Shown here piece by piece: positions 1 to 64,000 of a DNA stretch of 64,000 nt (positions within the stretch are counted from its first letter, which is position 1; the number at the start of each line of letters is the position of its first letter). The stretch lies in NCBI GenBank assembly GCA_028286385.1, contig JAQBRQ010000041.1:826-64825 (forward strand). Direction: 5' to 3'. This stretch comes from Candidatus Saccharimonadota bacterium. GTDB lineage: Bacteria > Patescibacteriota > Saccharimonadia > Saccharimonadales > UBA4665. Both the position numbers and the translations under genes were made by a program. The notes below the pieces were generated by a model. That model saw only the letters and a list, made by a program, of their open reading frames with translations. It was not told the origin of the DNA and made no database searches.

Positions 1-234
1 GACGCACGGGTCCTTCCTGGCGGTACGGCCCATATAAGTGATGTTGGTATGTGTGGCGCGCTCAACGCGTCACTAGGCGTTACGCTCACTAGTGTTATCC
101 CCCGCTGGCGCGACGGCAAGCAAACTCGTAACGTCCTGGAATCAACCGGGCAAAAACAGTTTAACGCCGTGCTGGTTAGCTCGAATGAGCATGGTTTAGC
201 CGACTCGATTGAGCAGATTCAAATAATCAGCTAA
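1..234 (+). CDS. C-terminal fragment of a YmdB-like metallophosphoesterase (5' end lies outside the window)
   Basis: The frame is open from base 1. The segment ...HISDVGMCGALNASLGV... resembles the TDVGMTG segment and tail of YmdB/TIGR00282-type phosphoesterases. Stop codon TAA at 232-234. Confidence 0.5.
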   Translation, partial: DARVLPGGTAHISDVGMCGALNASLGVTLTSVIPRWRDGKQTRNVLESTGQKQFNAVLVSSNEHGLADSIEQIQIIS

Positions 235-294
235 GACTCGACTAGTGTTTTACGGCATTCTGATATATAATCAACCTCTGTAATTGCATGATTA

Positions 295-370
295 CGGGGT
301 GTGGCGCAGTTGATAGCGCGCTCGGTTTGGGACCGAGAGGTCGAAGGTTTGAGTCCTTTCACCCCGACCA
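295..370 (+). tRNA. tRNA-Pro (anticodon TGG)
   Basis: Cloverleaf folded by eye. Acceptor CGGGGTG/CACCCCG, D stem GCGC/GCGC, anticodon stem CTCGG/CCGAG with loop TTTGGGA, T arm GAAGG-TTTGAGT-CCTTT. Discriminator A and encoded CCA. Confidence 0.9.
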
Positions 371-378
371 AACAAAAT

Positions 379-405
379 GGATCTCTTCGGAGGTCCTTTT
401 TGTTT
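379..405 (+). terminator. Intrinsic terminator after tRNA-Pro
   Basis: Hairpin GGATCTC-TTCG-GAGGTCC (7 bp, one G.U pair) followed by TTTTTGTTTG. Confidence 0.7.
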
Positions 406-449
406 GTGCTCATGCTTGCACGAGATCAACAATAGCCTAAGATAGTACT

Positions 450-1454
450 ATGACAAATGCGGGTGAACAATTAGTGTACACCGAGCATGAGCGCTCGAAT
501 CGTGATTGGATGAGTATGCTGAAAGGTGTCGCTCTGGGCGCTTTAGCGACCGTCGCCAGCGGGATTGCAGTGGGCCTGCTTTTGGACCGCGAGGGACATA
601 TAGTTGAGCGCGCCCCAGCAGTCGCACTACCTTATGGCGATGACGGCGTGTTACGTGTGGCGACTTGGAATATGCACCGCGAAGCAGCGAAGCATCTCAA
701 TGAAATCAATGTAGTGATGATCAAAAATAAGCTCGATGCCTTTATGTTGCAGGAAGTAACTGGTCAGGACGCTGAAGTAATCGGCGAGGCCTTCAAGCAT
801 AAGTGGAGCGTAACCTACGAAATGGCTGATGCCAGACAAAAACCCACTGATTTTGGTTTAGGCAACATGATTATTACAGTTAAGAAACCAGTATCTGCGG
901 ATAGTAAGCACATTGCAGGTAACTCTTTGCCAGATGCTTTTGTAAAAACGATCGGTGGAGCTCAGGAGGATATTCTGAGCGGCAACACATCACTTACAAA
1001 TGCTCGCGAAGGATTACAAGAAGGTCGAGTTATACTTTCCAAAACGGTGCAGGCACTCGGCAATATGAATATTCAATTTATAACTACGCATCTTGGATCT
1101 TCATCACCATCTCCAGAAGTGCACGATCAACAAATGGCTGATCTGCTCAAGTTTGTATCCGATACCAAGAAAAAAGGCCAGCCAACAATCCTGTGTGGCG
1201 ATTTGAATCAAGGCGTGGCAACAACTGTTACGGCATTCGCTGAAGTGGGCATGATTACTCGCGAGGCAGCACAGCCAACAACAATTGACGGCGGAACCAC
1301 GGACTATTGCATTTACCGTGCCGGCGGTAAGCTTGGTCTTATGCGCACAAAAGTGTTAAAAGGTTTTCAGACTGACCATAAGGTTTTATATGGCGAGGTT
1401 AGGCCGGTGCAAGCCTATAAACTTGCGGGTAATCAGCTGCATAACGCAGGGTAA
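450..1454 (+). CDS. Endonuclease/exonuclease/phosphatase (EEP) family protein with an N-terminal TM anchor
   Basis: EEP signature blocks are present: RVATWNMH, MLQEV, TTHL, CGDLN and TDHKVLY. A hydrophobic segment GVALGALATVASGIAVGLLL lies near the N-terminus. Confidence 0.75.
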   Translation: MTNAGEQLVYTEHERSNRDWMSMLKGVALGALATVASGIAVGLLLDREGHIVERAPAVALPYGDDGVLRVATWNMHREAAKHLNEINVVMIKNKLDAFMLQEVTGQDAEVIGEAFKHKWSVTYEMADARQKPTDFGLGNMIITVKKPVSADSKHIAGNSLPDAFVKTIGGAQEDILSGNTSLTNAREGLQEGRVILSKTVQALGNMNIQFITTHLGSSSPSPEVHDQQMADLLKFVSDTKKKGQPTILCGDLNQGVATTVTAFAEVGMITREAAQPTTIDGGTTDYCIYRAGGKLGLMRTKVLKGFQTDHKVLYGEVRPVQAYKLAGNQLHNAG

Positions 1455-1477
1455 AATGATGGTTTAGGCGTACAATA

Positions 1478-2116
1478 TTGAGCATGCCCTTTGCCTTAAG
1501 CGTTTTTCTTGTCCTTATTTTACTGGTTGCCAGCGAATTGTGGTGGCGTAGGCGCGATGTGCATGGTGAGTTCAGTCGCAAGTTTGTCCATATTACTGTT
1601 GGCAGTTTTGTGGCGTTTTGGCCATACTTCCTGACACCTCGTCAAATCATGTTACTGAGTCTGGCGTTTTTGGTGGGTGTGGCAGTTTCGAAATACCTAA
1701 ATATTTTTCAGGCAATTCATAGCGTGCAGCGACCGACGCTTGGCGAGTTCTGGTTCGCTCTCGTTGTTGGTCTTCTGGCGCTCATCACTGATACTCATCC
1801 ACATATCTACACCACCGCTTTGCTGGTTATGGCTTTGGCCGACGGCTTGGCGGCTGTGGTCGGCATACACTTCGGTAATGGGTATCGTTATGTCGTGTTC
1901 GGGTCGCCTAAGAGCATTCTAGGGACAGCTACGTTCTTCGCGACTACCTGCCTTATTTTGACTGGATATGTGCTTGCCACGCCTGGTGCGCTCGCTTTGT
2001 CCCTAATCTTCCCGATCGCCGCAGTCGCAACAATCCTAGAGAATGTGGCGGTCCGTGGTTTAGACAATTTATTGGTGCCGCTCTTTATGGCCGGCACGCT
2101 GTTGCTTTTAGTTTAG
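1478..2116 (+). CDS. SEC59/DGK1/VTE5-type polyprenol/dolichol kinase-like (CTP-transferase superfamily) integral membrane protein
   Basis: Polytopic membrane protein. It has the SRKFVHI block, ADGLAAVVG...G, KS.LGT and a C-terminal E..A..GLDNL..P block, all typical of this family. Confidence 0.5.
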   Translation: MSMPFALSVFLVLILLVASELWWRRRDVHGEFSRKFVHITVGSFVAFWPYFLTPRQIMLLSLAFLVGVAVSKYLNIFQAIHSVQRPTLGEFWFALVVGLLALITDTHPHIYTTALLVMALADGLAAVVGIHFGNGYRYVVFGSPKSILGTATFFATTCLILTGYVLATPGALALSLIFPIAAVATILENVAVRGLDNLLVPLFMAGTLLLLV

Positions 2117-3954
2117 GCTGTTTCTATGTTTACTATGTGCGCCCGCAGAGCGTTGAATATCACGACGACATCGACGACTTCCTGAAGAATAGCTCCGGCT
2201 AGCGGCGGGAATTTACCGGTGGCAAAAACGGCCATCAATACGAGGCTTAAACCGATGCCTATAAGTATACTTTGGCGCGCAATTTTAAAGGTTCGCTTGG
2301 CAATGGTGACCGCGGCCGCGACACGACTGATGTCATCGAGCATGAGTACCATGTCGGCTGACTCGCTGGCAGCCGTTGAGCCGCGAGCGCCAAGGGCAAT
2401 ACCGACACTAGCCGAGGTTAGTACGGGGGCGTCATTCACGCCGTCGCCTACAAAAATGATGGGTTTCTTGCTGCTTTCATCAATGATGCGTAATTTGTCG
2501 GCCGGTAGGCAATCGGCATGGACTTCTTGGATGCCAAGCTTTTTAGCGACGGCCAGCGCAGTGCTTTTATTATCACCAGTTACCATAATGACATTTTGAA
2601 TACCTAGGGCTCGAAGCTGCTCAATTGTTGCCTTGCTGTTACTGCGTACTTCGTCTTTGAGCTTAATGATGCCAGCGAGTTGGCCGTCGACGGCTACGTA
2701 TGCCGCAGTGTCTTTAATGTCGGTATGTTTAAAATTGCTGGGCACACCAACGCCATTATCTTCAAGTAAGCTGAATCGTCCAACGAGCACTGCTTGGCCT
2801 TTGAGCTGGGCCTGAACGCCGCGTCCGGCAATCTCTTTAACGTGCTTAGCTTTGCTGAACTTTAATTTCTTTGCCTGGGCGGCATTGACGATAGCGTGAG
2901 CCAGCACATGGTTGGAGTTTTGCTCTAGGCTGGCTGCCAGCGCTAGAACTTCATCTTCCTTGAATCCATTAAAAACTTTGATACCATCGACCTCTAAATG
3001 GCCGCTAGTGAGCGTACCGGTTTTGTCGAAAGCAATCGTCTTAGCTTCGGCTAAGCGTTCTAACGCCGAACCGGTCTTAACGATGATGCCGTATTTGCTG
3101 GCTCGTGACATGCCGCTAATAAGTGCAATTGGTGCCGCCAATAAAAGCGGGCAAGGCGTGGCCACGATAATGACTTCCAGGAAACGAATAGCATCGCCAG
3201 TGAGGACCCAAACGCCAATAGCGATGGCGAATGCAAATATGGTGAATGGTATGCTGTAGCGATCTGCCAGACGTACAAATGGTGCCTGAGCGCTGGCCGC
3301 GCTTTTAACGAGTTTAACAATTTGCTGGTATTGGCTATCCTCTGCGGTAGCTGTCGCTTTGGCGGTAACCGCGCCGTCAACATTAACTGAACCACTGAGC
3401 AGCTGCTCACCAATTTCTTTATCTTGCGGTAAGCTTTCGCCAGTCAGTGACGATTCATCAAAGCTACCGATGCCTTCTAAGATGACGGCATCGACCGGCA
3501 CCAGCTCGCCGGGTTTGATCAGGATCTTGTCCCCAACCTTTAACTCGCTGACGCGGACATCAATTGTTTTGCCTTTACGAATAACGTGGGCTTTTTGCGG
3601 AGCGTGCTCCAACAGAGTGTCGAGCTCGCTTTTGGCACGGTGTTCGGCGTAATCTTCCAGGGCTTCGCCACCTGTCAACATTAGTACAACGACAATACCG
3701 GCCCAGTATTCACCGAGCACTACCGAAGCAATAATCGCTGTAGCCGCTAAAATGTCGATACCGTACTTGCCATGCCGGAAGTCTTGCCACATACCGCTCA
3801 GCAACGGCATAAGCTCAATAATTGTCACGATGCCAAGCAGCCAATGCGCAGCAGTTTGGTATCCATTGAGCTGAAGGGCTAGGGCTATCAGCAGCGTCGA
3901 GAGCGCCACACTAAATAGTTTGTATCGGCGCAAAAATCCGGCTAGTCGTTGCAT
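2113..3954 (-). CDS. Heavy-metal translocating P-type (P1B) ATPase without an N-terminal metal-binding domain
   Basis: Motifs SLTGES, FDKTGTLT, VGDGVNDAP and the HP-like SNHVLAHAI are present. The transmembrane motif is ATPCPLLLA. There is no CxxC/HMA domain ahead of the first TM helices. Confidence 0.9.
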   Translation of the reverse strand: MQRLAGFLRRYKLFSVALSTLLIALALQLNGYQTAAHWLLGIVTIIELMPLLSGMWQDFRHGKYGIDILAATAIIASVVLGEYWAGIVVVLMLTGGEALEDYAEHRAKSELDTLLEHAPQKAHVIRKGKTIDVRVSELKVGDKILIKPGELVPVDAVILEGIGSFDESSLTGESLPQDKEIGEQLLSGSVNVDGAVTAKATATAEDSQYQQIVKLVKSAASAQAPFVRLADRYSIPFTIFAFAIAIGVWVLTGDAIRFLEVIIVATPCPLLLAAPIALISGMSRASKYGIIVKTGSALERLAEAKTIAFDKTGTLTSGHLEVDGIKVFNGFKEDEVLALAASLEQNSNHVLAHAIVNAAQAKKLKFSKAKHVKEIAGRGVQAQLKGQAVLVGRFSLLEDNGVGVPSNFKHTDIKDTAAYVAVDGQLAGIIKLKDEVRSNSKATIEQLRALGIQNVIMVTGDNKSTALAVAKKLGIQEVHADCLPADKLRIIDESSKKPIIFVGDGVNDAPVLTSASVGIALGARGSTAASESADMVLMLDDISRVAAAVTIAKRTFKIARQSILIGIGLSLVLMAVFATGKFPPLAGAILQEVVDVVVIFNALRAHIVNIETA

Positions 3955-4041
3955 AGTATCTCCACTGTTTATTATTTCGTTACTCTAAGTATAGCAATTA
4001 GCTAAGGAGTATAATAATGATTAGAAAGCACAGGTACCATC

Positions 4042-4977
4042 TTGAAGGCAGTTCAAATCACAAAATACGGTGGCCAAGACGCTATGCAGGTTAATGATTC
4101 CGTCGAAAGGCCAACTGCTGTCGAAGGGCAGGTAATTATTGAAGTGTATGCTGCAGCGGTAAACCCCTTTGATGCAAAAGTTCGTGAAGGGTTAGTCGGC
4201 GATAAGTTTAAGTTGAATTTCCCGGCTATCCTTGGCGGTGATGCAGCTGGCGTTGTCGCTGAGATCGGCGAAGGTGTAACCGGTTTCGAAATCGGCCAGG
4301 AGGTATATGGCGCGGCCAATGCCTTGGGTGGCCACGGATCCTTCGCTGAGTACACGACTGTAGTTGCCGGTCAGCTGGCCAGCAAACCAAAAAGTGTCGA
4401 CTTTGTAACGGCTGCCGCCTTACCGCTGGTCGGCGCCAGCGCTTATCAGGCTTTGGTCGAGACTATGGCGCTGCAAGCCGGTCAAAAAATATTGATCCAT
4501 GGTGGTGCTGGCGGTATTGGTTCCGTCGCTATCCAAATAGCCAAAGCCATAGGCGCATATGTTGCTACAACTGCCGCCTCCAAAGACCTCGATTTTGTAA
4601 AAAGCCTGGGAGCTGATGAAGTGGTCGATTATACATCTCAGGATTTTTCCGAAATCTTCAAGGATTATGACGCGGTATTCGACACCGTTGGTGGCGAGAC
4701 GAATAGTAAGTCGTACCAAGTGCTTGAGTCTGGCGGCACGTTAGTTTCAATGGTCGCCCCGGCTAACGATGCGTTGGTTGCGCAGTACGGCATTATATAT
4801 AGCACGCAATCTAGTCGGGCAACAACTGAGCGCTTAACAAACATTGCTGAGCTGGTAGACGCCGGTAAGCTAACCATTCATATCGACACAGTCTTCCCGT
4901 TCGATCAGGCTGCCGAGGCCCTAGAGTATTTAAAGACCGGTCATCCACGGGGCAAGGTTGTCATTCAGGTCAAGTAG
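4042..4977 (+). CDS. NADPH:quinone oxidoreductase / zinc-type alcohol dehydrogenase superfamily (MDR) protein
   Basis: N-terminus MKAVQITKYGG... and Rossmann motif IHGGAGGIGSVAIQIAK. The C-terminal GHPRGKVVI is typical of Qor-like MDR enzymes. TTG start. Confidence 0.85.
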   Translation: MKAVQITKYGGQDAMQVNDSVERPTAVEGQVIIEVYAAAVNPFDAKVREGLVGDKFKLNFPAILGGDAAGVVAEIGEGVTGFEIGQEVYGAANALGGHGSFAEYTTVVAGQLASKPKSVDFVTAAALPLVGASAYQALVETMALQAGQKILIHGGAGGIGSVAIQIAKAIGAYVATTAASKDLDFVKSLGADEVVDYTSQDFSEIFKDYDAVFDTVGGETNSKSYQVLESGGTLVSMVAPANDALVAQYGIIYSTQSSRATTERLTNIAELVDAGKLTIHIDTVFPFDQAAEALEYLKTGHPRGKVVIQVK

Positions 4978-5027
4978 CAAGCAGCAGCTGTTGCAGTCAG
5001 GGGTAGTGGTGTGCATAATGCTTATGT

Positions 5028-6191
5028 ATGCCAAATTTCAATTGGATAGACCTCATTATCGTAGCGTTACTGGTTGGTGCAGCCATTCAGGGTATACGTG
5101 CCGGGCTCGTTGAGTTTTTTGTGGTCGGCGGTTTTTTTACGGGCTTATTTTTGGGCGGTTGGTTGTTCCCGCACCTACTACCTATCGATGACCGAACACT
5201 GTTAACGCTGGTCAATGTTAACCTTGTGCTTTTATTGGCGACTTTCGCGGCAGTAAAGGGCTACGACATTGGCCGTAAGCTTCTATCGATTAGCAAGAGC
5301 AAGCGTAAGATTCACAAGGCGGAGTCAGGTATTGGCATGATGCTCGGCGTGGTCGCCGTGCTTATTATCGTCTGGCTACTGGGCGCCATGATTGGCCGAT
5401 TGCCATTTGAGGGCTTCAGCAACAGTACCAATGACGCGTACATTGTGCACACACTAGACCGCCACCTGCCTACGATACCTGCAGTATTCGCTAAGTTTAA
5501 CCGACTGGTGGACCCCAATAGTCCACCACAGCTGTTTGCTGCGCCGCCAACATCTTCTCGGCCACATACACCATCCGATTTTGAGCTAGCGGCAGCTAAG
5601 GCAGCCCCCGCCACAGTGCGCATTACCAGTTTTGGTTGCGGCGGTCTGGTGACAGGGTCTGGATTTGTAGTAGGTCCTAACCTGATTGCTACTAACGCTC
5701 ATGTCATCGCTGGTGTAAAACGGCCAATTATCAAATATAACAACCATAGCTACGAAGGCGTGCCGGTCCTGTTTAACCCTAACCTTGATTTTGCAATTTT
5801 GCGTGTAAAAAACCTGAATGTCAGCCCATTACAGCTTGTCACTGAAAATATAAAACCCGGCACAACTGTGGCCGTGTTGGGCTATCCGGGCGGCAATTAC
5901 ACAGCTGTTCCCGGTGTAATGCGGAATGATCTGCAAGTTTTTGGCAGAAATATTTATGATGTTGGTGTGATCGGGAGGAATGTCTACGAAATAGAAACAC
6001 ATGTCGCCGAGGGCAGTTCAGGCGGGCCGGTAGTCCTACCCGACGGACGGGTCGCAGGCATTATGTTCGCTAAATATGACCTATCTGACAACTATGGCTA
6101 CGCCCTGACATCGCAGCATTTATTGGCTAATGTAAACACTGCTCTGCATGCTACAAATCGGGTCAGCACTGGCGTTTGCATGGCCGGTTAG
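5028..6191 (+). CDS. CvpA-family membrane domain fused to a trypsin-like (S1C) serine protease, MarP-like architecture
   Basis: The N-terminal four-TM region is CvpA-like (NWIDLIIVALL...). The C-terminal protease blocks are IATNAHV (His), DFAILRV (Asp) and EGSSGGPVV (Ser). Confidence 0.75.
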   Translation: MPNFNWIDLIIVALLVGAAIQGIRAGLVEFFVVGGFFTGLFLGGWLFPHLLPIDDRTLLTLVNVNLVLLLATFAAVKGYDIGRKLLSISKSKRKIHKAESGIGMMLGVVAVLIIVWLLGAMIGRLPFEGFSNSTNDAYIVHTLDRHLPTIPAVFAKFNRLVDPNSPPQLFAAPPTSSRPHTPSDFELAAAKAAPATVRITSFGCGGLVTGSGFVVGPNLIATNAHVIAGVKRPIIKYNNHSYEGVPVLFNPNLDFAILRVKNLNVSPLQLVTENIKPGTTVAVLGYPGGNYTAVPGVMRNDLQVFGRNIYDVGVIGRNVYEIETHVAEGSSGGPVVLPDGRVAGIMFAKYDLSDNYGYALTSQHLLANVNTALHATNRVSTGVCMAG

Positions 6192-6212
6192 GCGATGTCC
6201 GATCTGCTTTTA

Positions 6213-7778
6213 TTAAGGCTTGTACCATCCAGGATATATATCTGTAGCTGGGCTGGGCTCAATATCTCCAAGGCCAACATGATTTGTTAAGACATATGCT
6301 GGCAGGGTCTTGATGCTGGTCGGTTGCTTCCAGTTTTCCGGTGTTTGGCCTAGGTGTGCTGCTTGCATGAGGCCCTGTGTGAGTGGTTTAGTCAGTGTTT
6401 CAACGGAAGCGTTGAGGGGTTTGCTGCGGGCATGGTTGCCAACCCACGAAATCACTGCATACCGGGAGGACCAGCCCGCCATGTTACCCGTGTAGCCATC
6501 ATTTGTTACGCCGGGATCAACCGCAAATTTCCAATTATTGTAACGATGGAATTTGTAGTCGTTAGCACCCGAAGCGCAGTTTGCAGCATCGCAACTGCCT
6601 GGCAAATAACTGGCATTTGGGTCGGACATAATGTCATTGAGTGTGTATGCCGTATCCGGTCTGATAATTTGTTGCCCTGCAGGCTGTCGCCAGTTGGCTT
6701 TAGCTTGGCCATTGAGTCGGACGTTGTAAATCGTTGTCTGCGGGACCTTTGAGCCGTTGTTTGCCAGTGTTGCCAGCACATGCAGCTCATCTGCCAGGGT
6801 TATGAAGGCTCCGTCTCCCAGAGCAGATGCCCCATAGCACTGAGTGGTCTGCGTTAAGGCCTCGTCTGCGTAGCAGTTGAAGCCCTTCTCTGCGCCCATC
6901 CTTCCTACTAATTTCGTGAATCCATTAATAGAATCAAAACGATCGGGGCTTGTATCTTTAGGGTCAGAGTTGAGCATTGCCCTTACTGCGGGTACATTGC
7001 GGCTGCCCCCCAAGGCATACCTGAGCGGCATGGTGCCGGGGTACTTGAAGTCATAATCGAGCAAACAGTTGCCACCTGCTTGCGGCAAGGATTTGTTGGT
7101 GCATGGATAACCAGGCAGCACTTCTTGATTATCGGATAACGCCGTTCCGGCACCCGTATTGGTAGTGTTTTCGATAAGTGCCGCGTAATCGAGGGGCTTG
7201 ATGCTAGACCCTGGCGCAAGAAGCGTAACGGCATAATTAATTTGACCATGATCTTTATCTTTGTAATCAACGCCGCCAACTAGCGCTTTTATCTGGCCGC
7301 TCTGCACGTCCTGCAGGAGTAAGGCTTCCTCATCGGCGGTACCATGAGTGCGACTTGTTATGCTTGGAAGGTTGTCGGCAATAAGTTTTTCGGCAGTTGC
7401 TTGGAGTTTGGCATCGAGCGTCGTGGTTACCGCCCATGCGCCTTGTTCGTAGTAATGATCACCATACTTTGCTCGTAGTTCTGTGCGAACTAGGTCTACA
7501 AAGTAAGGGGCATTTGGTATGTTGGTGCCAGGTTCGACCGCTGGATTTTCGTTGCGCCACAGTACTGTTTTACCATCGCTGTAATACAAGGTTACCAATG
7601 GTTTTACTGATTGCTTATGTGACAGTAGCAGATATAAAGCCAGGCCCGCGATCACTACAAGAATTGCAGCAAGGACTAAGATATAGCGCCGCGTTTTCTT
7701 GGGTGGGGCACTTACGTGCTGCAGAGGGGTTTCGGTTGTTGGCTGTAGAGATTCTGGAGGTTCTTGCGTTGGGTACAT
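6213..7778 (-). CDS. Penicillin-binding protein, transpeptidase domain only (class A-like linker but no GT51 domain)
   Basis: One N-terminal TM helix is followed by the PBP1-type linker APYFVDLVRTEL and TTLDAKLQ. SxxK (PGSSIKPL) and SxN (GGSRNVPAV) are present. The expected KTGTTND box reads DPGVTND. Confidence 0.8.
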   Translation of the reverse strand: MYPTQEPPESLQPTTETPLQHVSAPPKKTRRYILVLAAILVVIAGLALYLLLSHKQSVKPLVTLYYSDGKTVLWRNENPAVEPGTNIPNAPYFVDLVRTELRAKYGDHYYEQGAWAVTTTLDAKLQATAEKLIADNLPSITSRTHGTADEEALLLQDVQSGQIKALVGGVDYKDKDHGQINYAVTLLAPGSSIKPLDYAALIENTTNTGAGTALSDNQEVLPGYPCTNKSLPQAGGNCLLDYDFKYPGTMPLRYALGGSRNVPAVRAMLNSDPKDTSPDRFDSINGFTKLVGRMGAEKGFNCYADEALTQTTQCYGASALGDGAFITLADELHVLATLANNGSKVPQTTIYNVRLNGQAKANWRQPAGQQIIRPDTAYTLNDIMSDPNASYLPGSCDAANCASGANDYKFHRYNNWKFAVDPGVTNDGYTGNMAGWSSRYAVISWVGNHARSKPLNASVETLTKPLTQGLMQAAHLGQTPENWKQPTSIKTLPAYVLTNHVGLGDIEPSPATDIYPGWYKP

Positions 7779-7846
7779 GCTTAGTTATAAAGGTAACTCT
7801 AGGCCTGGTAAAAAGCAAGTGTTCGTTAACGTAAGTCTTGGGGGTT

Positions 7847-7970
7847 ATGGGAATATCGCGCGCCGAGGGCGCACTCCGCCACTGTGGCGTGCTCGATGCA
7901 AGCATCTGTGCGCGTCCTCGCTCTGCAAACCCACCCGCAAGCTTCGCTTGCTCCTCGTGGCTTCGATTCC
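7847..7970 (-). repeat. Copy A of a ~122-nt structured repeat (candidate ncRNA or cis-regulatory leader), lying between the P-loop kinase stop and the PBP start
   Basis: It aligns to copy B. A 13-nt left arm is identical, followed by a 97-nt core with 3 substitutions, with an indel in the spacer. The nested stems (GCGCAC/GTGCGC, CGCCA/TGGCG, GATGC/GCATC, GCAAGC/GCTTGC) are retained, but the closing stem is reduced to 5 bp. Confidence 0.6.
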
Positions 7971-7983
7971 GTAATTGCAGTGC

Positions 7984-8499
7984 TTAATGTAGGCTGAGCT
8001 GTTCAAGTAGCTCATCGACAATATCTGATGGCGGGCGTTCGCCATTAATTGGAGTCGCCCCTTCGTTAATAAATGATCGCTGCTTGGCTTGATGGTTAGT
8101 AAGTATTCTCTCAATCACTCCGGGTAGATGGTGTGAAGCATGCTCATGTGATTCTAGCCTCAGTCGCAAGCTATCTGAGCTTAGTGTTATGACAAATATT
8201 CGATCGAATAAATCATAGAAATCTTTTTGGTTGGACACGACCGCTCCAATGAAGACAACGTCAGCACTATGTAGCAAATTTTCAATTTCTTTTCGCTGCC
8301 AATTCCATGAGTAATTACTCCAGTCGACTTTTCCATCGGGCCAATCAATTGCTTCACCGCTTTTGATATCTTGCAGCTTGGTAGCCTCTGGCAGGTCGTC
8401 TGTGTTATATGCGGCAAAGCCACGCTTCTGTAGCATTTTGATAAGTGTAGTCTTTCCTGAACCTTGGCGACCGGTGATTAGATACTTGCCCATAAACAT
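7984..8499 (-). CDS. P-loop NTPase, small kinase-like AAA family ATPase
   Basis: Walker A motif ITGRQGSGKTTL at the N-terminus. The size (~170 aa) and layout resemble shikimate/adenylate-kinase-like AAA_17/18/33 proteins. Confidence 0.6.
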   Translation of the reverse strand: MFMGKYLITGRQGSGKTTLIKMLQKRGFAAYNTDDLPEATKLQDIKSGEAIDWPDGKVDWSNYSWNWQRKEIENLLHSADVVFIGAVVSNQKDFYDLFDRIFVITLSSDSLRLRLESHEHASHHLPGVIERILTNHQAKQRSFINEGATPINGERPPSDIVDELLEQLSLH

Positions 8500-8523
8500 A
8501 GTTTAGCAAACCAAAAGAGAGCT

Positions 8524-8645
8524 ATGGGAATATCGGCCTGCGCACTCCGCCACTGTGGCGTGCTCGATGCAAGCATCTGTGCGCGTCCTCGCTCTGCGAA
8601 CCCACTCGCAAGCTTCGCTTGCTCTTCGTGGCTTCGTATTCCCAT
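8524..8645 (-). repeat. Copy B of the ~122-nt structured repeat, with an intact 9-bp closing stem, 24 nt upstream of the P-loop kinase start
   Basis: The termini ATGGGAATA...TATTCCCAT pair with each other. The interior folds into a multi-hairpin junction (see findings). Confidence 0.6.
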
Positions 8646-8654
8646 ACTCCGGAA

Positions 8655-8690
8655 ATTAAAAAGACTAGATTCAAATCTAGTCTTTTTAAT
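8655..8690. terminator. Bidirectional intrinsic terminator, 3' of tRNA-His
   Basis: A 16-bp perfect stem ATTAAAAAGACTAGAT-TCAA-ATCTAGTCTTTTTAAT. U-runs are available on both strands. Confidence 0.75.
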
Positions 8691-8691
8691 T

Positions 8692-8769
8692 TGGGGCGAA
8701 CTATGGGAATTGAACCCACGACCTCCGGAACCACAACCCGGCGCTCTAACCAACTGAGCTAAGCCCGCC
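8692..8769 (-). tRNA. tRNA-His (anticodon GTG) with an encoded G-1
   Basis: The reverse complement folds: G-1 plus acceptor GCGGGCT/AGTTCGC, D GCTC/GAGC, anticodon stem CCGGG/TCCGG with loop TTGTGGT, and T arm GTGGG-TTCAATT-CCCAT. Discriminator C pairs with G-1. CCA is encoded. Confidence 0.9.
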
Positions 8770-8773
8770 ATAT

Positions 8774-8789
8774 AACAGAGGTGATTATA
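8774..8789 (-). promoter_or_regulatory. Putative promoter -10 plus conserved leader for tRNA-His (minus strand TATAATCACCTCTGTT)
   Basis: TATAAT lies about 14 nt upstream of the tRNA 5' end, with TTGTAA 17 nt further upstream. An identical 16-mer precedes tRNA-Gly, and a near-identical one precedes tRNA-Pro. Confidence 0.55.
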
Positions 8790-8816
8790 GCTTATATGGC
8801 GAGAGATTACAACTAG

Positions 8817-9212
8817 TTAAGCGGCCCTGGCGGCGCGATTGATCGTGACCAGCCTGGCGATGCCGTAAGCGACGAGAGCGTAAACGGCCATGGCGACTAA
8901 GGTGTATGTCTCGACATGAGAAGCACCATAGCTCATATCGTAGCCAAACAGGCTAAAGAATGGTGCCACAAATGGGTGACTGGCGCCAAAAATAAAGTCG
9001 GCAAATGCATTGGATCGATTAGCGCCAAGAAGGGCTAAAACAAAACGGAAAGCTAATAGCGTCAGCAAGACACCGGCTATGTACCAGACGACTCTCGCGA
9101 CTATGGTTTGACCTGCAGCTTTATTGGCATCGGGACGATCAACTACTTCGCTGGTACGGGCTGTGCGGCCGTCTTCGCTCACTTGTTTGACTTGTTCTAT
9201 GCGTTCAACCAT
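8817..9212 (-). CDS. YggT family membrane protein
   Basis: The block RVVWYIAGVLLTLLAFRFVLALLGANRSNAFADFIFGASHPFVAPF matches the pattern I recall for YggT-family proteins. There is a second TM helix at the C-terminus. Confidence 0.55.
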   Translation of the reverse strand: MVERIEQVKQVSEDGRTARTSEVVDRPDANKAAGQTIVARVVWYIAGVLLTLLAFRFVLALLGANRSNAFADFIFGASHPFVAPFFSLFGYDMSYGASHVETYTLVAMAVYALVAYGIARLVTINRAARAA

Positions 9213-9424
9213 GATGGACTCCTTACGGTAATTGGAATTGGTAAGAAGTACTATAACGCCTACGCTTAGTTATTGCTGTAAGCTAGCTTACTTCAACTGT
9301 CGTAAAAGATCTCTTCGATCTTGCGCAACGGTGATGCAATCATAGCGGTCTTCGTATACTTCACGTGGCTTTAAGTTCACTGTCGTATATTCAATAATAC
9401 AACCTGAATTCAAAGAGTATAGTG

Positions 9425-9453
9425 TTGATCGCCACGGTTTTCACTGATATACT
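9425..9453 (+). promoter_or_regulatory. Putative sigma-70-type promoter of the island operon
   Basis: TTGATC, a 17-nt spacer, then TATACT. GGGAGGGG (Shine-Dalgarno) follows, then the ATG at 9472. Confidence 0.45.
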
Positions 9454-9471
9454 GGGAGGGGCATAAGCATT

Positions 9472-11214
9472 ATGAAAAAAAATACACTTACGGTAATCGA
9501 TTTCTTCTCAGGGGCAGGCGGATTTTCCGAAGGTTTTAGACAACAGGGCTTCAAGATTGTTAAGGGTATCGACCGGTGGGAACCAGCGGTTAAGACACAT
9601 AACCTTAATCATGGCTTGGAAGACACCGTCGAGAACGTACTGGACTATGCAGGCTCAAATTCCTCTGACGTTGAGCGCATTGAAACACTACCTGACGTAG
9701 ACGTTATCATTGGCAGCCCCTCCTGCGTTACATTCTCCATGTCCAATAAAGGTGGTAAGGCTGATAAGACTGAGGGTTTGAGACTCATTGAAGCGTACCT
9801 CAGAGTGATAGCCGTAAAAAAGCATAAGCAAGGTAGCCGTCTTAAGGCCTGGCTTATGGAGAATGTTCCCAATAGTGGCAACTATGTTAAGCACGACTAT
9901 ACTTTCAAAGACTTGAATCTTGAGGATTGGGCATCTGCTAATTCACTGGAGGCTGACTCCGTTGCCTTGACTCTTAACGGAACCGTATTAAATGCGAGTG
10001 ATTATGGTGCGCCGCAGAACCGAAGTCGTTTCATATGCGGTGAAACCATATCAGACGGAAAATTCCCTGCACCCAAGCCTACGACTCATATTAAGCCACT
10101 GCTCAAAGACATAAGATTAAAGATGCCTAAGCCGAGCGATGTACGCCCCAAGGGATCATACGAGGACCCTAACTACCCAGGCCTTATTATTGAAGCAAAG
10201 CAGATTAGCGACCACTTCTACGACACTGGGCTATATGTAACTCAATGGGAGCAATCAAAGTACCTTAAGACGATGCATCCTTTTATGGGTAGAATGTCAT
10301 TTCCTGAAGCGGATGAGAACAGCTCGCGGACGGTTACTGCTACACGATCTATAAGTAGCCGCGAGTCTTTGATCTATAAATCAGAATACGATAGAACCGG
10401 GCATGGCGAATACAGGACCCCAACCATACGCGAAGCTGCTTCGCTCATGGGTTACCCGTACACCTATCAGTTTTTCGGATCAGAGGGCGTGAAATGGAAG
10501 CTTATTGGAAATAGCGTTAGCCCTCACCTTAGCTCGGCTTTGGCATCGGCAATGCTTGTAAAGGAAGGCCGTAAACCGGTTGCCGTAAAAAACATACCTT
10601 TCGAAGAACAGAAAGAACTGTACCTCTCAGTTGATAACCTCAACACTTTCTCGCCTATAAAGTTCGACCAGCGAAAACTTAGAAAACCAGGTGCGAAGTT
10701 CAGACGATCAGTATACAAGGGCCAAAATATGACTGTTGACTTGCTGAACTATAATCCGAGCACAAATGATACGGCGGGCATAAAATGGTATGTGGGTACG
10801 TTTTATGGAACGGGCAGCGACCACAAGTATGATGTGCTAAAAAAAGGCCAGTACTCAAAACTTGCAAAGGTGCTTGGTGACAACTTTGATCTCTTTGATG
10901 AGTTTCGTACTGAGTTGGAGAAATTTACGGGCAATACTTCAATGAACGCTCGTACTCTTCAGCAGGCATACGAAACGGACTCAGATTTAGCGGATAAGCA
11001 AAATCCACTGGTTATTATCGAGCGTATCCGGCAGCTTACGAATAAGTACGGCGCTCTACAGCCCGACCTCAGGCTTGAACTAAGCGGGATGCATAAGCAA
11101 AACTTCTTATTTGGGCAACTCCTCTGCTTGTTCTCACTAGGCCATATCGTATACAATAATTTGGTAAGTGAACCAAGAGTCGTAAGTGAAAATTCTTTGG
11201 CTTTTGGAATATAA
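9472..11214 (+). CDS. DNA (cytosine-5)-methyltransferase with a ~215-aa C-terminal extension
   Basis: All the diagnostic C5-MTase motifs are present: I DFFSGAGGFSEGF, IV GSPSCVTFS (catalytic Cys), VI LMENV, VIII QNRSRF, IX REAASLMGYP and X IGNSVSP. Confidence 0.9.
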   Translation: MKKNTLTVIDFFSGAGGFSEGFRQQGFKIVKGIDRWEPAVKTHNLNHGLEDTVENVLDYAGSNSSDVERIETLPDVDVIIGSPSCVTFSMSNKGGKADKTEGLRLIEAYLRVIAVKKHKQGSRLKAWLMENVPNSGNYVKHDYTFKDLNLEDWASANSLEADSVALTLNGTVLNASDYGAPQNRSRFICGETISDGKFPAPKPTTHIKPLLKDIRLKMPKPSDVRPKGSYEDPNYPGLIIEAKQISDHFYDTGLYVTQWEQSKYLKTMHPFMGRMSFPEADENSSRTVTATRSISSRESLIYKSEYDRTGHGEYRTPTIREAASLMGYPYTYQFFGSEGVKWKLIGNSVSPHLSSALASAMLVKEGRKPVAVKNIPFEEQKELYLSVDNLNTFSPIKFDQRKLRKPGAKFRRSVYKGQNMTVDLLNYNPSTNDTAGIKWYVGTFYGTGSDHKYDVLKKGQYSKLAKVLGDNFDLFDEFRTELEKFTGNTSMNARTLQQAYETDSDLADKQNPLVIIERIRQLTNKYGALQPDLRLELSGMHKQNFLFGQLLCLFSLGHIVYNNLVSEPRVVSENSLAFGI

Positions 11215-11257
11215 ACGTTTGAGCAACCGAAACTAAACCCAAGGACTAATCCGCGAG

Positions 11258-12652
11258 ATGAATCAGCATACCAGAACACAGAAGATCTCCGAGATTACCA
11301 GCAGAGAACAAGAAAAGTATGGTCGCCAAGACATTCCTTGGAAAGATAGGCTTGAGCCTATGGACGTATACAAGATCCCTCTCGAGTACCTTGTATATAA
11401 CAAATATAACGGCCGCATCTTAAGCCGCACAAAATCCCTTGAAAAACAGCATCACAAAATTAACGAAGAGACGGAAGACGGAAAAAGATTACTAGAGGAC
11501 CTGCTGTTTGAGTCTAATCAGGGACGCAACAAACAGACACTCGAGAGCCTAAAGAAGATTGGCCAGGAAAAGGTAGGCATCATTACGCGTGACGGCATCA
11601 TAATCGATGGCAACCGACGCGCTATGTTATTAGCCAAGGCTGGAACTCGCTATTTTAAAGCAGTTGTACTCCCGGTAACGCTAGAGGAGAATCCACTAGA
11701 AATTGAGAAACTAGAGACTTCTTATCAAATGGGCGAGGATGAAAAACTCGGCTATAACCCTACCGAAAAATACCTGAAGGCAAAACAGCTCCAAAAACAA
11801 GGTGTACCAATTTCTGATATTGCCCGATGGATGGCGGAGTCAGAGGGGCAGATTAAGGAAAACCTCTACATCATGGAGATTATGGATGACTACTTAGACT
11901 ATCTAGGTATAAATGGTATATACACACAGCTTGATAACCGTGAAGATCAATTCATAACCCTATCAAACCAGCTCAAAAACTTTTATGGCGAAAACAGCGC
12001 CAAGCCCTTTGACGGCTATCGTGATAGCGATGTAGATGATTTGAAGAACGTATCCTTCGACTATATCCGGGTCAAATATGAGGGTAAGGACTTTCGTAAT
12101 ATAGCCTATGGTCTGCGCGAAAATCACTTCTTTGGTAACAAAGTAATATGGGAAGACTTTAGGGACTTTCACTTTAATCACATGAAGTCGATGGAGCTAC
12201 TAGAAGCTAAGATCGATCTAGACTCACAAGACCTTGAGGCTCACCTTAACGCCAGAGACACCACATTCAATAAGTTGACCCAAGACGAAAATGGGAAGAG
12301 CTTCCTCAATGAGAATATGGAAGATCATATTCAAAAGCTGAGGTACAACAAAGCTAAAGATCAGCCCGCAAAATTAGCCAAGGATTCTATAGGCGCACTT
12401 CAGGCAATCGACCCTAAACATAATGCTTCATCGAAGCCCGAAGTCGTAGAGCAGATTCAGAATATTGCCGATTTAGCTTTCAGCATGCTGACTGACAAAT
12501 CACCGAAACGAGTCATGAGTCAAGTTGTTGATCTCTTAAGTGCAATCAATTTGAAGGGTACCACCGAGACAAAGGAAGAACTGCTTGCTGCGGTCAAAGA
12601 GATTGAAAAACAAGCGTATAAGATTGAAAAAGAAATCAAGAGTTCTTTGTAG
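11258..12652 (+). CDS. ParB/sulfiredoxin-fold (ParB N-terminal domain-like) protein with a long helical C-terminal region
   Basis: The N-terminal blocks IPLEYLVYNKYNGRI and GIIIDGNRRAMLLAK resemble the ParB-N/DndB/DUF262-type core (..N.R.., DG..R). Confidence 0.6.
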   Translation: MNQHTRTQKISEITSREQEKYGRQDIPWKDRLEPMDVYKIPLEYLVYNKYNGRILSRTKSLEKQHHKINEETEDGKRLLEDLLFESNQGRNKQTLESLKKIGQEKVGIITRDGIIIDGNRRAMLLAKAGTRYFKAVVLPVTLEENPLEIEKLETSYQMGEDEKLGYNPTEKYLKAKQLQKQGVPISDIARWMAESEGQIKENLYIMEIMDDYLDYLGINGIYTQLDNREDQFITLSNQLKNFYGENSAKPFDGYRDSDVDDLKNVSFDYIRVKYEGKDFRNIAYGLRENHFFGNKVIWEDFRDFHFNHMKSMELLEAKIDLDSQDLEAHLNARDTTFNKLTQDENGKSFLNENMEDHIQKLRYNKAKDQPAKLAKDSIGALQAIDPKHNASSKPEVVEQIQNIADLAFSMLTDKSPKRVMSQVVDLLSAINLKGTTETKEELLAAVKEIEKQAYKIEKEIKSSL

Positions 12653-12661
12653 AAAGGCCTC

Positions 12662-14626
12662 GTGAATATAGATACTGACAATGATAATTTTAGCTATGTA
12701 CTCAGCGGCGACATAGCTAATTTGCTTGCTAATAGGCGGCTTTTATTTTCGCTTAAAAGGCTCGGCTATGAAGAGGATGGAGGTAGGCTTCTTATACCTT
12801 TTCTACCGCAAACCAAAATAAAGACACTCCAAGAGATTCAAGACTTGCTGGCTAAGTTCGGCTATAGCCACCAACTCTCCGAGAAGTCAAAAAAGGACGT
12901 CGAAAGCTTTACCCGTGAAAAGGATAACTTCGAAATATTTTCCGCGAAAGCTAAGAATATTCGCAATAATAATTTCCAAGACAACCCAGAGTTAGTAGCC
13001 GAGTTCGACCATTTCCAACAAGTGCTTGGGAAAAAGCTGGTCAGGAAACTTTACCCACTACAGTTACTGTCTGCATACCACATGGCCTTTGCGCAGAACG
13101 CATGTAATTTTGCCGTCCCCGGTGCTGGCAAGACCTCAATTGTCTACGGAGCATACGCCTACCTGAAGAACTTGCCAGCTGACGATCCAAAGCACGTAGA
13201 TAACCTCCTGGTAATCGGACCTCTATCTTCGTTTGCCCCGTGGGAAAAAGAATATGAAAAATGTTTTGGCGTACCAGCTAACGTGCAGCGTCTGTCCGGT
13301 GACTCAAAAATAACTCACGACCAAAAGGCACAACATCTATACTCGGGCGACCCTTCGGAGGTAACCCTAATTTTTACAGGCGGTGTTAGCGGCCTGCAAG
13401 AAGATGTAATCGACTTTCTCAAGCGAAACAAAACTATGGTTGTAGTCGATGAAGCTCACCGTATAAAAAATCCGGATGGCCTGTGGGGCAAGAGCAGCGT
13501 TGAAATCGCAAAGGAAGCAAAAGCCCGGGTGATACTGACAGGAACGCCTGCTCCTAACGGCTATGAAGACCTGTTCAATCTCTACCAGTTTCTTTATCCC
13601 TACAAGTACAAGGATATTTTGAAGTTTCACTATGAAAATTTGGTAGACATGTCGAAAATCGGTCTGCACGATACTGACCGTGTCCAGTCTTTTATCAACA
13701 ACATTGCACCGTACTTCATACGCATAAAGAAAAAAGACCTTAAGTTGCCCCCCACTAAGGATCATATTGTAGTTTGCGAAATGGATCAGGCACAAAGAGA
13801 GATATACGATTTCATCGAGACGAAGTACATCAAAAACTTTGAGCACGATAGCTACGCGACCGTGAAGAACGTGCTTAACAAGGCTAGGTTAATTAGGCTG
13901 AGGCAAGCCAGTTCGAACCCCGCACTTCTAGAGAAGCCTATACGAGAAACACTGACGGATGAAGACTACGACTCACCAGCACTTAATAATATCAAGTTGC
14001 CTGACGAATTCCAGAATGACTCAGAAATACTTGCGAAGATTAAGAACTACTCACTCAATCACGTTCCTCAAAAATTCCTAGCCACCCAAAAAGTACTACG
14101 TGATCACATAATCGATGATGGACAGAAAGCCATCATTTGGACTATATTCATCCAGAACGCCAAAGAACTCCAAGAGTACCTGCAAGAGAAAGGTATCAAA
14201 TCTAAGCTGCTAATTGGCGAGGTGGATCAGTCGGATCGTGAAGTTATCATTGATAAATTCAACGACCCTGAAAATACTGAGTTCCAAGTGGTCATCGCTA
14301 ACCCATTTTCTGTGGCAGAGTCCATATCGCTTCACAACGGCTGCCATAACGCTATTTACATGGAGCGAGATTACAATTGTGCTAACTTCCTACAATCAAA
14401 AGATCGTATACACAGAGTGGGATTATCCCCTTCCCAGGAGACTAATTACTACTATATCTTGGCGAGTGATTCAATCGACGGGGTCATAAACGATTCCTTG
14501 GATAAAAAAGTATTAAGGATGGAAAAAATAATTGATGAGGATATCCCTCTGTTTACCAGGCTCGAGGATGGAGATGAAACCGATTTAATAAAAGCATTAC
14601 TTGAAGATTATGCTCGACGAACTTAG
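12662..14626 (+). CDS. SNF2-family (SF2) DEAH-box helicase/translocase
   Basis: Motifs: I AVPGAGKTS, II VVDEAHRIKN, III ILTGTPAPNGYEDLFNLYQFL, and VI QSKDRIHRVGL. GTG start 9 nt after the upstream stop. Confidence 0.85.
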   Translation: MNIDTDNDNFSYVLSGDIANLLANRRLLFSLKRLGYEEDGGRLLIPFLPQTKIKTLQEIQDLLAKFGYSHQLSEKSKKDVESFTREKDNFEIFSAKAKNIRNNNFQDNPELVAEFDHFQQVLGKKLVRKLYPLQLLSAYHMAFAQNACNFAVPGAGKTSIVYGAYAYLKNLPADDPKHVDNLLVIGPLSSFAPWEKEYEKCFGVPANVQRLSGDSKITHDQKAQHLYSGDPSEVTLIFTGGVSGLQEDVIDFLKRNKTMVVVDEAHRIKNPDGLWGKSSVEIAKEAKARVILTGTPAPNGYEDLFNLYQFLYPYKYKDILKFHYENLVDMSKIGLHDTDRVQSFINNIAPYFIRIKKKDLKLPPTKDHIVVCEMDQAQREIYDFIETKYIKNFEHDSYATVKNVLNKARLIRLRQASSNPALLEKPIRETLTDEDYDSPALNNIKLPDEFQNDSEILAKIKNYSLNHVPQKFLATQKVLRDHIIDDGQKAIIWTIFIQNAKELQEYLQEKGIKSKLLIGEVDQSDREVIIDKFNDPENTEFQVVIANPFSVAESISLHNGCHNAIYMERDYNCANFLQSKDRIHRVGLSPSQETNYYYILASDSIDGVINDSLDKKVLRMEKIIDEDIPLFTRLEDGDETDLIKALLEDYARRT

Positions 14627-15590
14627 GGCATACGAGAATCTCGGTACGCCTAAGTATTTTTGGGAGCTACTAACTCAGGTTAACGGCTGCGAGGATAATT
14701 GGAGTGTCGATGACACGAACCAGTATTTCTTTAATAGGATAATCGACGGTGTGAGGATATTTGATGGTTGCATTCAGTTCGCTGAAGCTATAGGTGTAAT
14801 AAAAGTGGACAGTGACGGTTGCATCACTCTCGATGCAGAATTCGACCCGTTACCGCGAAGCGAGAATCATCTTCATAACAAGATGGTAGAAAAGCTATTC
14901 ATGGTCCTTAAAGACGACGATATACTTCAGGGCATATTCTCGTCCGAGAATGTGAGCTATGATATTATCTACCGATCAATACAAATAGATAACGCTGCGT
15001 TCAGTCTCAAATATTCGAACTTCAAAGACTTGTTGGTGAGTTTCGGATTCCTAACGCCCCATCCGGATGTGAATATACCAAAGTACGTTGTGAACGGGAG
15101 GTACAGGCGGTTGTTTGACCAGATTTTGTTGCCTGAAATAAAGCGACGCAAAATAGGGATCAATGAGCTTAGAAAGTCGGTCGAGCAAAAACAAGTATAT
15201 GGTGATGAGGCGGAGAAGTTCGTGCTTGGATACGAGAAAATCCGCCTGGCGGAACATCCTAACTTAGACAAAATTGAGATTATATCCGAATATGATGTTT
15301 CGGCTGGCTATGATTTGGTTTCTTTCTGCGAAAACGACTCAACCGAGATAGATAGATTCGTCGAAGTGAAATCATTTTCAGGTTCGCCTTACTTCTATTG
15401 GTCTAGAAACGAAGTAGATACAGCCAGAATAAGGCGGGATACTTATTATTTGTATTTGGTAGACAGAGACAAATTGAATGACGAAGACTACATTCCCCTA
15501 ATCATCCAGGACCCCTATGTTAATATTCTGGATAAACCTGAAGAGTGGAATAAGCGAGTTGAGAGTTACTTCATTAGCCATCCAGTGTAA
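14601..15590 (+). CDS. DUF3883-type (PD-(D/E)xK restriction-endonuclease-fold) domain protein
   Basis: The C-terminal block GDEAEKFVLGYEKIRL...SAGYDLVSF...DRFVEVKS...FYWSRNEVDTA...YYLYLV matches the DUF3883 pattern. The start is TTG 14601 or ATG 14610; either overlaps the SNF2 stop at 14626. Confidence 0.6.
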   Translation: MKIMLDELRAYENLGTPKYFWELLTQVNGCEDNWSVDDTNQYFFNRIIDGVRIFDGCIQFAEAIGVIKVDSDGCITLDAEFDPLPRSENHLHNKMVEKLFMVLKDDDILQGIFSSENVSYDIIYRSIQIDNAAFSLKYSNFKDLLVSFGFLTPHPDVNIPKYVVNGRYRRLFDQILLPEIKRRKIGINELRKSVEQKQVYGDEAEKFVLGYEKIRLAEHPNLDKIEIISEYDVSAGYDLVSFCENDSTEIDRFVEVKSFSGSPYFYWSRNEVDTARIRRDTYYLYLVDRDKLNDEDYIPLIIQDPYVNILDKPEEWNKRVESYFISHPV

Positions 15591-15703
15591 ATTGATTTGA
15601 TACCAATCAAAAATAACGTTAAATCAATTCGTGAACAATTGGATATGGTCAGAACGGCCCCGAGAAGATACAGAATGACACAGAAATGGCTATAAAATCA
15701 TCT

Positions 15704-15780
15704 TGGTGCCCCGGGCTGGACTCGAACCAGCGACCTTAGGCTTAGAAGTCCTCTGCTCTATCCATCTGAGCTACCAGGGC
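15704..15780 (-). tRNA. tRNA-Arg (anticodon TCT)
   Basis: Acceptor GCCCTGG/CCGGGGC, D GCTC/GAGC, loop CTTCTAA, T arm GCTGG-TTCGAGT-CCAGC, encoded CCA. The anticodon stem has only 3 Watson-Crick pairs (GAGGA/GCCTA). Confidence 0.75.
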
Positions 15781-15803
15781 ATGGCACCAATATTGTTCAA
15801 TGA

Positions 15804-15878
15804 TGGTGCGGGTGCGGAGAGTCGAACTCCGATCACCAGTTTGGAAAACTGGGATAATAACCGCTATACGACACCCGC
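15804..15878 (-). tRNA. tRNA-Gly (anticodon TCC)
   Basis: Acceptor GCGGGTG/CACCCGC, anticodon stem CCAGT/ACTGG with loop TTTCCAA, T arm CGGAG-TTCGACT-CTCCG, 4-nt variable loop, encoded CCA. Confidence 0.9.
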
Positions 15879-15894
15879 AACAGAGGTGATTATA
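15879..15894 (-). promoter_or_regulatory. Putative promoter -10 plus conserved leader for the tRNA-Gly/tRNA-Arg pair
   Basis: The minus strand reads TATAATCACCTCTGTT immediately upstream of the tRNA-Gly 5' end. This is identical to the 16-mer at 8774-8789. Confidence 0.55.
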
Positions 15895-15915
15895 TCATAA
15901 ATAAGTTGATATGGA

Positions 15916-17436
15916 TTACATTTCGTGCAGGACGGTGATGCGCGCACCGAGGCTGTTGAGGCGTTCGGCGAGATCTTCGTAGCCACGGTTGATGGTGTAG
16001 ACATTGCGTAGCATGCTAGTGCCAGGGGCGGCGAGCATACCAATAAGTAGCAGGCTGGCTGGTCGCAGCGCTGGTGGGCAGACAACATCGCTGACGGTAA
16101 AACGGGTAGGACCGGTAACATAGACGCGGTGCGGATCGGCTAATTCGACTTGGCCACCGATTTTGGTCAGCTCGGTGTAGTAAATTGCGCGGTTCTCGTA
16201 CATCCAGTCGTGGATAAGGGTTCGGCCCTTGGTGACTGCGGCAATCGGCACAAAGTAGGGCAGATTGTCGGCATTGAGGCCAGGGAAGGGCAGCGAGTGA
16301 ATCTTATCGGCCAGGGCGCGGAGCTTGCCGTCGTGCTTGTGGATTGTCAGGTCTACCAGATCAGTTTTACCGTTTTCGGCCTTGTAACGAGGTGTTTGGT
16401 CGACGCGCAGACCCATTTTTTCGAGCTTCAAAAGTTCGACGGTCATGAATTCAATCGGCACGCGCTTAATAGTGACCTTGGAATTAGTTGTGACGGCAGC
16501 CGAGGTAAAGAACATCGCTTCGATTGGGTCTTCACTCGGCGCGTAGGTAACGTTTTTTTTGATGTGCGGTACGCCAGTGACCGTCATGCGGGTGGTGCCA
16601 ACGCCGTCAACTTTAACGCCCAACTTTTGCAGGAAGAAACAGACTTCTTGGATTGCATAGTTGGCGCTGGCGAATTCAATAATAGTCTCTTCGGTAGTGC
16701 GGGCCGCGGCGAACAAAGCATTCTCGGTGACGGTATCCCCTGGTTCGTAGAGCGTGACTCGTCCCGGCGCTTTTTTGTCGACAACAATCTGGTAATGGCC
16801 TGATTTAGCGACAATACTAACACCAAAATTTTCGAGTGCATACAGGTGCGGTTCGACCGTTCGGCTACCCAATTTGCAGCCCCCCGCGTACGGGATTTTA
16901 AACTCGGCTTCGTCGTGCATGATCGAGCCGATCATCATAAGTACGCTGCGAGTTTTGCGAGCTGCTTGAGCGTTCAGGCGGTCTAGCTTGAGTTTTGCTG
17001 GACGGCGGATTTCGATGTCGTTGCCGGGCAGCCATTTAACGCTGACGCCCATGCTCTCCAGCACCTCAATGATACGGTAGACCTCTTCGATGCGCGGGAA
17101 GGCCTTAAAGGTTGTGATGCCGTAGTTCAGCAAGCTGGCGCAGAGTAGGCCAACGGCAGCATTCTTGCTGGTTTTAAGGGTGATTTCACCCTTTAGTTCG
17201 TGGCCGCCCTCGATGCGTAGGTTTGTGGCGCCGCCGCTGAGTGAAATAAGCTGTTTGTTAAGGACGTCACTGATGCGCCCGAGGGTTTCCAGGCTGAGGT
17301 TCTGGCGACCGTGTTCCATGCGGTTAACGGCCGATTGGCTGGTGCCAAGCTTTTTAGCAAATTCCGACTGAGTCAGTCCGCGATCTTGTCGTATTTGAGC
17401 AATCAAGCTGCCAATTTTTTCGTTTGTGGAAATCAT
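15916..17436 (-). CDS. murA: UDP-N-acetylglucosamine 1-carboxyvinyltransferase (MurA) with an N-terminal XRE-type helix-turn-helix domain
   Basis: Residues ~8-62 (IAQIRQDRGLTQSEFAKKLGTSQSAVNRMEHGRQNLSLETL) form a classic HTH_3 domain. The rest is MurA-like: LRIEGGHELKGEITLKTSKNAAVGLL, the active-site region YAGGCKLGSRTVEPH, and a C-terminal NRGYEDLAERLNSLGA. Confidence 0.85.
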   Translation of the reverse strand: MISTNEKIGSLIAQIRQDRGLTQSEFAKKLGTSQSAVNRMEHGRQNLSLETLGRISDVLNKQLISLSGGATNLRIEGGHELKGEITLKTSKNAAVGLLCASLLNYGITTFKAFPRIEEVYRIIEVLESMGVSVKWLPGNDIEIRRPAKLKLDRLNAQAARKTRSVLMMIGSIMHDEAEFKIPYAGGCKLGSRTVEPHLYALENFGVSIVAKSGHYQIVVDKKAPGRVTLYEPGDTVTENALFAAARTTEETIIEFASANYAIQEVCFFLQKLGVKVDGVGTTRMTVTGVPHIKKNVTYAPSEDPIEAMFFTSAAVTTNSKVTIKRVPIEFMTVELLKLEKMGLRVDQTPRYKAENGKTDLVDLTIHKHDGKLRALADKIHSLPFPGLNADNLPYFVPIAAVTKGRTLIHDWMYENRAIYYTELTKIGGQVELADPHRVYVTGPTRFTVSDVVCPPALRPASLLLIGMLAAPGTSMLRNVYTINRGYEDLAERLNSLGARITVLHEM

Positions 17437-17509
17437 TAGTGGACCAATTATATCATGTATGGCGTTAACCTTACAAGCCTCTTAAGCTAACTCTAGCCCA
17501 GTTGTTATA

Positions 17510-17758
17510 ATGAAATGTATGAATAGAGAAGAGTATAAAAAGTCGTTTCGCTCTTGGGCTAAGGCTCTGGTATGGCAGGTTGTGGCTCTTATCGTAACTC
17601 TTGCGTTATCGGAGCTGTCCAAGCCAGATTCATATGCCCCCGCGGTTGGAATAGTCGCAGTGCTATTCGGCTTTATTACCTTCTCGTTGCTGGCGCTTAT
17701 GGTAATTTCCGTCGTAATGTTAATTATTCGAGCTATGCAATACCGCGGATTATTGTAA
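17510..17758 (+). CDS. Small two-TM membrane protein, hypothetical
   Basis: Intergenic ORF with two clear hydrophobic helices. I recognise no family. Confidence 0.35.
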   Translation: MKCMNREEYKKSFRSWAKALVWQVVALIVTLALSELSKPDSYAPAVGIVAVLFGFITFSLLALMVISVVMLIIRAMQYRGLL

Positions 17759-17834
17759 TATAGCGTACAATAGAATCATGATTTAGCTACTTTCTTCGAT
17801 CACGCATACCAACAATTTTACGGGAGAATTACCA

Positions 17835-19112
17835 ATGCAGGACACGATAGTAGCACAACTTATTGCAGCTGAAGAACAGCGTCAACGCGAAGGGCTGGAA
17901 CTGATTCCGTCCGAAAATTACGTAACCCGCGACGTACTAACTGCCATGGGCAGCGTTTTTACTAATAAATATTCCGAGGGTTATCCGGGTAAGCGTTATT
18001 ACGGCGGCCAGGAAAATACCGACTTAGTAGAGCAGTTGGCGATCGATCGCGCCAAAGAGCTATTCAAAGCCGATCACGCCAACGTCCAGCCACATTCCGG
18101 CGCTCCGGCCAACGAAGCCGTCTACAGCGCCTGGTTAGAGCCTGGCGACACCGTACTAGCTATGGATCTTGGCCATGGCGGGCACTTAACTCATGGCGCG
18201 CCAGTCACTCGTTCTGCCAAACTGTACAATTTTATTCGTTACAAAATGAAAGACATTTCGACAGGCGAGATTGATTACGAAGAACTGGCTGAGCTGGCTC
18301 GCAAACACAAGCCAAAAATCATCTTGGCGGGCTTTAGCGCATATCCGCGCGAGTTGGATTACGCTAAATTTGCGGCGATTGGTAACGAAGTCGGCGCGCT
18401 CTTGATGGCTGATATGGCGCACATTGCCGGTTTGATCGTTGGTGGTGCCGCTAAGAACCCATTTGATTATGGCTTCCATGTCATCACGACCACTACGCAC
18501 AAAACGCTGCGTGGCCCCCGCGGCGGTTTAATTCTGTCGAAGGGAACAGTCGGTAATCCGCTCAAAGCACCCGAAAAAACTATCGAAAATATCCCAACGT
18601 TAATCGACCGTTCGATTTTCCCCGGTATGCAAGGCGGCCCGCACGAGCACATCATCGCCGCAAAGGCTGTCGCTTTTGGCGAAGCCTTGAAGCCGGAATT
18701 TAAACTCTACGCTCAGCAAATTTTGGTTAACGCGAACGCGCTGGCGGAAGCCTTGAAGGCCCGCGGTTTCCAGCTGCTGACCGGTGGTACCAGCAATCAC
18801 CTCATCCTGGCTGACGTCCAAAAAAGCTTTGGCATCGACGGTAAAATTGCCGAGGAAGCACTCGATAAGATCGGCCTAACACTCAACAAAAACGCCGTAG
18901 CCGATGATCCAAACCCGCCTTTCCGCCCAAGTGGTATTCGCCTTGGCACGCCAGCAATTACCACTCGAGGGCTCGTAGAAACAGACATGGAGCAGATTGC
19001 TGAGTGGATGAAACAAGCCATCGATAACAGGGAAGACGAAGCAGCGCTTAACAAGTTAAGAGACGAAGTTAAGGCCTTCGCTCTGCAATACCCACTTCCC
19101 AGCGACAGCTAG
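17835..19112 (+). CDS. glyA: Serine hydroxymethyltransferase
   Basis: Full-length SHMT pattern: LIPSENY, YSEGYPGKRYYGG, TTTTHKTLRGPRGG (PLP lysine). Confidence 0.95.
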   Translation: MQDTIVAQLIAAEEQRQREGLELIPSENYVTRDVLTAMGSVFTNKYSEGYPGKRYYGGQENTDLVEQLAIDRAKELFKADHANVQPHSGAPANEAVYSAWLEPGDTVLAMDLGHGGHLTHGAPVTRSAKLYNFIRYKMKDISTGEIDYEELAELARKHKPKIILAGFSAYPRELDYAKFAAIGNEVGALLMADMAHIAGLIVGGAAKNPFDYGFHVITTTTHKTLRGPRGGLILSKGTVGNPLKAPEKTIENIPTLIDRSIFPGMQGGPHEHIIAAKAVAFGEALKPEFKLYAQQILVNANALAEALKARGFQLLTGGTSNHLILADVQKSFGIDGKIAEEALDKIGLTLNKNAVADDPNPPFRPSGIRLGTPAITTRGLVETDMEQIAEWMKQAIDNREDEAALNKLRDEVKAFALQYPLPSDS

Positions 19113-20143
19113 GCGAGCGGGAATAGCTCGGGCTCTTGCTCGAGTGTAATGCCAAAATGGTCGTGGACTTCTGAAACGATTCGAGCTTTAAAAGCTAACA
19201 AATCGGCAGTAGTTTTAGCTTTTTCGTTGACCAGCACCAGTGGTTGAGCGGCCCAGGTTGCCATACCGGTGGCAGCATCGTGATAATCTTTAAAGCCGGC
19301 TTTGTCGATCAACCAAGCGGCCGGTAGTTTAACGCGGTCATTGTTTAGAGGCCAGCTTGGAATATCCGGGTGCAGCGAACGCAAATCAATCAGTTCGTTG
19401 GCGCTGATGATTGGGTTGGCGAAGAACGAGCCGGTATTATGCACGATGGCAGGGTCGGGCAAGCGGCTATTGCGAATGGCGATCACCGCTTGACGAACAT
19501 TCACCGGAGATAAATCGGTAATACTGTGTTCCTTAACATATGCAGCTAGTGATGCGTAGAGCGGCGGCTGGATCTGGCCTTTGGTAAGGTGCAGCGTGAT
19601 GGCCGTAATGTAGAAGCGGCCGCGATCAACTGTTTTGAAGCGGCTGGTGCGGTAGCCAAAGCCGCAGTCACTGGCCCGCATGGTTATAAAATCGCCGATT
19701 TTAGTGTCGAATACTTCGGCTGTTACCAAGGACCCAGAGATTTCTTGGCCGTAGGCACCGATGTTTTGCACCAATGTGGCACCGGTTGTGCCGGGGATCA
19801 GGCTGAGCGCCTCGATGCCGGTTAAGCCAGCCTGAGCGGCACGTTCCACTACGGTATCCCAGTTTTCGCCAGACCCGGCCGTTATATAGATGTTCTCGTC
19901 ATCTTCTTTGAACGTCTCGTAACGTTGAATATGATTGACGATGACCAGGCCCGGGAAGCCTTCATCGCGCCAGATAATATTGCTGCCGCCGCCAATCATC
20001 ACCACCGGTACTGATTGCGCCTGAGCCCAACTCAGTGCCTCTAGTAGATCCATTCGGCTTTCGATGGTTATCAAATGCGCCGCCCGCCCACCGAGGCCCA
20101 TCGTAGAGTAGTCGCTTAGGGCAACGTCGTGGAGTATGTTCAT
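19109..20143 (-). CDS. murB: UDP-N-acetylenolpyruvoylglucosamine reductase
   Basis: The FAD-binding N-terminus has LSDYSTMGLGGRAAHL and GGGSNI. A MurB-type C-terminal domain follows (GSFFANP, AAWLIDKAGFKD). Confidence 0.9.
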   Translation of the reverse strand: MNILHDVALSDYSTMGLGGRAAHLITIESRMDLLEALSWAQAQSVPVVMIGGGSNIIWRDEGFPGLVIVNHIQRYETFKEDDENIYITAGSGENWDTVVERAAQAGLTGIEALSLIPGTTGATLVQNIGAYGQEISGSLVTAEVFDTKIGDFITMRASDCGFGYRTSRFKTVDRGRFYITAITLHLTKGQIQPPLYASLAAYVKEHSITDLSPVNVRQAVIAIRNSRLPDPAIVHNTGSFFANPIISANELIDLRSLHPDIPSWPLNNDRVKLPAAWLIDKAGFKDYHDAATGMATWAAQPLVLVNEKAKTTADLLAFKARIVSEVHDHFGITLEQEPELFPLA

Positions 20144-20235
20144 ATGGCTCTATTATATAGCACGCGGTAATACTGAATAATTAGACTGCGCTTACGCTTG
20201 CACAGAGCAGTATGGTGGCGTTATTATGGAAGGGT

Positions 20236-20778
20236 ATGAGTGAGCAGCACACACCGTTTATCACTTTGGGCAATCATTTAAAGTATGTCCGCGAACAGTC
20301 TCACCAGAGCTTGTCTGAAGTTTCTGGTGCCGTCGAGATTGATGAACGCAGCCTGGAACGCATTGAAGCTGGCAAAGAGCGGCCGGCCGAAGACATCTTA
20401 TTATTGCTGATTAGCCACTTTGGCGTCCAAGACCGTGAAGCTGTTCAGCTCTGGGAGCTCGCCGACTACGATAGCGACGTGCCACAACAGATCAAAATCG
20501 ATAACGACAGCCAATTAATCGGTAAGCCGACCGTCATGGTCTTGGCTATGGACATGCGCACTATGTACAGCGATGGGTTAGAGGTCATCACCAATAACGC
20601 CGGGCTAACACTCAACTTTACCCAGATGATTACTCCGACCCAAGCTAACTCAGTCGCTAAAGTCGGTATGAGTTACGCTCAAGCAGAGGAAGTCCTCAGA
20701 ACATTGCAGCAAGCCTTGCTGCAGGCGCGCTACCAGGGTGGGCCAAAGGCCCTACCGCCTTCAACTGAACGTGATTAA
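20236..20778 (+). CDS. XRE-family HTH domain protein
   Basis: LGNHLKYVREQSHQSLSEVSGAVEIDERSLERIEAGKERP is an HTH_3-like segment. I chose the ATG at 20236 because GGAAGGG precedes it; the ORF track starts at 20212. Confidence 0.6.
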   Translation: MSEQHTPFITLGNHLKYVREQSHQSLSEVSGAVEIDERSLERIEAGKERPAEDILLLLISHFGVQDREAVQLWELADYDSDVPQQIKIDNDSQLIGKPTVMVLAMDMRTMYSDGLEVITNNAGLTLNFTQMITPTQANSVAKVGMSYAQAEEVLRTLQQALLQARYQGGPKALPPSTERD

Positions 20779-21133
20779 ACGCACGTACTAGCCATCTAAT
20801 ACTAGTATTCCAAAGCTACTGTCCATCTGTTATGAATGATATTTGGTGAGTTTGCTCACTAATCATAAAAACTGCTGTGTAAAATATCTTACAGCAACCG
20901 CCATGTGTGAAGCTTATTATTGCAAAATATTCATGTAAACAAAAAAAGGATGCACGCATTATGACTATCGAAAAAATGCTCCAAGACTTGCACGCGATGG
21001 CCCAGCATACTGCCGTTCAGCTGCCAAAGCCAAAGAAATAGACTCAAACGTTCCAGTCCGCATAACCGTAAGGATTAGTAAATCGCTCAGACAGGCCCTA
21101 TACTAGACCAATGGTAATTACCAGAAAGCATCC

Positions 21134-21673
21134 GTGGACTACGCAAGACTAGCCGCTACCCTGCAATCTACCTCATCCAAGCCTGCTTTATACGAGGCTA
21201 TTGTGAACGCTCCTTTTGAGGCGAAGGTGGAGACAGCCTTTTTATTCCTCGGTATTATTGTTCTTCTGGTAGTCGACAAAGAAAAGGGCACCATCAATCG
21301 CGTTGCGTTATCAAAAACCGAGTTAGCCGAAAATACTACGACCGTTTCTGTTAAAGAGTTCAAGAACATCAAAATTCCCGTCGATTACCAGGACAATATT
21401 ATCGCCAAAGCCATAAAAACTGGCGAGCCCCAGGAAACAACTGACTGGAAAGACTTGTTCGCACCGGATCTATCAGCTAAGGAAGCGCGCCTTAATCAAG
21501 CCAGCGGCGGTATCGCTTACAGCGCGGTCCACCCGTTGCTCGGTGTCTACGATGGCGCAGCGCTGATCTTCAGCTACTACCAGTACCGCCACGAAATCGG
21601 TGAACCGCAACACACCTTCATGAAGAAATACAGCGAGGTTGTGGCTAAAGCACTGGCTAAGTCCAAGAACTAG
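21134..21673 (+). CDS. Hypothetical protein
   Basis: Intact 179-codon ORF with a GTG start. I recognise no motif. Confidence 0.4.
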   Translation: MDYARLAATLQSTSSKPALYEAIVNAPFEAKVETAFLFLGIIVLLVVDKEKGTINRVALSKTELAENTTTVSVKEFKNIKIPVDYQDNIIAKAIKTGEPQETTDWKDLFAPDLSAKEARLNQASGGIAYSAVHPLLGVYDGAALIFSYYQYRHEIGEPQHTFMKKYSEVVAKALAKSKN

Positions 21674-23016
21674 GCGTGCTTGATAATATAGCCCATCGGG
21701 TAGGTCTCGTTGTTGACGAGCAGCCGGCCGCCAGCAATTGCCAGGTCTTCGCAGCGACTGCCCTTAAAGCGGAAGACTTCTTGCAGGCCTCGCTTTTCAA
21801 GGGCTGAATCGTAGACAAAGGTGCGATAGCGACCACGGTCATGCCAGTGAGCATACATTTTGAGACTCTCTATTGGCAACGGACGCTTTGCAGGGGGTAG
21901 GTAGGCGAAATCCTGAATGACAATAATGCCACCAGGACTTAATAACCGTTTGGCACGCTCGGTTATGCTATGCTTTTTTTCGTCTGGCATCTGGTGGAGC
22001 ATGGTCATGAGGCTGATCACATCGAAGGTTTTACCGGGGTGTTTTTCTGCGAACTGCGCAGCTCCAGTCTCATCACTTAGATCGGCGCGGGTAAATGTTA
22101 TGTTCGATGATTTCTCGGCGACCAGGCCGTTGAACTTCATCATGAACCGTGGATCCGATTGTTCGCCTGGCCTGAGTGATCCCCGGGCCCACTCAAGATT
22201 GCCCTGATCGTAGCCACTTCTACCATTGATCGTGTGATACACATCGTTCAGATCGACGCAGACAATATCGTTTAGCAATGATGTCTGACGGACTAATCGA
22301 TTGGCTTTATGCGTTAGCTGCTCATCCTTGGTTTTAAAGTTATTTCCAACGCGGTCAACCGATTTGAAGCCCAAAGGATAGACAGCTTTATGTGTCAGCT
22401 GCTGGGCGCCTTCCATAATGCCGGAACCGACATCGAGCCAGTCTATGCCATTTGGAAAGCGCTCAGCGAGCGACTGCATGATCAGCTCCAGGGGGCCATA
22501 GCGCTCAGCAATGTTTGTCTGTGCATTCCTATACTGCAGATTAAAGCTCAGCGCGTCGGTTGAGCGGTCTTTTTTGTAGGGGCTATATACGCTGCTGAGT
22601 GCCTGATTGACAAGATCAAAGTGTTTATTCCATGATTCTGGGGTGTCGAGGCCTTTAAAGCTAAATTTGTTGCGGTCGCCATTTGTTTGTTTTGAAGTTG
22701 TAAGGAAGGTAAAGATTGAAGCTCGAACATTATTGACCAAAAGTGACGGCGATACTGTCCCGTCTTCCCGTTTCATACGGAAATCAATCATGTCTTCAAT
22801 GGCGATCGAGAGCGGGCTAATCTCCGGTTCCTGAGACAGGCGTTCATAGAAGGCACTTGTTACGGCATCATCGCCGGGAGGGCGCTTGACTTGATCGAGT
22901 AATTCTTGATGAAAAGCTTCCTTAACAGGGAGCAGAAGTTCTCTATCCTGCGCCCCCCGCCACATGATTGATTCGCCCATCATTTCCATTACACTACATA
23001 TGCTTATCTCCCACAA
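21670..23016 (-). CDS. Class I SAM-dependent methyltransferase with an uncharacterised N-terminal region
   Basis: Motif I-like WLDVGSGIMEG and post-I/II blocks, with a late GGIIVIQDF strand. The exact start is uncertain. Confidence 0.6.
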   Translation of the reverse strand: MWEISICSVMEMMGESIMWRGAQDRELLLPVKEAFHQELLDQVKRPPGDDAVTSAFYERLSQEPEISPLSIAIEDMIDFRMKREDGTVSPSLLVNNVRASIFTFLTTSKQTNGDRNKFSFKGLDTPESWNKHFDLVNQALSSVYSPYKKDRSTDALSFNLQYRNAQTNIAERYGPLELIMQSLAERFPNGIDWLDVGSGIMEGAQQLTHKAVYPLGFKSVDRVGNNFKTKDEQLTHKANRLVRQTSLLNDIVCVDLNDVYHTINGRSGYDQGNLEWARGSLRPGEQSDPRFMMKFNGLVAEKSSNITFTRADLSDETGAAQFAEKHPGKTFDVISLMTMLHQMPDEKKHSITERAKRLLSPGGIIVIQDFAYLPPAKRPLPIESLKMYAHWHDRGRYRTFVYDSALEKRGLQEVFRFKGSRCEDLAIAGGRLLVNNETYPMGYIIKHA

Positions 23017-23068
23017 CTAACAGCAGGGCGGTGGTGAGCGATATCACGTCGTGCGTGAAAAGTGTGAC

Positions 23069-23905
23069 CTACGTGGCTGAAATGGTGCCAGCTGCCAGCA
23101 GCACTAGCAGGATAACGCCGAGAACCAGGCGGTACGCGATAAAGACACTATATGTGTGTTTCGCGATAAACTTCAGCAACCAGCCGATCGAAAGGTAAGC
23201 TACGATAAAGCTAATAACGGTGGCGACGATGGTTGGTCCCCAGCCCACGCCAGCAGAGATATCACCGGACTTGCTAACAGTCTCGAGCAGCCCGGCTGCC
23301 AGCAGCGCCGGGATTGATAAGAAGAATGATAGGCGGGTAACGGTGACGCGGTCCAGGCCCCGGAACAAACCGGCCGACATGGTGGCGCCAGAACGCGACA
23401 CGCCGGGGATGAGGGCTAAGCACTGAGTCGCGCCAATAATAAGTGTATCCTTCCAGGTTACATTAGCTTCGTGACGAGTTTGCTTGGCGGTTTTATCGGC
23501 CAGCCACATGACGCCGCTCCAGGCAATCAGGGCGATGCCAACCAGCCATAGGCTGCGCAAGTTATGCTCGATCTGATCTTTAAAGAGCAGGCCAATAATC
23601 CCGATTGGAATTGAGCCAATAATAACTGCCCAGCCGAATCGATAGTCTTTGGTTGTGCGCTTTTTACTGTCAAGCATGCCGGCAATCCAGCCCGTAACAA
23701 TCTGCCATAAATCTTTTCGAAAGTAGAGCAGTGTGGCTAGTATTGCGCCGATCTGAATAATGGCCGTAAAGGCCGTAATGTCGGCACTATTAATTGAGTA
23801 GCCAAGCACTTTTTCGGCAATTGTTAAGTGTGCGGTGCTAGAGACTGGTAAGAATTCGGTGATTCCTTCAATGATTCCCAAGATAATTGCGTCGAGTATT
23901 CCCAT
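23069..23905 (-). CDS. uppP: Undecaprenyl-diphosphate phosphatase
   Basis: The BacA/UppP N-terminus ILGIIEGITEFLPVSSTAHL and the PGVSRSGATM block are present. Confidence 0.9.
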   Translation of the reverse strand: MGILDAIILGIIEGITEFLPVSSTAHLTIAEKVLGYSINSADITAFTAIIQIGAILATLLYFRKDLWQIVTGWIAGMLDSKKRTTKDYRFGWAVIIGSIPIGIIGLLFKDQIEHNLRSLWLVGIALIAWSGVMWLADKTAKQTRHEANVTWKDTLIIGATQCLALIPGVSRSGATMSAGLFRGLDRVTVTRLSFFLSIPALLAAGLLETVSKSGDISAGVGWGPTIVATVISFIVAYLSIGWLLKFIAKHTYSVFIAYRLVLGVILLVLLAAGTISAT

Positions 23906-23937
23906 CCAAACAGTTTATCATCATATATACTGTACGC

Positions 23938-24738
23938 ATGCTTCAGTTAGCTCAGATCGCCGAATCTACATCAATTGCTGTTGAGCGCTCCAGTGCTGAA
24001 TATGAACTTGCTGACGGTGCTAGCACCAGGCTTCATGTTGTCAGCTATGCTAGAGAAGCAGTTATTCCACGTCTGGTGCAATTTGATGAGCTAACACCTT
24101 TACTCACATGGTGTGAGCAGGCAGGCCAGTTAGAAGCCATAGTCGGCAGTTTTTTCTTGCGTAGATCGAGCCAGCTTCTTGGTGATATGTGGATCAAAGG
24201 GCAACAGGTTGACTCAGTACCGTTTACTGCGCCGTGGAACGAGTCGCGTGGCAGTCTTAGTGTTTCGGCTGACGGCGTCATGGCCGTTGGCCCGCGCTCT
24301 AAATTCCCAGCACAGCCAAGCGGTGATTTGCTGCAAGCCGGACCGCTCCTAACCCATAAAGGCGTCTCCTTGCTGCTAGATGGCGATAATCCAGAAGGCT
24401 TTTCCAGCGCTTCCGACCAATTTGATAGCGATATAACCGTTGGACGCTACCCGCGAGCCGCGATTGGCCTAAGCGAAACACACATCTACAGCGTTGTTTG
24501 TGATGGCTACGGCAGTCATGAACCGGTGACTAATGATGCGGGTTTGAGCTTGCCGGAACTCGCAACAGTGATGGTTGAGCTCGGTGCCGAGGAATCACTT
24601 AACCTGGATGGCGGCGGTTCATCAACCCAAATTAGTGACGGTGTACTCCGGAATAATCCGCGTGGTGATGGTGGAGAGTATAAAGAAGGCCGGGGCATAC
24701 TTTCGGCCATTGTGTTTGAGCCCCGATTAAGCTTATAA
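23938..24738 (+). CDS. Phosphodiester glycosidase family (DUF2233/NAGPA-like) protein
   Basis: RAAIGLSETHIYSVVCDG...GLSLPELATVMVELGAEESLNLDGGGSST is the family signature. I prefer the ATG at 23938 over the track start at 23887, which overlaps uppP. Confidence 0.7.
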   Translation: MLQLAQIAESTSIAVERSSAEYELADGASTRLHVVSYAREAVIPRLVQFDELTPLLTWCEQAGQLEAIVGSFFLRRSSQLLGDMWIKGQQVDSVPFTAPWNESRGSLSVSADGVMAVGPRSKFPAQPSGDLLQAGPLLTHKGVSLLLDGDNPEGFSSASDQFDSDITVGRYPRAAIGLSETHIYSVVCDGYGSHEPVTNDAGLSLPELATVMVELGAEESLNLDGGGSSTQISDGVLRNNPRGDGGEYKEGRGILSAIVFEPRLSL

Positions 24739-25662
24739 CTCTTCGATTTGCTGTAGATTCTTGGCGCCTTTGAAAATCAAGACGTACCCGATAGCTATAA
24801 GCAGTAATAAAAGATAGATTACCAACAACATTAACGCCAGGCTTAATTCTCCAAGTTGTGAAGACAGTGACTGAATGCAGCGGAGTACAATAGTTGCTAG
24901 CACAACGCCGGCAATGCCGCGGGCTAAATTGTTGAGTGCGGCTTTGTACAAGGTACCTTTAACACGATTGCGGTATAGGTAGAGATACTGCACGGCTTTG
25001 GCACCAAAGAACCACATAATGAGGCGCGGGATTACCAAAGAAATGATAATCAGCCAATCGGGTAAGTAGTACGATGCAATAGTTGTTGAGTCGGTTGCGG
25101 CGTGGCGCGCCGGGTCTTCGAGTACCAAAAACACATAGAGCGCCGAAAAACATATAAAAACCAGGTTGACCGTTTGCGAAAGCGAGGCAGCAGTTGTTTT
25201 TATGAGTGGCAGCAGTTTTCTGGCCCCCCTGTACATTTGTATAAAAGCAGGAAAGAGTAGGGCGATATTTACGTAATTGATAGCGATAATCAAGGTTGCG
25301 GTAGACGAAGGATGGTCACGGTAATAATGAGCAGCCAAAATCGAACTAACAGCAGAAACAGGTAGCCATAGTGCCAGCATTAGCAATCCTTGCGACATGG
25401 TCATGAAAGCTGTTCCATCGCGGCTACCACGGATAGTTTCGGCGTAGGAGTTGAAGCGCAGATAACCAATCAATGCGATAAACCAGATAATAACGTAGGG
25501 CAGAGCAATCGTCAGGATCAGAGCGACCGCCTGAGCAGCAGTAAGGTGGTACTTTTCCAGGGCAACTTTGTCCGGTTCAGTAAGCGCAGTTAGCGCCAAG
25601 TACACAGCGGATAATACAAGAAATACAGCGCTCACCAGCTTGTATCTGAGCATTAACCGCAC
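24733..25662 (-). CDS. Polytopic integral membrane protein, hypothetical
   Basis: About 8 hydrophobic helices. No family recognised. Confidence 0.5.
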   Translation of the reverse strand: MRLMLRYKLVSAVFLVLSAVYLALTALTEPDKVALEKYHLTAAQAVALILTIALPYVIIWFIALIGYLRFNSYAETIRGSRDGTAFMTMSQGLLMLALWLPVSAVSSILAAHYYRDHPSSTATLIIAINYVNIALLFPAFIQMYRGARKLLPLIKTTAASLSQTVNLVFICFSALYVFLVLEDPARHAATDSTTIASYYLPDWLIIISLVIPRLIMWFFGAKAVQYLYLYRNRVKGTLYKAALNNLARGIAGVVLATIVLRCIQSLSSQLGELSLALMLLVIYLLLLLIAIGYVLIFKGAKNLQQIEEL

Positions 25663-25749
25663 GTGCCGCTCCTTTTATACATTCAGGCAGGATTATAACC
25701 CGTAAGGATTTTGTTGTCACGTAAAACGCTTACATACAAATTATAATCG

Positions 25750-25826
25750 TGGTGCACCCGGTAGGACTCGAACCTACGACCCTCTGTTCCGAAGACAGAT
25801 GCTCTAATCCACTGAGCTACGGGTGC
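25750..25826 (-). tRNA. tRNA-Arg (anticodon TCG)
   Basis: Acceptor GCACCCG/CGGGTGC, D GCTC/GAGC, anticodon stem TCTGT/ACAGA with loop CTTCGGA, T arm GTAGG-TTCGAGT-CCTAC, encoded CCA. Confidence 0.9.
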
Positions 25827-25863
25827 TTGATACCGTATACTAGTCTAACAGATAACAGAAAAG

Positions 25864-27147
25864 GTGACGATAGTGACGATACGAAGCATGCAAGAGGCTC
25901 ACGCCGTGCTGCAACCCTATGTGCCGCTGGTGGCACAACTAACTGGCAAAGACACAACGCTGGATCGTATTGTGCCGCTTATGGAGTTGTTGGGCAATCC
26001 GCAAGATGATTTGAAGATTATTCACATTGCCGGCACAAGCGGTAAAACTTCAACGGCTTACTACATGGCAGCGTTGCTCCAGGCAGCTAGCAGCCGCGTT
26101 GGGCTGACAGTATCCCCGCACATAGATAGCGTCACCGAACGAGTGCAAATTAACGGCCGCGCAATGACCGACGATGATTTTTGCACCCAGCTCGGCATAT
26201 TTCTAGACATTGTTGAGCAGCTCAAGCAACCGCCATCCTATTTTGAGCTACTATACGCGTTTTCTGTTTGGGTCTTTGCACGCCAACAGGTCGATTACGC
26301 AGTTATTGAAACTGGCATGGGCGGGCTATACGATGCCACGAACGTTGCAACGCGCCCAGATAAGATTTGCGTCATTACCGATATAGGCTTTGATCATATG
26401 AGTGTCCTTGGTACGTCGCTCGCAGACATCACTAAGCAGAAGATCGGTATCGTGCATCAATATAACGAGACCTTTATGTATCAGCAAACTTCGGAAGTTA
26501 TGACGACTATTGAGAAGTGGGTGAGCGACCACCACGCGCCGCTTACCGTAACGACACAGGAAATCGAGGCCACCACAAGCGAGCAAGCTGCAATGCTCAT
26601 GCCCGACTATCAAAAGCGCAACTGGCTGCTAGCGCGCCGCGTATATCAATACATTGCTGAGCGCGACGGTTTGCCGGAACTATCTACTGAATTGTTGCAA
26701 GCGACGCAGCGGTTACAAGTGCCAGCCAGAATGGATGTAAAGCAAATCGGTCAAAAGACTTTGATTATGGATGGCGCGCATAATCTTCAGAAAATGACAG
26801 CCTTTCTGGACAGCTTTAGGCAACAGTACAGAGGCACCAAGCCGGTCGTGTTGGTAGCTTTTAAAGCAGGGAAAGAATTTGAGCCAGTTATTCCATTGTT
26901 GTCTGCACTAGCTAGCAGGATTATTATAACAACGTTCGAAACCACGCAGGATATACTGGCTCACTCCATGGATCCTAATGTTCTCAAACAAGCATTTATG
27001 GACTACTCGCACGAAGTAGCTGTCGATGTTATAGCTGATAATCACGAAGCATACCAAGAACTACTCAAGGCCGAAGGCGCAACAGCCGTTATCACCGGTT
27101 CGTTTTACTTGTTAGCTCAAATAAGAAATAATGAGCATATCGTATGA
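25864..27147 (+). CDS. folC: Folylpolyglutamate synthase / dihydrofolate synthase (Mur ligase family)
   Basis: P-loop IHIAGTSGKTST, and VIETGMGGLYDATN. The layout is FolC-like. It overlaps folA by 4 nt. GTG start. Confidence 0.85.
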   Translation: MTIVTIRSMQEAHAVLQPYVPLVAQLTGKDTTLDRIVPLMELLGNPQDDLKIIHIAGTSGKTSTAYYMAALLQAASSRVGLTVSPHIDSVTERVQINGRAMTDDDFCTQLGIFLDIVEQLKQPPSYFELLYAFSVWVFARQQVDYAVIETGMGGLYDATNVATRPDKICVITDIGFDHMSVLGTSLADITKQKIGIVHQYNETFMYQQTSEVMTTIEKWVSDHHAPLTVTTQEIEATTSEQAAMLMPDYQKRNWLLARRVYQYIAERDGLPELSTELLQATQRLQVPARMDVKQIGQKTLIMDGAHNLQKMTAFLDSFRQQYRGTKPVVLVAFKAGKEFEPVIPLLSALASRIIITTFETTQDILAHSMDPNVLKQAFMDYSHEVAVDVIADNHEAYQELLKAEGATAVITGSFYLLAQIRNNEHIV

Positions 27148-27638
27148 TTAGATTAATTGTTGCCGCAGACCAAAAACGAGGCATAGCCAAAAAAGGCATT
27201 CAGCCATGGTATATCCCCGAAGATGAAGCCTATTTTGGTCGCCAAACAAAGCTTCACGGCGCACAGGTACTAGTTGGTAGCACAACCTTTAAGACGTTTA
27301 GCGAACCTTTAGCTGAGCGTACTAATTACGTACTAACCAGAAACACAGAACCTGTTGAGGGTGCTGTAGTTGTCAATAACCTCGATGCCTTCCTAGAAGA
27401 CCATAATAATCAAGATCTCTGGGTGATCGGCGGAGCGGCTGTCTTTGAGCAAGTTATGCAGAGCGGCAAAGCCGATGAATTATACGTAACGCATATTGAA
27501 GCAGATTTTGGCTGTGATCAATTTTTTCCAGCTTATGAGGATGCATTTGTACTTCGCGAACAAAGCGAGACGCGCCAACAGAATGGCTTTAGATTTAGCT
27601 ACGCGATATACGACAAGGTTGAGCCCAGCGCTACATAA
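27144..27638 (+). CDS. folA: Dihydrofolate reductase
   Basis: MIRLIVAADQKRGIAKKGIQPWYIPEDEAYF, VGSTTF, WVIGGAAVFEQ. Confidence 0.9.
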   Translation: MIRLIVAADQKRGIAKKGIQPWYIPEDEAYFGRQTKLHGAQVLVGSTTFKTFSEPLAERTNYVLTRNTEPVEGAVVVNNLDAFLEDHNNQDLWVIGGAAVFEQVMQSGKADELYVTHIEADFGCDQFFPAYEDAFVLREQSETRQQNGFRFSYAIYDKVEPSAT

Positions 27639-27738
27639 TATCGGTTTCTTCCACCTCAATGTCTACGGGACTTTCGGTATGAGCATGCTTGCCATCAGGC
27701 TCGATTACAACTTTACGCTGTATCTTTTTATTAGCCAT
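27631..27738 (-). CDS. Possible 35-aa small protein
   Basis: ATG preceded by a strong SD (GGGAGGTG, 5-nt spacing). The product is MANKKIQRKVVIEPDGKHAHTESPVDIEVEETDIM. It is convergent with the folA stop and overlaps it by 8 nt. Confidence 0.3.
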   Translation of the reverse strand: MANKKIQRKVVIEPDGKHAHTESPVDIEVEETDIM

Positions 27739-28078
27739 AAAGCACCTCCCTCGCGCATTATTTGATCAGTAACGTTATTAATTGTAAACAGCTTTCAAGC
27801 TGTCCACAGCGACATAATTCACACAAATAGTGTTAGAAAACTCATAGAGCAATATGCAGGACCCCCTTATGCTGTAGAAGGTAAAGTAACAAAACAAGGA
27901 AAGTATCATGGAAAGAGAATTACAGCTCAATTGTCGACCACGCAATAAGTCTTCATTTGACTTTAATAATCAATACGACTTGTTAGCAGGTGCAGAACGC
28001 TAAAGGCATACTGTTTGATTTTTTCTGTCATAGAAGTGTTCGGTTAAAAGGATAAATCAAGAACAAGAAGGAGTGCAT

Positions 28079-28348
28079 ATGAGTATAATCATTACTTTGA
28101 TCGTCGGTGGATTAGTCGGTTACATAGCAGCCAGGTTGCTCGGTCGCCGAGAAGGCGTGCTAGGGAGCGTTCTGATTGGTATCGTCGGTTCATTCATTGG
28201 TAGCTTTATATCGACGCTATTTTCCGGTTCAGACCAAGCGTACCTCGACTTTAGTTGGGTCGGCATTTTCTGGTCACTGATTGGTGCGCTGGTGTTAGTG
28301 GGCATTATGAATGCCATGTCTCACCCAAGCCCGCGTCACCACGTCTAA
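28079..28348 (+). CDS. GlsB/YeaQ/YmgE family stress-response membrane protein
   Basis: MSIIITLIVGGLVGYIAARLLG...GIVGSFIG is the transglycosylase-associated-protein family pattern. An AAGGAG SD lies 5 nt upstream of the ATG at 28079. Confidence 0.75.
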   Translation: MSIIITLIVGGLVGYIAARLLGRREGVLGSVLIGIVGSFIGSFISTLFSGSDQAYLDFSWVGIFWSLIGALVLVGIMNAMSHPSPRHHV

Positions 28349-28372
28349 GACTACTCTGATATCCTGTAATAA

Positions 28373-28404
28373 CCCCCGGGAAACCGGGGGTATCTTTATA
28401 TTTT
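28373..28404 (+). terminator. Intrinsic terminator
   Basis: CCCCCGG-GAAA-CCGGGGG followed by the T-rich TATCTTTATATTTT. Confidence 0.65.
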
Positions 28405-28457
28405 GAAAGCATGAGCATAATCGAGGTACAATAGAGACAGATAATCGAAAGGTAAGT

Positions 28458-30074
28458 ATGTCGGAGTTAACAGGTAGCGAACCGTGGAAAGCTTTGCAAG
28501 CTCATAAACAGGCCGTTGAGCGGACGCATATGCGCGATTTATTTGCGGGCAACCCAGAACGCGCCAAACAGTTCTCGGTTCAGGCAGCCGACCTCTGGAT
28601 TGACTACTCCAAGAATCTTATTACTGATGAAACTTTGAACTTATTGCTAGATTTGGCAAAATCACGCGATGTAGAAGCAAAAATACGAGCCATGTTTGCA
28701 GGGGAACGAATTAATACTACCGAAAACCGGCCGGTGCTGCACACGGCGCTGCGCAACCGTTCAGATGAAGCGGTTTTGGTTGATGGACAAGACGTTATGC
28801 CAGAAATTCGTAATGTGCTCCAACGAATGGCCAGCTTTTCGAATCTTGTGCGGAGTGGAGAATGGCTTGGCGCGACCGGTAAGCCCATCAAAAACGTTAT
28901 TAATATTGGCATTGGCGGGTCAGATCTGGGCCCGGTCATGGCCTATGAAGCCCTTAAAGCCTATAGCGACCGTAGCTTGACAGTGCGATTTGTTTCAAAT
29001 GTCGATGGCACGCATTTTTACGAAGCAACGCAAGATCTTGATCCAGCCGAAACGCTGTTTATTGTCGCTTCAAAAACATTCACGACTGACGAAACAATGA
29101 CCAATGCCGGGACTGCTCGCAGATGGGTGGCCGATGCCCTAGGTGAGTCAGCTATCGGACATCACTTTGTGGCAGTCTCGACCAACGCCGAAGAGGTCAG
29201 TAAATTTGGCATTGATCTCGAGAATATGTTCGGCTTTTGGGACTGGGTTGGCGGTCGTTATTCGCTATGCAGTGCCATTGGGCTGCCGGTTATGGTGGCG
29301 ATTGGTCCAGATAATTTTAATCGAATGCTCGACGGTTTCTACGCCATGGATCAGCACTTCAAAACGGCAGATTTTGAGCACAACGCGCCGGTTATCATGG
29401 CCTTACTTGGTGTCTGGTACACCAATTTCTGGGATGCTCAGAGCGAGGCAATCCTGCCGTACAATCAATATTTGAGCCGCTTTGCCGCCTATTTCCAGCA
29501 GGCAAATATGGAGAGCAACGGCAAAAGTGTCACCAAGGATGGTCAATATGTCGATTACGAAACCGGACCAGTCGTATGGGGTAAGCCCGGTACTAACGGT
29601 CAGCATGCTTTTTATCAACTGCTTCATCAGGGTACAAAACTCGTGCCGGCTGATTTTATTGGCTTCGCAAAGCCGCATCATTCAATGGGCGAGCATCACC
29701 ACAAATTAGTCGCAAACTTACTTGCTCAAACGCAGGCGCTAGCCTTTGGCAAAACTGCCGAAGAAGCACGCGCCGAAGGCATCGACGAGGCACTAATTGC
29801 ACACCGCACATTCCATGGTAATCGACCAACAAATACCATTCTAGCTTCCGAGCTAACACCAGAAACGTTTGGCCAGCTCGTCGCTCTCTACGAGCATAAA
29901 ATTTTTGTAGAAGGTGTTATATGGGGTATAAATTCGTTTGATCAGTGGGGCGTTGAGCTTGGCAAAGCGCTTGCTAAGGATGCCTATGGCTCAATCATAA
30001 ATCACCAGACTGACCCAAAGAACGATAGTTCCACCAATAGCCTTCTAGATAAATTCTTCGAACTCGAAAACTAG
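28458..30074 (+). CDS. pgi: Glucose-6-phosphate isomerase
   Basis: Full-length PGI: [40 protein letters not shown]. Confidence 0.95.
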
Positions 30075-30075
30075 C

Positions 30076-30621
30076 ATGATCTACGTTGCGCTACTCAGAG
30101 GAATTAACGTTGGCGGTAATAATAAAGTTAGTATGGCCGCACTCAAAATTTGCCTTGAAGAGCTGGGCTATGAAAGTGTAAAAACCTATATCAACAGCGG
30201 CAATGTTATTTTTAAGAGCAGCGAAGTCGACCCGCGTAAGCTTGAATCGGCCATAGAAAATTCTCTAGTTAAAACATTCGGCCATTCTATTAAAGTGGTC
30301 GTTCGAAGCCTGCCAGAAATTGCGGAAATGATGACCAAGATTCCTAAAGGCTGGCACACGGCAACCGACAAAAAGTGTAACGTTATATTCTTGCGTCACG
30401 CAATTGACTCACCCGAAGTAGTTAGTGGGCTGAACCCAAAGCCAGGTATTGAAGAGCTTATCTACCACAAGGGTGTTCTGCTGTGGGCGGCTAACACCAG
30501 TGACCTTACCAAGAGCTCGATGATTAAGCTATCAATGCATGGCATCTACAAAGAAATGACTATCCGTAACCTCAACACCACCCGCAAGATTTACGAGCTA
30601 ATGTCGGCCGCTGCTAGATAA
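30076..30621 (+). CDS. DUF1697 domain protein
   Basis: MIYVALLRGINVGGNNKVSMAALK...YINSGNVIF is the DUF1697 signature. Confidence 0.75.
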   Translation: MIYVALLRGINVGGNNKVSMAALKICLEELGYESVKTYINSGNVIFKSSEVDPRKLESAIENSLVKTFGHSIKVVVRSLPEIAEMMTKIPKGWHTATDKKCNVIFLRHAIDSPEVVSGLNPKPGIEELIYHKGVLLWAANTSDLTKSSMIKLSMHGIYKEMTIRNLNTTRKIYELMSAAAR

Positions 30622-30630
30622 TTCATAGAA

Positions 30631-31347
30631 GTGCCAAAGTGCAATTGCTACGCTAATGCAATGTATAGCAGAATATCGTACTCCTTTGATGTACTGAAGC
30701 CGTTTTTGCTCAGGCAGCTAACGTTCGTGTCACTTGTTTTTTGGACGGCAGTCTTGGTATTTGTAGCGCTGGCCGACGAGATACATGGCAAAAAAACTCT
30801 ACCATTTGATGTGCCGCTGCTGCACGCTGTGCACGATCTTTCGAGTCCAAGATTGAATGATATTGCAGTTTTTGTGACGAACTTAGGAGGCGCGCCGTTC
30901 ATTATTGTTGCGACGTTGGCAATTGCCGGAGGGCTGCTCTATCTTAAAAAGAAAAGACAAGCTTACATAGTGCTTAGCACGGCCGGTGGTGCCGCGGTAA
31001 TGAACTATGTCTTGAAGCTATTTTTTGCCAGGGACCGACCGTCTCTCTGGCAGTCAATAATCACCCAGAGTAGCTATTCGTTTCCGAGCGGCCACGCTAT
31101 GGCGAGCAGCGCCCTAGCCTTTAGCCTGATTGCTATCGCCTGGCACACAAAGTGGAGAGTGCTGGCTATGATACTCGGTGCGTACTATATTCTTATTATC
31201 GGTTTCACGCGGATTTATTTGGGCGTACATTTTCCGTCTGATGTGCTTGCTGGATGGTGCATCAGCCTGATCTGGACAGTCATTGTGTACAACGTCTTTA
31301 GAGAAAGATCGGTGCGGTTCTGGCGCTCACGTTTAGGGCTGCGTTAG
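30631..31347 (+). CDS. PAP2-family phosphatase
   Basis: The acid phosphatase motifs are KLFFARDRP, SFPSGHA and RIYLGVHFPSD. The start is uncertain (GTG 30631 or ATG 30661). Confidence 0.8.
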   Translation: MPKCNCYANAMYSRISYSFDVLKPFLLRQLTFVSLVFWTAVLVFVALADEIHGKKTLPFDVPLLHAVHDLSSPRLNDIAVFVTNLGGAPFIIVATLAIAGGLLYLKKKRQAYIVLSTAGGAAVMNYVLKLFFARDRPSLWQSIITQSSYSFPSGHAMASSALAFSLIAIAWHTKWRVLAMILGAYYILIIGFTRIYLGVHFPSDVLAGWCISLIWTVIVYNVFRERSVRFWRSRLGLR

Positions 31348-32079
31348 GCTGACGTGTCCAAACTCGGCCAAGACGTTAAAGGTGTATGGAGAATTGGGCA
31401 CAGAATAGTAGTACATTATATAGCCAGCTTTATCTGAGCAAGTTGCCCATTTAGGCTTAGACATGTATGGCAACACATCAAAGATTTGCATTGAATCGTA
31501 GTTGCGTAATGGTGTGCCGGTTTCGGCCTTGGCGACCATAGGTAAGGTGAGGCTATAGCCGTTTTCCCACTCATAGCCTTGATAGGTGTAGGCTGTATTG
31601 TTGGTCAGCCAAACATTTGTAAATGAGTTACCGTCTTTTTGGGCGCAAAATGCAGTCGTAGGCCTTGTGATAGTGGATGCTGCAACTGGAGGAGCCGTGG
31701 TAGTGACAGTGGGTGTGGTTGTAGCTGGTGTTGGACTGGTAGTTGCTGGCACAGCTTTCTTGACCGCGCCCGTTGTAGAGTTATTAACCGGCGTAGCTGG
31801 TTTAGTCGGTGTAGAGGTAGTTGACGGGCTGTTTTTGGCAGTGGGGACAGGCGTGTCCTTGGTTTGAAGTTCATTTGCTTTCTGAGTTGAGACCTTTAAC
31901 TTATCTGCCGAGGCAATCTTACCGTTTGCCTGTGTCTGTTGGCTCAATTTTTTATCTTGCTGAGCCTGATATACTCTTGAGAGTCCAACGCCGGAAACTC
32001 CTACAACAAGAGCAGCAATAACTATGATGTGTGCGGATATAAATCCAGCCGAGGTTCTATCTATATGTGGTATTTTCAT
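31333..32079 (-). CDS. Secreted or anchored protein with a Thr/Pro-rich linker, hypothetical
   Basis: An N-terminal hydrophobic anchor, a long T/P/A-rich low-complexity linker, and a ~110-aa C-terminal globular region. Confidence 0.5.
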   Translation of the reverse strand: MKIPHIDRTSAGFISAHIIVIAALVVGVSGVGLSRVYQAQQDKKLSQQTQANGKIASADKLKVSTQKANELQTKDTPVPTAKNSPSTTSTPTKPATPVNNSTTGAVKKAVPATTSPTPATTTPTVTTTAPPVAASTITRPTTAFCAQKDGNSFTNVWLTNNTAYTYQGYEWENGYSLTLPMVAKAETGTPLRNYDSMQIFDVLPYMSKPKWATCSDKAGYIMYYYSVPNSPYTFNVLAEFGHVSLTQP

Positions 32080-32236
32080 TTTTTGTTTTGTATTTATATT
32101 AATGACTTAGTTGTAACTATAGCTACTATTAATGCGCTGTCAACTACTGCCGCATAAATGAGTACTGCACAAATCTTAACAGACAGACTGCCAGAATGGG
32201 TGCTAGACTACCTATTTGACAAGTAGGGGAGAACTT

Positions 32237-34939
32237 ATGGCAAACGGCAGCTGTGATATGAACGATGGGAACCCGGCGTCTCATAAGGTGCGCATTCGAC
32301 AAAACGGTAAGGAATCCACGCTTGAATTGTGCGATGCCCACTACCGCCAGCTGCTGCGAAGTCAGTCCCAAACATCACCTTTCGAGAGCCTATTTTCTAG
32401 CGGCTTTGGGGATCCATTCGGAGATAATTTCCCTGATCTTGCTTCCCAACTCGGATCCCCGCTACCCCGTGACCGTGAGGCTACGAACATACAGGAATAC
32501 ATATCCGAACACACAAAAGAAATTATCCAGCAGGCTGCCGAGACGACTGTGCAATACGGACGGACTGAAGTTGATACCGAGCATTTGCTGTACGCCCTGA
32601 TGAGTAGTGAAATAGTCCAAGAAATACTCAAGCAGTTCAAACTCAAGAGCGAAGATCTCAAAACGTACATAGAGGCTAACGCTCCAAAAAGCGAACCGTC
32701 TATCAAGCCTGAGCAGACTACTGAAGTAACCGTATCACCACGAGTGAAGCAGGTGCTAGAAAACGCTTTCCATGACTCGCGTGAACTTGGTCATAGTTAC
32801 GTTGGGCCGGAACATTTGCTTCTAGGATTGTTGCAAGAAGACGACGGTATGGCCGGTGATCTACTGCGTCGCTATGGTTTAACACCCGAGAGTTTACGCC
32901 AAAAAATTATCAAAGTTGTTGGCAAGGGTGCCGAAGAAGGTCGACTGGATGGCCACTCAAATACGCCACAGATCGACAAGTATTCGCGTGACCTTTCTGA
33001 ACTAGCCCGCCAAGGTAACCTGGACCCAGTCATTGGTCGCGCCAGGGAAATCGAAACAACTATAGAGGTCTTAGCTCGCCGCACTAAAAATAACCCAGTG
33101 CTGATTGGTGAGCCAGGTGTCGGTAAAACCGCGATAGTCGAGGGCCTCGCCCAGCGCATCTACCATGGCAACGTTCCGCAGGTTCTACAGGAAAAGCGAG
33201 TAGTAGAACTTAACCTGAACGCCATGATTGCCGGCAGTAAATACCGAGGCGAATTCGAGGAGCGCATGAAGGCCGTACTAGACGAGATAACCGCTCACCA
33301 GGATGAGCTGATAATTTTTATTGACGAGCTGCATACTGTCGTCGGTGCTGGTCAGGGCGGCGGTGAAGGAGGCGTGGACGTTGCTAATGTCATGAAGCCA
33401 GCGCTTGCTCGCGGTGAACTACACCTTGTCGGTGCCACCACGCTCAACGAGTACCAGAAATACATCGAGAAGGACGCTGCGCTGGAGCGACGCTTTCAGC
33501 CAATATTAGTGCCTGAGCCAACGGTAGAACAAACAATTGAAATATTGCGCGGCCTGCGCGATAAATACGAGGCTCATCACAAAGTGAAAATTACTGATGA
33601 AGCAGTCGTTGCGGCCGCCGAGCTCAGCGACCGTTATATCGCAAATCGCTTTCTACCCGATAAAGCCATAGACCTTATTGATCAAGCCGCAGCACGGGTA
33701 CGAATTGGCACCGATACCTATACACAGGACATGACTAGTCTCGACGATACGATTCGCCGTACTAAGCGTGAACGCGAGTATGCCGTCAATCATAAGCAGA
33801 TGGAGGAAGCCAATAAATTAGAGCGCGAACTCAAAAACCTTACTACCCAAAAAGATAAAAAAGAAAATGAGTGGCATGCCAGTAAAGGCGTAACTTCTAA
33901 AGAAGTTCTTGTTGAGCATATTGCCCAGGTAGTATCGAGCATTACCGGCATACCGGTAAGCGAATTGACCGAAGAAGAGAAGAGCAAGCTACTTAAGATG
34001 GAGGAGCGCCTGCACGAACGGGTAATCGGTCAGGAAGAAGCGGTGGCTGCCGTGTCTGATGCGGTGCGCATGAACCGAGCAGGGCTTATGGAGGGTAATC
34101 GACCGATTGCCACTCTCCTCTTTCTTGGGCCCACCGGCGTTGGCAAGACGGAGCTCGCTAAAGCTCTCGCCTGGCTAGTTTTTGGAGATGAGGATGCCAT
34201 GGTTCGCATAGATATGTCAGAGTACATGGAGCGCCATGCGACGGCCCGACTAATCGGTGCGCCTCCCGGCTATGTCGGCTATGAAGAAGGTGGCCAACTG
34301 ACGGAGCGGGTCCGCCGTAAGCCTTACAGTGTTCTGCTGCTCGACGAAATCGAGAAAGCTCACCCGGATGTTCACAATATATTGCTGCAAGTCTTCGATG
34401 ATGGCCGGCTAACCGACGGCAAGGGCAGGGTGGTAGACTTTTCTAATACCATTATCATAGCTACTTCCAACCTTGGGTCTCACCTCATTCAGGAGAATCT
34501 AACACCAGACAATAAAGAGAAAAAGCCGTACGATGAGCTCAAGGAGCAACTACTGGATGTCTTGCGCACCCACTTCCGCCCAGAGTTCCTGAACCGCATC
34601 GATGAGACAATAATCTTCCACTCACTTACCAAAGAGCAAATTAAAGAAATTGTACGCTTGCAGCTAGAGCGGGTAGCTCGAACGGCTCGCGGCCAAGGTA
34701 TCGAGCTTGCATTTGATCAATCAGTGCTTGACCACCTAGCGGAGGTAGGCTATCAGCCGGAGTATGGTGCCCGCGAGCTGCGCAGGCGCATAAAAAGTGA
34801 GATAGAAAACAAGCTGGCCAAGGAAATGTTGAGGGGCAATATAAGCGAGGGCAGCAGTGCCACTATTAGCTATGACAAATCGAAGGGCATTGTCTTTAAA
34901 AAACGCCGTCACGCAATCAAAAAGTCGCCCGCTAATTAG
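32237..34939 (+). CDS. Clp/Hsp100 AAA+ chaperone (ClpB/ClpC family) with an N-terminal extension
   Basis: Two Clp_N repeats and two AAA modules ([13 protein letters not shown]; [19 protein letters not shown]). A coiled-coil middle region is present. I saw no obvious ClpP-docking IGF-type loop. I prefer the ATG at 32237, which follows GGGGAGA. Confidence 0.9.
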
Positions 34940-34945
34940 TAGAGC

Positions 34946-35545
34946 TTAACGGCTTTGGAGGGCGTCAAGCATGACACCCATAGCTACGAAAACTCTGGGG
35001 TCCAGTTCTGTGGCAGCTTTGTCGTCAACGTCCAGCCGGTAGTTGTCTCTAAACGTGGTGACCTTATCGTAAGAGGCCTGCACTGTGCCGGTGTTGGGAT
35101 CAATGAAATCGAAGTGATATTTTACGAAGAATGGGATGTCGCCGACAATAGGCAAGAATTCCCATAACCGCCGCATGATTGCCAAGCCGGTACTTCTTTC
35201 GCGGACAATCAAATGTGGAGCGTCCTCTTGGCCTGGTTGGAATATATGCCAGGTGCTTTTTAGCAGCGAAGCCCCAAAAGCTTTACCTACTACACCCAAG
35301 ATTTTGCCAGACTCATCCTTGATGTCGTATCGCGCCCCAAAATCGATTACCTGGCGAGCTTGGACTTCAAGCAAAATGCTACTTTTTGATTCATCATTAT
35401 AGAGCGTAAATTTTTCACGAAACGCAAAGCGCTTTTGATGGGCGAATGCAATTAATTTGCCCTGACCGCCTGCCTCATCGGCTTCGTACACTTTGTATTG
35501 ATTGGCCAAAGGTTGAATTCTCTGCTGGATATAGAATCTTTTCAT
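34946..35545 (-). CDS. LURP-one-related / scramblase-like (tubby C-terminal fold) protein
   Basis: The repeating pattern around ...YKVYEADEAGGQGKLIAFAHQKRFAFREKFTLYND...YDIKDESGKILGVV resembles DUF567/LOR proteins. This is recall only. Confidence 0.4.
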   Translation of the reverse strand: MKRFYIQQRIQPLANQYKVYEADEAGGQGKLIAFAHQKRFAFREKFTLYNDESKSSILLEVQARQVIDFGARYDIKDESGKILGVVGKAFGASLLKSTWHIFQPGQEDAPHLIVRERSTGLAIMRRLWEFLPIVGDIPFFVKYHFDFIDPNTGTVQASYDKVTTFRDNYRLDVDDKAATELDPRVFVAMGVMLDALQSR

Positions 35546-35580
35546 AACTGAAGTATAACAAAAAATCCGGCCCGGAAGTT

Positions 35581-36156
35581 TTATATAAGCTCGATACCAA
35601 AGTCCCTGAGCGCTAGAGTGGCGCTTGCAAGCGGTAATCCCACTACGTTGCTGTAGTCTCCCTCGATCCTTTCGACAAAAGCAGCGCCCAGACCTTGGAC
35701 TGTGTAGGCGCCGGCCTTAGCTAGAACATTCTCTTTGGCGAGGTAGTTGTCGATTTCTGTGCTGCTGAGCTCTCTAAAATAAACCCTGGTTTCGACGGCG
35801 GCGGAGTATTCTTTGCCAGTATCCGTGTCTAAAATAGCAAAGCCTGTGATAAACAAATGGCACTGTCCGCTCAGCATTGTAAGCATCTGATTGGCTCTAG
35901 CCTCAGTGTGAGGCTTGCCTAGAAGTTGTTTGTCAAACACTGCAAAACTGTCCGCAGACAAGATTATAGAATTCGTGTGGCGTGAGGCTACACTGCGCCC
36001 TTTCCCTAAAGCTAAGTGAATTGCTAACTCATTTGGTTCCAGAGGCAAGGTCATATCCTCCTCGTAGTCACTAACATCCACAATAAAAGAGGCATGTGCT
36101 CTACTCAGAAGTTCCTCACGTGCCGGAGACGCGGATGCTAGAACGAGCTGTTTCAT
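35581..36156 (-). CDS. maf: Maf-family nucleoside triphosphate pyrophosphatase
   Basis: LVLASASPAREELL, SADS, KAGAYTVQG. Confidence 0.85.
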   Translation of the reverse strand: MKQLVLASASPAREELLSRAHASFIVDVSDYEEDMTLPLEPNELAIHLALGKGRSVASRHTNSIILSADSFAVFDKQLLGKPHTEARANQMLTMLSGQCHLFITGFAILDTDTGKEYSAAVETRVYFRELSSTEIDNYLAKENVLAKAGAYTVQGLGAAFVERIEGDYSNVVGLPLASATLALRDFGIELI

Positions 36157-36809
36157 GCAGTAATCCAGTTCTCCTGCACGCTCAGGTTTTCTTTTTCCAC
36201 AATTTCCATGGTCTCCGCATTCTGATGCATTTCTTTCCAGCTACCACGTTCCGGGTGACCAATAGCTGATGCAAAGCGGTCCCGGAAGAAGCGCGGCTCG
36301 GCTAAGTCTGTGTCTACTGTCCACATATCTTTACCTATTGAGAAGAATAAATATCCTCCTTGACCCTTGTAGAGTTCTTGAAGCTCAGAGAGGTCGGCTA
36401 GAGGCGTGCGCTTCTCTGCGCCCTCAGGAACAATGTCGTCGGGGCTGCCTGTAAATGGTAGAAAGTGAATATGAGAATGGAATACTGTTTGACCAAAAAC
36501 GCCATGCTCAAAAGTTGCCACCGAACCATATTGTACTTGCACGAAAGTCGACACTTTATCATACAGTTCTTTAAACTCCTGTAGTAGGCCAGGTTCGTAC
36601 TCTCCAATGCAAGACAAATGGGCTTTTGGGATGACAAGGATATGCCCTTCTTTTAGAGGATGAGCGTCACAAACAATACGAAAGCTACTTGTTTCGCCAA
36701 GTGAGTAAAGATATGCCTGTGACGCAAGTGAGCAGTGAGGACAATCTTTTTTGATAGCCTCTTCAGATAAGTCTTCCATCCTTTCAAGCAGCTCGCAGTA
36801 TATCTTCAT
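36153..36809 (-). CDS. HIT-family protein
   Basis: GHILVIPKAHL and the histidine triad VFHSHIHFLP. It overlaps maf by 4 nt. Confidence 0.7.
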   Translation of the reverse strand: MKIYCELLERMEDLSEEAIKKDCPHCSLASQAYLYSLGETSSFRIVCDAHPLKEGHILVIPKAHLSCIGEYEPGLLQEFKELYDKVSTFVQVQYGSVATFEHGVFGQTVFHSHIHFLPFTGSPDDIVPEGAEKRTPLADLSELQELYKGQGGYLFFSIGKDMWTVDTDLAEPRFFRDRFASAIGHPERGSWKEMHQNAETMEIVEKENLSVQENWITA

Positions 36810-37089
36810 CTTCAGGAGAAATATTGTTAATTTTTTCTAACCCCTCTCTTATCCCTCCGAACACATCGGCCGCAAGCCTGATAAAATCTATTCTTCGCTG
36901 GGTACGTGCACGATCGTCTGACCCAAGTGCAATATATTCTGCTCTCACTGCATCGAATGCGTCAAGCGAGCCTTCTGCTAAGCATGTAAAACCAGTTGTC
37001 GGACGTGTTGCGGTTAAGGGCGCAACTGCCTCGAAAACTTCGAGATATTCTGGATCATAGGCATCGTAAGTGCCTGAGTACTTACTCAT
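36784..37089 (-). CDS. Hypothetical protein
   Basis: 101-codon ORF overlapping the HIT gene start by 26 nt. No motif recognised. Confidence 0.4.
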   Translation of the reverse strand: MSKYSGTYDAYDPEYLEVFEAVAPLTATRPTTGFTCLAEGSLDAFDAVRAEYIALGSDDRARTQRRIDFIRLAADVFGGIREGLEKINNISPEDEDILRAA

Positions 37090-37227
37090 AGTTACATAGT
37101 ATCAACTCTTCCAACAATTACATAAAACTGCTCATCAGTTTTGTATTTTGCCATGCTGCTTTTCGTGCTGTTTATCTTTTTGAGATACTCTTCAACAAAT
37201 AGAGAAGATTGATGAGAACACTAATCT

Positions 37228-37800
37228 TTAGCCATGGTAAGCTTCCGTAGCTCCACTTGAATCATCTGAATAGCATTCGGCGGACTTGGCTTGGCCCGCG
37301 AAGGCAGTTTCAAGAAGCTTAACAGGCACCTTGTTCTTTTTTAATAGTGAGCAGCTAAAACCCAACTGCGTATGCGAGAGGTCTGACCATGCATCGTTAA
37401 CCTTTGCAAATAAATGTACCGAGCCCCCATTGCACCCAATAGCGGTAATTGCAAAACCGTTTGAGGCATAAGTAACTTCTTGATCGGTAGGTTTGTCATT
37501 GATGTCAACAATTTGCGAGTTCTTTATGCACCCAGGGACATCATGCTGGGTTTGAGCGAGAATTGCGGCTTGAAGATCATGGGGTATTTTTGAATAAACA
37601 GTTTTTTCAACAGTCGGTTGCGTAGTGGAAGCCTTTGCGGATTGAAGAGCAGTGCTCTGCATTATGGCGGAAGTATCTGGGATTGTTTGCTTGCTGTGCC
37701 TACCAAGCCACACGGACCAGCCTGTAATCCCAAGAATTCCGACTATCACCAAAAGCAATAAGCCTTCAATTGCACTAAAGCCTTGCTGGTTCTTTTTCAT
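37228..37800 (-). CDS. Type IV pilin-like protein (prepilin-type N-terminal cleavage/methylation domain)
   Basis: N-terminus MKKNQQGFSAIEGLLLLVIVGILGI has the G/F cleavage site, Glu at +5 and a hydrophobic helix. Confidence 0.7.
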   Translation of the reverse strand: MKKNQQGFSAIEGLLLLVIVGILGITGWSVWLGRHSKQTIPDTSAIMQSTALQSAKASTTQPTVEKTVYSKIPHDLQAAILAQTQHDVPGCIKNSQIVDINDKPTDQEVTYASNGFAITAIGCNGGSVHLFAKVNDAWSDLSHTQLGFSCSLLKKNKVPVKLLETAFAGQAKSAECYSDDSSGATEAYHG

Positions 37801-37857
37801 AAATCTAACTGTACATAAGGCGCAGGCATTAGTCCACAGTGCTTATGCTTGGTGATG

Positions 37858-38253
37858 TTAGTCTAGCAAGCTTAGATCTAAAACTAGTGCCTGAAGCTCT
37901 GAAATATTAAACGGCTTGCCTAGAAAGTGATATGCACCGATACCTTTATGCTCAGCTTTAAACAGATTGCCGAGTGTATCATCGGCCGTAAGCATAATCA
38001 CCTTGGCCTTGCCTAAAAGTTTATTTTTCTGCACTATGTCCATGAAGTCGAATCCGGTTTTATCAGGCATGTGCAGGTCGAGAATAATAATGTCGGGGTC
38101 TATGGCCTTCATTTGTTGGATGCCCGATGCTACATCAGCGCTTTCTGTGACTTCAATGTTCAAAAAATCTTGCTCTTCAACAGTAAGACGAACTGCCTCT
38201 CTGATGCTGGCTTCATCATCGATTATTAAAATCTTTTTTGTCGGCTTAGACAT
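37858..38253 (-). CDS. Stand-alone response-regulator receiver protein
   Basis: KKILIIDDEASIRE and IIILDLHMPDKTG (acceptor Asp). There is no output domain. I chose the start at 38253 (GAGGAG SD); the longer track ORF would run into the upstream gene. Confidence 0.8.
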   Translation of the reverse strand: MSKPTKKILIIDDEASIREAVRLTVEEQDFLNIEVTESADVASGIQQMKAIDPDIIILDLHMPDKTGFDFMDIVQKNKLLGKAKVIMLTADDTLGNLFKAEHKGIGAYHFLGKPFNISELQALVLDLSLLD

Positions 38254-38293
38254 GAACTCCTCATACCCCAATAACCGCAGTATAACAGAATAG

Positions 38294-38665
38294 CTAGTGC
38301 TTATTGACATGCTTTGCGACGATTGCCAACAAGTGTTCCATCTGAAAAGGCTTGGAAACACAGTCATCAGCTCCTGAGTCTTTGGCAATTTGTTCAATAT
38401 CTTTTGTGGCAGAGATCATAATGACAGGAATATGCTTAGTTGTAGCATTGCTTTTGAGGAGTTTACAAACGTTTCTACCATCTATGCCAGACATCCAAAT
38501 GTCTAGAAGTAAAAGATCCGGTAAGGGTGCTTTTATGTCTTGGACTGTTGCTCCATCCACTGTCGTTTCGACCTCATAGCCTTCTTCTTCAAGCATAATC
38601 TTAAGAGCATCCAGGATTGCGGGATTGTCATCGGCAACTAGTATTTTCTTCTTTGTATCAGCCAT
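38294..38665 (-). CDS. Stand-alone response-regulator receiver protein (CheY-like)
   Basis: KKILVADDNPAILD, LLLLDIWMSGIDG, and VIMISATKD with the following K. There is no output domain. Confidence 0.85.
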   Translation of the reverse strand: MADTKKKILVADDNPAILDALKIMLEEEGYEVETTVDGATVQDIKAPLPDLLLLDIWMSGIDGRNVCKLLKSNATTKHIPVIMISATKDIEQIAKDSGADDCVSKPFQMEHLLAIVAKHVNKH

Positions 38666-38677
38666 ATGTAACTTTCT

Positions 38678-40003
38678 CTACTTGGTCATTGGTAAAGAAA
38701 AACAAAAGGTTGAGCCTTTTGCTTTTATACTTTCTACCCACACGCGACCGTTGTGACGCTTGATAATATCAGAGGCGATGTATAGCCCTAACCCCAGTCC
38801 GGGATAAGTGGCCTGGTCCGATCCGCCAACCCGGTAAAAACGGTCAAAAACCTTTGCTTGATCTTCTTTTGATAAGCCTACTCCAAAATCCTGGACGCAC
38901 AGTGTAACATTGTCTTTATCCACAACCGTGCTGACGATAATTTTATCTGCATGGGGCGAGTATTTGATGGCGTTCGTCAAAAAATTTATGAGTACCTGTC
39001 CCAAACGATCATGATCCCCATAGACCGTTCTTGAGGGCTGTAATTCTTGCTCAATGTGATGTTTTTCCGTTGTCCGTTGCAGTTCTTCAACAGTCTCTGC
39101 GACCAGATCGTTAAAATCAAAATGGCTTTCATGGAACTGTATTCTGCCTGCTTCAATCTTAGTTACATCCAGTAAGTCACCAATAAGATCGGTGAGTTTA
39201 TCAAGCTGCGCGTCCATTTTTGCGACCAACTCCACTGATTTTATATCCCCAGCCTTCTGAAATCTTTTACCGAGGATCTGAGTATACGCCTTTACGCTAG
39301 TGATGGGAGTCTTGAGTTCATGCGATGCAATACTAACAAACTCATCTTTTTGCTGTTCAAGCTGTTGTCGCTCGGTAATATCTTCGATGGCGAGCAGAAT
39401 AAGTGACGTTTTATCCGGTCCTTGCCGAAGGGTTCGGGCATTCAAGAGCATGGTCTTTTGGCCGATGTCCTTAAAATCATGTGCCACTACAAAGTCCTCA
39501 ATGGTGTTCTTCTCGGGAAGAATTTCCTCAAGCAATATACGAAGTTTCGGAATGTTCCACTGTCGGTTTCCCAGATCGTACAGCAACCTGTTTTCTGTAT
39601 CGTTTGGCGCTACCTTGAAAGCGTTATAGAACGCTTCATTGGCCGATATGATTCGCAGGTCTTTATTCAGAACCAACAATGGTCCGCGGACTGTCCGGAT
39701 AATGGCATCCGCATAATCACGGGTAATAGTTAATTCTTCATTCGTGACATCCAGCTCGCTGATAATTTCATTGGTATATTCTTGAGTCAACTCCACCGCT
39801 TCTTTTAGTTTAATTATCTTTTCTTGCCGAGGAGTATGAATCGGCTCATCTGATTGAGCGGGACTTGTTTTTTGAGAAACTAGAGGCGTGATGCCCATAT
39901 CCGCTTGCGCGCTGATAACCCGCCGTAAATCACTAGCCGAAGGAGTACGTGTTTTTTTAGGATGTTCGCCCTTCATAGGTCGTATCCTTTCTTTGATTTC
40001 CAC
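38678..40003 (-). CDS. Cytoplasmic PAS-domain sensor histidine kinase
   Basis: H-box SHELKTPITSV, N box NFLTNAIKYS, G boxes DFGVGL and GLGLGLYI. A PAS-like region lies upstream. I saw no TM segment. Confidence 0.85.
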   Translation of the reverse strand: MEIKERIRPMKGEHPKKTRTPSASDLRRVISAQADMGITPLVSQKTSPAQSDEPIHTPRQEKIIKLKEAVELTQEYTNEIISELDVTNEELTITRDYADAIIRTVRGPLLVLNKDLRIISANEAFYNAFKVAPNDTENRLLYDLGNRQWNIPKLRILLEEILPEKNTIEDFVVAHDFKDIGQKTMLLNARTLRQGPDKTSLILLAIEDITERQQLEQQKDEFVSIASHELKTPITSVKAYTQILGKRFQKAGDIKSVELVAKMDAQLDKLTDLIGDLLDVTKIEAGRIQFHESHFDFNDLVAETVEELQRTTEKHHIEQELQPSRTVYGDHDRLGQVLINFLTNAIKYSPHADKIIVSTVVDKDNVTLCVQDFGVGLSKEDQAKVFDRFYRVGGSDQATYPGLGLGLYIASDIIKRHNGRVWVESIKAKGSTFCFSLPMTK

Positions 40004-40157
40004 TAAGAGATAAGCTCGTTACGCTTAAGCGTTGATAAGCCTGTAGATGATGGCGATGCCAGCTCAATAACTACATAACTACCCTAAGTATAGCTTAATT
40101 GAGTACGTGCAAGAAAGATAACTGAGAGTATAGCCAAAACACCTATACTGGAATGGT

Positions 40158-40322
40158 ATGGACGATTCATCAAAAAAGATTTTATCGAGCGGTATACTTG
40201 TCGGAATAGTTCTTGTTGCGTTGCTAGGAGGCTTGGCATTGGTAGTTCGAAGCCTCAGAAATGTTGAGCTGAAACTTAACTTAGAGTTAAAGAAGGATGA
40301 TTCAACTGAAAAGAAGTATTGA
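40158..40322 (+). CDS. Possible 54-aa single-TM small protein
   Basis: The ATG at 40158 gives MDDSSKKILSSGILVGIVLVALLGGLALVV... It is intergenic. No clear SD. Confidence 0.3.
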   Translation: MDDSSKKILSSGILVGIVLVALLGGLALVVRSLRNVELKLNLELKKDDSTEKKY

Positions 40323-40333
40323 GTGCCAGCTTA

Positions 40334-41953
40334 TCATATCCGCGGAAGAACCCGGATAGTGGCCATCATGCCATCGTCTTCGTGTTCCAAGATGTGACAA
40401 TGGTAGACGTAGTCTCCAATGTCCGCTCCACGGAAGTCCAAGCGTACTTTTACGTTGGGGTACGGACCGGCTCCAGACCAAGCGGGAATGTCCACTGTGT
40501 CAATGACCTGTTGCTCCAGAACGGGCGCGGGAGCACCGTTGCGTTCTAGAAGGAAAAAGTGAATCTGGTGTATGTGAAAGGTGTGGAGTTCACGTGATCG
40601 GTTTTCGAGCGTCCAGTCTTCCACTGACCCTTGCTTGGTGGTAATGGCCGGTGGATTGGTTGGGCTAAAGAGTTTCGGCGTGGCGCCGTCTACAGTAACA
40701 AAAAACTGGCTTTTATTATTGATCTCGGAAAAATACACCGTGCGCGTTGTTGTTGGTGGCGTGGTTGCCAGTAGATTAAAGCGCTGCGGACCAGGTGCTC
40801 CAGACTGCAAGGGCATTGCGGAGGGCTCTGCTGCGTTCGAGTCTGTATGGATAGCAATGAGCGGCCGTGCTGGATCGCTGTCGCCATCCGGACCAGTGTC
40901 AACTTTCTGCGTGACCAGCTGCGCTTTTTTTACGTTCGGGGATGGCCCTTGAACGATGAACTCTGCCCGTGCCGCGGGCGGAATTACGATGTGCTTAACC
41001 GGTATGAGCTTGCCTTGACTAGTGCCGTCTTGTGACTCTGCCGGAACGCCATCGCGGCCTGCTAGTTGCAACTCTTGTGGCACGCCGTCGTACTGCAGCT
41101 CCAAATCAATAACTGTATCTGCGGATGAGTTCGTAATCCGCCAAAATTCTTTTTTGCCAGGTTTCATTGTGAGTTCGGCTGGCACGTAGTTCGGGTACGA
41201 AACGGGAACATAATTGACTGACAAATCCTTCTCGGGCACAATGGGCGGAGTAACACTTCCTGCGGGACTGTTGTGCGGGAGCACTTGGTCCCGGATGGTG
41301 AGAATGCGCTCAGGTAGTCCCCTTACTGCTTGCTGTAGATCCTCAATCCCTTCCACGACAAGGGCTCCACTCGCGCCGCCGAGTACTGCCGATTCTGCAA
41401 GGCCGTGGACATGTGGGTGATACCAGTAAAGTCCGGGAGGCTCATCAACCGGAAACCCGATGTCGTACGTAAAAGTCTGTCCGGAATTGATGAGCGTATG
41501 AATGACTTCGTCCGAGTGGCATGCCGGCGAAACGTTGGTGCCGTGATAGTGAATATTGACGGAGGAGGCGTTTGATGTGGTTGCCCCGCAGACCTGCGCT
41601 CCCGAGTTATCCACTTTCATCATGTGGCCGGCGGAGGTAGGCTTCGGCAGCTTGTTTTTAACGGTCACGATCAAGTGGTCACCCGGAAGCACATGGAAGG
41701 TCGGGGACTCCTTGCCGTCCGACGTGGTAAAGCAATATAAAGTTCTGCCGGCGGCATCTTTGGAGGTGTTGTAAGAAAGATTCACGAAAAGAAACCCGTC
41801 TTTGCTGTAGAGGTCTGGTGCAGCCGCTACGGCGCTGCCCGGGGCAAAACGGTGGCATGTGCCGCGGTTGGCTTTTTGGTTTTCTTGAACCGCAAGCCAA
41901 CCAACAACCAGCACCAACACGATCCCCAGGACGGCTGCAAGTTTAGTTTTCAT
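40334..41953 (-). CDS. Multicopper oxidase (laccase-like), secreted
   Basis: Copper-site motifs IHYHG, WYHPHVHG, HTFHIH and HCHILEHEDDGMM. N-terminal signal or anchor. Confidence 0.9.
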   Translation of the reverse strand: MKTKLAAVLGIVLVLVVGWLAVQENQKANRGTCHRFAPGSAVAAAPDLYSKDGFLFVNLSYNTSKDAAGRTLYCFTTSDGKESPTFHVLPGDHLIVTVKNKLPKPTSAGHMMKVDNSGAQVCGATTSNASSVNIHYHGTNVSPACHSDEVIHTLINSGQTFTYDIGFPVDEPPGLYWYHPHVHGLAESAVLGGASGALVVEGIEDLQQAVRGLPERILTIRDQVLPHNSPAGSVTPPIVPEKDLSVNYVPVSYPNYVPAELTMKPGKKEFWRITNSSADTVIDLELQYDGVPQELQLAGRDGVPAESQDGTSQGKLIPVKHIVIPPAARAEFIVQGPSPNVKKAQLVTQKVDTGPDGDSDPARPLIAIHTDSNAAEPSAMPLQSGAPGPQRFNLLATTPPTTTRTVYFSEINNKSQFFVTVDGATPKLFSPTNPPAITTKQGSVEDWTLENRSRELHTFHIHQIHFFLLERNGAPAPVLEQQVIDTVDIPAWSGAGPYPNVKVRLDFRGADIGDYVYHCHILEHEDDGMMATIRVLPRI

Positions 41954-42024
41954 AGCGTTATCCTCCTGCCCTGCTAGAAGGTCCCTCGAAGCCGTGTTAC
42001 TTTAGTGAAGAGCTATCTAATGTT

Positions 42025-42318
42025 CTAATGTTGTGAAACTTGATAGCAAGCCACGTCATACTGAGACGGGGCTCCGGCAGCCTCATAGTGTTGGCCGCCT
42101 ATACCGCCGTTCGGGCTGTCCAGCCCGGCTTCATTAAAGGGTGAACCTGGCGATGAGCTAGCATGCCCTGGGGCGCGGCCACCACCCTGTGTTTCGATGG
42201 ATACACAGTCTTGGTTTGGCCGGCCAGTTCCACTGGGGTTAGGCGCGCCAAAAGCTATAGCTCCTGGTGCAAGGCCAACTAAAGCTACAATCGATGTAAA
42301 TGCGATAAACCTTTTCAT
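42025..42318 (-). CDS. Small secreted Gly/Pro/Ser-rich protein, hypothetical
   Basis: Signal peptide MKRFIAFTSIVALVGLAPGAIA. The mature part is ~75 aa with two Cys. Confidence 0.45.
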   Translation of the reverse strand: MKRFIAFTSIVALVGLAPGAIAFGAPNPSGTGRPNQDCVSIETQGGGRAPGHASSSPGSPFNEAGLDSPNGGIGGQHYEAAGAPSQYDVACYQVSQH

Positions 42319-42541
42319 AATATATTCCCCTTTGACTACTTAATAATAAATAAAAAATCAAATGACCATCCTAATTTAGCCCCTATAAGGCTTGTTGTCA
42401 GTAAGATGCCTCACCATTTAGATGATAAAAAGGCTTCAGAGGAAGTTTTTAACATAACCGGTATTGGAGGACCATCGTGGAAGCTATCGTAACTAAATTC
42501 AACGTAAACTTGCCTGAACCAAGTGGTCAAAGCGTTTTTGC

Positions 42542-43123
42542 TTAGACTTCTTGCGCACTTGCAACAAGCAATGGTGATAGTGCTTCAAATGCCTCGGACT
42601 GATCAATATCAGGTATTACATAACCTGTGGCCTCTTGGTCAGCCAAGGCAGGGTCTACTACGAAGCCTAGAAAATCACCCCAGGTTTCTCCCCAATGCCC
42701 CCGACGGTTCCAAGGAGCAGATACTAGAGCATTCCTACTTGCCATATGTATGCCGTCAATAGCAAGTCTATCTAGTTTGCGAAAGGCTCTTACTGACTTA
42801 GAAGCACTAATCTTTACGTCTGCGGTAAAGAATTCACCCCATTCAACTACATCCAGAACCTGGCCGCCATGCGTGCGGTATCTTCTTATCTCATCCGCTC
42901 GATTGAGGTAGTCTGCTCGATCGTCAGGGAGGCTCCACATTTCAACAATATTCGGCACTTTACTGGCAATGTTGGGGTCGTCTGCGTGTTCTGCCAAGAG
43001 ATCAGCTTCAACCTGCTCTTGTAGATTACTGTTAATCCTCTCATTGAAGAAAGCTAACCCTTCATCAGTAAAGTGAACCTTTACGCCTACTCTTTCAAAG
43101 GTAGCAATGTCTGGTGTTGTCAT
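42542..43123 (-). CDS. Hypothetical cytoplasmic protein
   Basis: Intact 193-codon ORF. No motif recognised. Confidence 0.45.
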   Translation of the reverse strand: MTTPDIATFERVGVKVHFTDEGLAFFNERINSNLQEQVEADLLAEHADDPNIASKVPNIVEMWSLPDDRADYLNRADEIRRYRTHGGQVLDVVEWGEFFTADVKISASKSVRAFRKLDRLAIDGIHMASRNALVSAPWNRRGHWGETWGDFLGFVVDPALADQEATGYVIPDIDQSEAFEALSPLLVASAQEV

Positions 43124-43207
43124 GAAATAATTTATACACTTATATTAACAAATATACAACTTTATAATGTGGAATTCAGTCATAATAGAGGTCAAAACGC
43201 TTATATT

Positions 43208-43284
43208 TGGAGGGCCAGGAGGGACTCGAACCCTCGACACCCTGCTTAAGAGGCAGGTGCTCTAACCAGCTGAGCTACTGGCCC
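43208..43284 (-). tRNA. tRNA-Lys (anticodon CTT)
   Basis: Acceptor GGGCCAG/CTGGCCC, D GCTC/GAGC, anticodon stem CCTGC/GCAGG with loop CTCTTAA, T arm GAGGG-TTCGAGT-CCCTC, encoded CCA. Confidence 0.9.
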
Positions 43285-43355
43285 TTGTTGTCGTGCATGT
43301 GGATAATGCGTTTAGACTCAACAAACTTTAGCAAATTACCTCTGTTTTGGCAAGT

Positions 43356-43817
43356 TCAAACTGTGTTTGGCGGAGAAGCTTTGGGCGTCGTTTGGTTAAT
43401 TTTCTTCTGGATAGTGCTGCAAAAGAACGCCAGCCCGATTGAGGTGAGGACAATCAATATGCCAAGCATGATCAGCAGTACCGTGATAATCTGAGTATCG
43501 TTTCTGCCTAAATCATCCGATCCGATGTAGGGGAATGTAGGCAAAAGGAACAGGAAGCCCGTGCCAATAATATAGTAGGAAAAAGTATCGACTGCCCTGA
43601 TGCGCTTGTATGAGACATGTTCCAAGGCGTTAGCGTACTCCCAGACCCACCAGTAACTTAGGCCGGGGATGATTAAGTACCAGATCTTTGGCACTAGTTG
43701 TTGGCGGGCTGCCTGATTGATTGCTTGCCGGCTTTTGGCGCACCAATAAAAGAAGTACAAGCCAAACGTTAGCAAATGCATAATGTATATTTTTGCCGTG
43801 CTGGGAGCCGGGCGCAT
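43356..43817 (-). CDS. DUF4234-like membrane protein
   Basis: HLLTFGLYFFYWCAKSRQAIN matches the TFG(I/L)Y..YW signature. Several TM helices. Confidence 0.55.
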   Translation of the reverse strand: MRPAPSTAKIYIMHLLTFGLYFFYWCAKSRQAINQAARQQLVPKIWYLIIPGLSYWWVWEYANALEHVSYKRIRAVDTFSYYIIGTGFLFLLPTFPYIGSDDLGRNDTQIITVLLIMLGILIVLTSIGLAFFCSTIQKKINQTTPKASPPNTV

Positions 43818-43819
43818 GA

Positions 43820-44377
43820 TTATTGCACTTGCGGTGGTGTTTGAGCAGCAGCTTGAGGCTGGCTGGAATCACCCGAAGTAACGGCTATAGGCGTAGCAGC
43901 AGGAGCGGCGACTGGCGCCTCCGTGATAGTGACTGGCGTTGGCACGGCAGTTGGTACTGCAACTGGGGGTTCAGGAGCAACGGGAGCAGGTGAGGGTGCC
44001 GCAGCTGGAGCTGCATTAGTAGGGCCGCCGAACGAGTTGTCTGGCTGAGTTGCGGTAAACTGCGTGCCACCAGCAGACGCTGTTGCTAATTTGTTAAACT
44101 CACTTTGGATGACGAGGTCTCCAACAAACCCAAGGAACGCTTCGACGACAAACGCCAGTGGTGCAGAAACTTTGTTGCTCGTAACCTGATCAACAGCTTC
44201 TGAATACTTCCAGAGCCAGTAGATAGACACGAAAGGTATAATCAGCAACCAAGCGGTAGGCACGTTTGCGCCCAATCGGTTCATTTCATTTTTGGTACTG
44301 ATAGACCAATACAGGCTGTAGATACCAAAAGTTACTAGTGATAATAGGATCATCTTAACGATACTGCGTTGTCGCAT
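43820..44377 (-). CDS. DUF4234-like membrane protein with a Pro/Ala-rich C-terminal tail
   Basis: LLSLVTFGIYSLYWSISTKNEMN signature. The tail is rich in A/P/V/T. Confidence 0.55.
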   Translation of the reverse strand: MRQRSIVKMILLSLVTFGIYSLYWSISTKNEMNRLGANVPTAWLLIIPFVSIYWLWKYSEAVDQVTSNKVSAPLAFVVEAFLGFVGDLVIQSEFNKLATASAGGTQFTATQPDNSFGGPTNAAPAAAPSPAPVAPEPPVAVPTAVPTPVTITEAPVAAPAATPIAVTSGDSSQPQAAAQTPPQVQ

Positions 44378-44481
44378 AGAAAGGCTCTCTTTTTATATTA
44401 TTTGATTATATTGCTCATGCTAATCATATTAATATTGACAACAAAATGCAACCCACGAGCTATGATGCTACAATTAACAGA

Positions 44482-45292
44482 TATGAAAATACTTAACGGC
44501 AAAGAACTTTCGAGCTATATAGAAGAGCGCCAAGCCCACCAGGTCCGTGGGTTGCGTCAGGCGCAGGGCATCGCGCCGAAGCTAGCGATTATTGTGACTG
44601 TCGATAATCCGGTCATCGATGTCTATATGCGTCTAAAAAAGCAGTACGGAAGCGACATTCTGGTTGACGTTGACGTACACCGCGTCCAACAAACAGAGGT
44701 CAAATCGTTACTTAACACGTTAAATGTTGATGACTCGGTGCATGGTATTATCATCCAGCTGCCCCTGCAAGATCCATCGCAAACCGAAGGATTAGTCAAT
44801 CTTGTTGCGCCCGAAAAGGATGTCGATGCCCTCGGTGCTAATGCCGCGTTTGACCCAGCAACGCCGATGGCAATCATGTGGTTACTAGCCGGTTACAATA
44901 TAGATTTGAGAGGCAAAAACATCTTGCTGATTGGCCGCGGCAAGCTGGTCGGCGCACCCTTGGAACGTCAGTTGCTCGAAATGGGGCATACCGTGCAGGT
45001 AGCTGATCGCACCACAGAAGATCTTGGCGCCCTCACGCTCGACGCCGACATTATCGTGACGGCAGCCGGTAGCCCGGCCTTATTATTCCCAGACATGATT
45101 AGCCAAGGCACGGTCGTCGTCGATGCTGGTGTGGCCAGCGAAGACGGCAAAACCGTTGGCGATGTCGCCCCCGAAGTCTACGACCGCGACGATCTAACAA
45201 TTACACCCGTCAAAGGCGGTGTCGGCCCGTTGACCGTCTGCGCCCTGTTCGAAAACGTTATTAGAGCTGCCCAAAGGAGGACAGAAGCTTGA
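44482..45292 (+). CDS. folD: Bifunctional 5,10-methylene-THF dehydrogenase / methenyl-THF cyclohydrolase
   Basis: MKILNGKELS..., YMRLKKQ, HGIIIQLPL, IGRGKLVGAPL, PVKGGVGPLT. Alternative starts are 44461 and 44369 (track). Confidence 0.9.
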
Positions 45293-45936
45293 AGATCGGC
45301 GTCTTTGACTCCGGAGTTGGCGGCCTGAGTGTCGCTAACGCCATCGAAAAGGCCTTGCCCGAGCACATTGTACTTTTCAAGAATGACGTCGAGCACATGC
45401 CATACGGTGTTAGAACCCCTGAACAGATCTTAGGTCTCGTTACGCCAATCCTCCAAGAATTAGTTGACGAAGGCTGCCAGGCAATTGTCGTCGCCTGCAA
45501 TACAGTATCGACGACACTTATTAAAAAGCTCCGTGAGCTTTTTAGCGTTCCACTAATTGCGATTGAGCCAATGATAAAACCAGCAGCAGCGCTTACCCAA
45601 GCCGGTAAAATTATAGTGTGTGCTACACCGACCACGCTTGCCAGTGCGCGCTATGCTGAACTCAAGGCTAGCTATGCGCCGGGCATCGTTGTTATCGAGC
45701 CAGACTGTAGTGATTGGGCATTAATGATTCAAGATGAGCAGATCAATGAAACCAAGGTGGCTGAAGACATTCAGTCAGGACTCAAAGAAGGGGCTGACGT
45801 CATCGTACTGGCTTGTACGCACTATCACTGGATTGAGGAGCAGATCCGTGAGTTGGCAGCTGGTCGTGCACAGGTTTTACAACCCGAATCGCCAATAATC
45901 GCCGAGCTTAAGCGAGTGCTTGTACGGCTGCAATAA
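45289..45936 (+). CDS. murI: Glutamate racemase (compact, 215 aa)
   Basis: IGVFDSGVGGLSV, plus both catalytic Cys blocks VVACNTVS and LACTHYH. The TTG start overlaps the folD stop. Confidence 0.8.
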   Translation: MKIGVFDSGVGGLSVANAIEKALPEHIVLFKNDVEHMPYGVRTPEQILGLVTPILQELVDEGCQAIVVACNTVSTTLIKKLRELFSVPLIAIEPMIKPAAALTQAGKIIVCATPTTLASARYAELKASYAPGIVVIEPDCSDWALMIQDEQINETKVAEDIQSGLKEGADVIVLACTHYHWIEEQIRELAAGRAQVLQPESPIIAELKRVLVRLQ

Positions 45937-47203
45937 ACTGCGCGGCGCGGTCTTTGTAGTTTTTGAACATACCAAAACTGGCACAGCCGGTCGAAAGTAG
46001 CACGATATCGCCGGGTTGGGCGGCGTGATGCGCCTTGGACACAATTTCGTCCATCGTCTCGCCACCGGCTTGGAACGCGGTGAATCCGGCATTTTCGAGT
46101 GCTGCTTGGATTGCTGGCGCTTGATCGCCAATCAAAAGCGCCATTCGAACATTACTGCTGGCGACTGCTCGGGCGAGTTCATCATACGATGCGCCTTTAT
46201 CTGAACCGCCCAGAATCATAACTTTTGGCGCTTCGAATGCTCGCATAGCGACAATGGCCGTTTCGGGCGTTGTGCCAAAGCTGTCGTCGTAGTATTTGAC
46301 GCCGCTTAGCTCGCGGACCAACTCCAGGCGATGGGGGAGGCCGCTAAACGTGGTTAGTACCGATCGAATGGCATCCAGGTCTTGAGTGACTTGCCAAACG
46401 GCCGTTACGGCGGCACAGGCGTTTTGCCAGTTGTGGGCACCTAAAAGCTGTAATTCATCTGTTGAGCACACCACTTGACCGCTTATGCTAATACACCCGT
46501 TGTCAATAGTGGCGCCCGGTTCGGCAAAATAAGGCACTTTTTGACCATGCCCGGCGGCGGCGATGAGCCGCGAAGTCTCGTTCTCAGCAAAGTAGATGGC
46601 AATATCTTCGGGTGTTTGGCGGTCGAACAGTTGCGATTTGGCCAGCGTGTACTCGTTGATATCGGGGTGCCAGTTTAGGTGTTCCGGGACGACCATCAGG
46701 CAAATGGCGATGTGCGGCGAGTGCTGCAAATCGATGAGTTGGAAGCTGGAGAGTTCTAGCACTACCCATGAATCTGCGTCGAGTTCATCCAAGAAAGTCA
46801 GCGGCGGCACGCCAATATTGCCCCCGAGTCGCACGGTTTTGCCGGCCGCTTCCAGCATGCGGGTTATCAGCGTGCTGGTAGTGCCTTTGCCTTTGGTACC
46901 GGTGACGCCAATGATGTTGCGCGTTGGGCAGACCCGTAGGAATTCGTTCACATGAGTCGTGATTTTACCGGCTACACCAGGATTTTTGCCGAGAATCACG
47001 CTCGGCGGCATGCCGGCGGTGCGTACGATCAAGTCGAAACGGTCAAGGTCTTCAAGATAGTGCTCGCCGAGCACCGATTCGGCACCTTCGGGCACTTGCA
47101 AGTCGGGATTTTGGTCGCAAATCGTCAATTCGTGTCCCTGGGCATCGAAGTAATCATGCGAAACTCGGCCTTCGGTGTCGTATCCAAGGATTGCTATATT
47201 CAT
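45908..47203 (-). CDS. murD: UDP-N-acetylmuramoylalanine--D-glutamate ligase
   Basis: GVTGTKGKGTTS P-loop, LELSSFQL, HRLELV, DDSFGTTPE. Confidence 0.9.
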   Translation of the reverse strand: MNIAILGYDTEGRVSHDYFDAQGHELTICDQNPDLQVPEGAESVLGEHYLEDLDRFDLIVRTAGMPPSVILGKNPGVAGKITTHVNEFLRVCPTRNIIGVTGTKGKGTTSTLITRMLEAAGKTVRLGGNIGVPPLTFLDELDADSWVVLELSSFQLIDLQHSPHIAICLMVVPEHLNWHPDINEYTLAKSQLFDRQTPEDIAIYFAENETSRLIAAAGHGQKVPYFAEPGATIDNGCISISGQVVCSTDELQLLGAHNWQNACAAVTAVWQVTQDLDAIRSVLTTFSGLPHRLELVRELSGVKYYDDSFGTTPETAIVAMRAFEAPKVMILGGSDKGASYDELARAVASSNVRMALLIGDQAPAIQAALENAGFTAFQAGGETMDEIVSKAHHAAQPGDIVLLSTGCASFGMFKNYKDRAAQFIAAVQALA

Positions 47204-47224
47204 GGCTCTATTATTGCACAGACC

Positions 47225-47593
47225 TCAGGCAACGAGCTGCTTTTTGACCAGATCAGCCACCTGGCGCGGCGTCATGTCTGCTTTAAGAATAATGCCCAAG
47301 ACCCCCAGGTCACGGACTGATTGCGGCACTTCCTGCTCGCCCATATTGGTCAAAATGATAACTTTGATGTCTTTGCCCCAGTCGGTGGCACGCATCTTTT
47401 CTAGCATTACGTCGCCGGTCATTTCCGGCATCATAAGGTCTAGCAGGATGATGTCAGGCTTGACGCTTTCTGCCAGTTCGAGCCCCAGCTTGCCGTTCTC
47501 TGCCGTTTCGACGCTATAACCCTCCGCTTCAAATTTGAAACGGTACATCTGGCTGATTGCCTGATCATCCTCAATAATTGCGATTTTGGTCAT
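47225..47593 (-). CDS. Stand-alone response-regulator receiver protein
   Basis: KIAIIEDDQAI, IILLDLMMPEMTG, VIILTNMG. No output domain. Confidence 0.85.
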   Translation of the reverse strand: MTKIAIIEDDQAISQMYRFKFEAEGYSVETAENGKLGLELAESVKPDIILLDLMMPEMTGDVMLEKMRATDWGKDIKVIILTNMGEQEVPQSVRDLGVLGIILKADMTPRQVADLVKKQLVA

Positions 47594-47703
47594 AGTGCTA
47601 ACGGCTTATCTACGCCCTAAGTATACCTAAAAGTATCGCCCCGGCAATGCAAAAACTGGTCAACTGATTGGTGCTTGCCCTGCGAGTGTGATAATTTACT
47701 GTT

Positions 47704-48594
47704 ATGCATAACGAACTCCTCATCGCAATACTCGCTGGCTTAGGGGGTATGTTTGGGTGGGGCTTGGCTGATTTCTTTGCCAAAAAAACGATCGACGAAA
47801 TCGGCGCAATAAAAAGTCTTGTTTGGGCTCACAGCTTCGGAGCAACCTTATTTATCCTCATAACACTGGGGCAGGTATTTGTGCGAAATCAATCAGTTGA
47901 TACGCCAGCCACTGTAAGTGCCTGGGCTGGGCTGGTATTTTTTGGAGCTTTACAGATGATCGTTTACTGGTTGGTCTACGAAGGCTTTAACAAGGGTCAA
48001 CTGGCAGTCTTAAACCCGGTATTTGCCTCTTACTCAGGGCTTGTAGCTCTTATATCAATCATATTTTTTGGTGAAAACCTTGGTGTTGCCCTGGGCATTG
48101 GCTTAGTGGCACTTTTCTTTGGTATTGTGCTAATGAATCTGGACATCAAGGGGCTTAAATCTAAGCAGCTCAATATTGTCCCTGGTCTTAAGGAAGTCGG
48201 CGCAGCTGCGATATTGGCGGCGGTATGGACTGTAGGCTGGGACAGATTTATTGATGGCAAAGACGCCCTATCGTACGCAATGTTTATGTATATTTTTATG
48301 ACTGCTGCAGCGTTTGTCCTGGCGGCAATTATGAAGGTTACACTACGCGGCATTAGCCCAGGTCTAAAAAAGTTCCTAGTGTTGATTGGCATCAGCGAAG
48401 TTCTGGCATACCTTGCTATTAGCTGGGGCTTCAGCGAGACCTCGTTAACCAGTATTGTTGCGTTAGTAAGCGGATCATTCTCGTTGCCAACCATAGTGCT
48501 GGCCTTCATCTTTCTTAAAGAGAGGATCAGCCAGCTACAAGTGGCTGCAATCGCTGTTATTATTGCCGGTATTGCCTTAGTTTCAATTGGATAG
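47704..48594 (+). CDS. DMT-superfamily (EamA-like) transporter
   Basis: Ten predicted TM helices in two halves. The composition is EamA-like. Confidence 0.7.
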   Translation: MHNELLIAILAGLGGMFGWGLADFFAKKTIDEIGAIKSLVWAHSFGATLFILITLGQVFVRNQSVDTPATVSAWAGLVFFGALQMIVYWLVYEGFNKGQLAVLNPVFASYSGLVALISIIFFGENLGVALGIGLVALFFGIVLMNLDIKGLKSKQLNIVPGLKEVGAAAILAAVWTVGWDRFIDGKDALSYAMFMYIFMTAAAFVLAAIMKVTLRGISPGLKKFLVLIGISEVLAYLAISWGFSETSLTSIVALVSGSFSLPTIVLAFIFLKERISQLQVAAIAVIIAGIALVSIG

Positions 48595-48664
48595 CAGGTA
48601 AATAAATTTTGTTTACGCTAAAGCTTTTGTTACAGTTATTGAAAATAGTTATTAAAATAAAAAT

Positions 48665-49807
48665 ATGTCATTACCAACAGCCGAATTAAATGTCTTGCAG
48701 CAAGCTCGCCTTCTGACTCATAAAACCCCGTTCTTCTATACGAGTAAGGACGTGCTTAGGCAAAATTATGAGACGTTTACTCATTTGTTTGATGACGTCG
48801 AAGTTTGTTACGCCCTAAAGGCTAACTCAGACCCTAAAGTTTTAACCTATCTCGATAGCTTAGGCTGCTCATTTGAGGCTGCCTCCGCGTATGAAGTGCA
48901 GATTTTACTCGATCTCGGGGTCGAGCCTGCCAGGATTGTATACGGCACGTCGATTAAACCGGCTGAACAAATCAAGCTAGCTTTTGATGCCGGTGTGAAG
49001 CGCTATGCGGCCGACTCCAGGGAAGAAATCAAAAAAATTGCCGATAATGCGCCCGGTTCTAAAGTGTTTGTCCGAGCTATTGTTGAGGACGCTGGCAGTG
49101 TCTTTATGATGTCTGAACGGTTCGGGGCCCCAGTCGATACCGTAAAAGATTTGGTACTATATGCCAGGCACCTCGACTTAAAGACCTACGGTATTAGTTT
49201 CTATGTAGGTTCCCAGGCAGCACATGCCAACATGTGGGCCAAAGGTGTGCAGGCAGTGAAGCCGATTATTGAGGAGTTGCATGCAGAAGGCGTGACGCTC
49301 GAAATATTAAACATCGGCGGCGGATTTCCGGTACACTACGACACCCAGGAAGATATCCCTGAGCTGAGACAAATTGTTATTGATGTACACAATGCGCTCC
49401 ATGGTTTACCGTATATGCCCAAGTTACTGATGGAGCCTGGTCGCGGCTTGGTGGCAACATCAACTGTGCTAGTTACGGAAGTTATTGCTCGAAATGACCG
49501 TGCTAATAAGCCGTGGCTTTGTTTGGATGCTGGCATCTATAATGCCCTATATGAAGCGATGATTCACCAAGGTGCTACAAGGTACCCTATACATCCGTTT
49601 AATCCTCCAACCGAACCTACGGAGAACCTGTCATTCACGATTGCTGGCCCAACCGGAGATAGTCTTGATGTTGTTGCCAGAGACGTATCGTTGCCTGCCT
49701 ACACTGATGTCGGTGATGTGCTGATTTTTGAGCATACCGGTGCTTACACCGTAACCATGGCAAGTCGCTTTAACGGTTTCCCGGCCCCGCCTCTGTATAT
49801 TGGTTGA
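48665..49807 (+). CDS. Type III PLP-dependent (Orn/Lys/Arg/DAP) decarboxylase
   Basis: CYALKAN (PLP lysine), NIGGGFP, EPGRGLV. The C-terminal beta domain has FEHTGAY. Confidence 0.85.
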   Translation: MSLPTAELNVLQQARLLTHKTPFFYTSKDVLRQNYETFTHLFDDVEVCYALKANSDPKVLTYLDSLGCSFEAASAYEVQILLDLGVEPARIVYGTSIKPAEQIKLAFDAGVKRYAADSREEIKKIADNAPGSKVFVRAIVEDAGSVFMMSERFGAPVDTVKDLVLYARHLDLKTYGISFYVGSQAAHANMWAKGVQAVKPIIEELHAEGVTLEILNIGGGFPVHYDTQEDIPELRQIVIDVHNALHGLPYMPKLLMEPGRGLVATSTVLVTEVIARNDRANKPWLCLDAGIYNALYEAMIHQGATRYPIHPFNPPTEPTENLSFTIAGPTGDSLDVVARDVSLPAYTDVGDVLIFEHTGAYTVTMASRFNGFPAPPLYIG

Positions 49808-49864
49808 CAAGTCCCTGTAAAAAGCTTAAGTTAAGGTTAACCTATTAACATAAATAAAAAACGT

Positions 49865-50698
49865 ATGAAGCATATAAATATATATCAAAAATTGGTCGCT
49901 GGTTACTTTGGCGTGATGGTGGTTTTCTGGTTATTTTTATTCTTAACACATCGCACTGCCGGTGATCTTAACTACCTGTACTCTTTTCTATTCGGGCTGA
50001 TCCCCCTCGCTGGCGGCGTGGTTGGCATGGCCAAAGCATCAATTTGGGGAGGCTTAAAGAGCGCGCTCGGGAAAGCAGTATTCTTTGTATCTTTTGGCCT
50101 TGTATTGTGGGGGCTTGGCGAAACAATCTGGTCATATTACAACTTTGTAAAACACGTTCCTGCACCCTACCCATCACTGGCTGACATTGGCTTTGCACCG
50201 AGCATATTCTTTTGGGTATTAGGCATTGCCTTTTTGTCGATTGCAACCGGTGCGCTGTTTGCACTCAAAAAGTCACATGTAGCAAAGGCCATTGTTGTGA
50301 TCGCGCCAATCCTGCTTCTGATACCGTCTTACTATCTGCAGATTAAGCTCGCGCGTGGCGGAACGTTAGTACCACCCGATGAGCCAGCGCTTAAGACAGT
50401 TCTCGACATCGTCTATCCGTTTGGAGACTTTTTAGCACTGACACTCGCAGCGGTTGTGTTTATTCTGTCTTATCGCTACTTTGGTGGCTTTTATCGCCGC
50501 GCAATCAGTTTTATACTTGCTGGTTCAGCAGTTATGTACATTGGAGATTCAGTATTTTCTTATACCACAACCAAAGGCACCTACTATAACGCTAACTGGG
50601 GTGATTTAATATTGACTGTTGGTCTATTCCTCATAACATTTGGCATTCTGGCGTTCGCGTCAAAGCCACCTACTAAAGTTACGACAGGGGCTGTTTGA
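49865..50698 (+). CDS. Polytopic membrane protein, hypothetical
   Basis: About 7 hydrophobic helices. No family recognised. Confidence 0.5.
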   Translation: MKHINIYQKLVAGYFGVMVVFWLFLFLTHRTAGDLNYLYSFLFGLIPLAGGVVGMAKASIWGGLKSALGKAVFFVSFGLVLWGLGETIWSYYNFVKHVPAPYPSLADIGFAPSIFFWVLGIAFLSIATGALFALKKSHVAKAIVVIAPILLLIPSYYLQIKLARGGTLVPPDEPALKTVLDIVYPFGDFLALTLAAVVFILSYRYFGGFYRRAISFILAGSAVMYIGDSVFSYTTTKGTYYNANWGDLILTVGLFLITFGILAFASKPPTKVTTGAV

Positions 50699-50699
50699 T

Positions 50700-50984
50700 A
50701 TGAACGATGATATCTTCAAGCAAATAGTAGCTAAAATCATTGAGCAACAAGAGGCGATCATCGGCCCAATTGCTGTTGAGCAGGCAGAGCAGGTTAAAGA
50801 GTTAAGTGTTGATTGGCCAAAGCATGCCGTAAGCATCTCCGGAAGCCCGCAGGTAGCCGTTGACGATCTGGTAGAGCAGTACAAAGAGCTTTTTGGGCAG
50901 ATTGCTGTCGAGACTTGTAAGGAAGCAGCCTCAAAGCTGCTTGCACAGTTGCCAGCCGACCAGCAGCCGGAATCGCTAAAATAA
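50700..50984 (+). CDS. Small acidic hypothetical protein (94 aa)
   Basis: The ATG at 50700 lies 1 nt after the upstream stop. The product is MNDDIFKQIVAKIIEQQEAIIGP... Confidence 0.45.
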   Translation: MNDDIFKQIVAKIIEQQEAIIGPIAVEQAEQVKELSVDWPKHAVSISGSPQVAVDDLVEQYKELFGQIAVETCKEAASKLLAQLPADQQPESLK

Positions 50985-51008
50985 GGTGAGTAGGGTGGAG
51001 CGCTCCGA

Positions 51009-52475
51009 GTGGAAGATGCCGTTAAAAAACTAACCAGGCCAAACATGGTACGCAAAAAGAAATTGCAGACCATGCTCGACAGCGTATCTCAACAGATGTA
51101 CGCGCGCAATAAAGAGTTGGCCGAGACCAATAAGACACTGTCGTTGCTCAGGACGATAGATGCCTTGGTGCTGGAGTCGCATGCCTCGCTCAAGTTGGTT
51201 TGCGAGCACATCACCCAGGCTATCACCCAGGCGACTGATTATCCGTTTGTAGGTCTGTTCACCCGAGCTTCGCATTCCAAAGACGAGATGCGTCTTTACG
51301 GCTGGAGCGGCAAGGATTGGCTCGGCAGTGATTTGCCGACAGGCGTTACCCGCCCAATTCATTTGAATAAAGATAATCCGTGGCTCGATGAGCCAGGCAT
51401 CAGTCACACCATGTCGCTCGAAGAAGCACCGGTCGAGATGGTGGCCAGTCTACTGGATTGCTCAAAAGCGGAAATTGAGCGCGCTCTCGATAAGATGCCA
51501 ATCAAGTCCGTTTACTCTGTTAAATTGATGGTTCGCCGCCGGATTGTTGGCGTGCTGGTTGTCGGTTTCTTTGCGCCGCCAGATCAGATCACAGAATCAG
51601 ATACTAATTTGCTGGATCGTTTGGGTGAGAGCATTGGCGTGGCTCTCGACAACAAATTGCTGTTCGAGGAAAACCAGCACGTGCTGCGGCAGCTTAAGGA
51701 GTCAAACGCTAAATTACGGGCGTTAGATGAGGCCAAAGACGACTTTGTGAGCATGGCCAGCCATCAGTTACGCACGCCGCTAACCAGTGTTAAGGGCTAC
51801 GTTAGTATGGTCCTGGAAGGTGATGCCGGTGAGATTAACGACCAGCAAAAGAAGCTGCTCACCCAGTCCTTTTTTAGCTCACAGCGCATGGTCTACCTAA
51901 TTGCTGATTTATTAAATGTCTCACGCCTACGCACCGGCAAGTTCGTGATCGATCGCGCCCCCGTCAACTTAGCCGAAGTGGTCGAGCAGGAATTGCAGCA
52001 ACTACAGGATACAGCGGCCTCGCGCAATCTGACGCTCAGCTACAAAAAGCCCAAGGATTTCCCAGAGATTCTGCTCGACGAGACCAAAACTCGCCAAATT
52101 ATCATGAACTTTGCCGACAACGCTATTTACTACACGCCATCCGGGGGTCATATTGACGTTAAGCTGATCAATAAATCCGATACTATCGAGCTACGAGTCG
52201 ATGATGACGGCATTGGCGTGCCAAGGAGCGAGCAAGCGCACCTGTTTACTAAGTTCTACCGTGCCGGCAACGCCCGCAAAGCCCGACCAGACGGCACCGG
52301 CCTCGGTCTGTTCATGGCAAAAAAGGTCATCGTCGCCCAAGGTGGCTCCCTAATCTTTGATAGCAAAGAAGGCAAGGGCAGTACTTTCGGCTTCGCCTTT
52401 AGCAAGACTAAACTTGGCGTACCTGCCGCCGCTACGGCCGCGCCAAAATCAATCGATACCCAACCCAAAAGTTAG
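51009..52475 (+). CDS. Cytoplasmic GAF-like-domain sensor histidine kinase
   Basis: H-box SHQLRTPLTSV, N box NFADNAIYYT, G boxes DDGIGV and GTGLGLFM. No TM segment. Alternative start ATG 51045. Confidence 0.85.
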   Translation: MEDAVKKLTRPNMVRKKKLQTMLDSVSQQMYARNKELAETNKTLSLLRTIDALVLESHASLKLVCEHITQAITQATDYPFVGLFTRASHSKDEMRLYGWSGKDWLGSDLPTGVTRPIHLNKDNPWLDEPGISHTMSLEEAPVEMVASLLDCSKAEIERALDKMPIKSVYSVKLMVRRRIVGVLVVGFFAPPDQITESDTNLLDRLGESIGVALDNKLLFEENQHVLRQLKESNAKLRALDEAKDDFVSMASHQLRTPLTSVKGYVSMVLEGDAGEINDQQKKLLTQSFFSSQRMVYLIADLLNVSRLRTGKFVIDRAPVNLAEVVEQELQQLQDTAASRNLTLSYKKPKDFPEILLDETKTRQIIMNFADNAIYYTPSGGHIDVKLINKSDTIELRVDDDGIGVPRSEQAHLFTKFYRAGNARKARPDGTGLGLFMAKKVIVAQGGSLIFDSKEGKGSTFGFAFSKTKLGVPAAATAAPKSIDTQPKS

Positions 52476-52661
52476 TGCTGTAGCTTTTTATACACACAAA
52501 AATTCCTAAAACGCTTACAATGACCGAAAAGCGTACTTTTAAGCGTTTTGGCACAGGGGTAATTGCGTGTACGCATGTCATTACTACGAATAAATGCCGA
52601 CAGGCAGAAGAGGTGTGTATACCGTAGTAAAACTGGGCGACCGGGGAGGAGATTACAGGCC

Positions 52662-53942
52662 ATGGGAAATATCACAGAAGCAATCAGATTTGCACCAGCA
52701 CCACTTATAGAAGAACAGCCTATCCTCGAGGCGGCAGAGCAGGGACGCGTAAGCGACCATTACAACAAGGTAAATATGTTAGTGCGTCGCGGAGGTGCGC
52801 TAGTACTCGGCAGCCTGGCGATTGGAGGCATTACCTCACCGGCAGAGGCCGCAACAGTCACCAACATTAGCTATGGCCAGCCTGTGGTCACAACAGAGAA
52901 GTATTTTTCTACCAACCCAGCTCAAATTATCGGAAACGTCGATATAGATAACGTACAAGCCACAATTGCTGGCGAGTCGCAAAGTTCTAGCTCAAGAGTC
53001 ACCATCTTAAGCTATAACCGTGTTAGCGGCATCCCTAAAAGGTATGTTAGGAGGGAAACCTGTAAGTGGGTTAATGATGGCTATAACTCAGGCGTAACAA
53101 TCAATAGTAGCCCAAGCGCAAAGCGGGCTACCAGGTTTTTCCGTGATCGTACTAGGACGTACATCTGTAAAGTACCTACGAGCCTCTCTTATACCGGTTG
53201 GATGAAGGCCGGTCATGACAAGAACAGGGATGGCGTGCGAGACTCAGGAAGCAACTGCGGCAACATATTTAGCCCGATTTCAAGGAAGCCCCGTGAAATC
53301 ATTAAAACACCTGTCATCATGTTCCCTAGCGCTTTAAATCTAAAGCTTTTTACTAAAGCTAAGGCTACGATATTCGGTAATGCAAGATGCGAAGATGCTC
53401 GCGGCTACTCAGAAGCTGAATTCAAGGGTACAGGCGAAGGTTATGCCGCCGTGAAGGTAACATCCAGAGTCGACGCAACAACCAGGGGTAATATTGTTGC
53501 GCTCGCCAGCGGCTCCGCTATAACAAATGCTGAAGCAGACGCAAGAGGGTACGCGGTAGCTGTGTGTAAAGATGAAACCGTCCCATCTCCACCCCCAACC
53601 CGCCCACCATCTCCGCCACCCGTTAACCATGCTCCAATAGTTGACCTTATTGGCCCTCAGCACGTTATTGTTGATGACCGTGAGCAGATTTGCGGATACG
53701 TTAATGATGTTGAAAACGACATTGTTTCGGTCGCTTTCAGCGAAGTAGGTAACGGTAACTTTGTAACCCCAAATTACGCTGGCGATGAGCCAGGTGAAGT
53801 TTGCCGTGATTATATAGCCGGAACTACGCCAGATAATGCGCGAGTGACACTGACGGCTGTTGATTCGGCTAACAATATCGCAAGCGACAACGAATCTTTT
53901 CCAATTGAAGCACGACCTGGCGGCTTTAGGCGCGCAGCTTAA
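52662..53942 (+). CDS. Secreted protein with a Pro-rich hinge and an Ig/cadherin-like C-terminal domain, hypothetical
   Basis: The ATG at 52662 follows GGAGGAG. Signal-like segment ALVLGSLAIGGITSPAEA, a PSPPPTRPPSPPP hinge, then NHAPIVDL...VTLTAVDSANN. Confidence 0.5.
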   Translation: MGNITEAIRFAPAPLIEEQPILEAAEQGRVSDHYNKVNMLVRRGGALVLGSLAIGGITSPAEAATVTNISYGQPVVTTEKYFSTNPAQIIGNVDIDNVQATIAGESQSSSSRVTILSYNRVSGIPKRYVRRETCKWVNDGYNSGVTINSSPSAKRATRFFRDRTRTYICKVPTSLSYTGWMKAGHDKNRDGVRDSGSNCGNIFSPISRKPREIIKTPVIMFPSALNLKLFTKAKATIFGNARCEDARGYSEAEFKGTGEGYAAVKVTSRVDATTRGNIVALASGSAITNAEADARGYAVAVCKDETVPSPPPTRPPSPPPVNHAPIVDLIGPQHVIVDDREQICGYVNDVENDIVSVAFSEVGNGNFVTPNYAGDEPGEVCRDYIAGTTPDNARVTLTAVDSANNIASDNESFPIEARPGGFRRAA

Positions 53943-53960
53943 CTTACGGAGTATAGAACC

Positions 53961-54728
53961 ATGAAAACTATAACCAAGAAAACAAGTTCAACCCTAGTAG
54001 CGCTCTTCGCAGCAGCAGCCATGAGCGCGCCTGTGCCCGTGGCGCATGCAATGGGAGAAGGCCAAATTGCAGGTGGTAACATTTACCGCATAAGAAATGT
54101 AACGAATAATGCCGACTTTGCCGACCCGGCGGTTGCCGATAAATGTCAGACCGTTCAATACAAAGTTCGCCTGCACAATTCAGGCCCTGGCGTTGTTGGC
54201 GCTGTTAACGTCAAGGTTGCGCTGCCCGATACCGTGGGTACCACAAATGTTTCAACGGCTACAATCACTGGAACCAATGTTCAGCCAGTCAGCATAAGCG
54301 ATAATGCGACCCTCAACCTGTCAACCGCTCAAAAAGTTACTTACAAAGCCGGAAGCACCGAACTGCTTGATACTAATGGCAATAAACTAGGCAGTAATTT
54401 GCCCGACACCATTACCGGCGCCGGCGTTACTATTGGCGATGTGAGAGTTTCATTAAACGAAATCCGCTATGTCCAGTTCATGGCTGATATCGACTGCCCT
54501 GTGAGTGAAACGCCTCCAGAAGTTGCTGCTCCTCCAGCTACTACCCCACCTGAAGTGCCCCCTCCAATTAGTCCTCCACCGGTGATGCCCCCTCCAATTG
54601 GCCTGGTCAATGTTGGTGCGGGTAGTGTCTTCGGTCTATTCGCGGTCGTCACTGCTCTTGGTGTAGTCGCTCACCATTGGTATCTTGGCCGTCGCTTAAG
54701 CGACGGGGGCACTGTGGATAGCTCGTAA
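53961..54728 (+). CDS. Cell-surface protein with a C-terminal LVNVG sorting-signal-like anchor
   Basis: Signal peptide ending VPVAHA, a beta-rich domain and a Pro-rich stalk. The C-terminus has LVNVG, the hydrophobic AGSVFGLFAVVTALGVVA, and a basic YLGRRLS tail. Confidence 0.6.
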   Translation: MKTITKKTSSTLVALFAAAAMSAPVPVAHAMGEGQIAGGNIYRIRNVTNNADFADPAVADKCQTVQYKVRLHNSGPGVVGAVNVKVALPDTVGTTNVSTATITGTNVQPVSISDNATLNLSTAQKVTYKAGSTELLDTNGNKLGSNLPDTITGAGVTIGDVRVSLNEIRYVQFMADIDCPVSETPPEVAAPPATTPPEVPPPISPPPVMPPPIGLVNVGAGSVFGLFAVVTALGVVAHHWYLGRRLSDGGTVDSS

Positions 54729-54943
54729 TTTATGTTGCAGCACTGTAAAAAAAACTTACTTACAGATTTTTTAACAGTAGCTATAGTGCTTATGAATGTT
54801 ACTAGCACATATAGTTGACAATAGATAACGCTTGTGATATATTGATGCCATACCACAATTTGTGCCTTTTGGCATAAGGGGTGTAGGAGTAGTCGAATAA
54901 TAATTCTATCTGGGAAACCAGCGTAGAGGAGGTCATACACGAG

Positions 54944-56575
54944 ATGCCAGAATCACAAATGCCACCAACAGGCGAACCGCTTAACCAGCAAACTCAAGAG
55001 CAAGCTCGTATTGCTGAGCTTGAAGCTCAAAATGCAGCTCAAGCAGTGCAACTTGAGCAACAGCAAGAAGCTCTTAATACGCTCATTGCTGAACAGGCTA
55101 ATTTACACGAAGCTGTAGCTAATGCGCAAGCTGCTGCGACTAGAGCTGACGAAGCTTTAAAGTCATATCAGGATCTTTTAGCTGCGAATGCACCACTACC
55201 ACAGCAACCTGCACAATCAAATGGTAAGGTAGAGGAGAAGCCAGTGTATCTTCCTCCTCAAGCACCAACTCCAGCGCGTCCCGGGACGCCAGCTCCACAG
55301 CGTACTAGAATTCAAGCTCCAAAAACGCCGCCAGCTCCTGCTCGTGAAGAAAAGCGTTCCCTTGGCAGCGATAGACTAAAAGCAGGTTTGGCTGTAGCCG
55401 CCCTCGCAATTAGTGGTGTTAGCGGATATTTCCTAGGCAAAGACAATAAAGAAAAGGTTAGCACTGCTACAACTGTGACACACACCGAAACAGCACCGGC
55501 CGCGAAACCTTCAAGCACAAACAAGGCGCCCAAGGCACCCAGCCTAAGCACTCACCAAAAGAACTTGGCCCAGGCTGAAGCCGCTACAAGCGTGCCCGAA
55601 GCCGTAAAAACTCTCCACAGTACTCCATCTAACATCAAGGCCAACATCCACGCTATCTTTAATGAAAACAGCGCCAACACGCTCGACCACACTCGCGGCG
55701 CTATGAGCAGCATGCTCAAAAGCTTCAAGGTCGGTGAATTAGGTCGGTTGAATGGCGCAGAAACACTTGCTTACAGCGTCAAAGGTAGCCCAGCTATCGC
55801 TGCCAGAGCCTATAACATCCTACATGGTGACAACAACAGCAATGTATTGCCAGAAGGCGTTACTAACACAGAAGCGCTTGCCTCTATCGAGCAGATGATG
55901 ACTGCTGAAGGCGCTAAGCCTGCCGTTGAACAGCCTACCGGAACTTTCATGAACCATGCTCAATACGGTGAAAATATACGTAACGCAAACATTGTCACAC
56001 TTCGTGGCGACAAAGATGTCTTTACTTTTACAACTGCCGCTGGCAAGAAGATCTATTTCAAGACTTTCAATAACAACTGTTTCAACATCCTGACCCCCGT
56101 CACAATCGAGACGAAGCCACCTACTCCAGTCACACCTCCTGCCATCACTAGACCGCCAGCCAGTGTTCCGCACCTTCCTATCAAAAAGAAGATCCCTACG
56201 ATCGTTACCGGTCCAGTGAAGGGCCACAAACCAGGCAGGGTACCGATAAAACCAATTAAACCCGTTGTGCACCCTCAACCTAAGGTCAACAAAAACCTCC
56301 CCCCCGGACATAATGGTGGAACTCCTGACGTAGCAGGCAAAGGTCCAGCTGGTCAAAAGCCAGATGCAGCCGGTTTTGTTCCGGGCGAACTGCATCCTAA
56401 TACTCCTTCGGTGAAACCACCAACCCCAGAGAGCACTCCGTTGCCAAATGCCCCAGCACCAACCGTACCAGCCGAATCCGGTTCTGATACGGGAGCAAAC
56501 CAGCTACCAGTACCAGCTAATGTACCAGGCGCAGGCGCTCCAATTACCGGTGCACCAACCCCACCAGAGAACTAA
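54944..56575 (+). CDS. Bitopic membrane protein: N-terminal coiled coil, one TM helix, an extracytoplasmic domain and a Pro-rich tail; hypothetical
   Basis: Q/A/E-rich heptad region, TM AGLAVAALAISGVSGYFLG, and a C-terminal P/K/V-rich repeat region. Confidence 0.5.
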   Translation: MPESQMPPTGEPLNQQTQEQARIAELEAQNAAQAVQLEQQQEALNTLIAEQANLHEAVANAQAAATRADEALKSYQDLLAANAPLPQQPAQSNGKVEEKPVYLPPQAPTPARPGTPAPQRTRIQAPKTPPAPAREEKRSLGSDRLKAGLAVAALAISGVSGYFLGKDNKEKVSTATTVTHTETAPAAKPSSTNKAPKAPSLSTHQKNLAQAEAATSVPEAVKTLHSTPSNIKANIHAIFNENSANTLDHTRGAMSSMLKSFKVGELGRLNGAETLAYSVKGSPAIAARAYNILHGDNNSNVLPEGVTNTEALASIEQMMTAEGAKPAVEQPTGTFMNHAQYGENIRNANIVTLRGDKDVFTFTTAAGKKIYFKTFNNNCFNILTPVTIETKPPTPVTPPAITRPPASVPHLPIKKKIPTIVTGPVKGHKPGRVPIKPIKPVVHPQPKVNKNLPPGHNGGTPDVAGKGPAGQKPDAAGFVPGELHPNTPSVKPPTPESTPLPNAPAPTVPAESGSDTGANQLPVPANVPGAGAPITGAPTPPEN

Positions 56576-56601
56576 CCCAGAGAAACTAAGGAGAATATAC
56601 G

Positions 56602-58188
56602 ATGAAGCTTTTCAACAAAATCCGCTCAGCTGGTCGCAAGAGTAAGTTCGCAGTCGTCGTACTGGCCCTGGCCGTAGGTGTCGGCGTACCGCTCGCACAT
56701 GCAGAATTTTACCCTGATCGCCCAACATACGATTACAACAAGTTCGATCCTAATAACCTTAATTGTGACGATGCCGCTAACCCAGCTGCCCAAAATGGCC
56801 GCTGTGGCTCAATGAATGGCCCTGTCTTTAACTCATTCGTGAACACGCCAAGCTATGGTGATGAACGTGCGTTCTTTGATGGTCGCCGCAGTGATATGGC
56901 TGCTAACACCAACGCTGATGACATTCAGAACGTTAACGATGGTAGCAAAGAAGTTGTGTTGCGTATGTATGTACACAACAACGCCAACACCTATACCAAT
57001 GCTAGCGGTCAAGGCGTAGCCCATAATACGAAAGTACGTATTGCCTTACCAACTGCGACCGAACAAGTACTGCGCGCCCGTGCTTACATTAGTGCAGATA
57101 ACGCCGGTCTCGTAGAGGATACAGCTGATCTCCTTGGCTCTGAAAAGTTCAACGTCACCTACGTTCCTGGCTCTGCGAAATTACTCCGCGGTACCTCACA
57201 GTATGCACTCAGCGATAGTATCGTTGGTTCTGGTGCACAAGTTGGCAACAACACTATGAATGGTGATCTGCCTGGCTGCTTTGAGTTTGCCGCTCTTGTA
57301 GAAATTCACGTTAAAGTTAACGTTGAGCAAAAGCCACAGCTCCAACTCGTAAAAGAAGTTAAAGTTAAGGGTACAGCTGGTTGGGGTAAAGAAGTTACTA
57401 CCAAGCCAGGCACCGAAGTGCAATGGCGCCTCGGGACCAAAGATGTCGGTAATGTTAATCTCGATAACGTTGTTATCCGCGATATATTGCCACCACATGT
57501 TAAGCTAGTCCCCGGTAGCGTTCGTTTGATCAACACCGCTGGCGACAAGGTTCAAGCAGACGGCCCTCTATTTGCAGGCGGTTTCATCGCTGGCAATTAC
57601 GTTCCGGGTGGTACGCAGTATGTCATCTTTAATACGACCACGCTTGATGATTTCTCTACCTGTGAAGTGCGTGTTCGTAACATTGCTCTAGCACGTTCTG
57701 ACCAAACTCCTACTGAGGTCAGAGACACTTCAGATGTAGTCATCCAGAAGGAAAACTGTAAGCCTCAGCCACCAACCCCAGCATATTCTTGTGACATGCT
57801 CACGGCTACTAAGGGCGACAACCGTACGGTAACTTACACCACTGCAGCTACTGCTACTAACGGTGCGAAGGTTACACTGTACCACTACGACTTTGGCGAT
57901 AATAGCGCAGTACTGGTTACCGACAAAGCGACTGTCTCACACGCGTACGCTAAAGATGGCCAATATGCCGCTCGAGTTAAGGTGCAATTCGCGGTCAATA
58001 ACACCGTTAAGTACGCTGAGAATGATAAGTGTGCAGCCGTAGTCACCTTCACGGCTCCAGGTGTACCGACCGCCCCAACTCAGTTGGTTAACACTGGTCC
58101 TGGTAGCGTTGCGGCAATCTTCGCAGTTGTCACTGCACTTGGTGCCGTTGTTTACCGCTGGTACCTCGGTCGTCGCTTAAGCGCCTAG
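56602..58188 (+). CDS. Large cell-surface protein with a PKD-like domain and a C-terminal LVNTG sorting-signal-like anchor
   Basis: Signal peptide ending VPLAHA. A PKD-like block YHYDFGDNS...HAYAKDGQYAARVKV. The C-terminus has LVNTG, the hydrophobic PGSVAAIFAVVTALGAVV, and YLGRRLSA. Confidence 0.6.
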   Translation: MKLFNKIRSAGRKSKFAVVVLALAVGVGVPLAHAEFYPDRPTYDYNKFDPNNLNCDDAANPAAQNGRCGSMNGPVFNSFVNTPSYGDERAFFDGRRSDMAANTNADDIQNVNDGSKEVVLRMYVHNNANTYTNASGQGVAHNTKVRIALPTATEQVLRARAYISADNAGLVEDTADLLGSEKFNVTYVPGSAKLLRGTSQYALSDSIVGSGAQVGNNTMNGDLPGCFEFAALVEIHVKVNVEQKPQLQLVKEVKVKGTAGWGKEVTTKPGTEVQWRLGTKDVGNVNLDNVVIRDILPPHVKLVPGSVRLINTAGDKVQADGPLFAGGFIAGNYVPGGTQYVIFNTTTLDDFSTCEVRVRNIALARSDQTPTEVRDTSDVVIQKENCKPQPPTPAYSCDMLTATKGDNRTVTYTTAATATNGAKVTLYHYDFGDNSAVLVTDKATVSHAYAKDGQYAARVKVQFAVNNTVKYAENDKCAAVVTFTAPGVPTAPTQLVNTGPGSVAAIFAVVTALGAVVYRWYLGRRLSA

Positions 58189-58287
58189 TACCTGTGGATA
58201 AGCGCTAGCGCAAATCACCGATTTGTGTTAGACTTACGGACAGTAAGCGAGCATGACTGACCGCTCTGTAAAACAAAAACCCTTAGA

Positions 58288-58318
58288 AAATCCCCCTTTG
58301 ACGCTAGAGGGGGATTTT
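58288..58318 (+). terminator. Intrinsic terminator of the surface-protein cluster
   Basis: AATCCCCCT-TTGACGCTA-GAGGGGGATT followed by TTCATTCTC, a weak T tract. Confidence 0.55.
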
Positions 58319-58484
58319 CATTCTCTCTCTGTTATGGTATGCTAGTTCGAGTCCAACAGTCGCAAATACGACCACTTGGCCTGCGCGACCAGCATGGCCA
58401 ACGTAGTCCCATATGCTGCGCATATGTCACCGTTCGTTCGGAAAGCGCTTCCATGCAAGCATGTACGCGCTTTACCTCACTCAC

Positions 58485-58559
58485 GGTCCCATCGTCTAAC
58501 GGTTAGGACACCGGGTTTTCATCCCGGCAATAGGAGTTCGATTCTCCTTGGGATCACCA
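58485..58559 (+). tRNA. tRNA-Glu (anticodon TTC)
   Basis: Acceptor GGTCCCA/TGGGATC, D GTCT/GGAC, anticodon stem CCGGG/CCCGG with loop TTTTCAT, T arm AGGAG-TTCGATT-CTCCT, encoded CCA. Confidence 0.9.
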
Positions 58560-58561
58560 AG

Positions 58562-58593
58562 AAAAAAGACCTACAGCAATGTAGGTCTTTTTT
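58562..58593 (+). terminator. Intrinsic terminator after tRNA-Glu
   Basis: AAAAAAGACCTAC-AGCAAT-GTAGGTCTTTTTT. Confidence 0.8.
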
Positions 58594-58692
58594 CTTGCTC
58601 AAGGGGGAGCGAACTCCATCAGAGCAGGTGCATATCGTGAAGCGAGATATTCTCCGGAACCGGTTTTAGGTTAGGCCAAATCACGACGTGTG

Positions 58693-58718
58693 AGTTATTA
58701 ACAAAATTTTGTTAATAA
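58693..58718. promoter_or_regulatory. Perfect 26-bp palindrome upstream of pyk-pgk-tpiA (candidate operator)
   Basis: GTTATTAACAAAA|TTTTGTTAATAAC, with 13-bp arms and no mismatch, about 165 nt upstream of the pyk ATG. Confidence 0.4.
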
Positions 58719-58883
58719 CTGCAAGTTACTATATTGGCATGTCCCCCGCCCAGTAATTGTGCGAATCGCTGGACAAGCGGGCTCTACGGATACTACCTGG
58801 CGCTGTTATGGTATCCTTTTGTAAAACTGGCGCAGGAGCTATATACTAAAAGTTAAAGCGTAACCTTTTAGAGTGGGCAAATT

Positions 58884-60317
58884 ATGAAACAAACAGATAC
58901 AGCGCCGAATGTGCCGCTTAAGAATTTTAAGCGGACTAAAATTATTGCCACCGTCGGGCCAGCCACCAACAGCTATGAAGCTATCCTCAGTTTAATCAAA
59001 GCCGGCACCAATGGTATTCGGCTTAACTTTAGCCACGGCAACCACGAAGAGCGCACCGAGCAGATCAAGTGGATTCGCAAGGCCAGCGCAGTGTATGGCA
59101 AGCCGGTGGCGATTATTCAGGATTTGCAGGGGCCAAAGATTCGTTTGGGCGACTTTGATGGCATTGTTAATGTCGCAAAAGGGCAGGTGCTTAGTTTTAA
59201 GTACCAGGCCGATTATGCGGCCAGCGGTCATCTGCCTACTCAATATGATTTAGCCACCAAAGTGAAGCGCGGTGAGCGTATATATCTGTACGACGGCAAG
59301 GTTCGCACCACCGTAACCAGTGTCCGTGAGGGCATTGTCCACGTCGAGGCCGAGAACGCCGGCATTTTGATCAAGCGCAAAGGCATGAATCTGCCGGATA
59401 CCGATTTTGGCGGCGATATTATTACGCCCAAAGACCGGGCTGATTTGATCTACGGATCAGTTCAGGACATCGATTACGTGGCCTTGAGCTTCGTGCAAAC
59501 GGCTGACGATATTACTAACCTCCGAGGCTTATTGAAGGGCATGAACAGCAGCGCTAACATCATCGCCAAAGTTGAGACTACCGCGGCAGTCGAGAACATG
59601 GAAGCGATTGTCGTGGCCAGCGACGCCGTTATGATAGCCCGAGGGGATTTAGCCGTCGAAACACCGGCCGAAAGCGTGCCAATCGTGCAGCGCCAAATTA
59701 TTGCCCTCGGTTTGCAATATGCCACGCCAACAATCGTGGCCACCCAGATGCTGGCCAGCATGACCGATATGCCAGAGCCAACCCGTGCCGAGGTTTCTGA
59801 TGTGGCAACGGCCGTCCTGACTGGTGCTGATTGTGTGATGCTCAGCGACGAAACGGCTAACGGCTCGTATCCGATTGAATCAGTTCAGATTATGAAGCGC
59901 GTTATCCGCTACAGCGAAAGCCACGCCCCATTCGCGCCCAGCACCTATGACCACGAAGACACCAGCCGGCAATCAGCCATCAGCAAAGCGGTGATTAGTT
60001 TGGCCGAGAATATTGCTGCCAAAGCCATCGTTGTAGAGACGCAATCGGGCGCTACAGCACTCCAGATTTCTAGCCGACGCAGCACGATTCCGGTGATTGC
60101 GGTCACCAGCAACGCCCGAGCCGCCCAGCAACTGGCTATTGTGCATGGCACCAAGAGCTACACAAGACCAGTCGACGCCATGGCTGCCACCAAACTTACC
60201 GATTGGCTGCGCAAAAGCAAAGTCCTACATAAGGGCGATGTGGTGGTCACGGCCTCAGGCCACTATCCAGGCGTTGTAGGGACCACCGATACCATTAAAG
60301 TCCGTGTACTAGAATAA
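58884..60317 (+). CDS. pyk: Pyruvate kinase
   Basis: KIIATVGPA, GIRLNFSHG, IIAKVE, MIARGDLAVE, MLSDETANG. Confidence 0.95.
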   Translation: MKQTDTAPNVPLKNFKRTKIIATVGPATNSYEAILSLIKAGTNGIRLNFSHGNHEERTEQIKWIRKASAVYGKPVAIIQDLQGPKIRLGDFDGIVNVAKGQVLSFKYQADYAASGHLPTQYDLATKVKRGERIYLYDGKVRTTVTSVREGIVHVEAENAGILIKRKGMNLPDTDFGGDIITPKDRADLIYGSVQDIDYVALSFVQTADDITNLRGLLKGMNSSANIIAKVETTAAVENMEAIVVASDAVMIARGDLAVETPAESVPIVQRQIIALGLQYATPTIVATQMLASMTDMPEPTRAEVSDVATAVLTGADCVMLSDETANGSYPIESVQIMKRVIRYSESHAPFAPSTYDHEDTSRQSAISKAVISLAENIAAKAIVVETQSGATALQISSRRSTIPVIAVTSNARAAQQLAIVHGTKSYTRPVDAMAATKLTDWLRKSKVLHKGDVVVTASGHYPGVVGTTDTIKVRVLE

Positions 60318-60327
60318 GGGGCCACAG

Positions 60328-61614
60328 ATGTTCACGAAACAAACAATTCGAGACATAGATTTAACCGGCAAGACCGTCTTATTACGTGCCGATTATAATG
60401 TGCCGCTCGAAAATGGTAAGATCACCGACGATTATCGCATTCAAAAGTCGCTGCCGACCATCCAGTATTTGCTAGAACAGAATGTTAAGCTGATTATCTG
60501 CTCGCATCTTGGCCGCCCAACTGGGCCAAAAGATACAGCGAATAGTCTGTTCCCGGTTGCCAAGCGCCTGCAGCAGTTGCTTGATCGACCGGTAGAATTT
60601 TCGACTGATTGCGTTGGTGAGCCAGCTCAAAAAGCAGCCGCTGGCCTAAAGAATGGACACGTCTTATTACTCGAAAACTTGCGCTTCCACCCCGAAGAAG
60701 AAGCCAATGACGTGGATTTCGCTAAGCAGCTGGCCAACCTCGCCGAAGTCTTTGTGCAAGACGGCTTTGGCGTAGTGCACCGCGCGCACGCCAGTACCGA
60801 AGGCGTCACGCATTTCTTGCCGGCAGTCGCCGGGTTACTATTAGAAAAAGAAGTCGACACCATTACGAACGTCATGCTCCAGCCGCAACGCCCGCTGATG
60901 ACCATCGTTGGCGGCGCTAAAATTGCCGACAAGATCGAAGTGCTACATCGTTTTATCGAAATTGCCGACTTTGTAGCAGTCGGCGGCGCCATGGCTAATA
61001 CCTTTTTGGCCGCGCAGGGTATCAAGATTGGCGAAAGCTTGTACGACAAAGCCGACATTCCGCTTGCCAAGGCCATCTTGCGTAAAGCTGGCGGCGAAGC
61101 CAAAAAACGACCGTTCGTATTTGCTGTGCCACATGATGTGGTGGTGGCCGACGAAATCGACAAGACAGGAACAACCCGCATCGTCGACTTTAGCTCGCAC
61201 GCCATTGCCGACATCGAAAATTATCCAAAACGCGTGCCAGCTGCGGCCAGTCATGTTCATGCCGACGAAATGATTTTAGATATCGGGCCGTTTAGCGGTT
61301 CATTCATTGCTGGTGGAATCCAACTTGCCAACACCGTTATCTGGAACGGCACAATGGGTGTCACTGAAACCAACGGCTTACAAGGACCAATCGGTCCTTA
61401 TGCCCATGGAACGGAACTAATTATCGAAGCCTTACTGGGTGACTTTGGCCACAAACCATTCACGGTTGTTGGTGGTGGCGATACCGTTGGCTACGTTGAG
61501 TCACGCAATCTGGTCGGCTGCTTCGGGCACGTTTCTACCGGTGGCGGCGCCAGTTTAGAGCTAATGGGCGGCCGCAAATTGCCAGGCGTAGAAGCTTTAT
61601 TAGGTAGAAAATAG
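60328..61614 (+). CDS. pgk: Phosphoglycerate kinase
   Basis: LLRADYNVP, SHLGRP, the N-terminal pattern, and C-terminal STGGGASLE. Confidence 0.95.
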   Translation: MFTKQTIRDIDLTGKTVLLRADYNVPLENGKITDDYRIQKSLPTIQYLLEQNVKLIICSHLGRPTGPKDTANSLFPVAKRLQQLLDRPVEFSTDCVGEPAQKAAAGLKNGHVLLLENLRFHPEEEANDVDFAKQLANLAEVFVQDGFGVVHRAHASTEGVTHFLPAVAGLLLEKEVDTITNVMLQPQRPLMTIVGGAKIADKIEVLHRFIEIADFVAVGGAMANTFLAAQGIKIGESLYDKADIPLAKAILRKAGGEAKKRPFVFAVPHDVVVADEIDKTGTTRIVDFSSHAIADIENYPKRVPAAASHVHADEMILDIGPFSGSFIAGGIQLANTVIWNGTMGVTETNGLQGPIGPYAHGTELIIEALLGDFGHKPFTVVGGGDTVGYVESRNLVGCFGHVSTGGGASLELMGGRKLPGVEALLGRK

Positions 61615-61634
61615 TACAATAAAGCATAACAACT

Positions 61635-62417
61635 ATGAAACGCACCCTGATCGTCGCCAACTGGAAAATGCATCTCAACACTCACGAGGCTAGTTTGCTG
61701 GTAAAACGACTCAACGATCGTATTCCAGCGCATCGTACTATCGAAGTCGTCCTCGCACCAAGCCTACTGGTTTTGCAACCACTAAGTCTGGAGATCGATC
61801 GCCGCAAATTCCGTTTAGCCGCCCAAAATGCCTACACCAAAGATGCCGGTGCCTTTACCGGCGAAGTCAGTTTTACGATGCTGCGCGACCTGGTCCACTA
61901 CTCAATTATTGGTCATTCCGAACGCCGTATTTACTTTAAGGAATCGCTAGAAGACGTGCGCGATAAAGTCCAAGCCGCAGTTCGCAATGGCATCGCGCCT
62001 ATCCTTTGTGTTGGCGAAACCAAGCAGGAGCGAGCAGCCGGCGAAACCAGCCGCTTGATCCACGATCAGGTCACCACTGCTTTATCCAATCTGACACCCG
62101 AAGAAGTAGAAAACGTCGTCATTGCCTACGAACCAGTCTGGGCAATCAGCACATTTGGCGGCGAGATCGCCAAGCCGACCGACATTAAGCGCGTTTTAGA
62201 TCTGATCAGACACAACGTAACCGAACTGTACGGTGCCAGCACGGCTGAGCAGATGCGATTATTGTATGGCGGCAGCGTCACAGCCGATACCGCACCCGGC
62301 TACTTAGAAATCGAAGGCTGCGACGGCGCGCTCGTCGGTAGTGCCAGCTTAAATTATCAACAATTCGCCGACATAGTCGAAGGCGCCTATCGCGTTAATC
62401 ATAGGCAGGAGGCCTAG
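61635..62417 (+). CDS. tpiA: Triose-phosphate isomerase
   Basis: ANWKMH, IIGHSERR, AYEPVWAI, YGGSV. Confidence 0.95.
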   Translation: MKRTLIVANWKMHLNTHEASLLVKRLNDRIPAHRTIEVVLAPSLLVLQPLSLEIDRRKFRLAAQNAYTKDAGAFTGEVSFTMLRDLVHYSIIGHSERRIYFKESLEDVRDKVQAAVRNGIAPILCVGETKQERAAGETSRLIHDQVTTALSNLTPEEVENVVIAYEPVWAISTFGGEIAKPTDIKRVLDLIRHNVTELYGASTAEQMRLLYGGSVTADTAPGYLEIEGCDGALVGSASLNYQQFADIVEGAYRVNHRQEA

Positions 62418-62419
62418 TC

Positions 62420-63061
62420 ATGGCAGAACCTAAAAAAATCGTTGATGTGGCTCACCCCAATAAATCAGCCCCATCAGGTAACTCCAAGTCAGTTATTGTG
62501 ACTCATCGGCCGATGATGCAAGATCCGATGGTCAACAAAGAAGCTACCGAAACTGCTGCGCCCGCCAAAGATACCAAGCTTAGGCTGCAGCCGTTGACCG
62601 CACCAGTCCTGACAACATCTGTGAAAGAACAAGCCGAAGAAACGACTGCCCCCGTTGAAGCAGCCGAACCAGCAAAACCAGTGGAGCCCGCCGAAGTTGA
62701 GTCTGCCGCGCCCGCCAAGCACGTAAAACTGGAACTTAAGCCGCTGGCAGACACCGAAAAAACAGCGCCTGCGCCAGACGCGCCGGAGGACCAAGGCGAT
62801 AAAGGGAACGCGATCGAAATCAATCCGGAGGTTGCCGATGAGGAGCAGGTCAAGGCCGATGCCGCACTTCAGAAACTCGTCGATAGTAAGCAGTACTTTT
62901 TACCGATCAACACGCTCGAAAGCCGTCGCAGCAGGCGCTTTGTTGCAATCGGCATTATTCTAAGCCTAATTATGCTTGTCGCCTGGGCGGATATCGCACT
63001 TGATGCTGGGCTTATCACGATCGAAGGCGTAAAACCGCTCACCAATCTCTTCTCAACCTGA
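62420..63061 (+). CDS. Acidic Ala/Pro/Glu-rich protein with a C-terminal TM helix, hypothetical
   Basis: Internal repeats (TKLRLQPLTAP / VKLELKPLAD) and a TM segment FVAIGIILSLIMLVAWA. The start lies 2 nt after the tpiA stop. Confidence 0.5.
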   Translation: MAEPKKIVDVAHPNKSAPSGNSKSVIVTHRPMMQDPMVNKEATETAAPAKDTKLRLQPLTAPVLTTSVKEQAEETTAPVEAAEPAKPVEPAEVESAAPAKHVKLELKPLADTEKTAPAPDAPEDQGDKGNAIEINPEVADEEQVKADAALQKLVDSKQYFLPINTLESRRSRRFVAIGIILSLIMLVAWADIALDAGLITIEGVKPLTNLFST

Positions 63062-63124
63062 ACCATCCACACCCACGTAGTCTGCTCTATGCCGCGGCGT
63101 GTTTCATATGCCTTGTCTAAAAAC

Positions 63125-63171
63125 CAGGGCACGTGGTTACAACATTGTTCCCACGTTGTTACCACGTGCCC
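63125..63171. other. Long imperfect hairpin / inverted repeat
   Basis: AGGGCACGTGGTTACAAC-(11 nt)-GTTGTTACCACGTGCCCT. An 18-bp stem with one central mismatch and no following T tract. Confidence 0.5.
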
Positions 63172-63286
63172 TATAAATGTACCGACCTCTCCGCCAGGCA
63201 AGAGATTTGTTGTAAATATTAAAAAATTTAATATTTATAGAAGTTACAACAGCTTTATAGGTGTTATTTTGGTAAAATAGAGGGTA

Positions 63287-64000
63287 ATGGAGCATTTATT
63301 GGAAGGTTTGAACCCGGAGCAACGCCGGGCTGTCGAGACAACGGAAGGACCGTTGCTAATTCAAGCTGGCGCCGGTTCTGGCAAGACTAAAACATTGACG
63401 CACCGCATAGCTTACTTAATCGCCACCCATAAAGCCACGCCATTTAACATTCTGGCGGTGACATTCACCAACAAAGCCGCTAAAGAAATGCGTGAGCGCG
63501 TTGGGCAGTTGCTCGGCCAAAATGCCGATAACCGTGGGTTTATGCCGTACATGGGAACCTTCCATGGCATTTGCGTGCGGCTATTGCGCCAGGACGGCGA
63601 ATCAGTCGGCATTCCGCGCAGCTTCGTGATCTTCGACGAGTCCGATCGCCAGGCAGCCATCAAGCAAGTCAGTAAGCAGCTGATGATCGACGAAAAAGCC
63701 TTTCCGCCGCGTGCCATATCGGGCCTCATCAGCAGCGCAAAAAACGAAATGATTTCACCGCAAGAATACGCCGGCTCGGCTAACAGTCCGGGGCAGCAAG
63801 TCGCCGCTAAAGTCTATCCGCTCTATGAGCGTTCGTTGCGCGACGCGTCGGCCCTCGACTTCGATGATTTGATCAATAAAACGGTCGAAATGTTCAAAAC
63901 TCAGCCGGAAATCCGCGCCAAGTGGCAAAAACAGTTCAAATACATCATGATCGACGAGTATCAGGATACCAATGCCGCCCAGTACCAATTAGTTAACCTG
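63287..64000 (+). CDS. pcrA: ATP-dependent DNA helicase PcrA/UvrD (5' fragment, continues beyond the window)
   Basis: LNPEQRRAV, AGAGSGKTKTLTHRIAYLI, AVTFTNKAAKEMRERV, GTFHGICVRLL, IMIDEYQDTN. The frame is open to base 64000. This gene is not in the ORF track because it has no stop within the window. Confidence 0.9.
   Translation, partial: MEHLLEGLNPEQRRAVETTEGPLLIQAGAGSGKTKTLTHRIAYLIATHKATPFNILAVTFTNKAAKEMRERVGQLLGQNADNRGFMPYMGTFHGICVRLLRQDGESVGIPRSFVIFDESDRQAAIKQVSKQLMIDEKAFPPRAISGLISSAKNEMISPQEYAGSANSPGQQVAAKVYPLYERSLRDASALDFDDLINKTVEMFKTQPEIRAKWQKQFKYIMIDEYQDTNAAQYQLVNL

What the first reader, a model, noticed from the sequence alone, without database searches (positions are those of the whole stretch)
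7847..8645. Two copies of a ~122-nt highly structured element bracketing a P-loop kinase gene next to tRNA-His
Copy B (8524-8645) and copy A (7847-7970) share a 13-nt left arm and a 97-nt core with only 3 substitutions. They also differ by a spacer indel (10 nt versus 4 nt).

The element folds into a closed multi-helix junction:
- A closing stem ATGGGAATA/TATTCCCAT (9 bp in B, 5 bp in A).
- A 9-bp helix CGAAGCCAC/GTGGGTTCG (minus-strand sense) capped by the hairpin GCAAGC-GAA-GCTTGC.
- A 6-bp helix GCGCAC/GTGCGC enclosing two small hairpins, GATGC-TT-GCATC and CGCCA-CAG-TGGCG.

The three substitutions fall in junction nucleotides or convert a G-C pair into G.U. The G.U reading holds only for the minus strand; on the plus strand the same change would be an A.C mismatch. 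This hints that the minus strand is the functional RNA.

On that strand the gene order is tRNA-His, terminator, copy B, P-loop kinase, copy A, PBP. Each copy would therefore be a 5' leader. Alternatively, copy B read on the plus strand is followed directly by the bidirectional terminator and could be a stand-alone sRNA.

I do not recognise the element as 5S, SRP, 6S, tmRNA or any riboswitch I know.
Basis: seen in the sequence. Interest (0 to 1): 0.6.

Follow-up and report, generated by a model that had tools for sequence, protein, structure and literature searches.

The report
tRNA-linked hairpin repeats bracketing a gene
The two folded look-alike stretches are copies of a small non-coding repeat that sits just behind tRNA genes in Saccharibacteria and is partly built from pieces of the neighbouring tRNA. 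Here the second copy marks the edge of a foreign kinase-like gene slipped in behind tRNA-His, so it looks like an undescribed kind of mobile or recombination-prone DNA, not a gene switch.

Summary
Copies A (7847-7970) and B (8524-8645) are near-identical, and B folds far better than shuffles.

They are not a private pair:
- This 832-kb genome holds 11 copies of the family, plus a second family.
- The core occurs in 16 of 40 related genera, all Saccharimonadales, and matches no Rfam family.
- Almost every copy lies 40-110 nt behind a tRNA gene and its terminator, on the tRNA strand.

Each unit carries an inverted copy and a direct copy of its own tRNA's 3' end. The direct repeat runs from T-loop position 58-60 exactly to CCA. 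A conserved hairpin core sits at the T-loop position, and its helices covary.

Units behave like dispensable, mobile or recombinogenic DNA:
- They are patchy and missing at orthologous tRNAs.
- They are truncated in the sister genome.
- They occur as identical tandem triplets.
- The same core sits at different tRNAs.
- Pairs of units bracket low-GC cargo.

No partner enzyme was found, and strand signals conflict. The 5'-leader and stand-alone sRNA readings are not supported. RNA-seq could not be consulted.

The parts
8692..8768 (-). tRNA-His(GTG), the anchor of the locus. A promoter-like TTGTAA-17-TATAAT lies at 8812-8784 on the - strand.
   Evidence: ARAGORN; Rfam tRNA at 63 bits; promoter scan.
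8653..8691 (.). Terminator hairpin (term1) with A-run and U-run flanks. The palindrome extends to pair the tRNA's CCA with UGG. This is the general tRNA terminator style of this genome, with or without a unit.
   Evidence: Sequence; the same architecture follows most tRNAs of the genome.
8524..8650 (.). Unit B, the resident fam1 unit behind tRNA-His. Read on the - strand (tRNA sense) it runs: inverted degenerate copy of the tRNA-His 3' end (8628-8650), the P2 hairpin CGAAGCCAC...GTGGGTTCG (8597-8636), then the core with P3 and a damaged P4 (8532-8596).
8522..8531 (-). Direct repeat of tRNA-His 3'-end sequence (ATTCCCATAG on the - strand), the start of a decayed copy of positions 58-76. It matches the tRNA at 13 of 19 positions.
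   Evidence: The homologous repeat is perfect over 17 nt in the sister genome (L028) and 16 nt long in L295.
7984..8499 (-). Cargo gene: a 171-aa P-loop NTPase (AAA_18-like, 'broad-specificity NMP kinase' family). Its GC content is 43.8% against 50% for the genome.
   Evidence: ORF; Pfam; GC; homologues sit in varying contexts, one again directly behind a His-type unit.
7847..7970 (.). Unit A, a second copy. It lacks the tRNA, the terminator and most of the inverted arm. Homology to B starts inside the inverted arm (GGAAT(A)CGAAGCCAC) and ends in the direct repeat. Its P4 is of the GCGCC-NNN-GGCGC type shared with the Leu-CAA unit.
7845..7854 (-). Direct-repeat remnant of unit A (ATTCCCATAA on the - strand), followed by the leader of the PBP gene (6213-7778, -).

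Best explanation
A and B are two copies of a non-coding, non-autonomous DNA module that belongs to tRNA-gene 3' ends in Saccharimonadales.

**Anatomy (shown).** Read on the tRNA strand, a unit consists of:
- the tRNA's terminator;
- a degenerate inverted copy of the tRNA's T arm and acceptor 3' strand;
- a hairpin whose base is CGAACC/GGTTCG (P2);
- a conserved hairpin core of 55-90 nt (P3 plus P4), sitting exactly where nucleotide 58 of a T loop would be;
- a direct repeat of tRNA positions 58-60 to 76 that ends at CCA;
- often a second terminator.

**Behaviour (shown).**
- The part that is homologous between loci is only P2 plus the core.
- The direct repeat always matches the local tRNA.
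- Units are gained, lost, truncated and tandemly multiplied.
- Pairs of units bracket foreign low-GC genes.

**Mechanism (inferred).** The module spreads or recombines at the DNA level at the T-loop-to-CCA segment of tRNA genes, the same sublocation that tyrosine-integrase islands use. The tRNA-end repeat would be the att-like or target-duplication product. The covarying hairpins would be needed as folded single-stranded or cruciform DNA, not as a trans-acting RNA.

**This window (inferred).** A resident unit behind tRNA-His (B) was duplicated when the kinase-like gene was captured at that site, giving unit B - cargo - unit A. The enzyme is unknown. The only tyrosine recombinase in the genome is one conserved Xer-like protein.
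For: **Family size and distribution**
- 11 copies plus 1 fragment in the own genome.
- A second core family with the same architecture behind tRNA-Gln, tRNA-Lys and tRNA-Arg, and further core families elsewhere.
- The core is found in 16 of 40 related genera.
- Only 4 of 401 genomes sampled across the phylum have it, all of the same order.
- All true pattern hits in named genomes are Saccharibacteria MAGs.

**tRNA linkage**
- 10 of 11 own copies follow a tRNA.
- So do 24 of 31 hits in relatives and 68 of 91 pattern hits, with 7 more at locus edges. More than 20 tRNA identities are involved.

**Arms copy the local tRNA**
-.
- The direct repeat starts 17-19 nt from the tRNA 3' end in 58 of 73 units and ends at CCA in 46 of 73.

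**The homologous block is P2 plus the core**
- Near-identical P2 and core sit at tRNA-Met and tRNA-Arg in one genome, with unrelated terminators and a perfect local repeat at each.

**Gain, loss and decay**
- At tRNA-His, a unit is present in 5 of about 30 relatives; the rest are empty.
- L299 has tRNA-His, the terminator and a decayed repeat with no core, followed by the same downstream flank as in the window.
- In the sister genome the Leu-CAG unit is truncated. The own Val-TAC unit has lost P3.
- Three identical 157-nt tandem units occur in L081, and mixed-family tandems in L128 and L145.

**Cargo bracketing**
- Kinase gene at 43.8% GC.
- A 5-kb islet at 41.6% GC, with a HEPN_AbiU2 gene, between two Asn-type units on contig C2.
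- A 3-kb segment between two units in L041.
- An 80%-identical kinase again lies directly behind a His-type unit.

**Structure and strand**
- Helices covary.
- There is no consistent strand asymmetry.
- There is no plus-strand promoter.
Against: - No autonomous partner was found. Each genome has exactly one conserved Xer-like recombinase whether or not it has units.
- Reverse transcriptase and Y1 transposase are absent from the own genome.
- No protein family is enriched next to units.
- The core is absent from IMG/VR viral contigs and PLSDB plasmids.
- A simple transposon does not explain why the inverted arm also resembles the local tRNA.
- The core is 88-97% identical to consensus across genera, and half of the direct repeats are near-perfect. 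Selection for a function would also explain this.
- The tree of 97 cores is unresolved and clusters only weakly by tRNA or by genome.
Confidence: 0.5

Rival explanations
1. The units are functional, tRNA-matched non-coding RNAs. A constant scaffold (P2-P4) is flanked by an antisense and a sense copy of the cognate tRNA's 3' half. It would act on that tRNA or its gene as a guide, sponge, processing or decoy element, either co-transcribed as a 3' trailer or made from the opposite strand.
For: - Helices are kept by compensatory changes.
- Two compensatory pairs differ in the P3 tip within an otherwise identical 140 nt in L041.
- The core is 88-97% identical across genera.
- The arms always match the neighbouring tRNA.
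- The orientation relative to the tRNA is fixed.
- P3 keeps two G.T/G.U positions that read only on the plus strand.
Against: - Units are missing at most orthologous tRNAs and absent from 24 of 41 relatives.
- They are truncated or internally deleted in sister genomes, including loss of the most conserved hairpin.
- Different helices favour different strands.
- The inverted and left arms are mostly degenerate or generic.
- No plus-strand promoter was found.
- Identical tandem triplets and cargo bracketing fit DNA dynamics better.
Confidence: 0.22
2. The units are ordinary attL/attR scars. Classical integrase-bearing phages or islands integrated into the T loop of these tRNA genes and were later deleted, leaving the displaced tRNA 3' fragment and a bit of island end.
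For: - The direct repeat spans T loop to CCA, as in T-loop att sites of tyrosine integrases (PMC1762012, PMC4383910).
- Low-GC cargo lies between repeats.
- One minimal core sits in the anticodon loop of a partial tRNA-Met, the other classical sublocation.
Against: - There are no integrases beyond one conserved Xer-like gene per genome.
- Unit size is uniform: the tRNA-to-core distance is 78-118 nt in 68 loci.
- The same core occurs at more than 20 different tRNAs.
- The core is not found on any viral contig or plasmid.
- Identical 157-nt tandem units contain no island remnants.
Confidence: 0.1
3. The tRNA-derived pieces are retro-copies. A reverse transcriptase copied the mature tRNA from its CCA end up to a block at modified A58, and the cDNA was built into the locus together with the core.
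For: - The repeat ends exactly at the mature 3' end (CCA) and starts at about position 59, the classical stop before m1A58.
- The inverted copy begins right after a terminator whose U-run can fold back on the A-run, as a self-primer would.
Against: - RVT_1 is absent from the own genome and from most carriers.
- The m1A58 methyltransferase TrmI (PF08704) is absent from all 41 genomes.
- Integrase-type att sites give the same repeat boundaries.
Confidence: 0.04
4. One reading: each copy is a cis-regulatory 5' leader or riboswitch of the gene downstream on the minus strand (kinase, PBP), or copy B is a stand-alone plus-strand sRNA.
For: - On the minus strand B precedes the kinase and A precedes the PBP.
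- An 80%-identical kinase is again preceded by a unit.
Against: - Downstream genes of other copies are unrelated, often convergent, or absent.
- The invariant neighbour is the upstream tRNA.
- No plus-strand promoter was found.
- No Rfam riboswitch matches.
Confidence: 0.03

Closest known systems
attL/attR duplications of tyrosine-integrase islands and phages that integrate in tRNA T loops (e.g. mycobacteriophage Ms6 at tRNA-Ala; the Islander catalogue)
   Same: An intact tRNA gene is followed by inserted DNA and then a displaced direct repeat of the tRNA 3' end running from the T loop to CCA. Foreign low-GC genes lie between repeats. The anticodon loop is used as a second sublocation in one case.
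   Different: No integrase is present. The inserted DNA is usually only about 140-160 nt. The same conserved hairpin core serves more than 20 different tRNAs. An extra inverted copy of the tRNA end is present. The core is not found on phages or plasmids.
Integron gene cassettes (attI, ORF-attC arrays, IntI)
   Same: A structured, sequence-variable but fold-conserved site of about 60-140 nt bounds single genes or small gene sets. These accumulate at one chromosomal anchor, and imperfect hairpins keep conserved mismatches.
   Different: There is no IntI-type integrase next to the array. The anchor is a tRNA 3' end. By inspection the sites lack the R''/R' GTTRRRY boxes. Most units carry no gene at all.
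Miniature hairpin repeats (REP/BIME with RAYT, IS200/IS605-derived PATEs, Correia, RPE and other MITE-like elements)
   Same: Short, non-coding, multi-copy and hairpin-forming, with compensatory changes. Copy number is patchy between relatives and copies decay by deletion.
   Different: Placement is strict, behind tRNA genes in one orientation. The arms are derived from the local target. No Y1 transposase is present in the carrier genome. There are no terminal inverted repeats of the usual kind.
E. coli tyrT-operon 178-bp repeats / RtT RNA (Rfam RF00391)
   Different: No sequence or structure match to RF00391 in cmscan. RtT belongs to one operon in enterobacteria, whereas this family serves many tRNAs and has a distinct core at the T-loop position.

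Membership tests
Any Rfam 15 family (riboswitches, sRNAs, ribozymes, RtT RF00391, tmRNA, 6S, SRP) | Covariance-model match at or near the gathering score | tested here: not met
   cmscan with permissive filters on window 7000-9500 (E <= 10) and on 7 loci with consensus-like copies (E <= 1). Only tRNAs and chance miRNA hits on terminator hairpins were found.
tRNA-integrating tyrosine-integrase island (att scar) | Direct repeat of the tRNA 3' end from a loop crossover site to the gene end | tested here: met
   The repeat starts 17-19 nt from the 3' end in 58 of 73 units and ends at CCA in 46 of 73.
tRNA-integrating tyrosine-integrase island (att scar) | An integrase gene in or beside the inserted DNA, or at least a dedicated integrase in the genome | tested here: not met
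   PF00589 finds one conserved Xer-like gene per genome in 40 of 41 genomes, not next to units. No recombinase cluster appears among 535 neighbouring ORFs.
Integron cassette system | IntI integrase with attI at the head of the array, and attC sites with R''/R' (GTTRRRY) boxes | tested here: not met
   No second tyrosine recombinase. By reading the alignments, unit ends read GGTTCG|G... and ...GCT(A)|RTCC, not GTTRRRY.
Integron cassette system | Genes individually bounded by the structured site and stacked at one anchor | tested here: inconclusive
   Three unit-cargo-unit cases were found: the window kinase, the C2 5-kb islet and the L041 3-kb segment. Most units bound no gene.
IS200/IS605-derived miniature element (PATE) or REP-RAYT | A Y1 (HUH) transposase of PF01797 in the same genome | tested here: not met
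   Absent from G000, G001, G006 and G012, which carry units. Present in 7 of 41 genomes without linkage to units or tRNAs.
Retron or other reverse-transcriptase-dependent element | A reverse transcriptase gene in the carrier genome | tested here: not met
   RVT_1 is absent from G000 and most carriers. TrmI is also absent.
Cis-regulatory 5' leader / riboswitch | Constant position upstream of one gene family, in sense orientation | tested here: not met
   Downstream genes are unrelated or convergent. The constant neighbour is the upstream tRNA.
Stand-alone or processed small RNA | Evidence of transcription with defined ends | not testable with these tools
Only a consensus promoter scan was possible.

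The most novel reading that the evidence does not exclude
Saccharimonadales may have an undescribed, integrase-less gene-capture and insertion system anchored on tRNA 3' ends. A conserved hairpin scaffold, together with sense and antisense copies of the local tRNA's T arm and acceptor strand, would fold as single-stranded DNA or RNA into a mimic of the tRNA gene's own T-arm duplex, with the scaffold bulging out at nucleotide 58. This target-templated site would be recombined by a host enzyme, for example the single Xer-like recombinase. The result would be insertion of bare units and of gene cassettes such as the kinase gene, in an integron-like fashion but with a self-matching, re-targetable site.
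Probability: 0.22. Interest if true: 0.85.

Novelty: new variant of a known kind. Interest (0 to 1): 0.6.

Why it matters
Saccharibacteria have tiny, streamlined genomes and few recognised mobile elements. Yet about 14 of this genome's 37 detected tRNA genes carry these units, and pairs of units mark where foreign, partly defence-type genes have entered.

If the units are the recombination sites, they would explain how these epibionts exchange accessory genes without integrases. They would also add a new type of target-matched insertion site.

Two practical points follow:
- The units break short-read assemblies right after tRNA genes.
- They can be mistaken for structured RNA genes or phage att scars in annotation.

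Tried and rejected
1. Known RNA family: two permissive Rfam scans found nothing.
3. Linked protein: all-against-all clustering of 535 ORFs within 2.5 kb of units gave no enriched family.
4. Dedicated integrase: only one conserved Xer-like recombinase per genome.
5. Reverse-transcription origin with a stop at m1A58. The repeat boundaries made this attractive, but reverse transcriptase and TrmI are absent.
6. IS200/IS605 or RAYT partner: Y1_Tnp is absent from the own genome. Where it is present, it is a solitary 204-aa gene not linked to units.
7. Phage or plasmid carrier: the strict pattern gave 0 hits in IMG/VR, the 13 hits of a looser pattern are all chance matches in coding DNA, and PLSDB gave no match.
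8. Age test: the correlation between repeat perfection and core similarity to consensus is weak (rho 0.40, p 0.03, n = 29 in the unbiased set; none in the full set).
9. Phylogeny of 97 cores: too few columns, giving only weak clustering by tRNA amino acid (65 changes against 73.4 +/- 2.2) and by genome (82 against 85.1 +/- 1.4).
10. Same-population empty site: an exact 26-mer from the PBP start found nothing in metagenome contigs.
11. Single functional strand from G.U counts: the helices disagree.
Full report
**1. The observation**

The sequence at 7847-7970 (A) and 8524-8645 (B) is as described. The two copies share TATGGGAATATCG, differ by a spacer indel, and then share about 97 nt with three substitutions. 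Its z-score is -3.7 on the + strand and -4.2 on the - strand, and no shuffle of 200 folds as well. A alone is not significant.

tRNA-His lies at 8692-8768 on the minus strand. A long A/U-flanked hairpin lies between it and B. Between A and B is a 171-aa P-loop NTPase gene on the minus strand, and left of A is a PBP-like gene. Rfam has no match even at E <= 10.

**2. It is a family tied to tRNA genes**

The window is contig C21 of an 832-kb, 48-contig genome. Iterated nhmmer finds 11 full copies and one fragment, 70-82% alike, all intergenic.

I call the window's plus strand E+. Printed in that orientation, every copy except A is followed by CCAAAUAAAAA-hairpin-UUUUUAUUUGG and then by the reverse complement of a tRNA gene. 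On the tRNA strand the order is therefore tRNA, terminator, unit. ARAGORN finds 37 tRNAs. Units follow Asn, Tyr, Asp, His, Leu-CAA, Val-TAC (partial), Leu-CAG, Glu-CTC, Leu-TAG and Ser-GCT. Many tRNAs without a unit have the same kind of terminator, so that hairpin is a general feature of the genome.

A second core family with the same architecture follows tRNA-Gln, tRNA-Lys(UUU) and tRNA-Arg(GCG).

**3. Anatomy**

On the tRNA strand each unit reads:
- an inverted, degenerate copy of the tRNA's acceptor 3' strand and T arm;
- a hairpin whose base is CGAACC/GGTTCG (P2);
- a core (consensus GTGGAGCGAGGACGCGCGCAGG-loop-CCGAGCACGCCGCAGCGGAAAAGGGCGAAGCCCGCT);
- a direct repeat of the tRNA's 3' end.

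For tRNA-Leu(UAG) the repeat is 18 nt and perfect. For tRNA-His in the window it has decayed to ATTCCCATAG plus mismatches.

In relatives the repeat is often perfect, includes CCA, and is followed by a second terminator. Over 73 units it starts 17-19 nt from the tRNA 3' end (T-loop positions 58-60) in 58 cases. It ends at CCA, give or take chance A's, in 46 cases.

By contrast, the stretch left of the core matches the tRNA over 8 nt or less in 55 of 69 units, essentially the generic GGTTCG. The inverted arm is usually degenerate. The core thus sits at T-loop position 58 of a partial tRNA 3' copy.

**4. Distribution**

- BLAST with the 73-nt consensus finds the core in 17 of 41 genomes of the same family and order, with 0-11 copies each.
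- In an even sample of 401 genomes of the phylum, only 4 have it, all of the same order.
The 91 hits with the canonical 12-nt hairpin tip are almost all labelled Candidatus Saccharibacteria or Saccharimonadales MAGs; a few carry other or unclassified bin labels (one 'Pristimantibacillus' bin has three, possibly mis-binned contigs).
- Of those 91, 68 have a tRNA within 260 nt upstream on the same strand and 7 more lie at a locus edge.
- More than 20 tRNA identities are involved.
- Scanning all tRNAs in my loci for a repeat of their own 3' end 40-330 nt downstream gives 100 of 246. Of these, 71 are fam1, 3 are fam2, and the rest include several other core families with the same layout. Their core ends are similar: 5' GYGNAGCGA and 3' GCG(C/A)TA.

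**5. Structure and strand**

On 30 copies found by similarity (not by my pattern), the P3/P4 model pairs 76.9% of cells against 65.8 +/- 0.8% in shuffles. Fourteen pairs show double changes. The covariation score is 0.314 against 0.145, with 0 of 500 shuffles as high, and slid controls are far lower.

P3 keeps three pyrimidine-pyrimidine mismatches. It also keeps two G.T positions that pair only on the plus strand. But P2 is more stable on the minus strand in 31 of 40 informative cases, P4 shows no preference, and whole units fold slightly better on the minus strand.

There is therefore no single favoured strand. The only promoter-like site near the locus is the tRNA-His promoter on the minus strand.

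**6. Behaviour as DNA**

(a) Presence and absence.
- Among about 30 relatives, tRNA-His carries a fam1 unit only in G000, its sister G001 and G006. G015 has a variant and G025 a different core. The others go straight from terminator to the next gene.
- A metagenome contig (L299) has tRNA-His, the terminator and a decayed repeat (15 of 18) with no core, followed by the same promoter-like flank TTTGCTAWACTAT as in the window. So the repeat can exist without the core.

(b) Decay.
- In G001, fetched whole, the Leu-CAG unit is cut after the first half of P2.
- The own Val-TAC unit has lost P3, while G001's is whole.
- The fam2 unit behind tRNA-Gln is missing in G001.
- Several G001 contigs end 46-49 nt after a tRNA, as expected where a repeat breaks an assembly.

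(c) Tandem units.
- L081 has three identical 157-nt units: repeat, terminator, inverted arm, P2, core.
- L128 and L145 have two different units in a row.

(d) Retargeting.
- In one genome, tRNA-Met and tRNA-Arg(CCU) carry nearly identical P2 and core.
- Their terminators are unrelated, and each has a perfect repeat of its own tRNA.
- The block that is homologous between loci therefore runs only from CGAACC to the core end.

(e) Another sublocation.
- In L087 a minimal core lies in the anticodon loop of a partial 5' copy of tRNA-Met, next to the intact gene.

**7. Cargo**

A and B bracket the kinase-like gene, which has 43.8% GC against 50% for the genome. On contig C2 the tRNA-Asn unit and a second Asn-type unit bracket 5 kb of 41.6% GC. 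That second unit is preceded only by a remnant of the tRNA end and a terminator. The 5-kb stretch includes a HEPN_AbiU2 protein and unknowns. In L041 two units with identical repeats and flanks bracket 3 kb with three membrane-protein genes. Their P3 tips differ by two perfectly compensatory pairs.

The kinase family is widespread in candidate-phyla bacteria and sits in varying contexts. An 80%-identical copy in two Logan contigs lies directly behind a His-type unit with a 16-nt repeat and the same junction. An 87%-identical copy has no unit.

I read the window as resident unit B plus a captured or duplicated cargo-and-unit segment (kinase and A). Homology between A and B begins inside the inverted arm and ends in the repeat.

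**8. Search for a partner**

- No protein family is enriched within 2.5 kb of units.
- PF00589 finds exactly one conserved Xer-like recombinase in 40 of 41 genomes, regardless of units.
- RVT_1 and Y1_Tnp are absent from the own genome and from several other carriers. Where Y1-like genes exist, they are solitary and unlinked.
- TrmI is absent everywhere. Together with the lack of reverse transcriptase, this removes the otherwise tempting idea that the repeat is a cDNA stopped at m1A58.
- The core is not on IMG/VR contigs or PLSDB plasmids.

**9. Reading**

The combination is best explained by a non-autonomous DNA module that inserts or recombines at the T-loop-to-CCA segment of tRNA genes:
- strict tRNA linkage;
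- a target-derived repeat;
- gain, loss and decay;
- tandem copies;
- the same core at different tRNAs;
- cargo bracketing.

That segment is the sublocation used by tyrosine-integrase elements. In those systems the island restores the split gene and a displaced fragment marks the far end (PMC4383910; T-loop attB of Ms6, PMC1762012).

What this model does not explain is the missing enzyme, the inverted tRNA-like arm and the high conservation of P3. These keep a functional, tRNA-matched RNA or a folded-single-strand recombination site in play. I put 0.5 on the DNA-module reading, 0.22 on a functional RNA, 0.1 on ordinary island scars, and a few percent each on a retro-origin and on the 5'-leader idea.

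**10. Earlier notes of this scan**

I consulted these after forming the above. Other readers and agents saw the same architecture in other Saccharibacteria genomes: a T-loop insert family, fold-back elements, cassette arrays behind tRNA-Trp and tRNA-Asn, and a resemblance to RtT. They are unchecked AI notes and not independent evidence.

My own tests agree with the anatomy, and with cassette-like bracketing at tRNA-Asn in this genome. They find no membership in RtT. I found no paper describing the family in three full-text searches.

Noticed in passing
window 58560-58680 (after tRNA-Glu(UUC) 58485-58559, +): After the terminator comes an inverted tRNA-Glu T-arm copy (CTCAAGGGGGAGCGAACTCC), about 30 nt, and then ATTCTCC, a short repeat of the tRNA's T-loop/T-stem. 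It looks like a strongly decayed or core-less unit. The sister genome has the homologous remnant.
   Followed up: partly
own genome contigs C28:11471-11545, C32:2282-2358, C44:50-126 (outside the window): A second core family (GCGTAGCGAC..hairpin..GCGGAGAAGCGACGAG..hairpin..CGAGGGAAGCGCT) sits at the same T-loop position behind tRNA-Gln, tRNA-Lys(UUU) and tRNA-Arg(GCG). Each has a 14-18-nt repeat of the tRNA end; a second terminator follows at the Gln and Lys units.
   Followed up: partly
window 8653-8694, and most tRNA 3' flanks of the genome: tRNA terminators here are long A-run/U-run palindromes. Their right arm ends in UGG, pairing with the encoded CCA, and it often continues into the complement of the acceptor strand.
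   Followed up: partly
own genome contig C2:5285-10160: A 5-kb islet at 41.6% GC lies between two Asn-type units. It encodes a HEPN_AbiU2 protein, a weak HIT-like protein and three proteins with no Pfam match, so it looks like a small defence or accessory islet.
   Followed up: partly
L087:240-410 (DASZPJ010000005): A minimal core (TTCGAGGACGCG...GCAAGAATA) lies in the anticodon loop of a 5' partial copy of tRNA-Met that has its own promoter-like sequence, directly upstream of the intact tRNA-Met. That intact gene in turn carries a normal T-loop-type unit.
   Followed up: partly
L081 (CAWCZQ010000005), about 6570-7000: Three identical 157-nt units stand in tandem behind tRNA-Ala(GGC).
   Followed up: no
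L041:4444-7548 (UBA5145): Two units are identical over about 140 nt (core 3' part, repeat and flank). Their P3 tip differs by two perfectly compensatory base pairs (GGAG...CUCC against GAUG...CAUC). This is too neat for random mutation and may be a recombination mosaic.
   Followed up: no
relatives G000-G040: Nearly every genome has exactly one tyrosine recombinase (about 310 aa, Xer-like, E about 1e-45) and no other integrase. G036 has six copies of a solitary 204-aa Y1_Tnp-like gene.
   Followed up: partly
sister genome G001, contigs C6, C26, C35, C50, C47/C60: Contigs end at or within about 50 nt after tRNA genes, and tRNA-His is split at T-loop position 57 between two contigs. The units evidently break short-read assemblies.
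   Followed up: no
L299:2061-2150 (Ga0105028_100460): tRNA-His and its terminator are followed directly by a decayed 18-nt copy of the tRNA end without any core.
   Followed up: partly

Follow-up and report, generated by a model that had tools for sequence, protein, structure and literature searches.

Four closely packed genes on a Saccharibacteria contig, here termed g1 to g4, raise the question of whether a C5 DNA methyltransferase, a ParB-like protein, an SNF2 motor and a nuclease-type protein together constitute a single immune system and, if so, whether it is a known one. A preliminary description had proposed an undescribed restriction-like defence system. We analysed a 64-kb stretch of DNA (the whole of which is hereafter called the window) and compared the cassette with its relatives in other genomes. 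It is a real, horizontally mobile cassette that, in our view, most likely acts as a methylation-gated anti-phage system.

Genetic Organization of the Cassette

The four genes are co-oriented on the plus strand (9472–15590, as determined by ORF calling). They are separated by 43 nt (g1/g2) and 9 nt (g2/g3), while g3 and g4 overlap by 26 nt, or by 17 nt with the annotated g4 start, exactly the packing that had been given before. We located both parts of what had been called a single good promoter and SD: a promoter-like site, TTGATC-17 nt-TG-n-TATACT (9425–9453, plus strand), and the Shine-Dalgarno sequence GGGAGGGG (9454–9461, plus strand), 10 nt 5' of the g1 ATG. However, the former is a consensus match and weak evidence when taken alone, because the region contains no excess of promoter-like sites (11 against an expected 12.3). 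Its support comes from blastn, since DNA homology with a related cassette (L001) begins exactly at 9425, the first position of the site. L001 belongs to another Saccharibacteria MAG whose flanks share nothing with the window, and its positions 8173–14314 align with positions 9425–15571 of the window in a single stretch of 6153 aligned nt with 77.6 % identity. This one colinear block on the plus strand (9425–15571), comprising the promoter region and g1–g4, represents the mobile unit.

The GC content falls to 0.41–0.46 over 9–16 kb, compared with ~0.50 in the flanks. Genes for tRNA-His (8692–8768, minus strand) and for tRNA-Arg(tct) and tRNA-Gly(tcc) (15704–15878, minus strand) lie outside the cassette on its two sides; they are flanking context only, and such tRNA adjacency was absent in 11 of the 12 other loci checked. 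The remainder of the 64-kb window consists of housekeeping genes, and no integrase, relaxase or phage genes were found around this copy. The lower GC, the tRNA flanks and the housekeeping surroundings cited for an acquired defence island are all present; yet, with housekeeping genes throughout its surroundings, the cassette stands alone and does not form part of a multi-system defence island, and the tRNA association is not a general one.

Properties of the Four Proteins

From the sequence alone, the products had been read as a complete C5 methyltransferase, a ParB/Srx-fold protein, an SNF2 DEAH translocase and a protein with a DUF3883 nuclease C-terminus. All four assignments were borne out.

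The g1 gene (9472–11214, plus strand) encodes a C5 DNA cytosine methyltransferase of 580 aa, residues 7–361 of which correspond to Pfam DNA_methylase (PF00145, E 5e-35); the protein also matches TIGR00675 (dcm) above the cut-off. Motifs I (FSGAGG), IV (GSPxC, with the invariant Cys), VI (ENV), VIII (QxRxR), IX and X are conserved in 68 homologues. Motif IV reads P-x-C, not the usual P-C. The enzyme carries a family-specific C-terminal extension of ~220 aa (residues 362–580; nt 10555–11211), which is kept across homologues but weakly conserved, gave no match in a Pfam search and is confined to the four-gene cassette context. By sequence, the closest solved relatives of g1 are the catalytic domains of DNMT1 (E 1e-12).

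The g2 gene (11258–12652, plus strand) encodes an AbiRb-like protein of 464 aa without a match in Pfam, NCBIfam, PADLOC or PHROGs, although more distant relatives are labelled as ParB N-terminal domain-containing proteins in RefSeq. Its ParB/Srx fold follows from an AlphaFold2 model (pLDDT 87), for which the top 33 PDB matches are all ParB, Noc, KorB or Spo0J (Foldseek prob 1.0, E 2e-5 to 1e-2), with ~250 columns aligned to partition ParB; sequence similarity with solved ParBs is undetectable. A ParB N-domain followed by an HTH occupies about residues 20–220, as in the CTP-dependent DNA clamps of the partition-type ParB/Noc/KorB group, whereas the C-terminal half of ~240 aa is all-helical and differs from theirs. 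Invariant residues include N48/N51-G-R53, D117-G-N-R-R121 and Q157-M-G-x-D-E-K-L-x-Y166, with N167 present in at least 90% of sequences, and the three ParB boxes, including G-x-R-R, have recognisable counterparts. As the GxRR motif reads DGNRR in g2 and GERR in partition-type ParB, the nucleotide preference of g2 and its hydrolysis are uncertain. In contrast to partition-type ParB, g2 has no ParA partner or partition context, and an SNF2 gene invariably accompanies it. The comparison made previously with DndB, DpdB and DUF262 proteins is looser than claimed, the g2 model being closer to partition-type ParB (N-domain and HTH).

In turn, g3 (12662–14626, plus strand, GTG start) encodes an AbiRc-like, SNF2-family dsDNA translocase of 654 aa. 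Its Pfam domains are SNF2-rel_dom (153–420) and Helicase_C (479–587), preceded by an uncharacterised N-terminal region of ~110–150 aa; Pfam detected no nuclease domain. Walker A (GAGKT), DEAH and motif VI are intact and conserved in 76 homologues. Among PDB structures, Chd1, ISWI and Snf2 come closest to g3, and LSH and DDM1 match as well.

The putative effector, g4 (14601–15590, plus strand), comprises 329 aa from a TTG start; the public annotation begins at the ATG at 14610, which gives 326 aa. Residues 1–180 form a tandem winged-helix-like adaptor that continues into a long helix, and residues 205–290 a NOV_C/DUF3883 nuclease domain of the PD-(D/E)xK type (PF13020, E 4e-11). The residues E205, E212, D238 and E255-V-K257 are invariant in 37 homologues, the catalytic D…ExK being intact. 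The AlphaFold2 model has a pLDDT of 88, but the whole-chain structure search returned weak matches only (best E 0.05), and the nuclease assignment therefore relies on Pfam and the invariant residues. We found five loci in which a TIR domain takes the place of the NOV_C nuclease behind the same N-terminal adaptor, the homology of the two N-domains being supported by hhalign (Prob 97.8 %, E 1e-12).

Distribution, Mobility and Gene Neighbors

Gene order and strand are kept in 59 of 78 loci under strict ORF clustering, with more loci found by tblastn, and cassettes of the same gene order are spread over more than 12 phyla. A gene-neighborhood check had been proposed earlier, and its outcome, together with the 6.15-kb block common to both Saccharibacteria genomes, identifies the four genes as a co-conserved unit. 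The hosts include Saccharibacteria, other CPR, Bacteroidota, Acidobacteriota, Proteobacteria and Firmicutes, as well as Chloroflexi, Spirochaetota, Verrucomicrobia, Melainabacteria and Caldisericota. The distribution is patchy and indicative of horizontal transfer, with 149 relatives among 185,579 species genomes; related copies were found on plasmids, on viral contigs and at prophage ends.

Such mobility, with a few relatives carried by viral contigs or located at the end of a prophage, would also be expected of a module by which a mobile element selfishly stabilises itself or counters defence, of the DarB-like polyvalent-protein kind, and which keeps host restriction away from incoming DNA; methylase, SWI2/SNF2 and ParB domains recur together in the polyvalent proteins that phages and conjugative elements encode (PMC5512222). 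However, the methylases of these systems are adenine methylases and their ParB domains are of the DdrB type (PMC5512222), and a search of 2.9 million viral contigs yielded only 24 matches, most of them close to a contig end. The window copy, moreover, resides among housekeeping genes without any integrase, relaxase or phage gene, and a nuclease or TIR effector with Vsr neighbors suits immunity rather than the protection of incoming DNA. We regard a counter-defence role as very unlikely.

A gene for Vsr (mismatch endonuclease) adjoins the cassette methylase in 23 of 80 loci. This link to m5C repair could also be accommodated by a housekeeping function, in which the SNF2 motor would aid the access or maintenance of C5 methylation and the ParB-like protein and the nuclease would act in repair. 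Eukaryotic precedents for SNF2-aided C5 methylation exist in Dnmt5 and in DDM1/LSH with DNMT1, and the similarities of g1 to DNMT1 and of g3 to chromatin remodellers, LSH and DDM1 included, point the same way. Yet, these PDB similarities are generic to both superfamilies, a housekeeping role is at odds with the patchy, horizontally acquired distribution and with the replacement of the nuclease by TIR in some loci, and homology links the cassette to a phage defence which, deprived of its methylase, is toxic (see below). This is the least probable of the explanations that we weighed.

As for the methylase, a C5 enzyme is present in the locus of every relative with room for one. Only six loci lack the cassette methylase, and all six carry a MutH/Sau3AI-family endonuclease together with a short C5 methylase; a Sau3AI-type R-M was found in the sister loci L005, L008, L009, L018, L045 and L062. 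The short methylases of the six loci are orthologous (47–62 % identity mutually and to that of L086, which adjoins an AbiR-type triad), and no MutH-like gene was found at any cassette-type locus; this pattern would fit a dependence on methylation throughout the family.

The ParB-like/SNF2 dyad has a wider range of neighbors. It is located directly after Type III mod-res genes on Lactobacillales plasmids, occurs with Sau3AI-like R-M and, in L081, with a BanI/DpnII-like enzyme, and in Enterococcus it lacks an adjacent methylase and is positioned between a Type I R-M and McrBC. These associations would fit two adjacent systems, i.e., a Type II R-M pair (C5 methylase and NOV_C protein) interrupted by an independent ParB-like/SNF2 module, or a dyad that boosts restriction, e.g., by processing endonuclease breaks. 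In the cassette, however, the dyad lies between methylase and nuclease, all four genes travel as one block across phyla, and in 68 of 70 loci the SNF2 gene runs on into the start of the nuclease gene. Furthermore, the adaptor is common to the TIR effector in the same position, which is unexpected for a free-standing, sequence-specific Type II enzyme, and the methylase extension does not leave the cassette context. A composite origin of this kind seems rather unlikely to us, and we treat the four genes as one system in what follows.

Relationship With AbiR

AbiR consists of AbiRa, AbiRb and AbiRc and originates from the Lactococcus lactis plasmid pKR223 (Twomey 2000 and Yang 2006, summarised in PMC13064643). 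It is an experimentally validated lactococcal phage defence that stops the replication of phage DNA; the LlaKR2I C5 methylase is required, and in the absence of this enzyme AbiR is toxic (PMC13064643). AbiR is also listed in DefenseFinder (PMC12278908). We found triads of sigma-like, ParB-like and SNF2 genes that match the AbiR architecture, with an N-terminal PLD on a long SNF2 protein (PLDc_2 in L085, E 2.5e-8, and in L086, E 5.7e-7) and a neighboring Sau3AI-type R-M. Their identification as AbiR is based on this matching architecture and on the structural description in PMC13064643.

The central pair of the cassette is related to these triads. The g2 profile matches the ParB-like protein of the L084 triad (hhalign Prob 99.2 %, E 6e-20), with which it has the IIDGNRR and QxGExxKxxYNP motifs in common, and g3 shares 33 % identity over 503 aligned positions with the L084 helicase (BLASTP, E 3e-81). 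The top Foldseek matches of g2 include 5K5D, the entry used for AbiRii in PMC13064643. In both AbiR and the cassette the ParB-like protein is followed by the SNF2 ATPase, g3 starting 9 nt after g2, and just as AbiR function is tied to a C5 methylase, the first gene of the cassette encodes one.

The differences are equally clear. AbiR possesses AbiRa, a sigma-70-like protein of ~860–920 aa encoded upstream, which the cassette lacks: the sigma-like proteins of L084 and L086 have no match anywhere in the 64-kb window, nor are they related to the N-domain of g4 (hhalign Prob 0.6 %). AbiRc bears an N-terminal PLD nuclease, whereas Pfam detected no PLD in g3 and the N-terminal region of L086 has no tblastn match in the window. 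Instead, the nuclease of the cassette is a separate protein made of the winged-helix adaptor and NOV_C (TIR in some loci), its methylase is dedicated, C-terminally extended and the first gene of the operon, and there is no separate restriction endonuclease. CPR and Bacteroidota are the main hosts of the cassette, in contrast to the Firmicutes plasmids of AbiR.

Judging from the sequence relationships and the matching architecture, the cassette is most likely a variant, as yet without a name, of AbiR, a lactococcal system that has been little studied, and not a wholly new kind of system. The term "undescribed" is hence only partly right: the exact four-gene architecture appears to be unnamed and is absent from PADLOC v2, but its ParB-like/SNF2 core is homologous to the corresponding pair of the AbiR-architecture triads and probably belongs to the AbiR family. 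In turn, the designation as a restriction-like defence system is well supported, because the core is AbiR-like and the same pair follows Type III and Sau3AI-like R-M genes elsewhere.

Comparison With Other Defence Systems

The CglI/NgoAVII-type ATP-dependent Type II systems combine a C5 methylase with a PLD/B3 endonuclease and an SF2 ATPase. As they are generally described, they resemble the cassette in pairing a C5 methylase with restriction split into a nuclease and an SF2 NTPase; unlike it, they have a PLD and B3-like nuclease, an ATPase outside the SNF2 clade and no ParB-like subunit. Type III R-M also offers a likeness, with an ATP-dependent SF2 motor, a PD-(D/E)xK nuclease and a methylase possibly giving sequence recognition. 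Yet, Type III Res is a motor-nuclease fusion and not an SNF2-clade ATPase, while motor and nuclease are separate in the cassette; Mod is an N6/N4 methylase, whereas g1 is a C5 enzyme; and Type III has no ParB-like subunit, in contrast to the cassette, whose effector is, moreover, exchangeable for TIR.

Hma, which the preliminary description did not mention, comprises an SNF2-NOV_C fusion (HmaA), a methyltransferase (HmaB) and a DUF499 ATPase (HmaC) (PMC11232893). HmaA is sufficient for protection against T4, and plasmid DNA is nicked or cut by its C-terminal region (PMC11232893). Hma and the cassette thus both combine an SNF2 motor, a DUF3883/NOV_C nuclease and a DNA methyltransferase. However, motor and nuclease form one polypeptide in Hma, whereas g3 and g4 are separate, overlapping genes read in different frames, the latter with an N-terminal part of its own (200 aa); HmaB is of the DUF1156 type, while g1 is a PF00145 C5 methylase; and Hma has no ParB-like protein. 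DUF1156 and DUF499 gave no match in the four cassette proteins, and the HmaA model was absent among the PADLOC matches listed for g3 and g4.

BREX, DISARM, Dpd, Druantia, Zorya and Hachiman were considered and rejected, in agreement with the earlier statement that the cassette is not BREX, DISARM, Dpd, Druantia or Hachiman. The PADLOC matches are partial and at the domain level only: g3 matches the SNF2 cores of ZorD, DpdE, DrmD and BrxH, and g1 the generic C5 methylase models DrmMII/DruM. None of the signature genes (DrmA and DrmB DUF1998, DruE, DpdA TGT, ZorAB, PglZ/BrxC) had a PADLOC match in the four proteins, and the NCBIfam equivalog scores of the cassette proteins are far under the cut-off.

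Proposed Mode of Action

The Vsr neighbors, the NOV_C/TIR swap and the horizontal mobility point to an R-M-like immune system, and with the AbiR-type homology they uphold the restriction-like defence reading. In such a system, the intact methylase g1 would methylate a fixed short motif in host DNA. The ParB-like protein, with its partition-ParB-type nucleotide pocket and HTH, may form together with g3 an NTP-driven DNA-surveillance machine, and the fold, the motifs and the strict gene pairing suggest that this machine loads onto dsDNA and translocates along it. A counterpoint is that the dyad, found beside complete R-M systems, could be a restriction accessory rather than a sensor.

On meeting unmarked DNA, the g2/g3 machine would license g4, which could bind to it by way of the winged-helix N-domain and, owing to the gene overlap, be synthesised in concert with g3, and which would then cut the DNA by its PD-(D/E)xK domain. 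More speculatively, the C-terminal extension of g1 probably tethers the methylase to the complex, which would allow the methylase to supply sequence recognition in the manner of a Type III Mod; we base this idea on the fact that only loci lacking the extended methylase carry a separate Sau3AI-like endonuclease. In the sister cassettes with TIR in the nuclease place, NAD+ depletion would presumably lead to abortive infection. Overall, we put at roughly 0.7 the probability that the cassette is a self-contained mobile immune system which uses 5-methylcytosine as its self mark and belongs to the AbiR family of ParB-like and SNF2 systems.

Gene content and conserved residues of the cassette

In the window, which comes from a Candidatus Saccharibacteria MAG, the cassette consists of four genes, all on the + strand. 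The product of g1 (9472-11214) carries a C5 cytosine methyltransferase domain at residues 7-361 followed by a tail of ~220 aa without domain assignment, g2 (11258-12652) encodes a ParB-like protein, g3 (12662-14626) an SNF2 ATPase, and g4 (14601-15590) a putative winged-helix adaptor ending in a NOV_C/DUF3883 domain at residues 205-290 (domain scans for g1, g3 and g4). The intergenic gaps measure 43 nt and 9 nt, g3 and g4 overlap by 26 nt (17 nt when counted from the annotated ATG), and a promoter-like site and a strong SD are found upstream of g1. Proteins JWO35_779 and JWO35_781 are identical to g2 and g4, respectively. Across 68 methylase homologues, g1 keeps motifs I, IV (G-S-P-x-C, Cys invariant), VI (ENV), VIII (QxRxR), IX and X, and its C-terminal extension is present and weakly conserved. 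Walker A, DEAH and motif VI of g3 are all kept among 76 SNF2 homologues. In g4, residues E205, E212, D238 and E255-x-K257 are invariant in 37 homologues; by sequence pattern, this is the canonical PD-(D/E)xK set. The preliminary description had listed four co-oriented genes with gaps of 43 and 9 nt and an overlap of 17-26 nt behind a promoter and SD, encoding a complete C5 DNA methyltransferase, an SNF2 DEAH protein and a protein with a DUF3883 nuclease pattern at its C-terminus; the ORF coordinates, domain assignments and conserved residues agree with it on all these counts.

Relaxed-threshold Pfam searches with the g1 extension, the g3 N-terminus, the C-terminal half of g2 and the N-terminal half of g4 returned noise only. 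Foldseek with the whole g4 chain gave weak, mixed matches (best E 0.05), including the SPARDA nuclease, a tRNA-splicing endonuclease, FokI and tandem-wH proteins; the g4 N-domain is therefore named no further than "tandem winged-helix-like". For g2, single-sequence and profile searches against Pfam, NCBIfam, PADLOC, PHROGs and PDB sequences yielded nothing useful, and its fold was assigned by structure prediction combined with Foldseek, the only approach that succeeded. In the AlphaFold2 model (pLDDT 87), the top 33 structural matches are all partition-type ParB, Noc, KorB and Spo0J proteins, with alignments of ~250 columns taking in the ParB N-domain and the HTH domain, so the ParB fold first suggested for g2 is upheld by the predicted structure. 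The invariant residues of g2 include N48/N51-G-R53, D117-G-N-R-R121 and Q157-M-G-x-D-E-K-L-x-Y166, with N167 present in at least 90% of sequences; these presumably correspond to ParB boxes I-III, as read off the established ParB motifs rather than from a computed alignment.

Conservation and mobility

Scanning one genome per species, we found 149 relatives of g2 and analysed the best 80 of the 149 loci. In tblastn searches with the four window proteins, the methylase, ParB-like, SNF2 and NOV_C genes are co-ordered and co-stranded in the great majority of these 80, and strict ORF clustering recovers the same order and strand in 59/78 loci, the exceptions lying mostly at contig ends. Hosts of the 80 loci include Saccharibacteria and other CPR, Bacteroidota, Acidobacteriota, Alpha-, Beta-, Gamma- and Epsilon-proteobacteria, Firmicutes, Chloroflexi, Spirochaetota, Verrucomicrobia, Melainabacteria and Caldisericota; the four genes are thus co-conserved across phyla. 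The window aligns to its closest relative, a locus of another Saccharibacteria MAG, in a single 6,153-nt block (9425-15571) that begins at the predicted -35 element, with no similarity in the flanks, and in 68/70 loci the effector gene starts before the SNF2 gene has ended. Taken together with the shared gene order, this defines the four genes and their promoter as a discrete, horizontally mobile unit.

The g2 family is rare yet very widely spread: from a set of 1.84 billion, its profile retrieves 1,570 representatives (50% clustering) with E<=1e-3 and 889 under the stricter cut-off of E<=1e-10, and only 24 loci were found among 2.9 million viral contigs. At loci L060 and L072 the ParB-like and/or SNF2 matches are shortened though the contigs run on (in L060, only g3 residues 1-358 are matched); these may be decaying, pseudogenised copies.

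Genomic setting in the window

The GC content is 0.41-0.46 over the cassette and ~0.50 outside, in agreement with its reported AT-richness relative to the flanks. The cassette is also bracketed by tRNA genes as proposed, but this holds for the window and is not a general trait, since tRNA adjacency is not kept at 11 of the 12 other cassette loci checked. As for the suggested defence island embedded among housekeeping genes, the surroundings are as described, whereas the island is not: the rest of the window consists of housekeeping genes, so the cassette is a lone insert. An att-like integration scar was sought at the ends of the insert and rejected. The sole direct repeat, of 24 nt and 88% identical (8774-8797 / 15879-15902), lies directly upstream of tRNA-His and of a tRNA-Gly/Arg pair (both on the - strand), and is probably a shared tRNA promoter rather than a mark of cassette integration. 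The adjoining gene (15916-17436, -) encodes a 506-aa protein with an N-terminal Xre-type HTH (HTH_3, E 3e-15) and a full MurA/EPSP-synthase-fold enzyme, an unusual case of a cell-wall enzyme with a transcription-factor domain attached.

Vsr neighbours and exchange of the effector

A gene for a Vsr mismatch endonuclease, an enzyme that usually accompanies active m5C methylases, adjoins the methylase gene in 23/80 loci (best 80 of 149). In five loci (L063, L066, L067, L068 and L071), the product of the fourth gene equals g4 in size but ends in TIR instead of NOV_C, and the N-terminal 180 residues of this variant are homologous to the g4 N-domain (hhalign Prob 97.8%, E 1e-12). Exchange of nuclease and TIR effectors on one adaptor is characteristic of defence systems, and the finding that the adaptor carries NOV_C or TIR in different loci argues that g4 would be licensed as an effector and would not act as an independent sequence-specific enzyme. 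The cassette could also be a counter-defence module of a mobile element, or serve a housekeeping epigenetic or repair function. Both explanations account less well than a defence role for the distribution, the gene order, the overlap of g3 with g4 and the adaptor common to both effector types.

Several observations were made beside these loci. In a Candidatus Pseudothioglobus chromosome (L062), the NOV_C effector is followed by another NOV_C protein, which is joined to DUF3427 (14349-15377), and a DUF3427 gene also lies at the border of the AbiR-type locus of Clostridium gasigenes (L086); DUF3427 is a domain of the modified-cytosine-dependent enzyme SauUSI. In the metagenomic protein P0361 (749 aa), the C-terminal half of a cassette-type methylase (motifs IX-X and the extension) runs in frame into a full ParB-like protein. 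It may be a natural fusion or the product of read-through or a lost stop codon, and gives no more than a hint of physical association between the two proteins.

The ParB-like and SNF2 pair and its partners

The ParB-like and SNF2 gene pair (dyad) is the constant core. It occurs inside window-type cassettes; directly after Type III mod-res genes on Lactobacillales plasmids; in AbiR-type triads; in CPR genomes (L008, L009), where a Sau3AI-like endonuclease and a short C5 methylase follow; and at the end of a prophage record from Streptococcus, after a BanI/DpnII-like endonuclease and with NOV_C and a C5 methylase. Only 6 of the 80 loci lack the extended methylase, and all six possess a MutH/Sau3AI-family endonuclease and an orthologous short C5 methylase (47-62% identity among themselves and with the methylase encoded next to the AbiR-type triad of Clostridium), whereas no MutH-like gene was found in the cassette-type loci of the 80. 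This clean dichotomy ties the family to m5C methylation throughout, and suggests that the extended methylase stands in for the separate endonuclease/methylase pair, sequence recognition being the simplest such role. Under the main rival explanation, the dyad would assist an ordinary R-M pair as an accessory or would stand beside it independently; this fits gene order, overlap, adaptor sharing and distribution more poorly than a single functional unit does.

In Enterococcus plasmids and contigs (L087-L089), the triad lies between Type I R-M and McrBC genes, forming a compact defence island. Triads are present on many E. faecalis plasmids, the matching Enterococcus plasmid records numbering 52 for the ParB-like and 49 for the sigma-like protein.

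Relation to named defence systems

PADLOC returned partial, domain-level matches of g3 to the SNF2 cores of ZorD, DpdE, DrmD and BrxH and of g4 to the NOV_C regions of PD-T4-1, Tiamat and PDC-S36, generic C5 methylase models for g1, and no match for g2. PADLOC v2 therefore misses the cassette, in line with the initial view that it is not a named system. We found no publication naming it in the literature on DUF3883, SNF2, ParB and methyltransferase combined, nor is it described in the BREX-diversity, Dnd-reappraisal, polyvalent-protein or S. suis papers. The nearest system from the domain-based literature search is Hma, in which HmaA, an SNF2-NOV_C fusion, defends against T4 (PMC11232893). Hma differs in its methylase, in having an ATPase in place of the ParB-like protein and in the fusion of motor and nuclease, which are split in the cassette.

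A closer relation is seen with AbiR of lactococcal plasmid pKR223, composed of sigma-70-like AbiRa, ParB-like AbiRb and AbiRc, which joins an N-terminal restriction-endonuclease-like domain to SNF2 (PMC13064643). It interferes with the replication of phage DNA and depends on the methylase of LlaKR2I, an R-M system encoded next to it; in the absence of that methylase, AbiR is toxic (PMC13064643). The name "AbiR" appears on none of the 3,325 relatives in databases, and triads were equated with AbiR by architecture, following that description. Such triads were found on Enterococcus plasmids (sigma-like protein of 860-918 aa with Sigma70_r4, ParB-like protein of 404 aa, and SNF2) and in C. gasigenes, where SNF2 bears an N-terminal PLD and the triad adjoins a MutH/Sau3AI-family endonuclease and a C5 methylase. 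A Priestia plasmid carries the ParB-like gene and a PLD-bearing SNF2 gene between dcm and MutH/Sau3AI genes, with no sigma-like gene annotated. The g2 profile matches the triad ParB-like protein (hhalign Prob 99.2%, E 6e-20; common IIDGNRR and QxGExxKxxYNP motifs), and g3 shares 33% identity with the triad helicase over 503 aligned positions (E 3e-81), being far closer to it than to any other SNF2 compared.

Direct comparison led us to reject the g4 N-domain as a cut-down AbiRa. AbiRa-like proteins show no similarity to the Sau3AI-like enzyme of L008 by BLASTP. In tblastn, residues 636-825 of the sigma-like protein of an Enterococcus casseliflavus plasmid (L084, 4389-6998) match the MutH/Sau3AI-family gene of Priestia megaterium NZ_CP092389.1 (98356-98940; L085) with 27% identity (E 3e-8), over the C-terminal half of the endonuclease by coordinate arithmetic. 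If AbiRa has a Sau3AI-type GATC-binding domain, the dependence of AbiR on the GATC-specific LlaKR2I methylase would be explained. A search of PDB sequences with the PLD-bearing N-terminus of the C. gasigenes SNF2 for the 7CLG match given in the review found nothing at the sequence level.

Unlike AbiR, the cassette has its own extended methylase, lacks both AbiRa and the PLD domain, and keeps its NOV_C or TIR effector separate, borne on an adaptor. Judged by homology, our verdict is that the cassette would be a variant of the AbiR family, not a categorically new system. The preliminary claim of an undescribed system thus stands insofar as no name was found for the four-gene form, but not for its core, which is homologous to AbiR-architecture systems. 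The restriction-like defence reading appears well supported by the Vsr neighbours, the effector swap and the AbiR-core homology. DefenseFinder lists AbiR, with AbiRc as helicase (PMC12278908), and a 2025 preprint did not count SAR11 AbiRb/AbiRc-like operons without AbiRa and the AbiRc terminal domain as a system; by analogy, DefenseFinder-style rules requiring AbiRa probably miss the cassette too.

Proposed mode of action and implications

We propose that g1 would mark host DNA with m5C, while g2, as an NTP-gated ParB-type DNA binder, and g3, as a dsDNA translocase, would survey DNA. Unmarked DNA would then activate g4 and lead to DNA cleavage, TIR taking the place of the nuclease in sister cassettes. 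More speculatively, the g1 extension might dock the methylase to the complex, making it the recognition subunit by analogy with Type III systems. A tentative wider reading, to which as a whole we assign a probability of about 0.3, sees the dyad as a general and hitherto unrecognised sensing platform, in which an NTP-gated ParB clamp would load an SNF2 translocase that scans for missing 5-methylcytosine and switches on whichever effector is plugged in: a NOV_C nuclease, a fused PLD nuclease, a TIR NADase or a partner restriction enzyme. Under the same joint estimate, the cassette, AbiR and the dyads linked to Type III and to Sau3AI would be subtypes of one modular methylation-reading family, with the C-terminal extension making the methylase a shared recognition subunit in the window subtype.

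AbiR has been on record as a phenotype since 2000, and in a 2026 review its domains are still given as "not previously associated with phage defence" (PMC13064643). Our results indicate that its ParB-like and SNF2 core is no lactococcal curiosity: it is found in ~900-1,600 sequence clusters from many phyla, ultra-small CPR bacteria included, and always travels with DNA methylation, its effectors being interchangeable. This breadth, together with the predicted partition-type ParB fold in immunity and the TIR swap in an R-M-like system, is what makes the finding notable. The cassette is a compact, self-contained form that brings its own methylase and does without a separate sigma-like protein or endonuclease; reconstituting it should be far simpler than reconstituting pKR223. 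The cassette makes testable the role of a ParB fold in immunity, the reading of m5C state, and an R-M-like mark that drives cleavage or TIR output. If the platform reading is true, this would be the first partition-type ParB clamp used in immunity and the first instance of an abortive (TIR) output driven by an R-M-like mark of self and non-self.

What the first reader, a model, noticed from the sequence alone, without database searches (positions are those of the whole stretch)
11258..12652. ParB/Srx-fold protein embedded between the methyltransferase and the helicase
The N-terminal ~130 aa carry the two hallmark ParB-N blocks (..YNKYNGRI.. and IIIDGNRRAMLL). About 330 aa of mostly helical sequence follow, with no recognisable partition-type HTH or parS context, and no parA is nearby. 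Its position inside a modification/helicase/nuclease operon argues for a defence role rather than chromosome segregation. That role could be NTP-dependent DNA clamp or sensor, nickase, or regulator, as in DndB, DpdB or DUF262 proteins. The biochemical role of such modules in restriction-like systems is largely unknown.
Basis: partly seen in the sequence, partly recalled or inferred. Interest (0 to 1): 0.6.

Follow-up and report, generated by a model that had tools for sequence, protein, structure and literature searches.

The report
Hidden ParB-fold subunit of defence cassette
The gene encodes a real but unannotated relative of the chromosome-partition protein ParB; it is always paired with an SNF2 motor inside a mobile, methylase-linked, restriction-like immune cassette, so it probably acts as a nucleotide-controlled switch in defence rather than in chromosome segregation.

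Summary
ORF 11258-12652 (+, 464 aa) carries YNKYNGRI (res 47-54) and IIIDGNRRAMLL (res 114-125). N48, N51, R53, N119 and R121 are invariant in 61 homologues down to 24% identity.

No Pfam, NCBIfam or PADLOC model detects the protein. The AlphaFold model (pLDDT 87.7) matches only ParB, Noc, KorB, Spo0J and sulfiredoxin structures. A deep profile aligns it to chromosomal ParB (hhalign 90.8%, E 1e-6) over box II, box III and the ParB helix-turn-helix. Residues 218-464 form an orphan helical domain.

In 79 of 80 related loci, spanning a dozen or more phyla, the gene directly precedes its own SNF2 helicase. A C5 methylase and a swappable effector (NOV_C nuclease, TIR or MutH/Sau3AI-like) accompany them. 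Distant plasmid versions of the pair sit beside Type III R-M genes or in an AbiR-like trio. parA is absent, and the gene is missing from 39 of 40 relatives.

Best reading: an NTP-gated switch or sensor subunit of an unnamed methylation-linked defence system related to lactococcal AbiR. The arginines that bind CTP in ParB are kept. Both putative hydrolysis residues are replaced (Q to N, E to N).

The parts
9425..9453 (+). Promoter-like site (TTGATC-17-TATACT with TG) upstream of the cassette
   Evidence: Consensus scan only. The surrounding sequence is conserved in the 91%-identical locus L001. Function is not shown.
9472..11214 (+). C5 cytosine DNA methyltransferase (580 aa) with a C-terminal extension of about 215 aa; presumed self-marking or antidote component
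   Evidence: PF00145 at E 5e-35 and TIGR00675 at 106 bits. Motifs FSGAGG (res 12), PSC (83), ENV (130), QNR (182) and GNSV (346) are present. It is the only PF00145 gene in the genome. The same type lies upstream in 60 of 80 related loci.
11258..12652 (+). The finding: a 464-aa divergent ParB-fold protein ('X')
11396..11419 (+). Box I equivalent, YNKYNGRI (res 47-54). N51 aligns to the ParB Gln (C. crescentus Q58) and R53 to R60
   Evidence: N48, N51 and R53 are 61/61. The register comes from a restricted hhalign run, which is weak on its own (E 0.028). Residue roles are taken from PMC8367383.
11597..11632 (+). Box II equivalent, IIIDGNRRAMLL (res 114-125). G118-N119-R120-R121 aligns to ParB G-E-R-R
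   Evidence: hhalign of A3 against A2. Conservation is G 59/61, N 61/61, R 60/61 and R 61/61.
11693..11908 (+). Box III-like helix and loop (LETSYQMGEDEK, YNPTEKY) plus a ParB-type helix-turn-helix equivalent (res 146-217); acidic
   Evidence: hhalign alignment to ParB ENVQRVDLSP and to the HTH. E153, Q157 and Y172 are 61/61. The loop 160-165 has pLDDT below 50. Net charge of residues 184-217 is -6.
11909..12649 (+). Orphan all-helical C-terminal domain (res 218-464)
   Evidence: A separate model has pLDDT 84.8. It has no PDB match; the best E is 0.76. It is not shared with the plasmid AbiR-like relatives, whose similarity ends at residue 217.
12662..14626 (+). SNF2-family ATPase (654 aa), the invariant partner of X
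   Evidence: PF00176 at E 3e-28 and Helicase_C at 1.5e-9. Motifs GAGKT (154), DEAH (263) and QSKDR (578) are present. It starts 9 nt after the X stop codon. It is present in 79 of 80 loci. Identity correlation with X is r=0.91.
14601..15590 (+). NOV_C/DUF3883 PD-(D/E)xK-type nuclease-fold protein (329 aa); presumed effector
   Evidence: PF13020 at E 4e-11. PADLOC hits are PD-T4-1 and TmtA. GYD at residue 236 and VEVKS at 254 are present. The gene overlaps the end of the SNF2 gene. Other loci carry TIR or MutH-like genes in its place.
8692..8768 (-). tRNA-His, left border of the island
   Evidence: ARAGORN. G+C drops from about 0.50 to 0.43-0.46 across 8-16 kb.
15704..15878 (-). tRNA-Arg(TCT) and tRNA-Gly(TCC), right border of the island
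   Evidence: ARAGORN.

Best explanation
**What it is**
- X is a strongly diverged homologue of the ParB/Noc/KorB class.
- It has a ParB N-terminal nucleotide-binding domain (boxes I-III) followed by the ParB-type helix-turn-helix.
- A family-specific helical C-terminal domain of about 250 aa is added.
- It is not a partition protein.

**The system it belongs to**
- With the SNF2 ATPase encoded 9 nt downstream, X forms the invariant two-gene core of a horizontally mobile, methylation-linked defence system.
- In this window the core is completed by a dedicated C5 cytosine methylase, which marks self DNA and keeps the system harmless to the host.
- A NOV_C PD-(D/E)xK nuclease, translationally coupled to SNF2, is the likely effector.

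**Proposed working (inferred)**
- X binds a nucleoside triphosphate in the ParB pocket. R53, R120 and R121 match the residues needed for CTP binding in ParB.
- The two residues implicated in hydrolysis are invariantly Asn here (Q58 to N51, E102 to N119). X should therefore hydrolyse slowly or not at all, and behave as a long-lived NTP-bound switch.
- In that state it licenses or tethers the SNF2 motor and its effector on DNA that lacks the methyl mark.

**Shown versus inferred**
- Shown here: the fold, motif conservation, the obligate pairing with SNF2, the link to methylases, effector swapping, the patchy distribution and the absence of parA.
- Inferred: NTP binding, the identity of the nucleotide, whether X itself clamps DNA, and how methylation is read.
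For: **Fold and motifs**
- The AlphaFold model has pLDDT 87.7.
- The top 35 Foldseek PDB hits are all ParB-fold proteins, with best E 5e-5. The viral library also returns ParB/Srx proteins.
- hhalign of 61 diverse members against seven chromosomal ParBs gives Prob 90.8% and E 1.2e-6. It aligns GNRR to GERR, box III and the HTH.
- 22 of 61 members hit PF18763 (ddrB-ParB) below threshold, and 4 hit HTH_ParB.
- The invariant residues are pocket residues. Their roles in ParB are taken from PMC8367383.

**Genomic context**
- X is followed by SNF2 in 79 of 80 loci from a dozen or more phyla, including an archaeon.
- Identity across loci tracks SNF2 best, r=0.91.
- A C5 methylase lies nearby in nearly all loci that have enough flanking sequence.
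- The effector is NOV_C, TIR or MutH/Sau3AI-like.

**Distant relatives**
- Plasmid pairs (X at 29-32% identity, E 5e-22; SNF2 at 31%, E 2e-80) sit next to Type III Mod+Res genes or a sigma70-like protein.
- That last architecture matches AbiR. AbiR blocks phage DNA replication, needs M.LlaKR2I and is toxic without it (review PMC13064643).

**Accessory character**
- The gene lies on a tRNA-bounded, low-GC island.
- It is absent from 39 of 40 relatives.
- The host has its own canonical ParB elsewhere.
- A fused SNF2+NOV_C protein (HmaA) is an experimentally shown anti-T4 nickase (PMC11232893).
Against: - No biochemical data exist for this family.
- X is acidic (pI 5.6). Its HTH-equivalent segment has net charge -6, against +2 in the host ParB. 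The only conserved basic residues are the pocket ones plus R271 and R280. Direct ParB-like DNA clamping or sequence reading by X is therefore doubtful.
- No curated ParB model reaches significance on P0001 itself.
- The box I register rests on a weak local alignment.
- The box III residue mapping is ambiguous, and that loop is modelled poorly.
- The link to AbiR was made through architecture and a review. The pKR223 sequences were not compared, and no 'AbiR' name appeared among 120 homologues.
- The TIR variants suggest abortive infection rather than classical restriction, so 'restriction of unmethylated DNA' may be too simple.
Confidence: 0.6

Rival explanations
1. X is itself a nuclease or nickase of the ParB/Srx type, like Osa, GmrS or the ParB-methylase nickases. 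It would contribute DNA cleavage, regulated by NTP, and would not act as a switch.
For: - ParB/Srx domains in conflict systems have been reported as non-specific NTP-regulated DNases (PMC5512222).
- The nearest Pfam model, below threshold, is the DdrB-like ParB 'DNase' domain.
- X has a DG-x-RR motif with Asp at the strand end (D117, 51/61).
Against: - Almost every cassette already carries a dedicated effector: NOV_C, MutH-like, Type III Res or TIR.
- X lacks the His of the DGxHR nuclease-type motif.
- It is acidic, with few conserved basic surface residues.
Confidence: 0.12
2. X is an NTPase cofactor of the modification enzyme, as DpdB is for DpdA or DndB for Dnd. It would help or limit methylation by the C5 methylase.
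For: - X lies directly after the methylase in 60 of 80 loci.
- ParB-superfamily proteins accompany the modification modules of the Dpd and Dnd systems (PMC10164549 abstract; PMC10853773).
- The canonical methylase has an unexplained extension of about 215 aa that could dock X.
Against: - X stays with SNF2 when the methylase is moved, inverted, replaced by short C5 enzymes or by a Type III N6/N4 Mod, or is absent beside the AbiR-like trio.
- Identity correlation with the methylase is the weakest, at 0.65.
- There are no hits to DpdB or DndB models.
Confidence: 0.1
3. X is a transcriptional regulator of the cassette, acting as a KorB- or DndB-like repressor.
For: - It has a ParB-type HTH equivalent.
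- KorB is among the best structural matches.
- A 24-nt near-palindrome lies upstream of the operon at 9273-9296.
Against: - The palindrome is not conserved in any of the 80 related loci.
- The HTH segment is acidic.
- A conserved NTP pocket, a size of 464 aa and strict co-inheritance with SNF2 are unusual for an operon repressor.
Confidence: 0.07
4. X is a plasmid or chromosome partition ParB.
For: Only the fold.
Against: - No ParA is present in the window.
- A ParA-like gene occurs in 1 of 80 loci, and it is not adjacent.
- The host has its own canonical ParB on another contig.
- PF02195 does not detect X.
- No parS-like repeat is conserved.
Confidence: 0.01

Closest known systems
ParB / Noc / KorB (ParB-CTPase fold, CTP-dependent DNA clamps)
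   Same: - Same fold, and the same order of N-domain boxes I-III followed by the HTH.
- The CTP-binding arginines are conserved: R53, R120 and R121 correspond to C. crescentus R60, R103 and R104.
   Different: - No ParA or parS is associated.
- Pfam ParB_N does not detect it.
- About 30 extra residues are inserted between box I and the core.
- The catalytic-candidate Gln and Glu are both invariant Asn.
- The HTH is acidic.
- The C-terminal dimerisation domain is replaced by an orphan 250-aa helical domain.
- It is obligately paired with an SNF2 ATPase.
AbiR of Lactococcus lactis pKR223 (AbiRi sigma70-like, AbiRii ParB-like, AbiRiii nuclease+SNF2; depends on M.LlaKR2I)
   Same: - It has a ParB-like plus SNF2 core and depends on a C5 methylase (review PMC13064643).
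- Plasmid trios with this architecture are homologous to the window's proteins. X matches over residues 34-217 at E 5e-22, and SNF2 at E 2e-80.
- Sau3AI/LlaKR2I-type R-M genes accompany some X-SNF2 pairs (L008, L009, L018).
   Different: - The window has no sigma70-like AbiRi.
- The methylase is dedicated and carries a long extension.
- The nuclease is a separate NOV_C protein.
- The C-terminal half of X is unrelated.
- Identity in the shared part is only about 30%.
- The pKR223 sequences themselves were not compared.
DdrB-like ParB domain (Pfam PF18763; phage P1 DdrB, polyvalent proteins)
   Same: It is the nearest Pfam model. 22 of 61 family members match it around the DGNRR strand and helix.
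   Different: - All matches fall below the 27.6-bit cut-off (best E 7.6e-5), and P0001 itself gives no hit.
- DdrB-type domains are phage-borne and injected, whereas this protein is in a cellular defence-like cassette.
DndB / DpdB / DUF262 (ParB-superfamily proteins of modification-based defence)
   Same: They are ParB/Srx-superfamily proteins embedded in modification-restriction systems.
   Different: - There are no hits to their models.
- The motif is DGNRR, not DGQHR or DGQQR.
- X carries a ParB-type HTH and is tied to SNF2 rather than to the modification enzyme.
Hma system (HmaA = SNF2 fused to a NOV_C nuclease; HmaB methylase; HmaC DUF499 ATPase)
   Same: It combines SNF2, a NOV_C nuclease and a methylase. 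HmaA is an experimentally shown anti-T4 nickase (PMC11232893).
   Different: - Hma has no ParB-fold component.
- Its methylase (DUF1156) and ATPase (DUF499) are different proteins.
- The window proteins did not hit Hma models in PADLOC.

Membership tests
ParB/Srx superfamily (fold level) | ParB N-domain alpha/beta fold | tested here: met
   The model has pLDDT 87.7. Foldseek PDB ranks 1-35 are all ParB, Noc, KorB, Spo0J, pNOB8-ParB, Srx or PadC, with best E 5e-5 and probability 1.00. The BFVD library likewise returns ParB/Srx proteins.
ParB/Srx superfamily (fold level) | Conserved Arg-containing box II (GxxR / GERR) in the pocket | tested here: met
   G118-N119-R120-R121 aligns to G-E-R-R. Conservation is 59, 61, 60 and 61 of 61.
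Canonical ParB (Pfam ParB_N PF02195; partition, Noc and KorB class) | Significant match to PF02195 | tested here: not met
   P0001 gives no hit at E<=1. The genome search with PF02195 finds only the host's canonical ParB on contig C48. Profile-profile comparison to ParB is positive (E 1.2e-6).
Canonical ParB (partition, Noc and KorB class) | HTH DNA-binding domain directly after the N-domain | tested here: inconclusive
   An aligned HTH equivalent exists, and 4 of 61 members weakly hit HTH_ParB. The segment is acidic, with net charge -6. DNA binding was not tested.
Canonical ParB (partition class) | ParA partner and parS sites | tested here: not met
   No ParA-like gene is in the window. One of 80 loci has one, and it is not adjacent. 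No conserved palindrome was found.
Canonical ParB CTPase | Catalytic-candidate Gln (box I) and Glu (box II) | tested here: not met
   Both positions are invariant Asn, N51 and N119, in 61 of 61 sequences. Their roles in ParB come from PMC8367383. The box I register is weakly supported.
Canonical ParB CTPase | CTP binding and N-domain dimerisation (clamp closure) | not testable with these tools
   This needs biochemistry or a multimer prediction.
DdrB-like ParB (PF18763) | Match above the gathering score (27.6 bits) | tested here: not met
   22 of 61 members match, all below the cut-off. The best E is 7.6e-5, and scores of 13.5-19.3 bits were seen. P0001 gives no hit.
DndB / DUF262 / DpdB | Match to their Pfam, NCBIfam or PADLOC models; DGQHR or DGQQR motif | tested here: not met
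   No such hits at E<=1. The motif is DGNRR.
AbiR-type system | ParB-like protein plus SNF2-type ATPase encoded together | tested here: met
   Present in the window and in 79 of 80 loci. X and SNF2 are homologous to the plasmid trio with AbiR architecture.
AbiR-type system | Sigma70-like AbiRi component | tested here: not met
   It is absent from the window cassette. It is present only in the E. faecalis-type plasmid trio.
AbiR-type system | Dependence on a DNA methylase (toxic without it) and an anti-phage phenotype | not testable with these tools
   This is reported for AbiR in the review PMC13064643. Only the genomic linkage to C5 methylases was shown here.
AbiR-type system | Sequence homology to pKR223 AbiRb itself | not tested
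   The pKR223 sequence is not in the collections searched. The primary papers are not held. No 'AbiR' name appeared among the homologues.

The most novel reading that the evidence does not exclude
X would be a naturally hydrolysis-impaired ParB-type nucleotide switch, with Gln-to-Asn and Glu-to-Asn changes fixed across the family. Locked to its own SNF2 motor, it would form a portable sensing and licensing core for a previously unnamed class of methylation-gated immunity. This core would plug into different self-marking modules: a dedicated C5 methylase, Type II Sau3AI-like or DpnII/BanI-like R-M, or Type III R-M. It would drive interchangeable executioners (NOV_C nuclease, MutH-like nuclease, TIR). 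The class would span a dozen or more phyla, from CPR bacteria to an archaeon. That would extend the ParB CTP-switch principle from chromosome segregation and transcription (ParB, Noc, KorB) to immunity.
Probability: 0.3. Interest if true: 0.8.

Novelty: new variant of a known kind. Interest (0 to 1): 0.6.

Why it matters
- **Size of the blind spot.** The family is large: 1,583 clusters at 50% identity, and more than 1,400 hits in the 90% database. Every named member is called 'hypothetical'. Pfam, NCBIfam and PADLOC do not see it, so current defence-system finders miss the cassette.
- **Extending the ParB switch.** ParB-CTPase switches are a recent and active topic (ParB, Noc, KorB). A branch fixed to an SNF2 motor inside immune cassettes, with both hydrolysis-candidate residues replaced, would be a natural experiment on how the switch can be rewired.
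- **Explaining AbiR.** The family offers a mechanistic handle on lactococcal AbiR, which has gone unexplained for 25 years.
- **Host biology.** The cassette occupies about 0.8% of an 832-kb Saccharibacteria-type genome. It carries that genome's only C5 methylase, so it probably defines the organism's m5C methylome and its barrier to foreign DNA.

Tried and rejected
- **Curated models.** Direct scans of P0001 against Pfam, NCBIfam and PADLOC found nothing relevant at E<=1. PHROGs gave only a ParB-like hit at E 0.037.
- **PDB by sequence.** Searches with the single sequence and with the profile of 35 found only coiled-coil noise.
- **Shallow alignment.** hhalign with the shallow alignment A1 against ParB was not significant (E 0.042, Prob 1.3%). 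The diverse alignment A3 was needed.
- **Box I.** Extending the alignment to box I by lowering mact failed. A restricted local alignment gave the expected register, but weakly.
- **C-terminal domain.** It was modelled and searched on its own, and no structural relative was found.
- **Operator or parS.** The only palindrome upstream (9273-9296) is not conserved in relatives.
- **Literature.** Searches for a named methylase-ParB-SNF2-DUF3883/TIR system found none. The BREX and Dnd comparative papers do not describe it.
- **AbiR sources.** The primary AbiR papers are not held. No homologue carries the name AbiR.
- **Memberships rejected.** Partition ParB, DISARM (no DrmA/B), Zorya, Dpd and Hma were rejected. 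Only the helicase shows generic SNF2 similarity to ZorD, DrmD and DpdE.
Full report
**1. The observation**

The ORF at 11258-12652 (+) is intact and encodes 464 aa. YNKYNGRI lies at residues 47-54 and IIIDGNRRAMLL at residues 114-125.

The gene sits in a tight co-directional array:
- C5 cytosine methylase, 9472-11214 (PF00145, E 5e-35).
- X, 43 nt further on.
- SNF2 ATPase, 12662-14626, 9 nt after X (PF00176, E 3e-28).
- NOV_C/DUF3883 nuclease-fold protein, 14601-15590, overlapping the SNF2 stop (PF13020, E 4e-11).

The array is bounded by tRNA-His on the left and by tRNA-Arg and tRNA-Gly on the right. It lies in a G+C trough of 0.43-0.46, against about 0.50 in the flanks.

**2. Is it a ParB fold?**

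Curated libraries do not see it. Pfam, NCBIfam and PADLOC give nothing relevant at E<=1. PHROGs gives a ParB-like family at E 0.037. PDB sequence searches are empty.

The family is nonetheless large and strongly conserved:
- More than 1,400 hits in the 90% database, every named one 'hypothetical'.
- 1,583 clusters at 50% identity with E<=1e-3.

An AlphaFold2 model built on 35 homologues is confident (pLDDT 87.7, pTM 0.78). Its Foldseek matches at ranks 1-35 in the PDB are exclusively ParB-fold proteins, with best E 5e-5:
- ParB bound to CDP or CTPgammaS, Noc, KorB and Spo0J.
- pNOB8 ParB-N, sulfiredoxin and PadC.

The viral library gives the same picture.

A shallow profile was not enough for hhalign. 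A 61-sequence alignment reaching 24% identity aligns to seven chromosomal ParBs from the host's relatives at Prob 90.8% and E 1.2e-6. The alignment matches three regions:
- IIDGNRRAML with IIAGERRWRA (box II).
- LE..Q.G.D.K..YNP.EKY with LE..ENVQRVDLSPLEQA (box III).
- ISDIARWMAESEGQIKENL with YDEIAKRLGKANSTVNNTV, the ParB HTH.

Individually, 22 of 61 members touch Pfam's DdrB-like ParB domain below its cut-off, and 4 touch HTH_ParB.

The fold claim is therefore supported.

**3. The nucleotide pocket**

Across the 61 diverse members the invariant positions are N48, N51, R53, Q103, N119, R121, E153, Q157, Y172, Y212 and L213. G118, R120, D112 and G113 are near-invariant.

Mutagenesis of C. crescentus ParB gives the reference roles (PMC8367383):
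- R60, R103, R104, N136 and R139 are needed for CTP binding.
- Q58 and E135 mutants bind CTP but do not hydrolyse it.
- E102A binds CTP and closes the clamp but does not hydrolyse; the authors call it 'clamp-locked'.

In X the arginines are kept: R53, R120 and R121, with K163 aligned to R139. The positions of Q58 and E102 are invariant Asn (N51 and N119).

I infer an NTP-binding switch with slow or no intrinsic hydrolysis. Three caveats apply:
- The box I register rests on a weak restricted alignment (E 0.028).
- The box III loop (residues 160-165) is poorly modelled.
- The nucleotide's identity is unknown.

**4. What argues against a simple 'ParB clamp on DNA'**

X is acidic, with pI 5.6 and net charge -10. 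The HTH-equivalent segment (residues 184-217) has net charge -6, against +2 for the host ParB's HTH.

The only basic residues conserved in at least 80% of members are R6, the pocket residues R53, R120, R121, K163 and K171, and R271 and R280.

Residues 218-464 form an all-helical domain (pLDDT 84.8) with no structural relative; the best Foldseek E is 0.76. This half is not shared with the distant plasmid relatives. That suits a partner-docking role.

**5. Genomic context across 80 species**

A scan of species-representative genomes returned 80 loci. They come from a dozen or more phyla:
- Patescibacteria, including a Saccharibacteria MAG at 91% identity.
- Bacteroidota, Acidobacteriota and Pseudomonadota.
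- Campylobacterota, Bacillota and Chloroflexota.
- Spirochaetota, Verrucomicrobiota and Melainabacteria.
- Caldisericota, and the archaeon Methanolobus.

Partners were found as follows:
- The window's SNF2 protein has a homologue directly downstream of X in 79 of 80 loci. The exception is a truncated contig.
- The long C5 methylase lies upstream in 60 loci.
- NOV_C lies downstream in 69 loci.

Variants are informative:
- In L056, L059, L060, L061 and L063 a TIR-domain protein replaces NOV_C.
- In L008 and L009 a MutH/Sau3AI-like nuclease plus a short C5 methylase follow SNF2. L018 has these in addition to NOV_C.
- In L076-L080 a short C5 methylase plus a DpnII/BanI-like Type II endonuclease precede X.
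- In L005, L043 and L055 a short C5 methylase is inverted or upstream.

Identity of X across loci tracks SNF2 (r=0.91) better than NOV_C (0.85) or the methylase (0.65).

A ParA-like gene occurs in only 1 of 80 loci, and not adjacent to X. None is present in the window.

Among 40 relatives of the host, only one carries even a distant homologue. The host has its own canonical ParB elsewhere.

**6. Distant relatives and the AbiR lead**

Notes from earlier agents in this scan pointed to lactococcal AbiR. I treated this as a lead and tested what I could.

tblastn against plasmids found X-like genes at 29-36% identity over residues 33-217 in lactic-acid-bacterial and enterococcal plasmids. Their contexts fall into two types:
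- Type III Mod + Res, then X-like, then helicase: L. paracasei L091 and L. lactis L093.
- A sigma70-like 864-aa protein, then X-like, then helicase: E. faecalis L092.

Pairwise BLASTP confirms homology of both core proteins. X scores E 5e-22 and 5e-21, keeping YN..N.RI, IDGNRR and LE...Q.G...K..YNP. SNF2 scores E 2e-80.

A 2026 review describes AbiR as follows (PMC13064643):
- AbiRi is sigma70-like.
- AbiRii is ParB-like, superimposed on 5K5D, which is also among my structural hits.
- AbiRiii is a nuclease plus SNF2.
- AbiR interferes with phage DNA replication.
- It requires the LlaKR2I methylase and is toxic without it.

That matches the E. faecalis architecture and the methylase linkage seen here. 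I could not compare the pKR223 sequences themselves. The primary papers are not held, and no homologue carries the name AbiR.

HmaA, an SNF2 protein fused to NOV_C, is an experimentally shown anti-T4 nickase (PMC11232893). It is a precedent for the SNF2+NOV_C effector arm, but Hma has no ParB component.

**7. Mechanism**

The best-supported reading has four parts:
- X and SNF2 form an obligate sensing and motor core.
- A DNA methylase marks self DNA and prevents self-attack.
- A swappable effector executes the response.
- X contributes a nucleotide-gated conformational switch derived from the ParB CTPase fold.

Whether X touches DNA, reads methylation or merely gates the motor is open, and the acidity of X counts against direct clamping.

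Rival readings:
- Nickase: about 0.12.
- DpdB-like cofactor of the methylase: about 0.10.
- Operon repressor: about 0.07.
- Partition protein: about 0.01.

They are less likely for the reasons given in their entries. The main ones are the constant SNF2 partnership, the variable type and position of the methylase, the presence of dedicated effectors, and the absence of a conserved operator.

**8. Novelty**

I found no description of the methylase-ParB-SNF2-NOV_C/TIR cassette in the searchable literature. No model for X exists in Pfam, NCBIfam or PADLOC.

A ParB-like plus SNF2 core is already implied for AbiR, and ParB-superfamily proteins are known in Dnd and Dpd systems. I therefore class this as a new variant of a known kind, not categorically new.

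Noticed in passing
window 9273-9296: A 24-nt near-palindrome (TTGCTGTAAGCT/AGCTTACTTCAA) lies about 175 nt upstream of the methylase start. Its 14-nt core is unique in the window and absent from all 80 related loci, allowing one mismatch.
   Followed up: yes
window 9472-11214: The cassette's methylase has PSC instead of the usual PC motif IV, and a C-terminal extension of about 215 aa. The extension is retained in most canonical cassettes, where tblastn coverage reaches residue about 560. It is the only PF00145 gene in the 832-kb genome.
   Followed up: partly
L056:11256-12296, and L059, L060, L061, L063: In five loci a TIR-domain protein of about 346 aa (PF13676, E 1e-12) takes the place of the NOV_C nuclease after SNF2. 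This hints at an abortive-infection output for the same core.
   Followed up: partly
L091 (L. paracasei plasmid) and L093 (L. lactis plasmid pIBB109_AgSa_3): A distant X-SNF2 pair is appended directly to a complete Type III R-M system (N6/N4 Mod with an EcoP15I-type C-terminus, plus Res). The core therefore also associates with non-C5 methylation.
   Followed up: partly
P0124 (749 aa): One cluster representative carries the full X module at residues 293-747, behind an unexamined N-terminal extension of about 290 aa. It may be a fusion or a gene-calling artefact.
   Followed up: no
G037:C24:33699-34418: This is the only other genome among the 40 relatives with any X-like gene. It is a distant copy (32% identity, E 1.7e-15, open frame 463 aa). 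Its context was not examined.
   Followed up: no
L078:735-1481: This is the single ParA-like gene found in any of the 80 loci. It lies about 6.5 kb from X on the other strand, in a Prevotella contig that also carries a Type II R-M pair upstream of X.
   Followed up: partly
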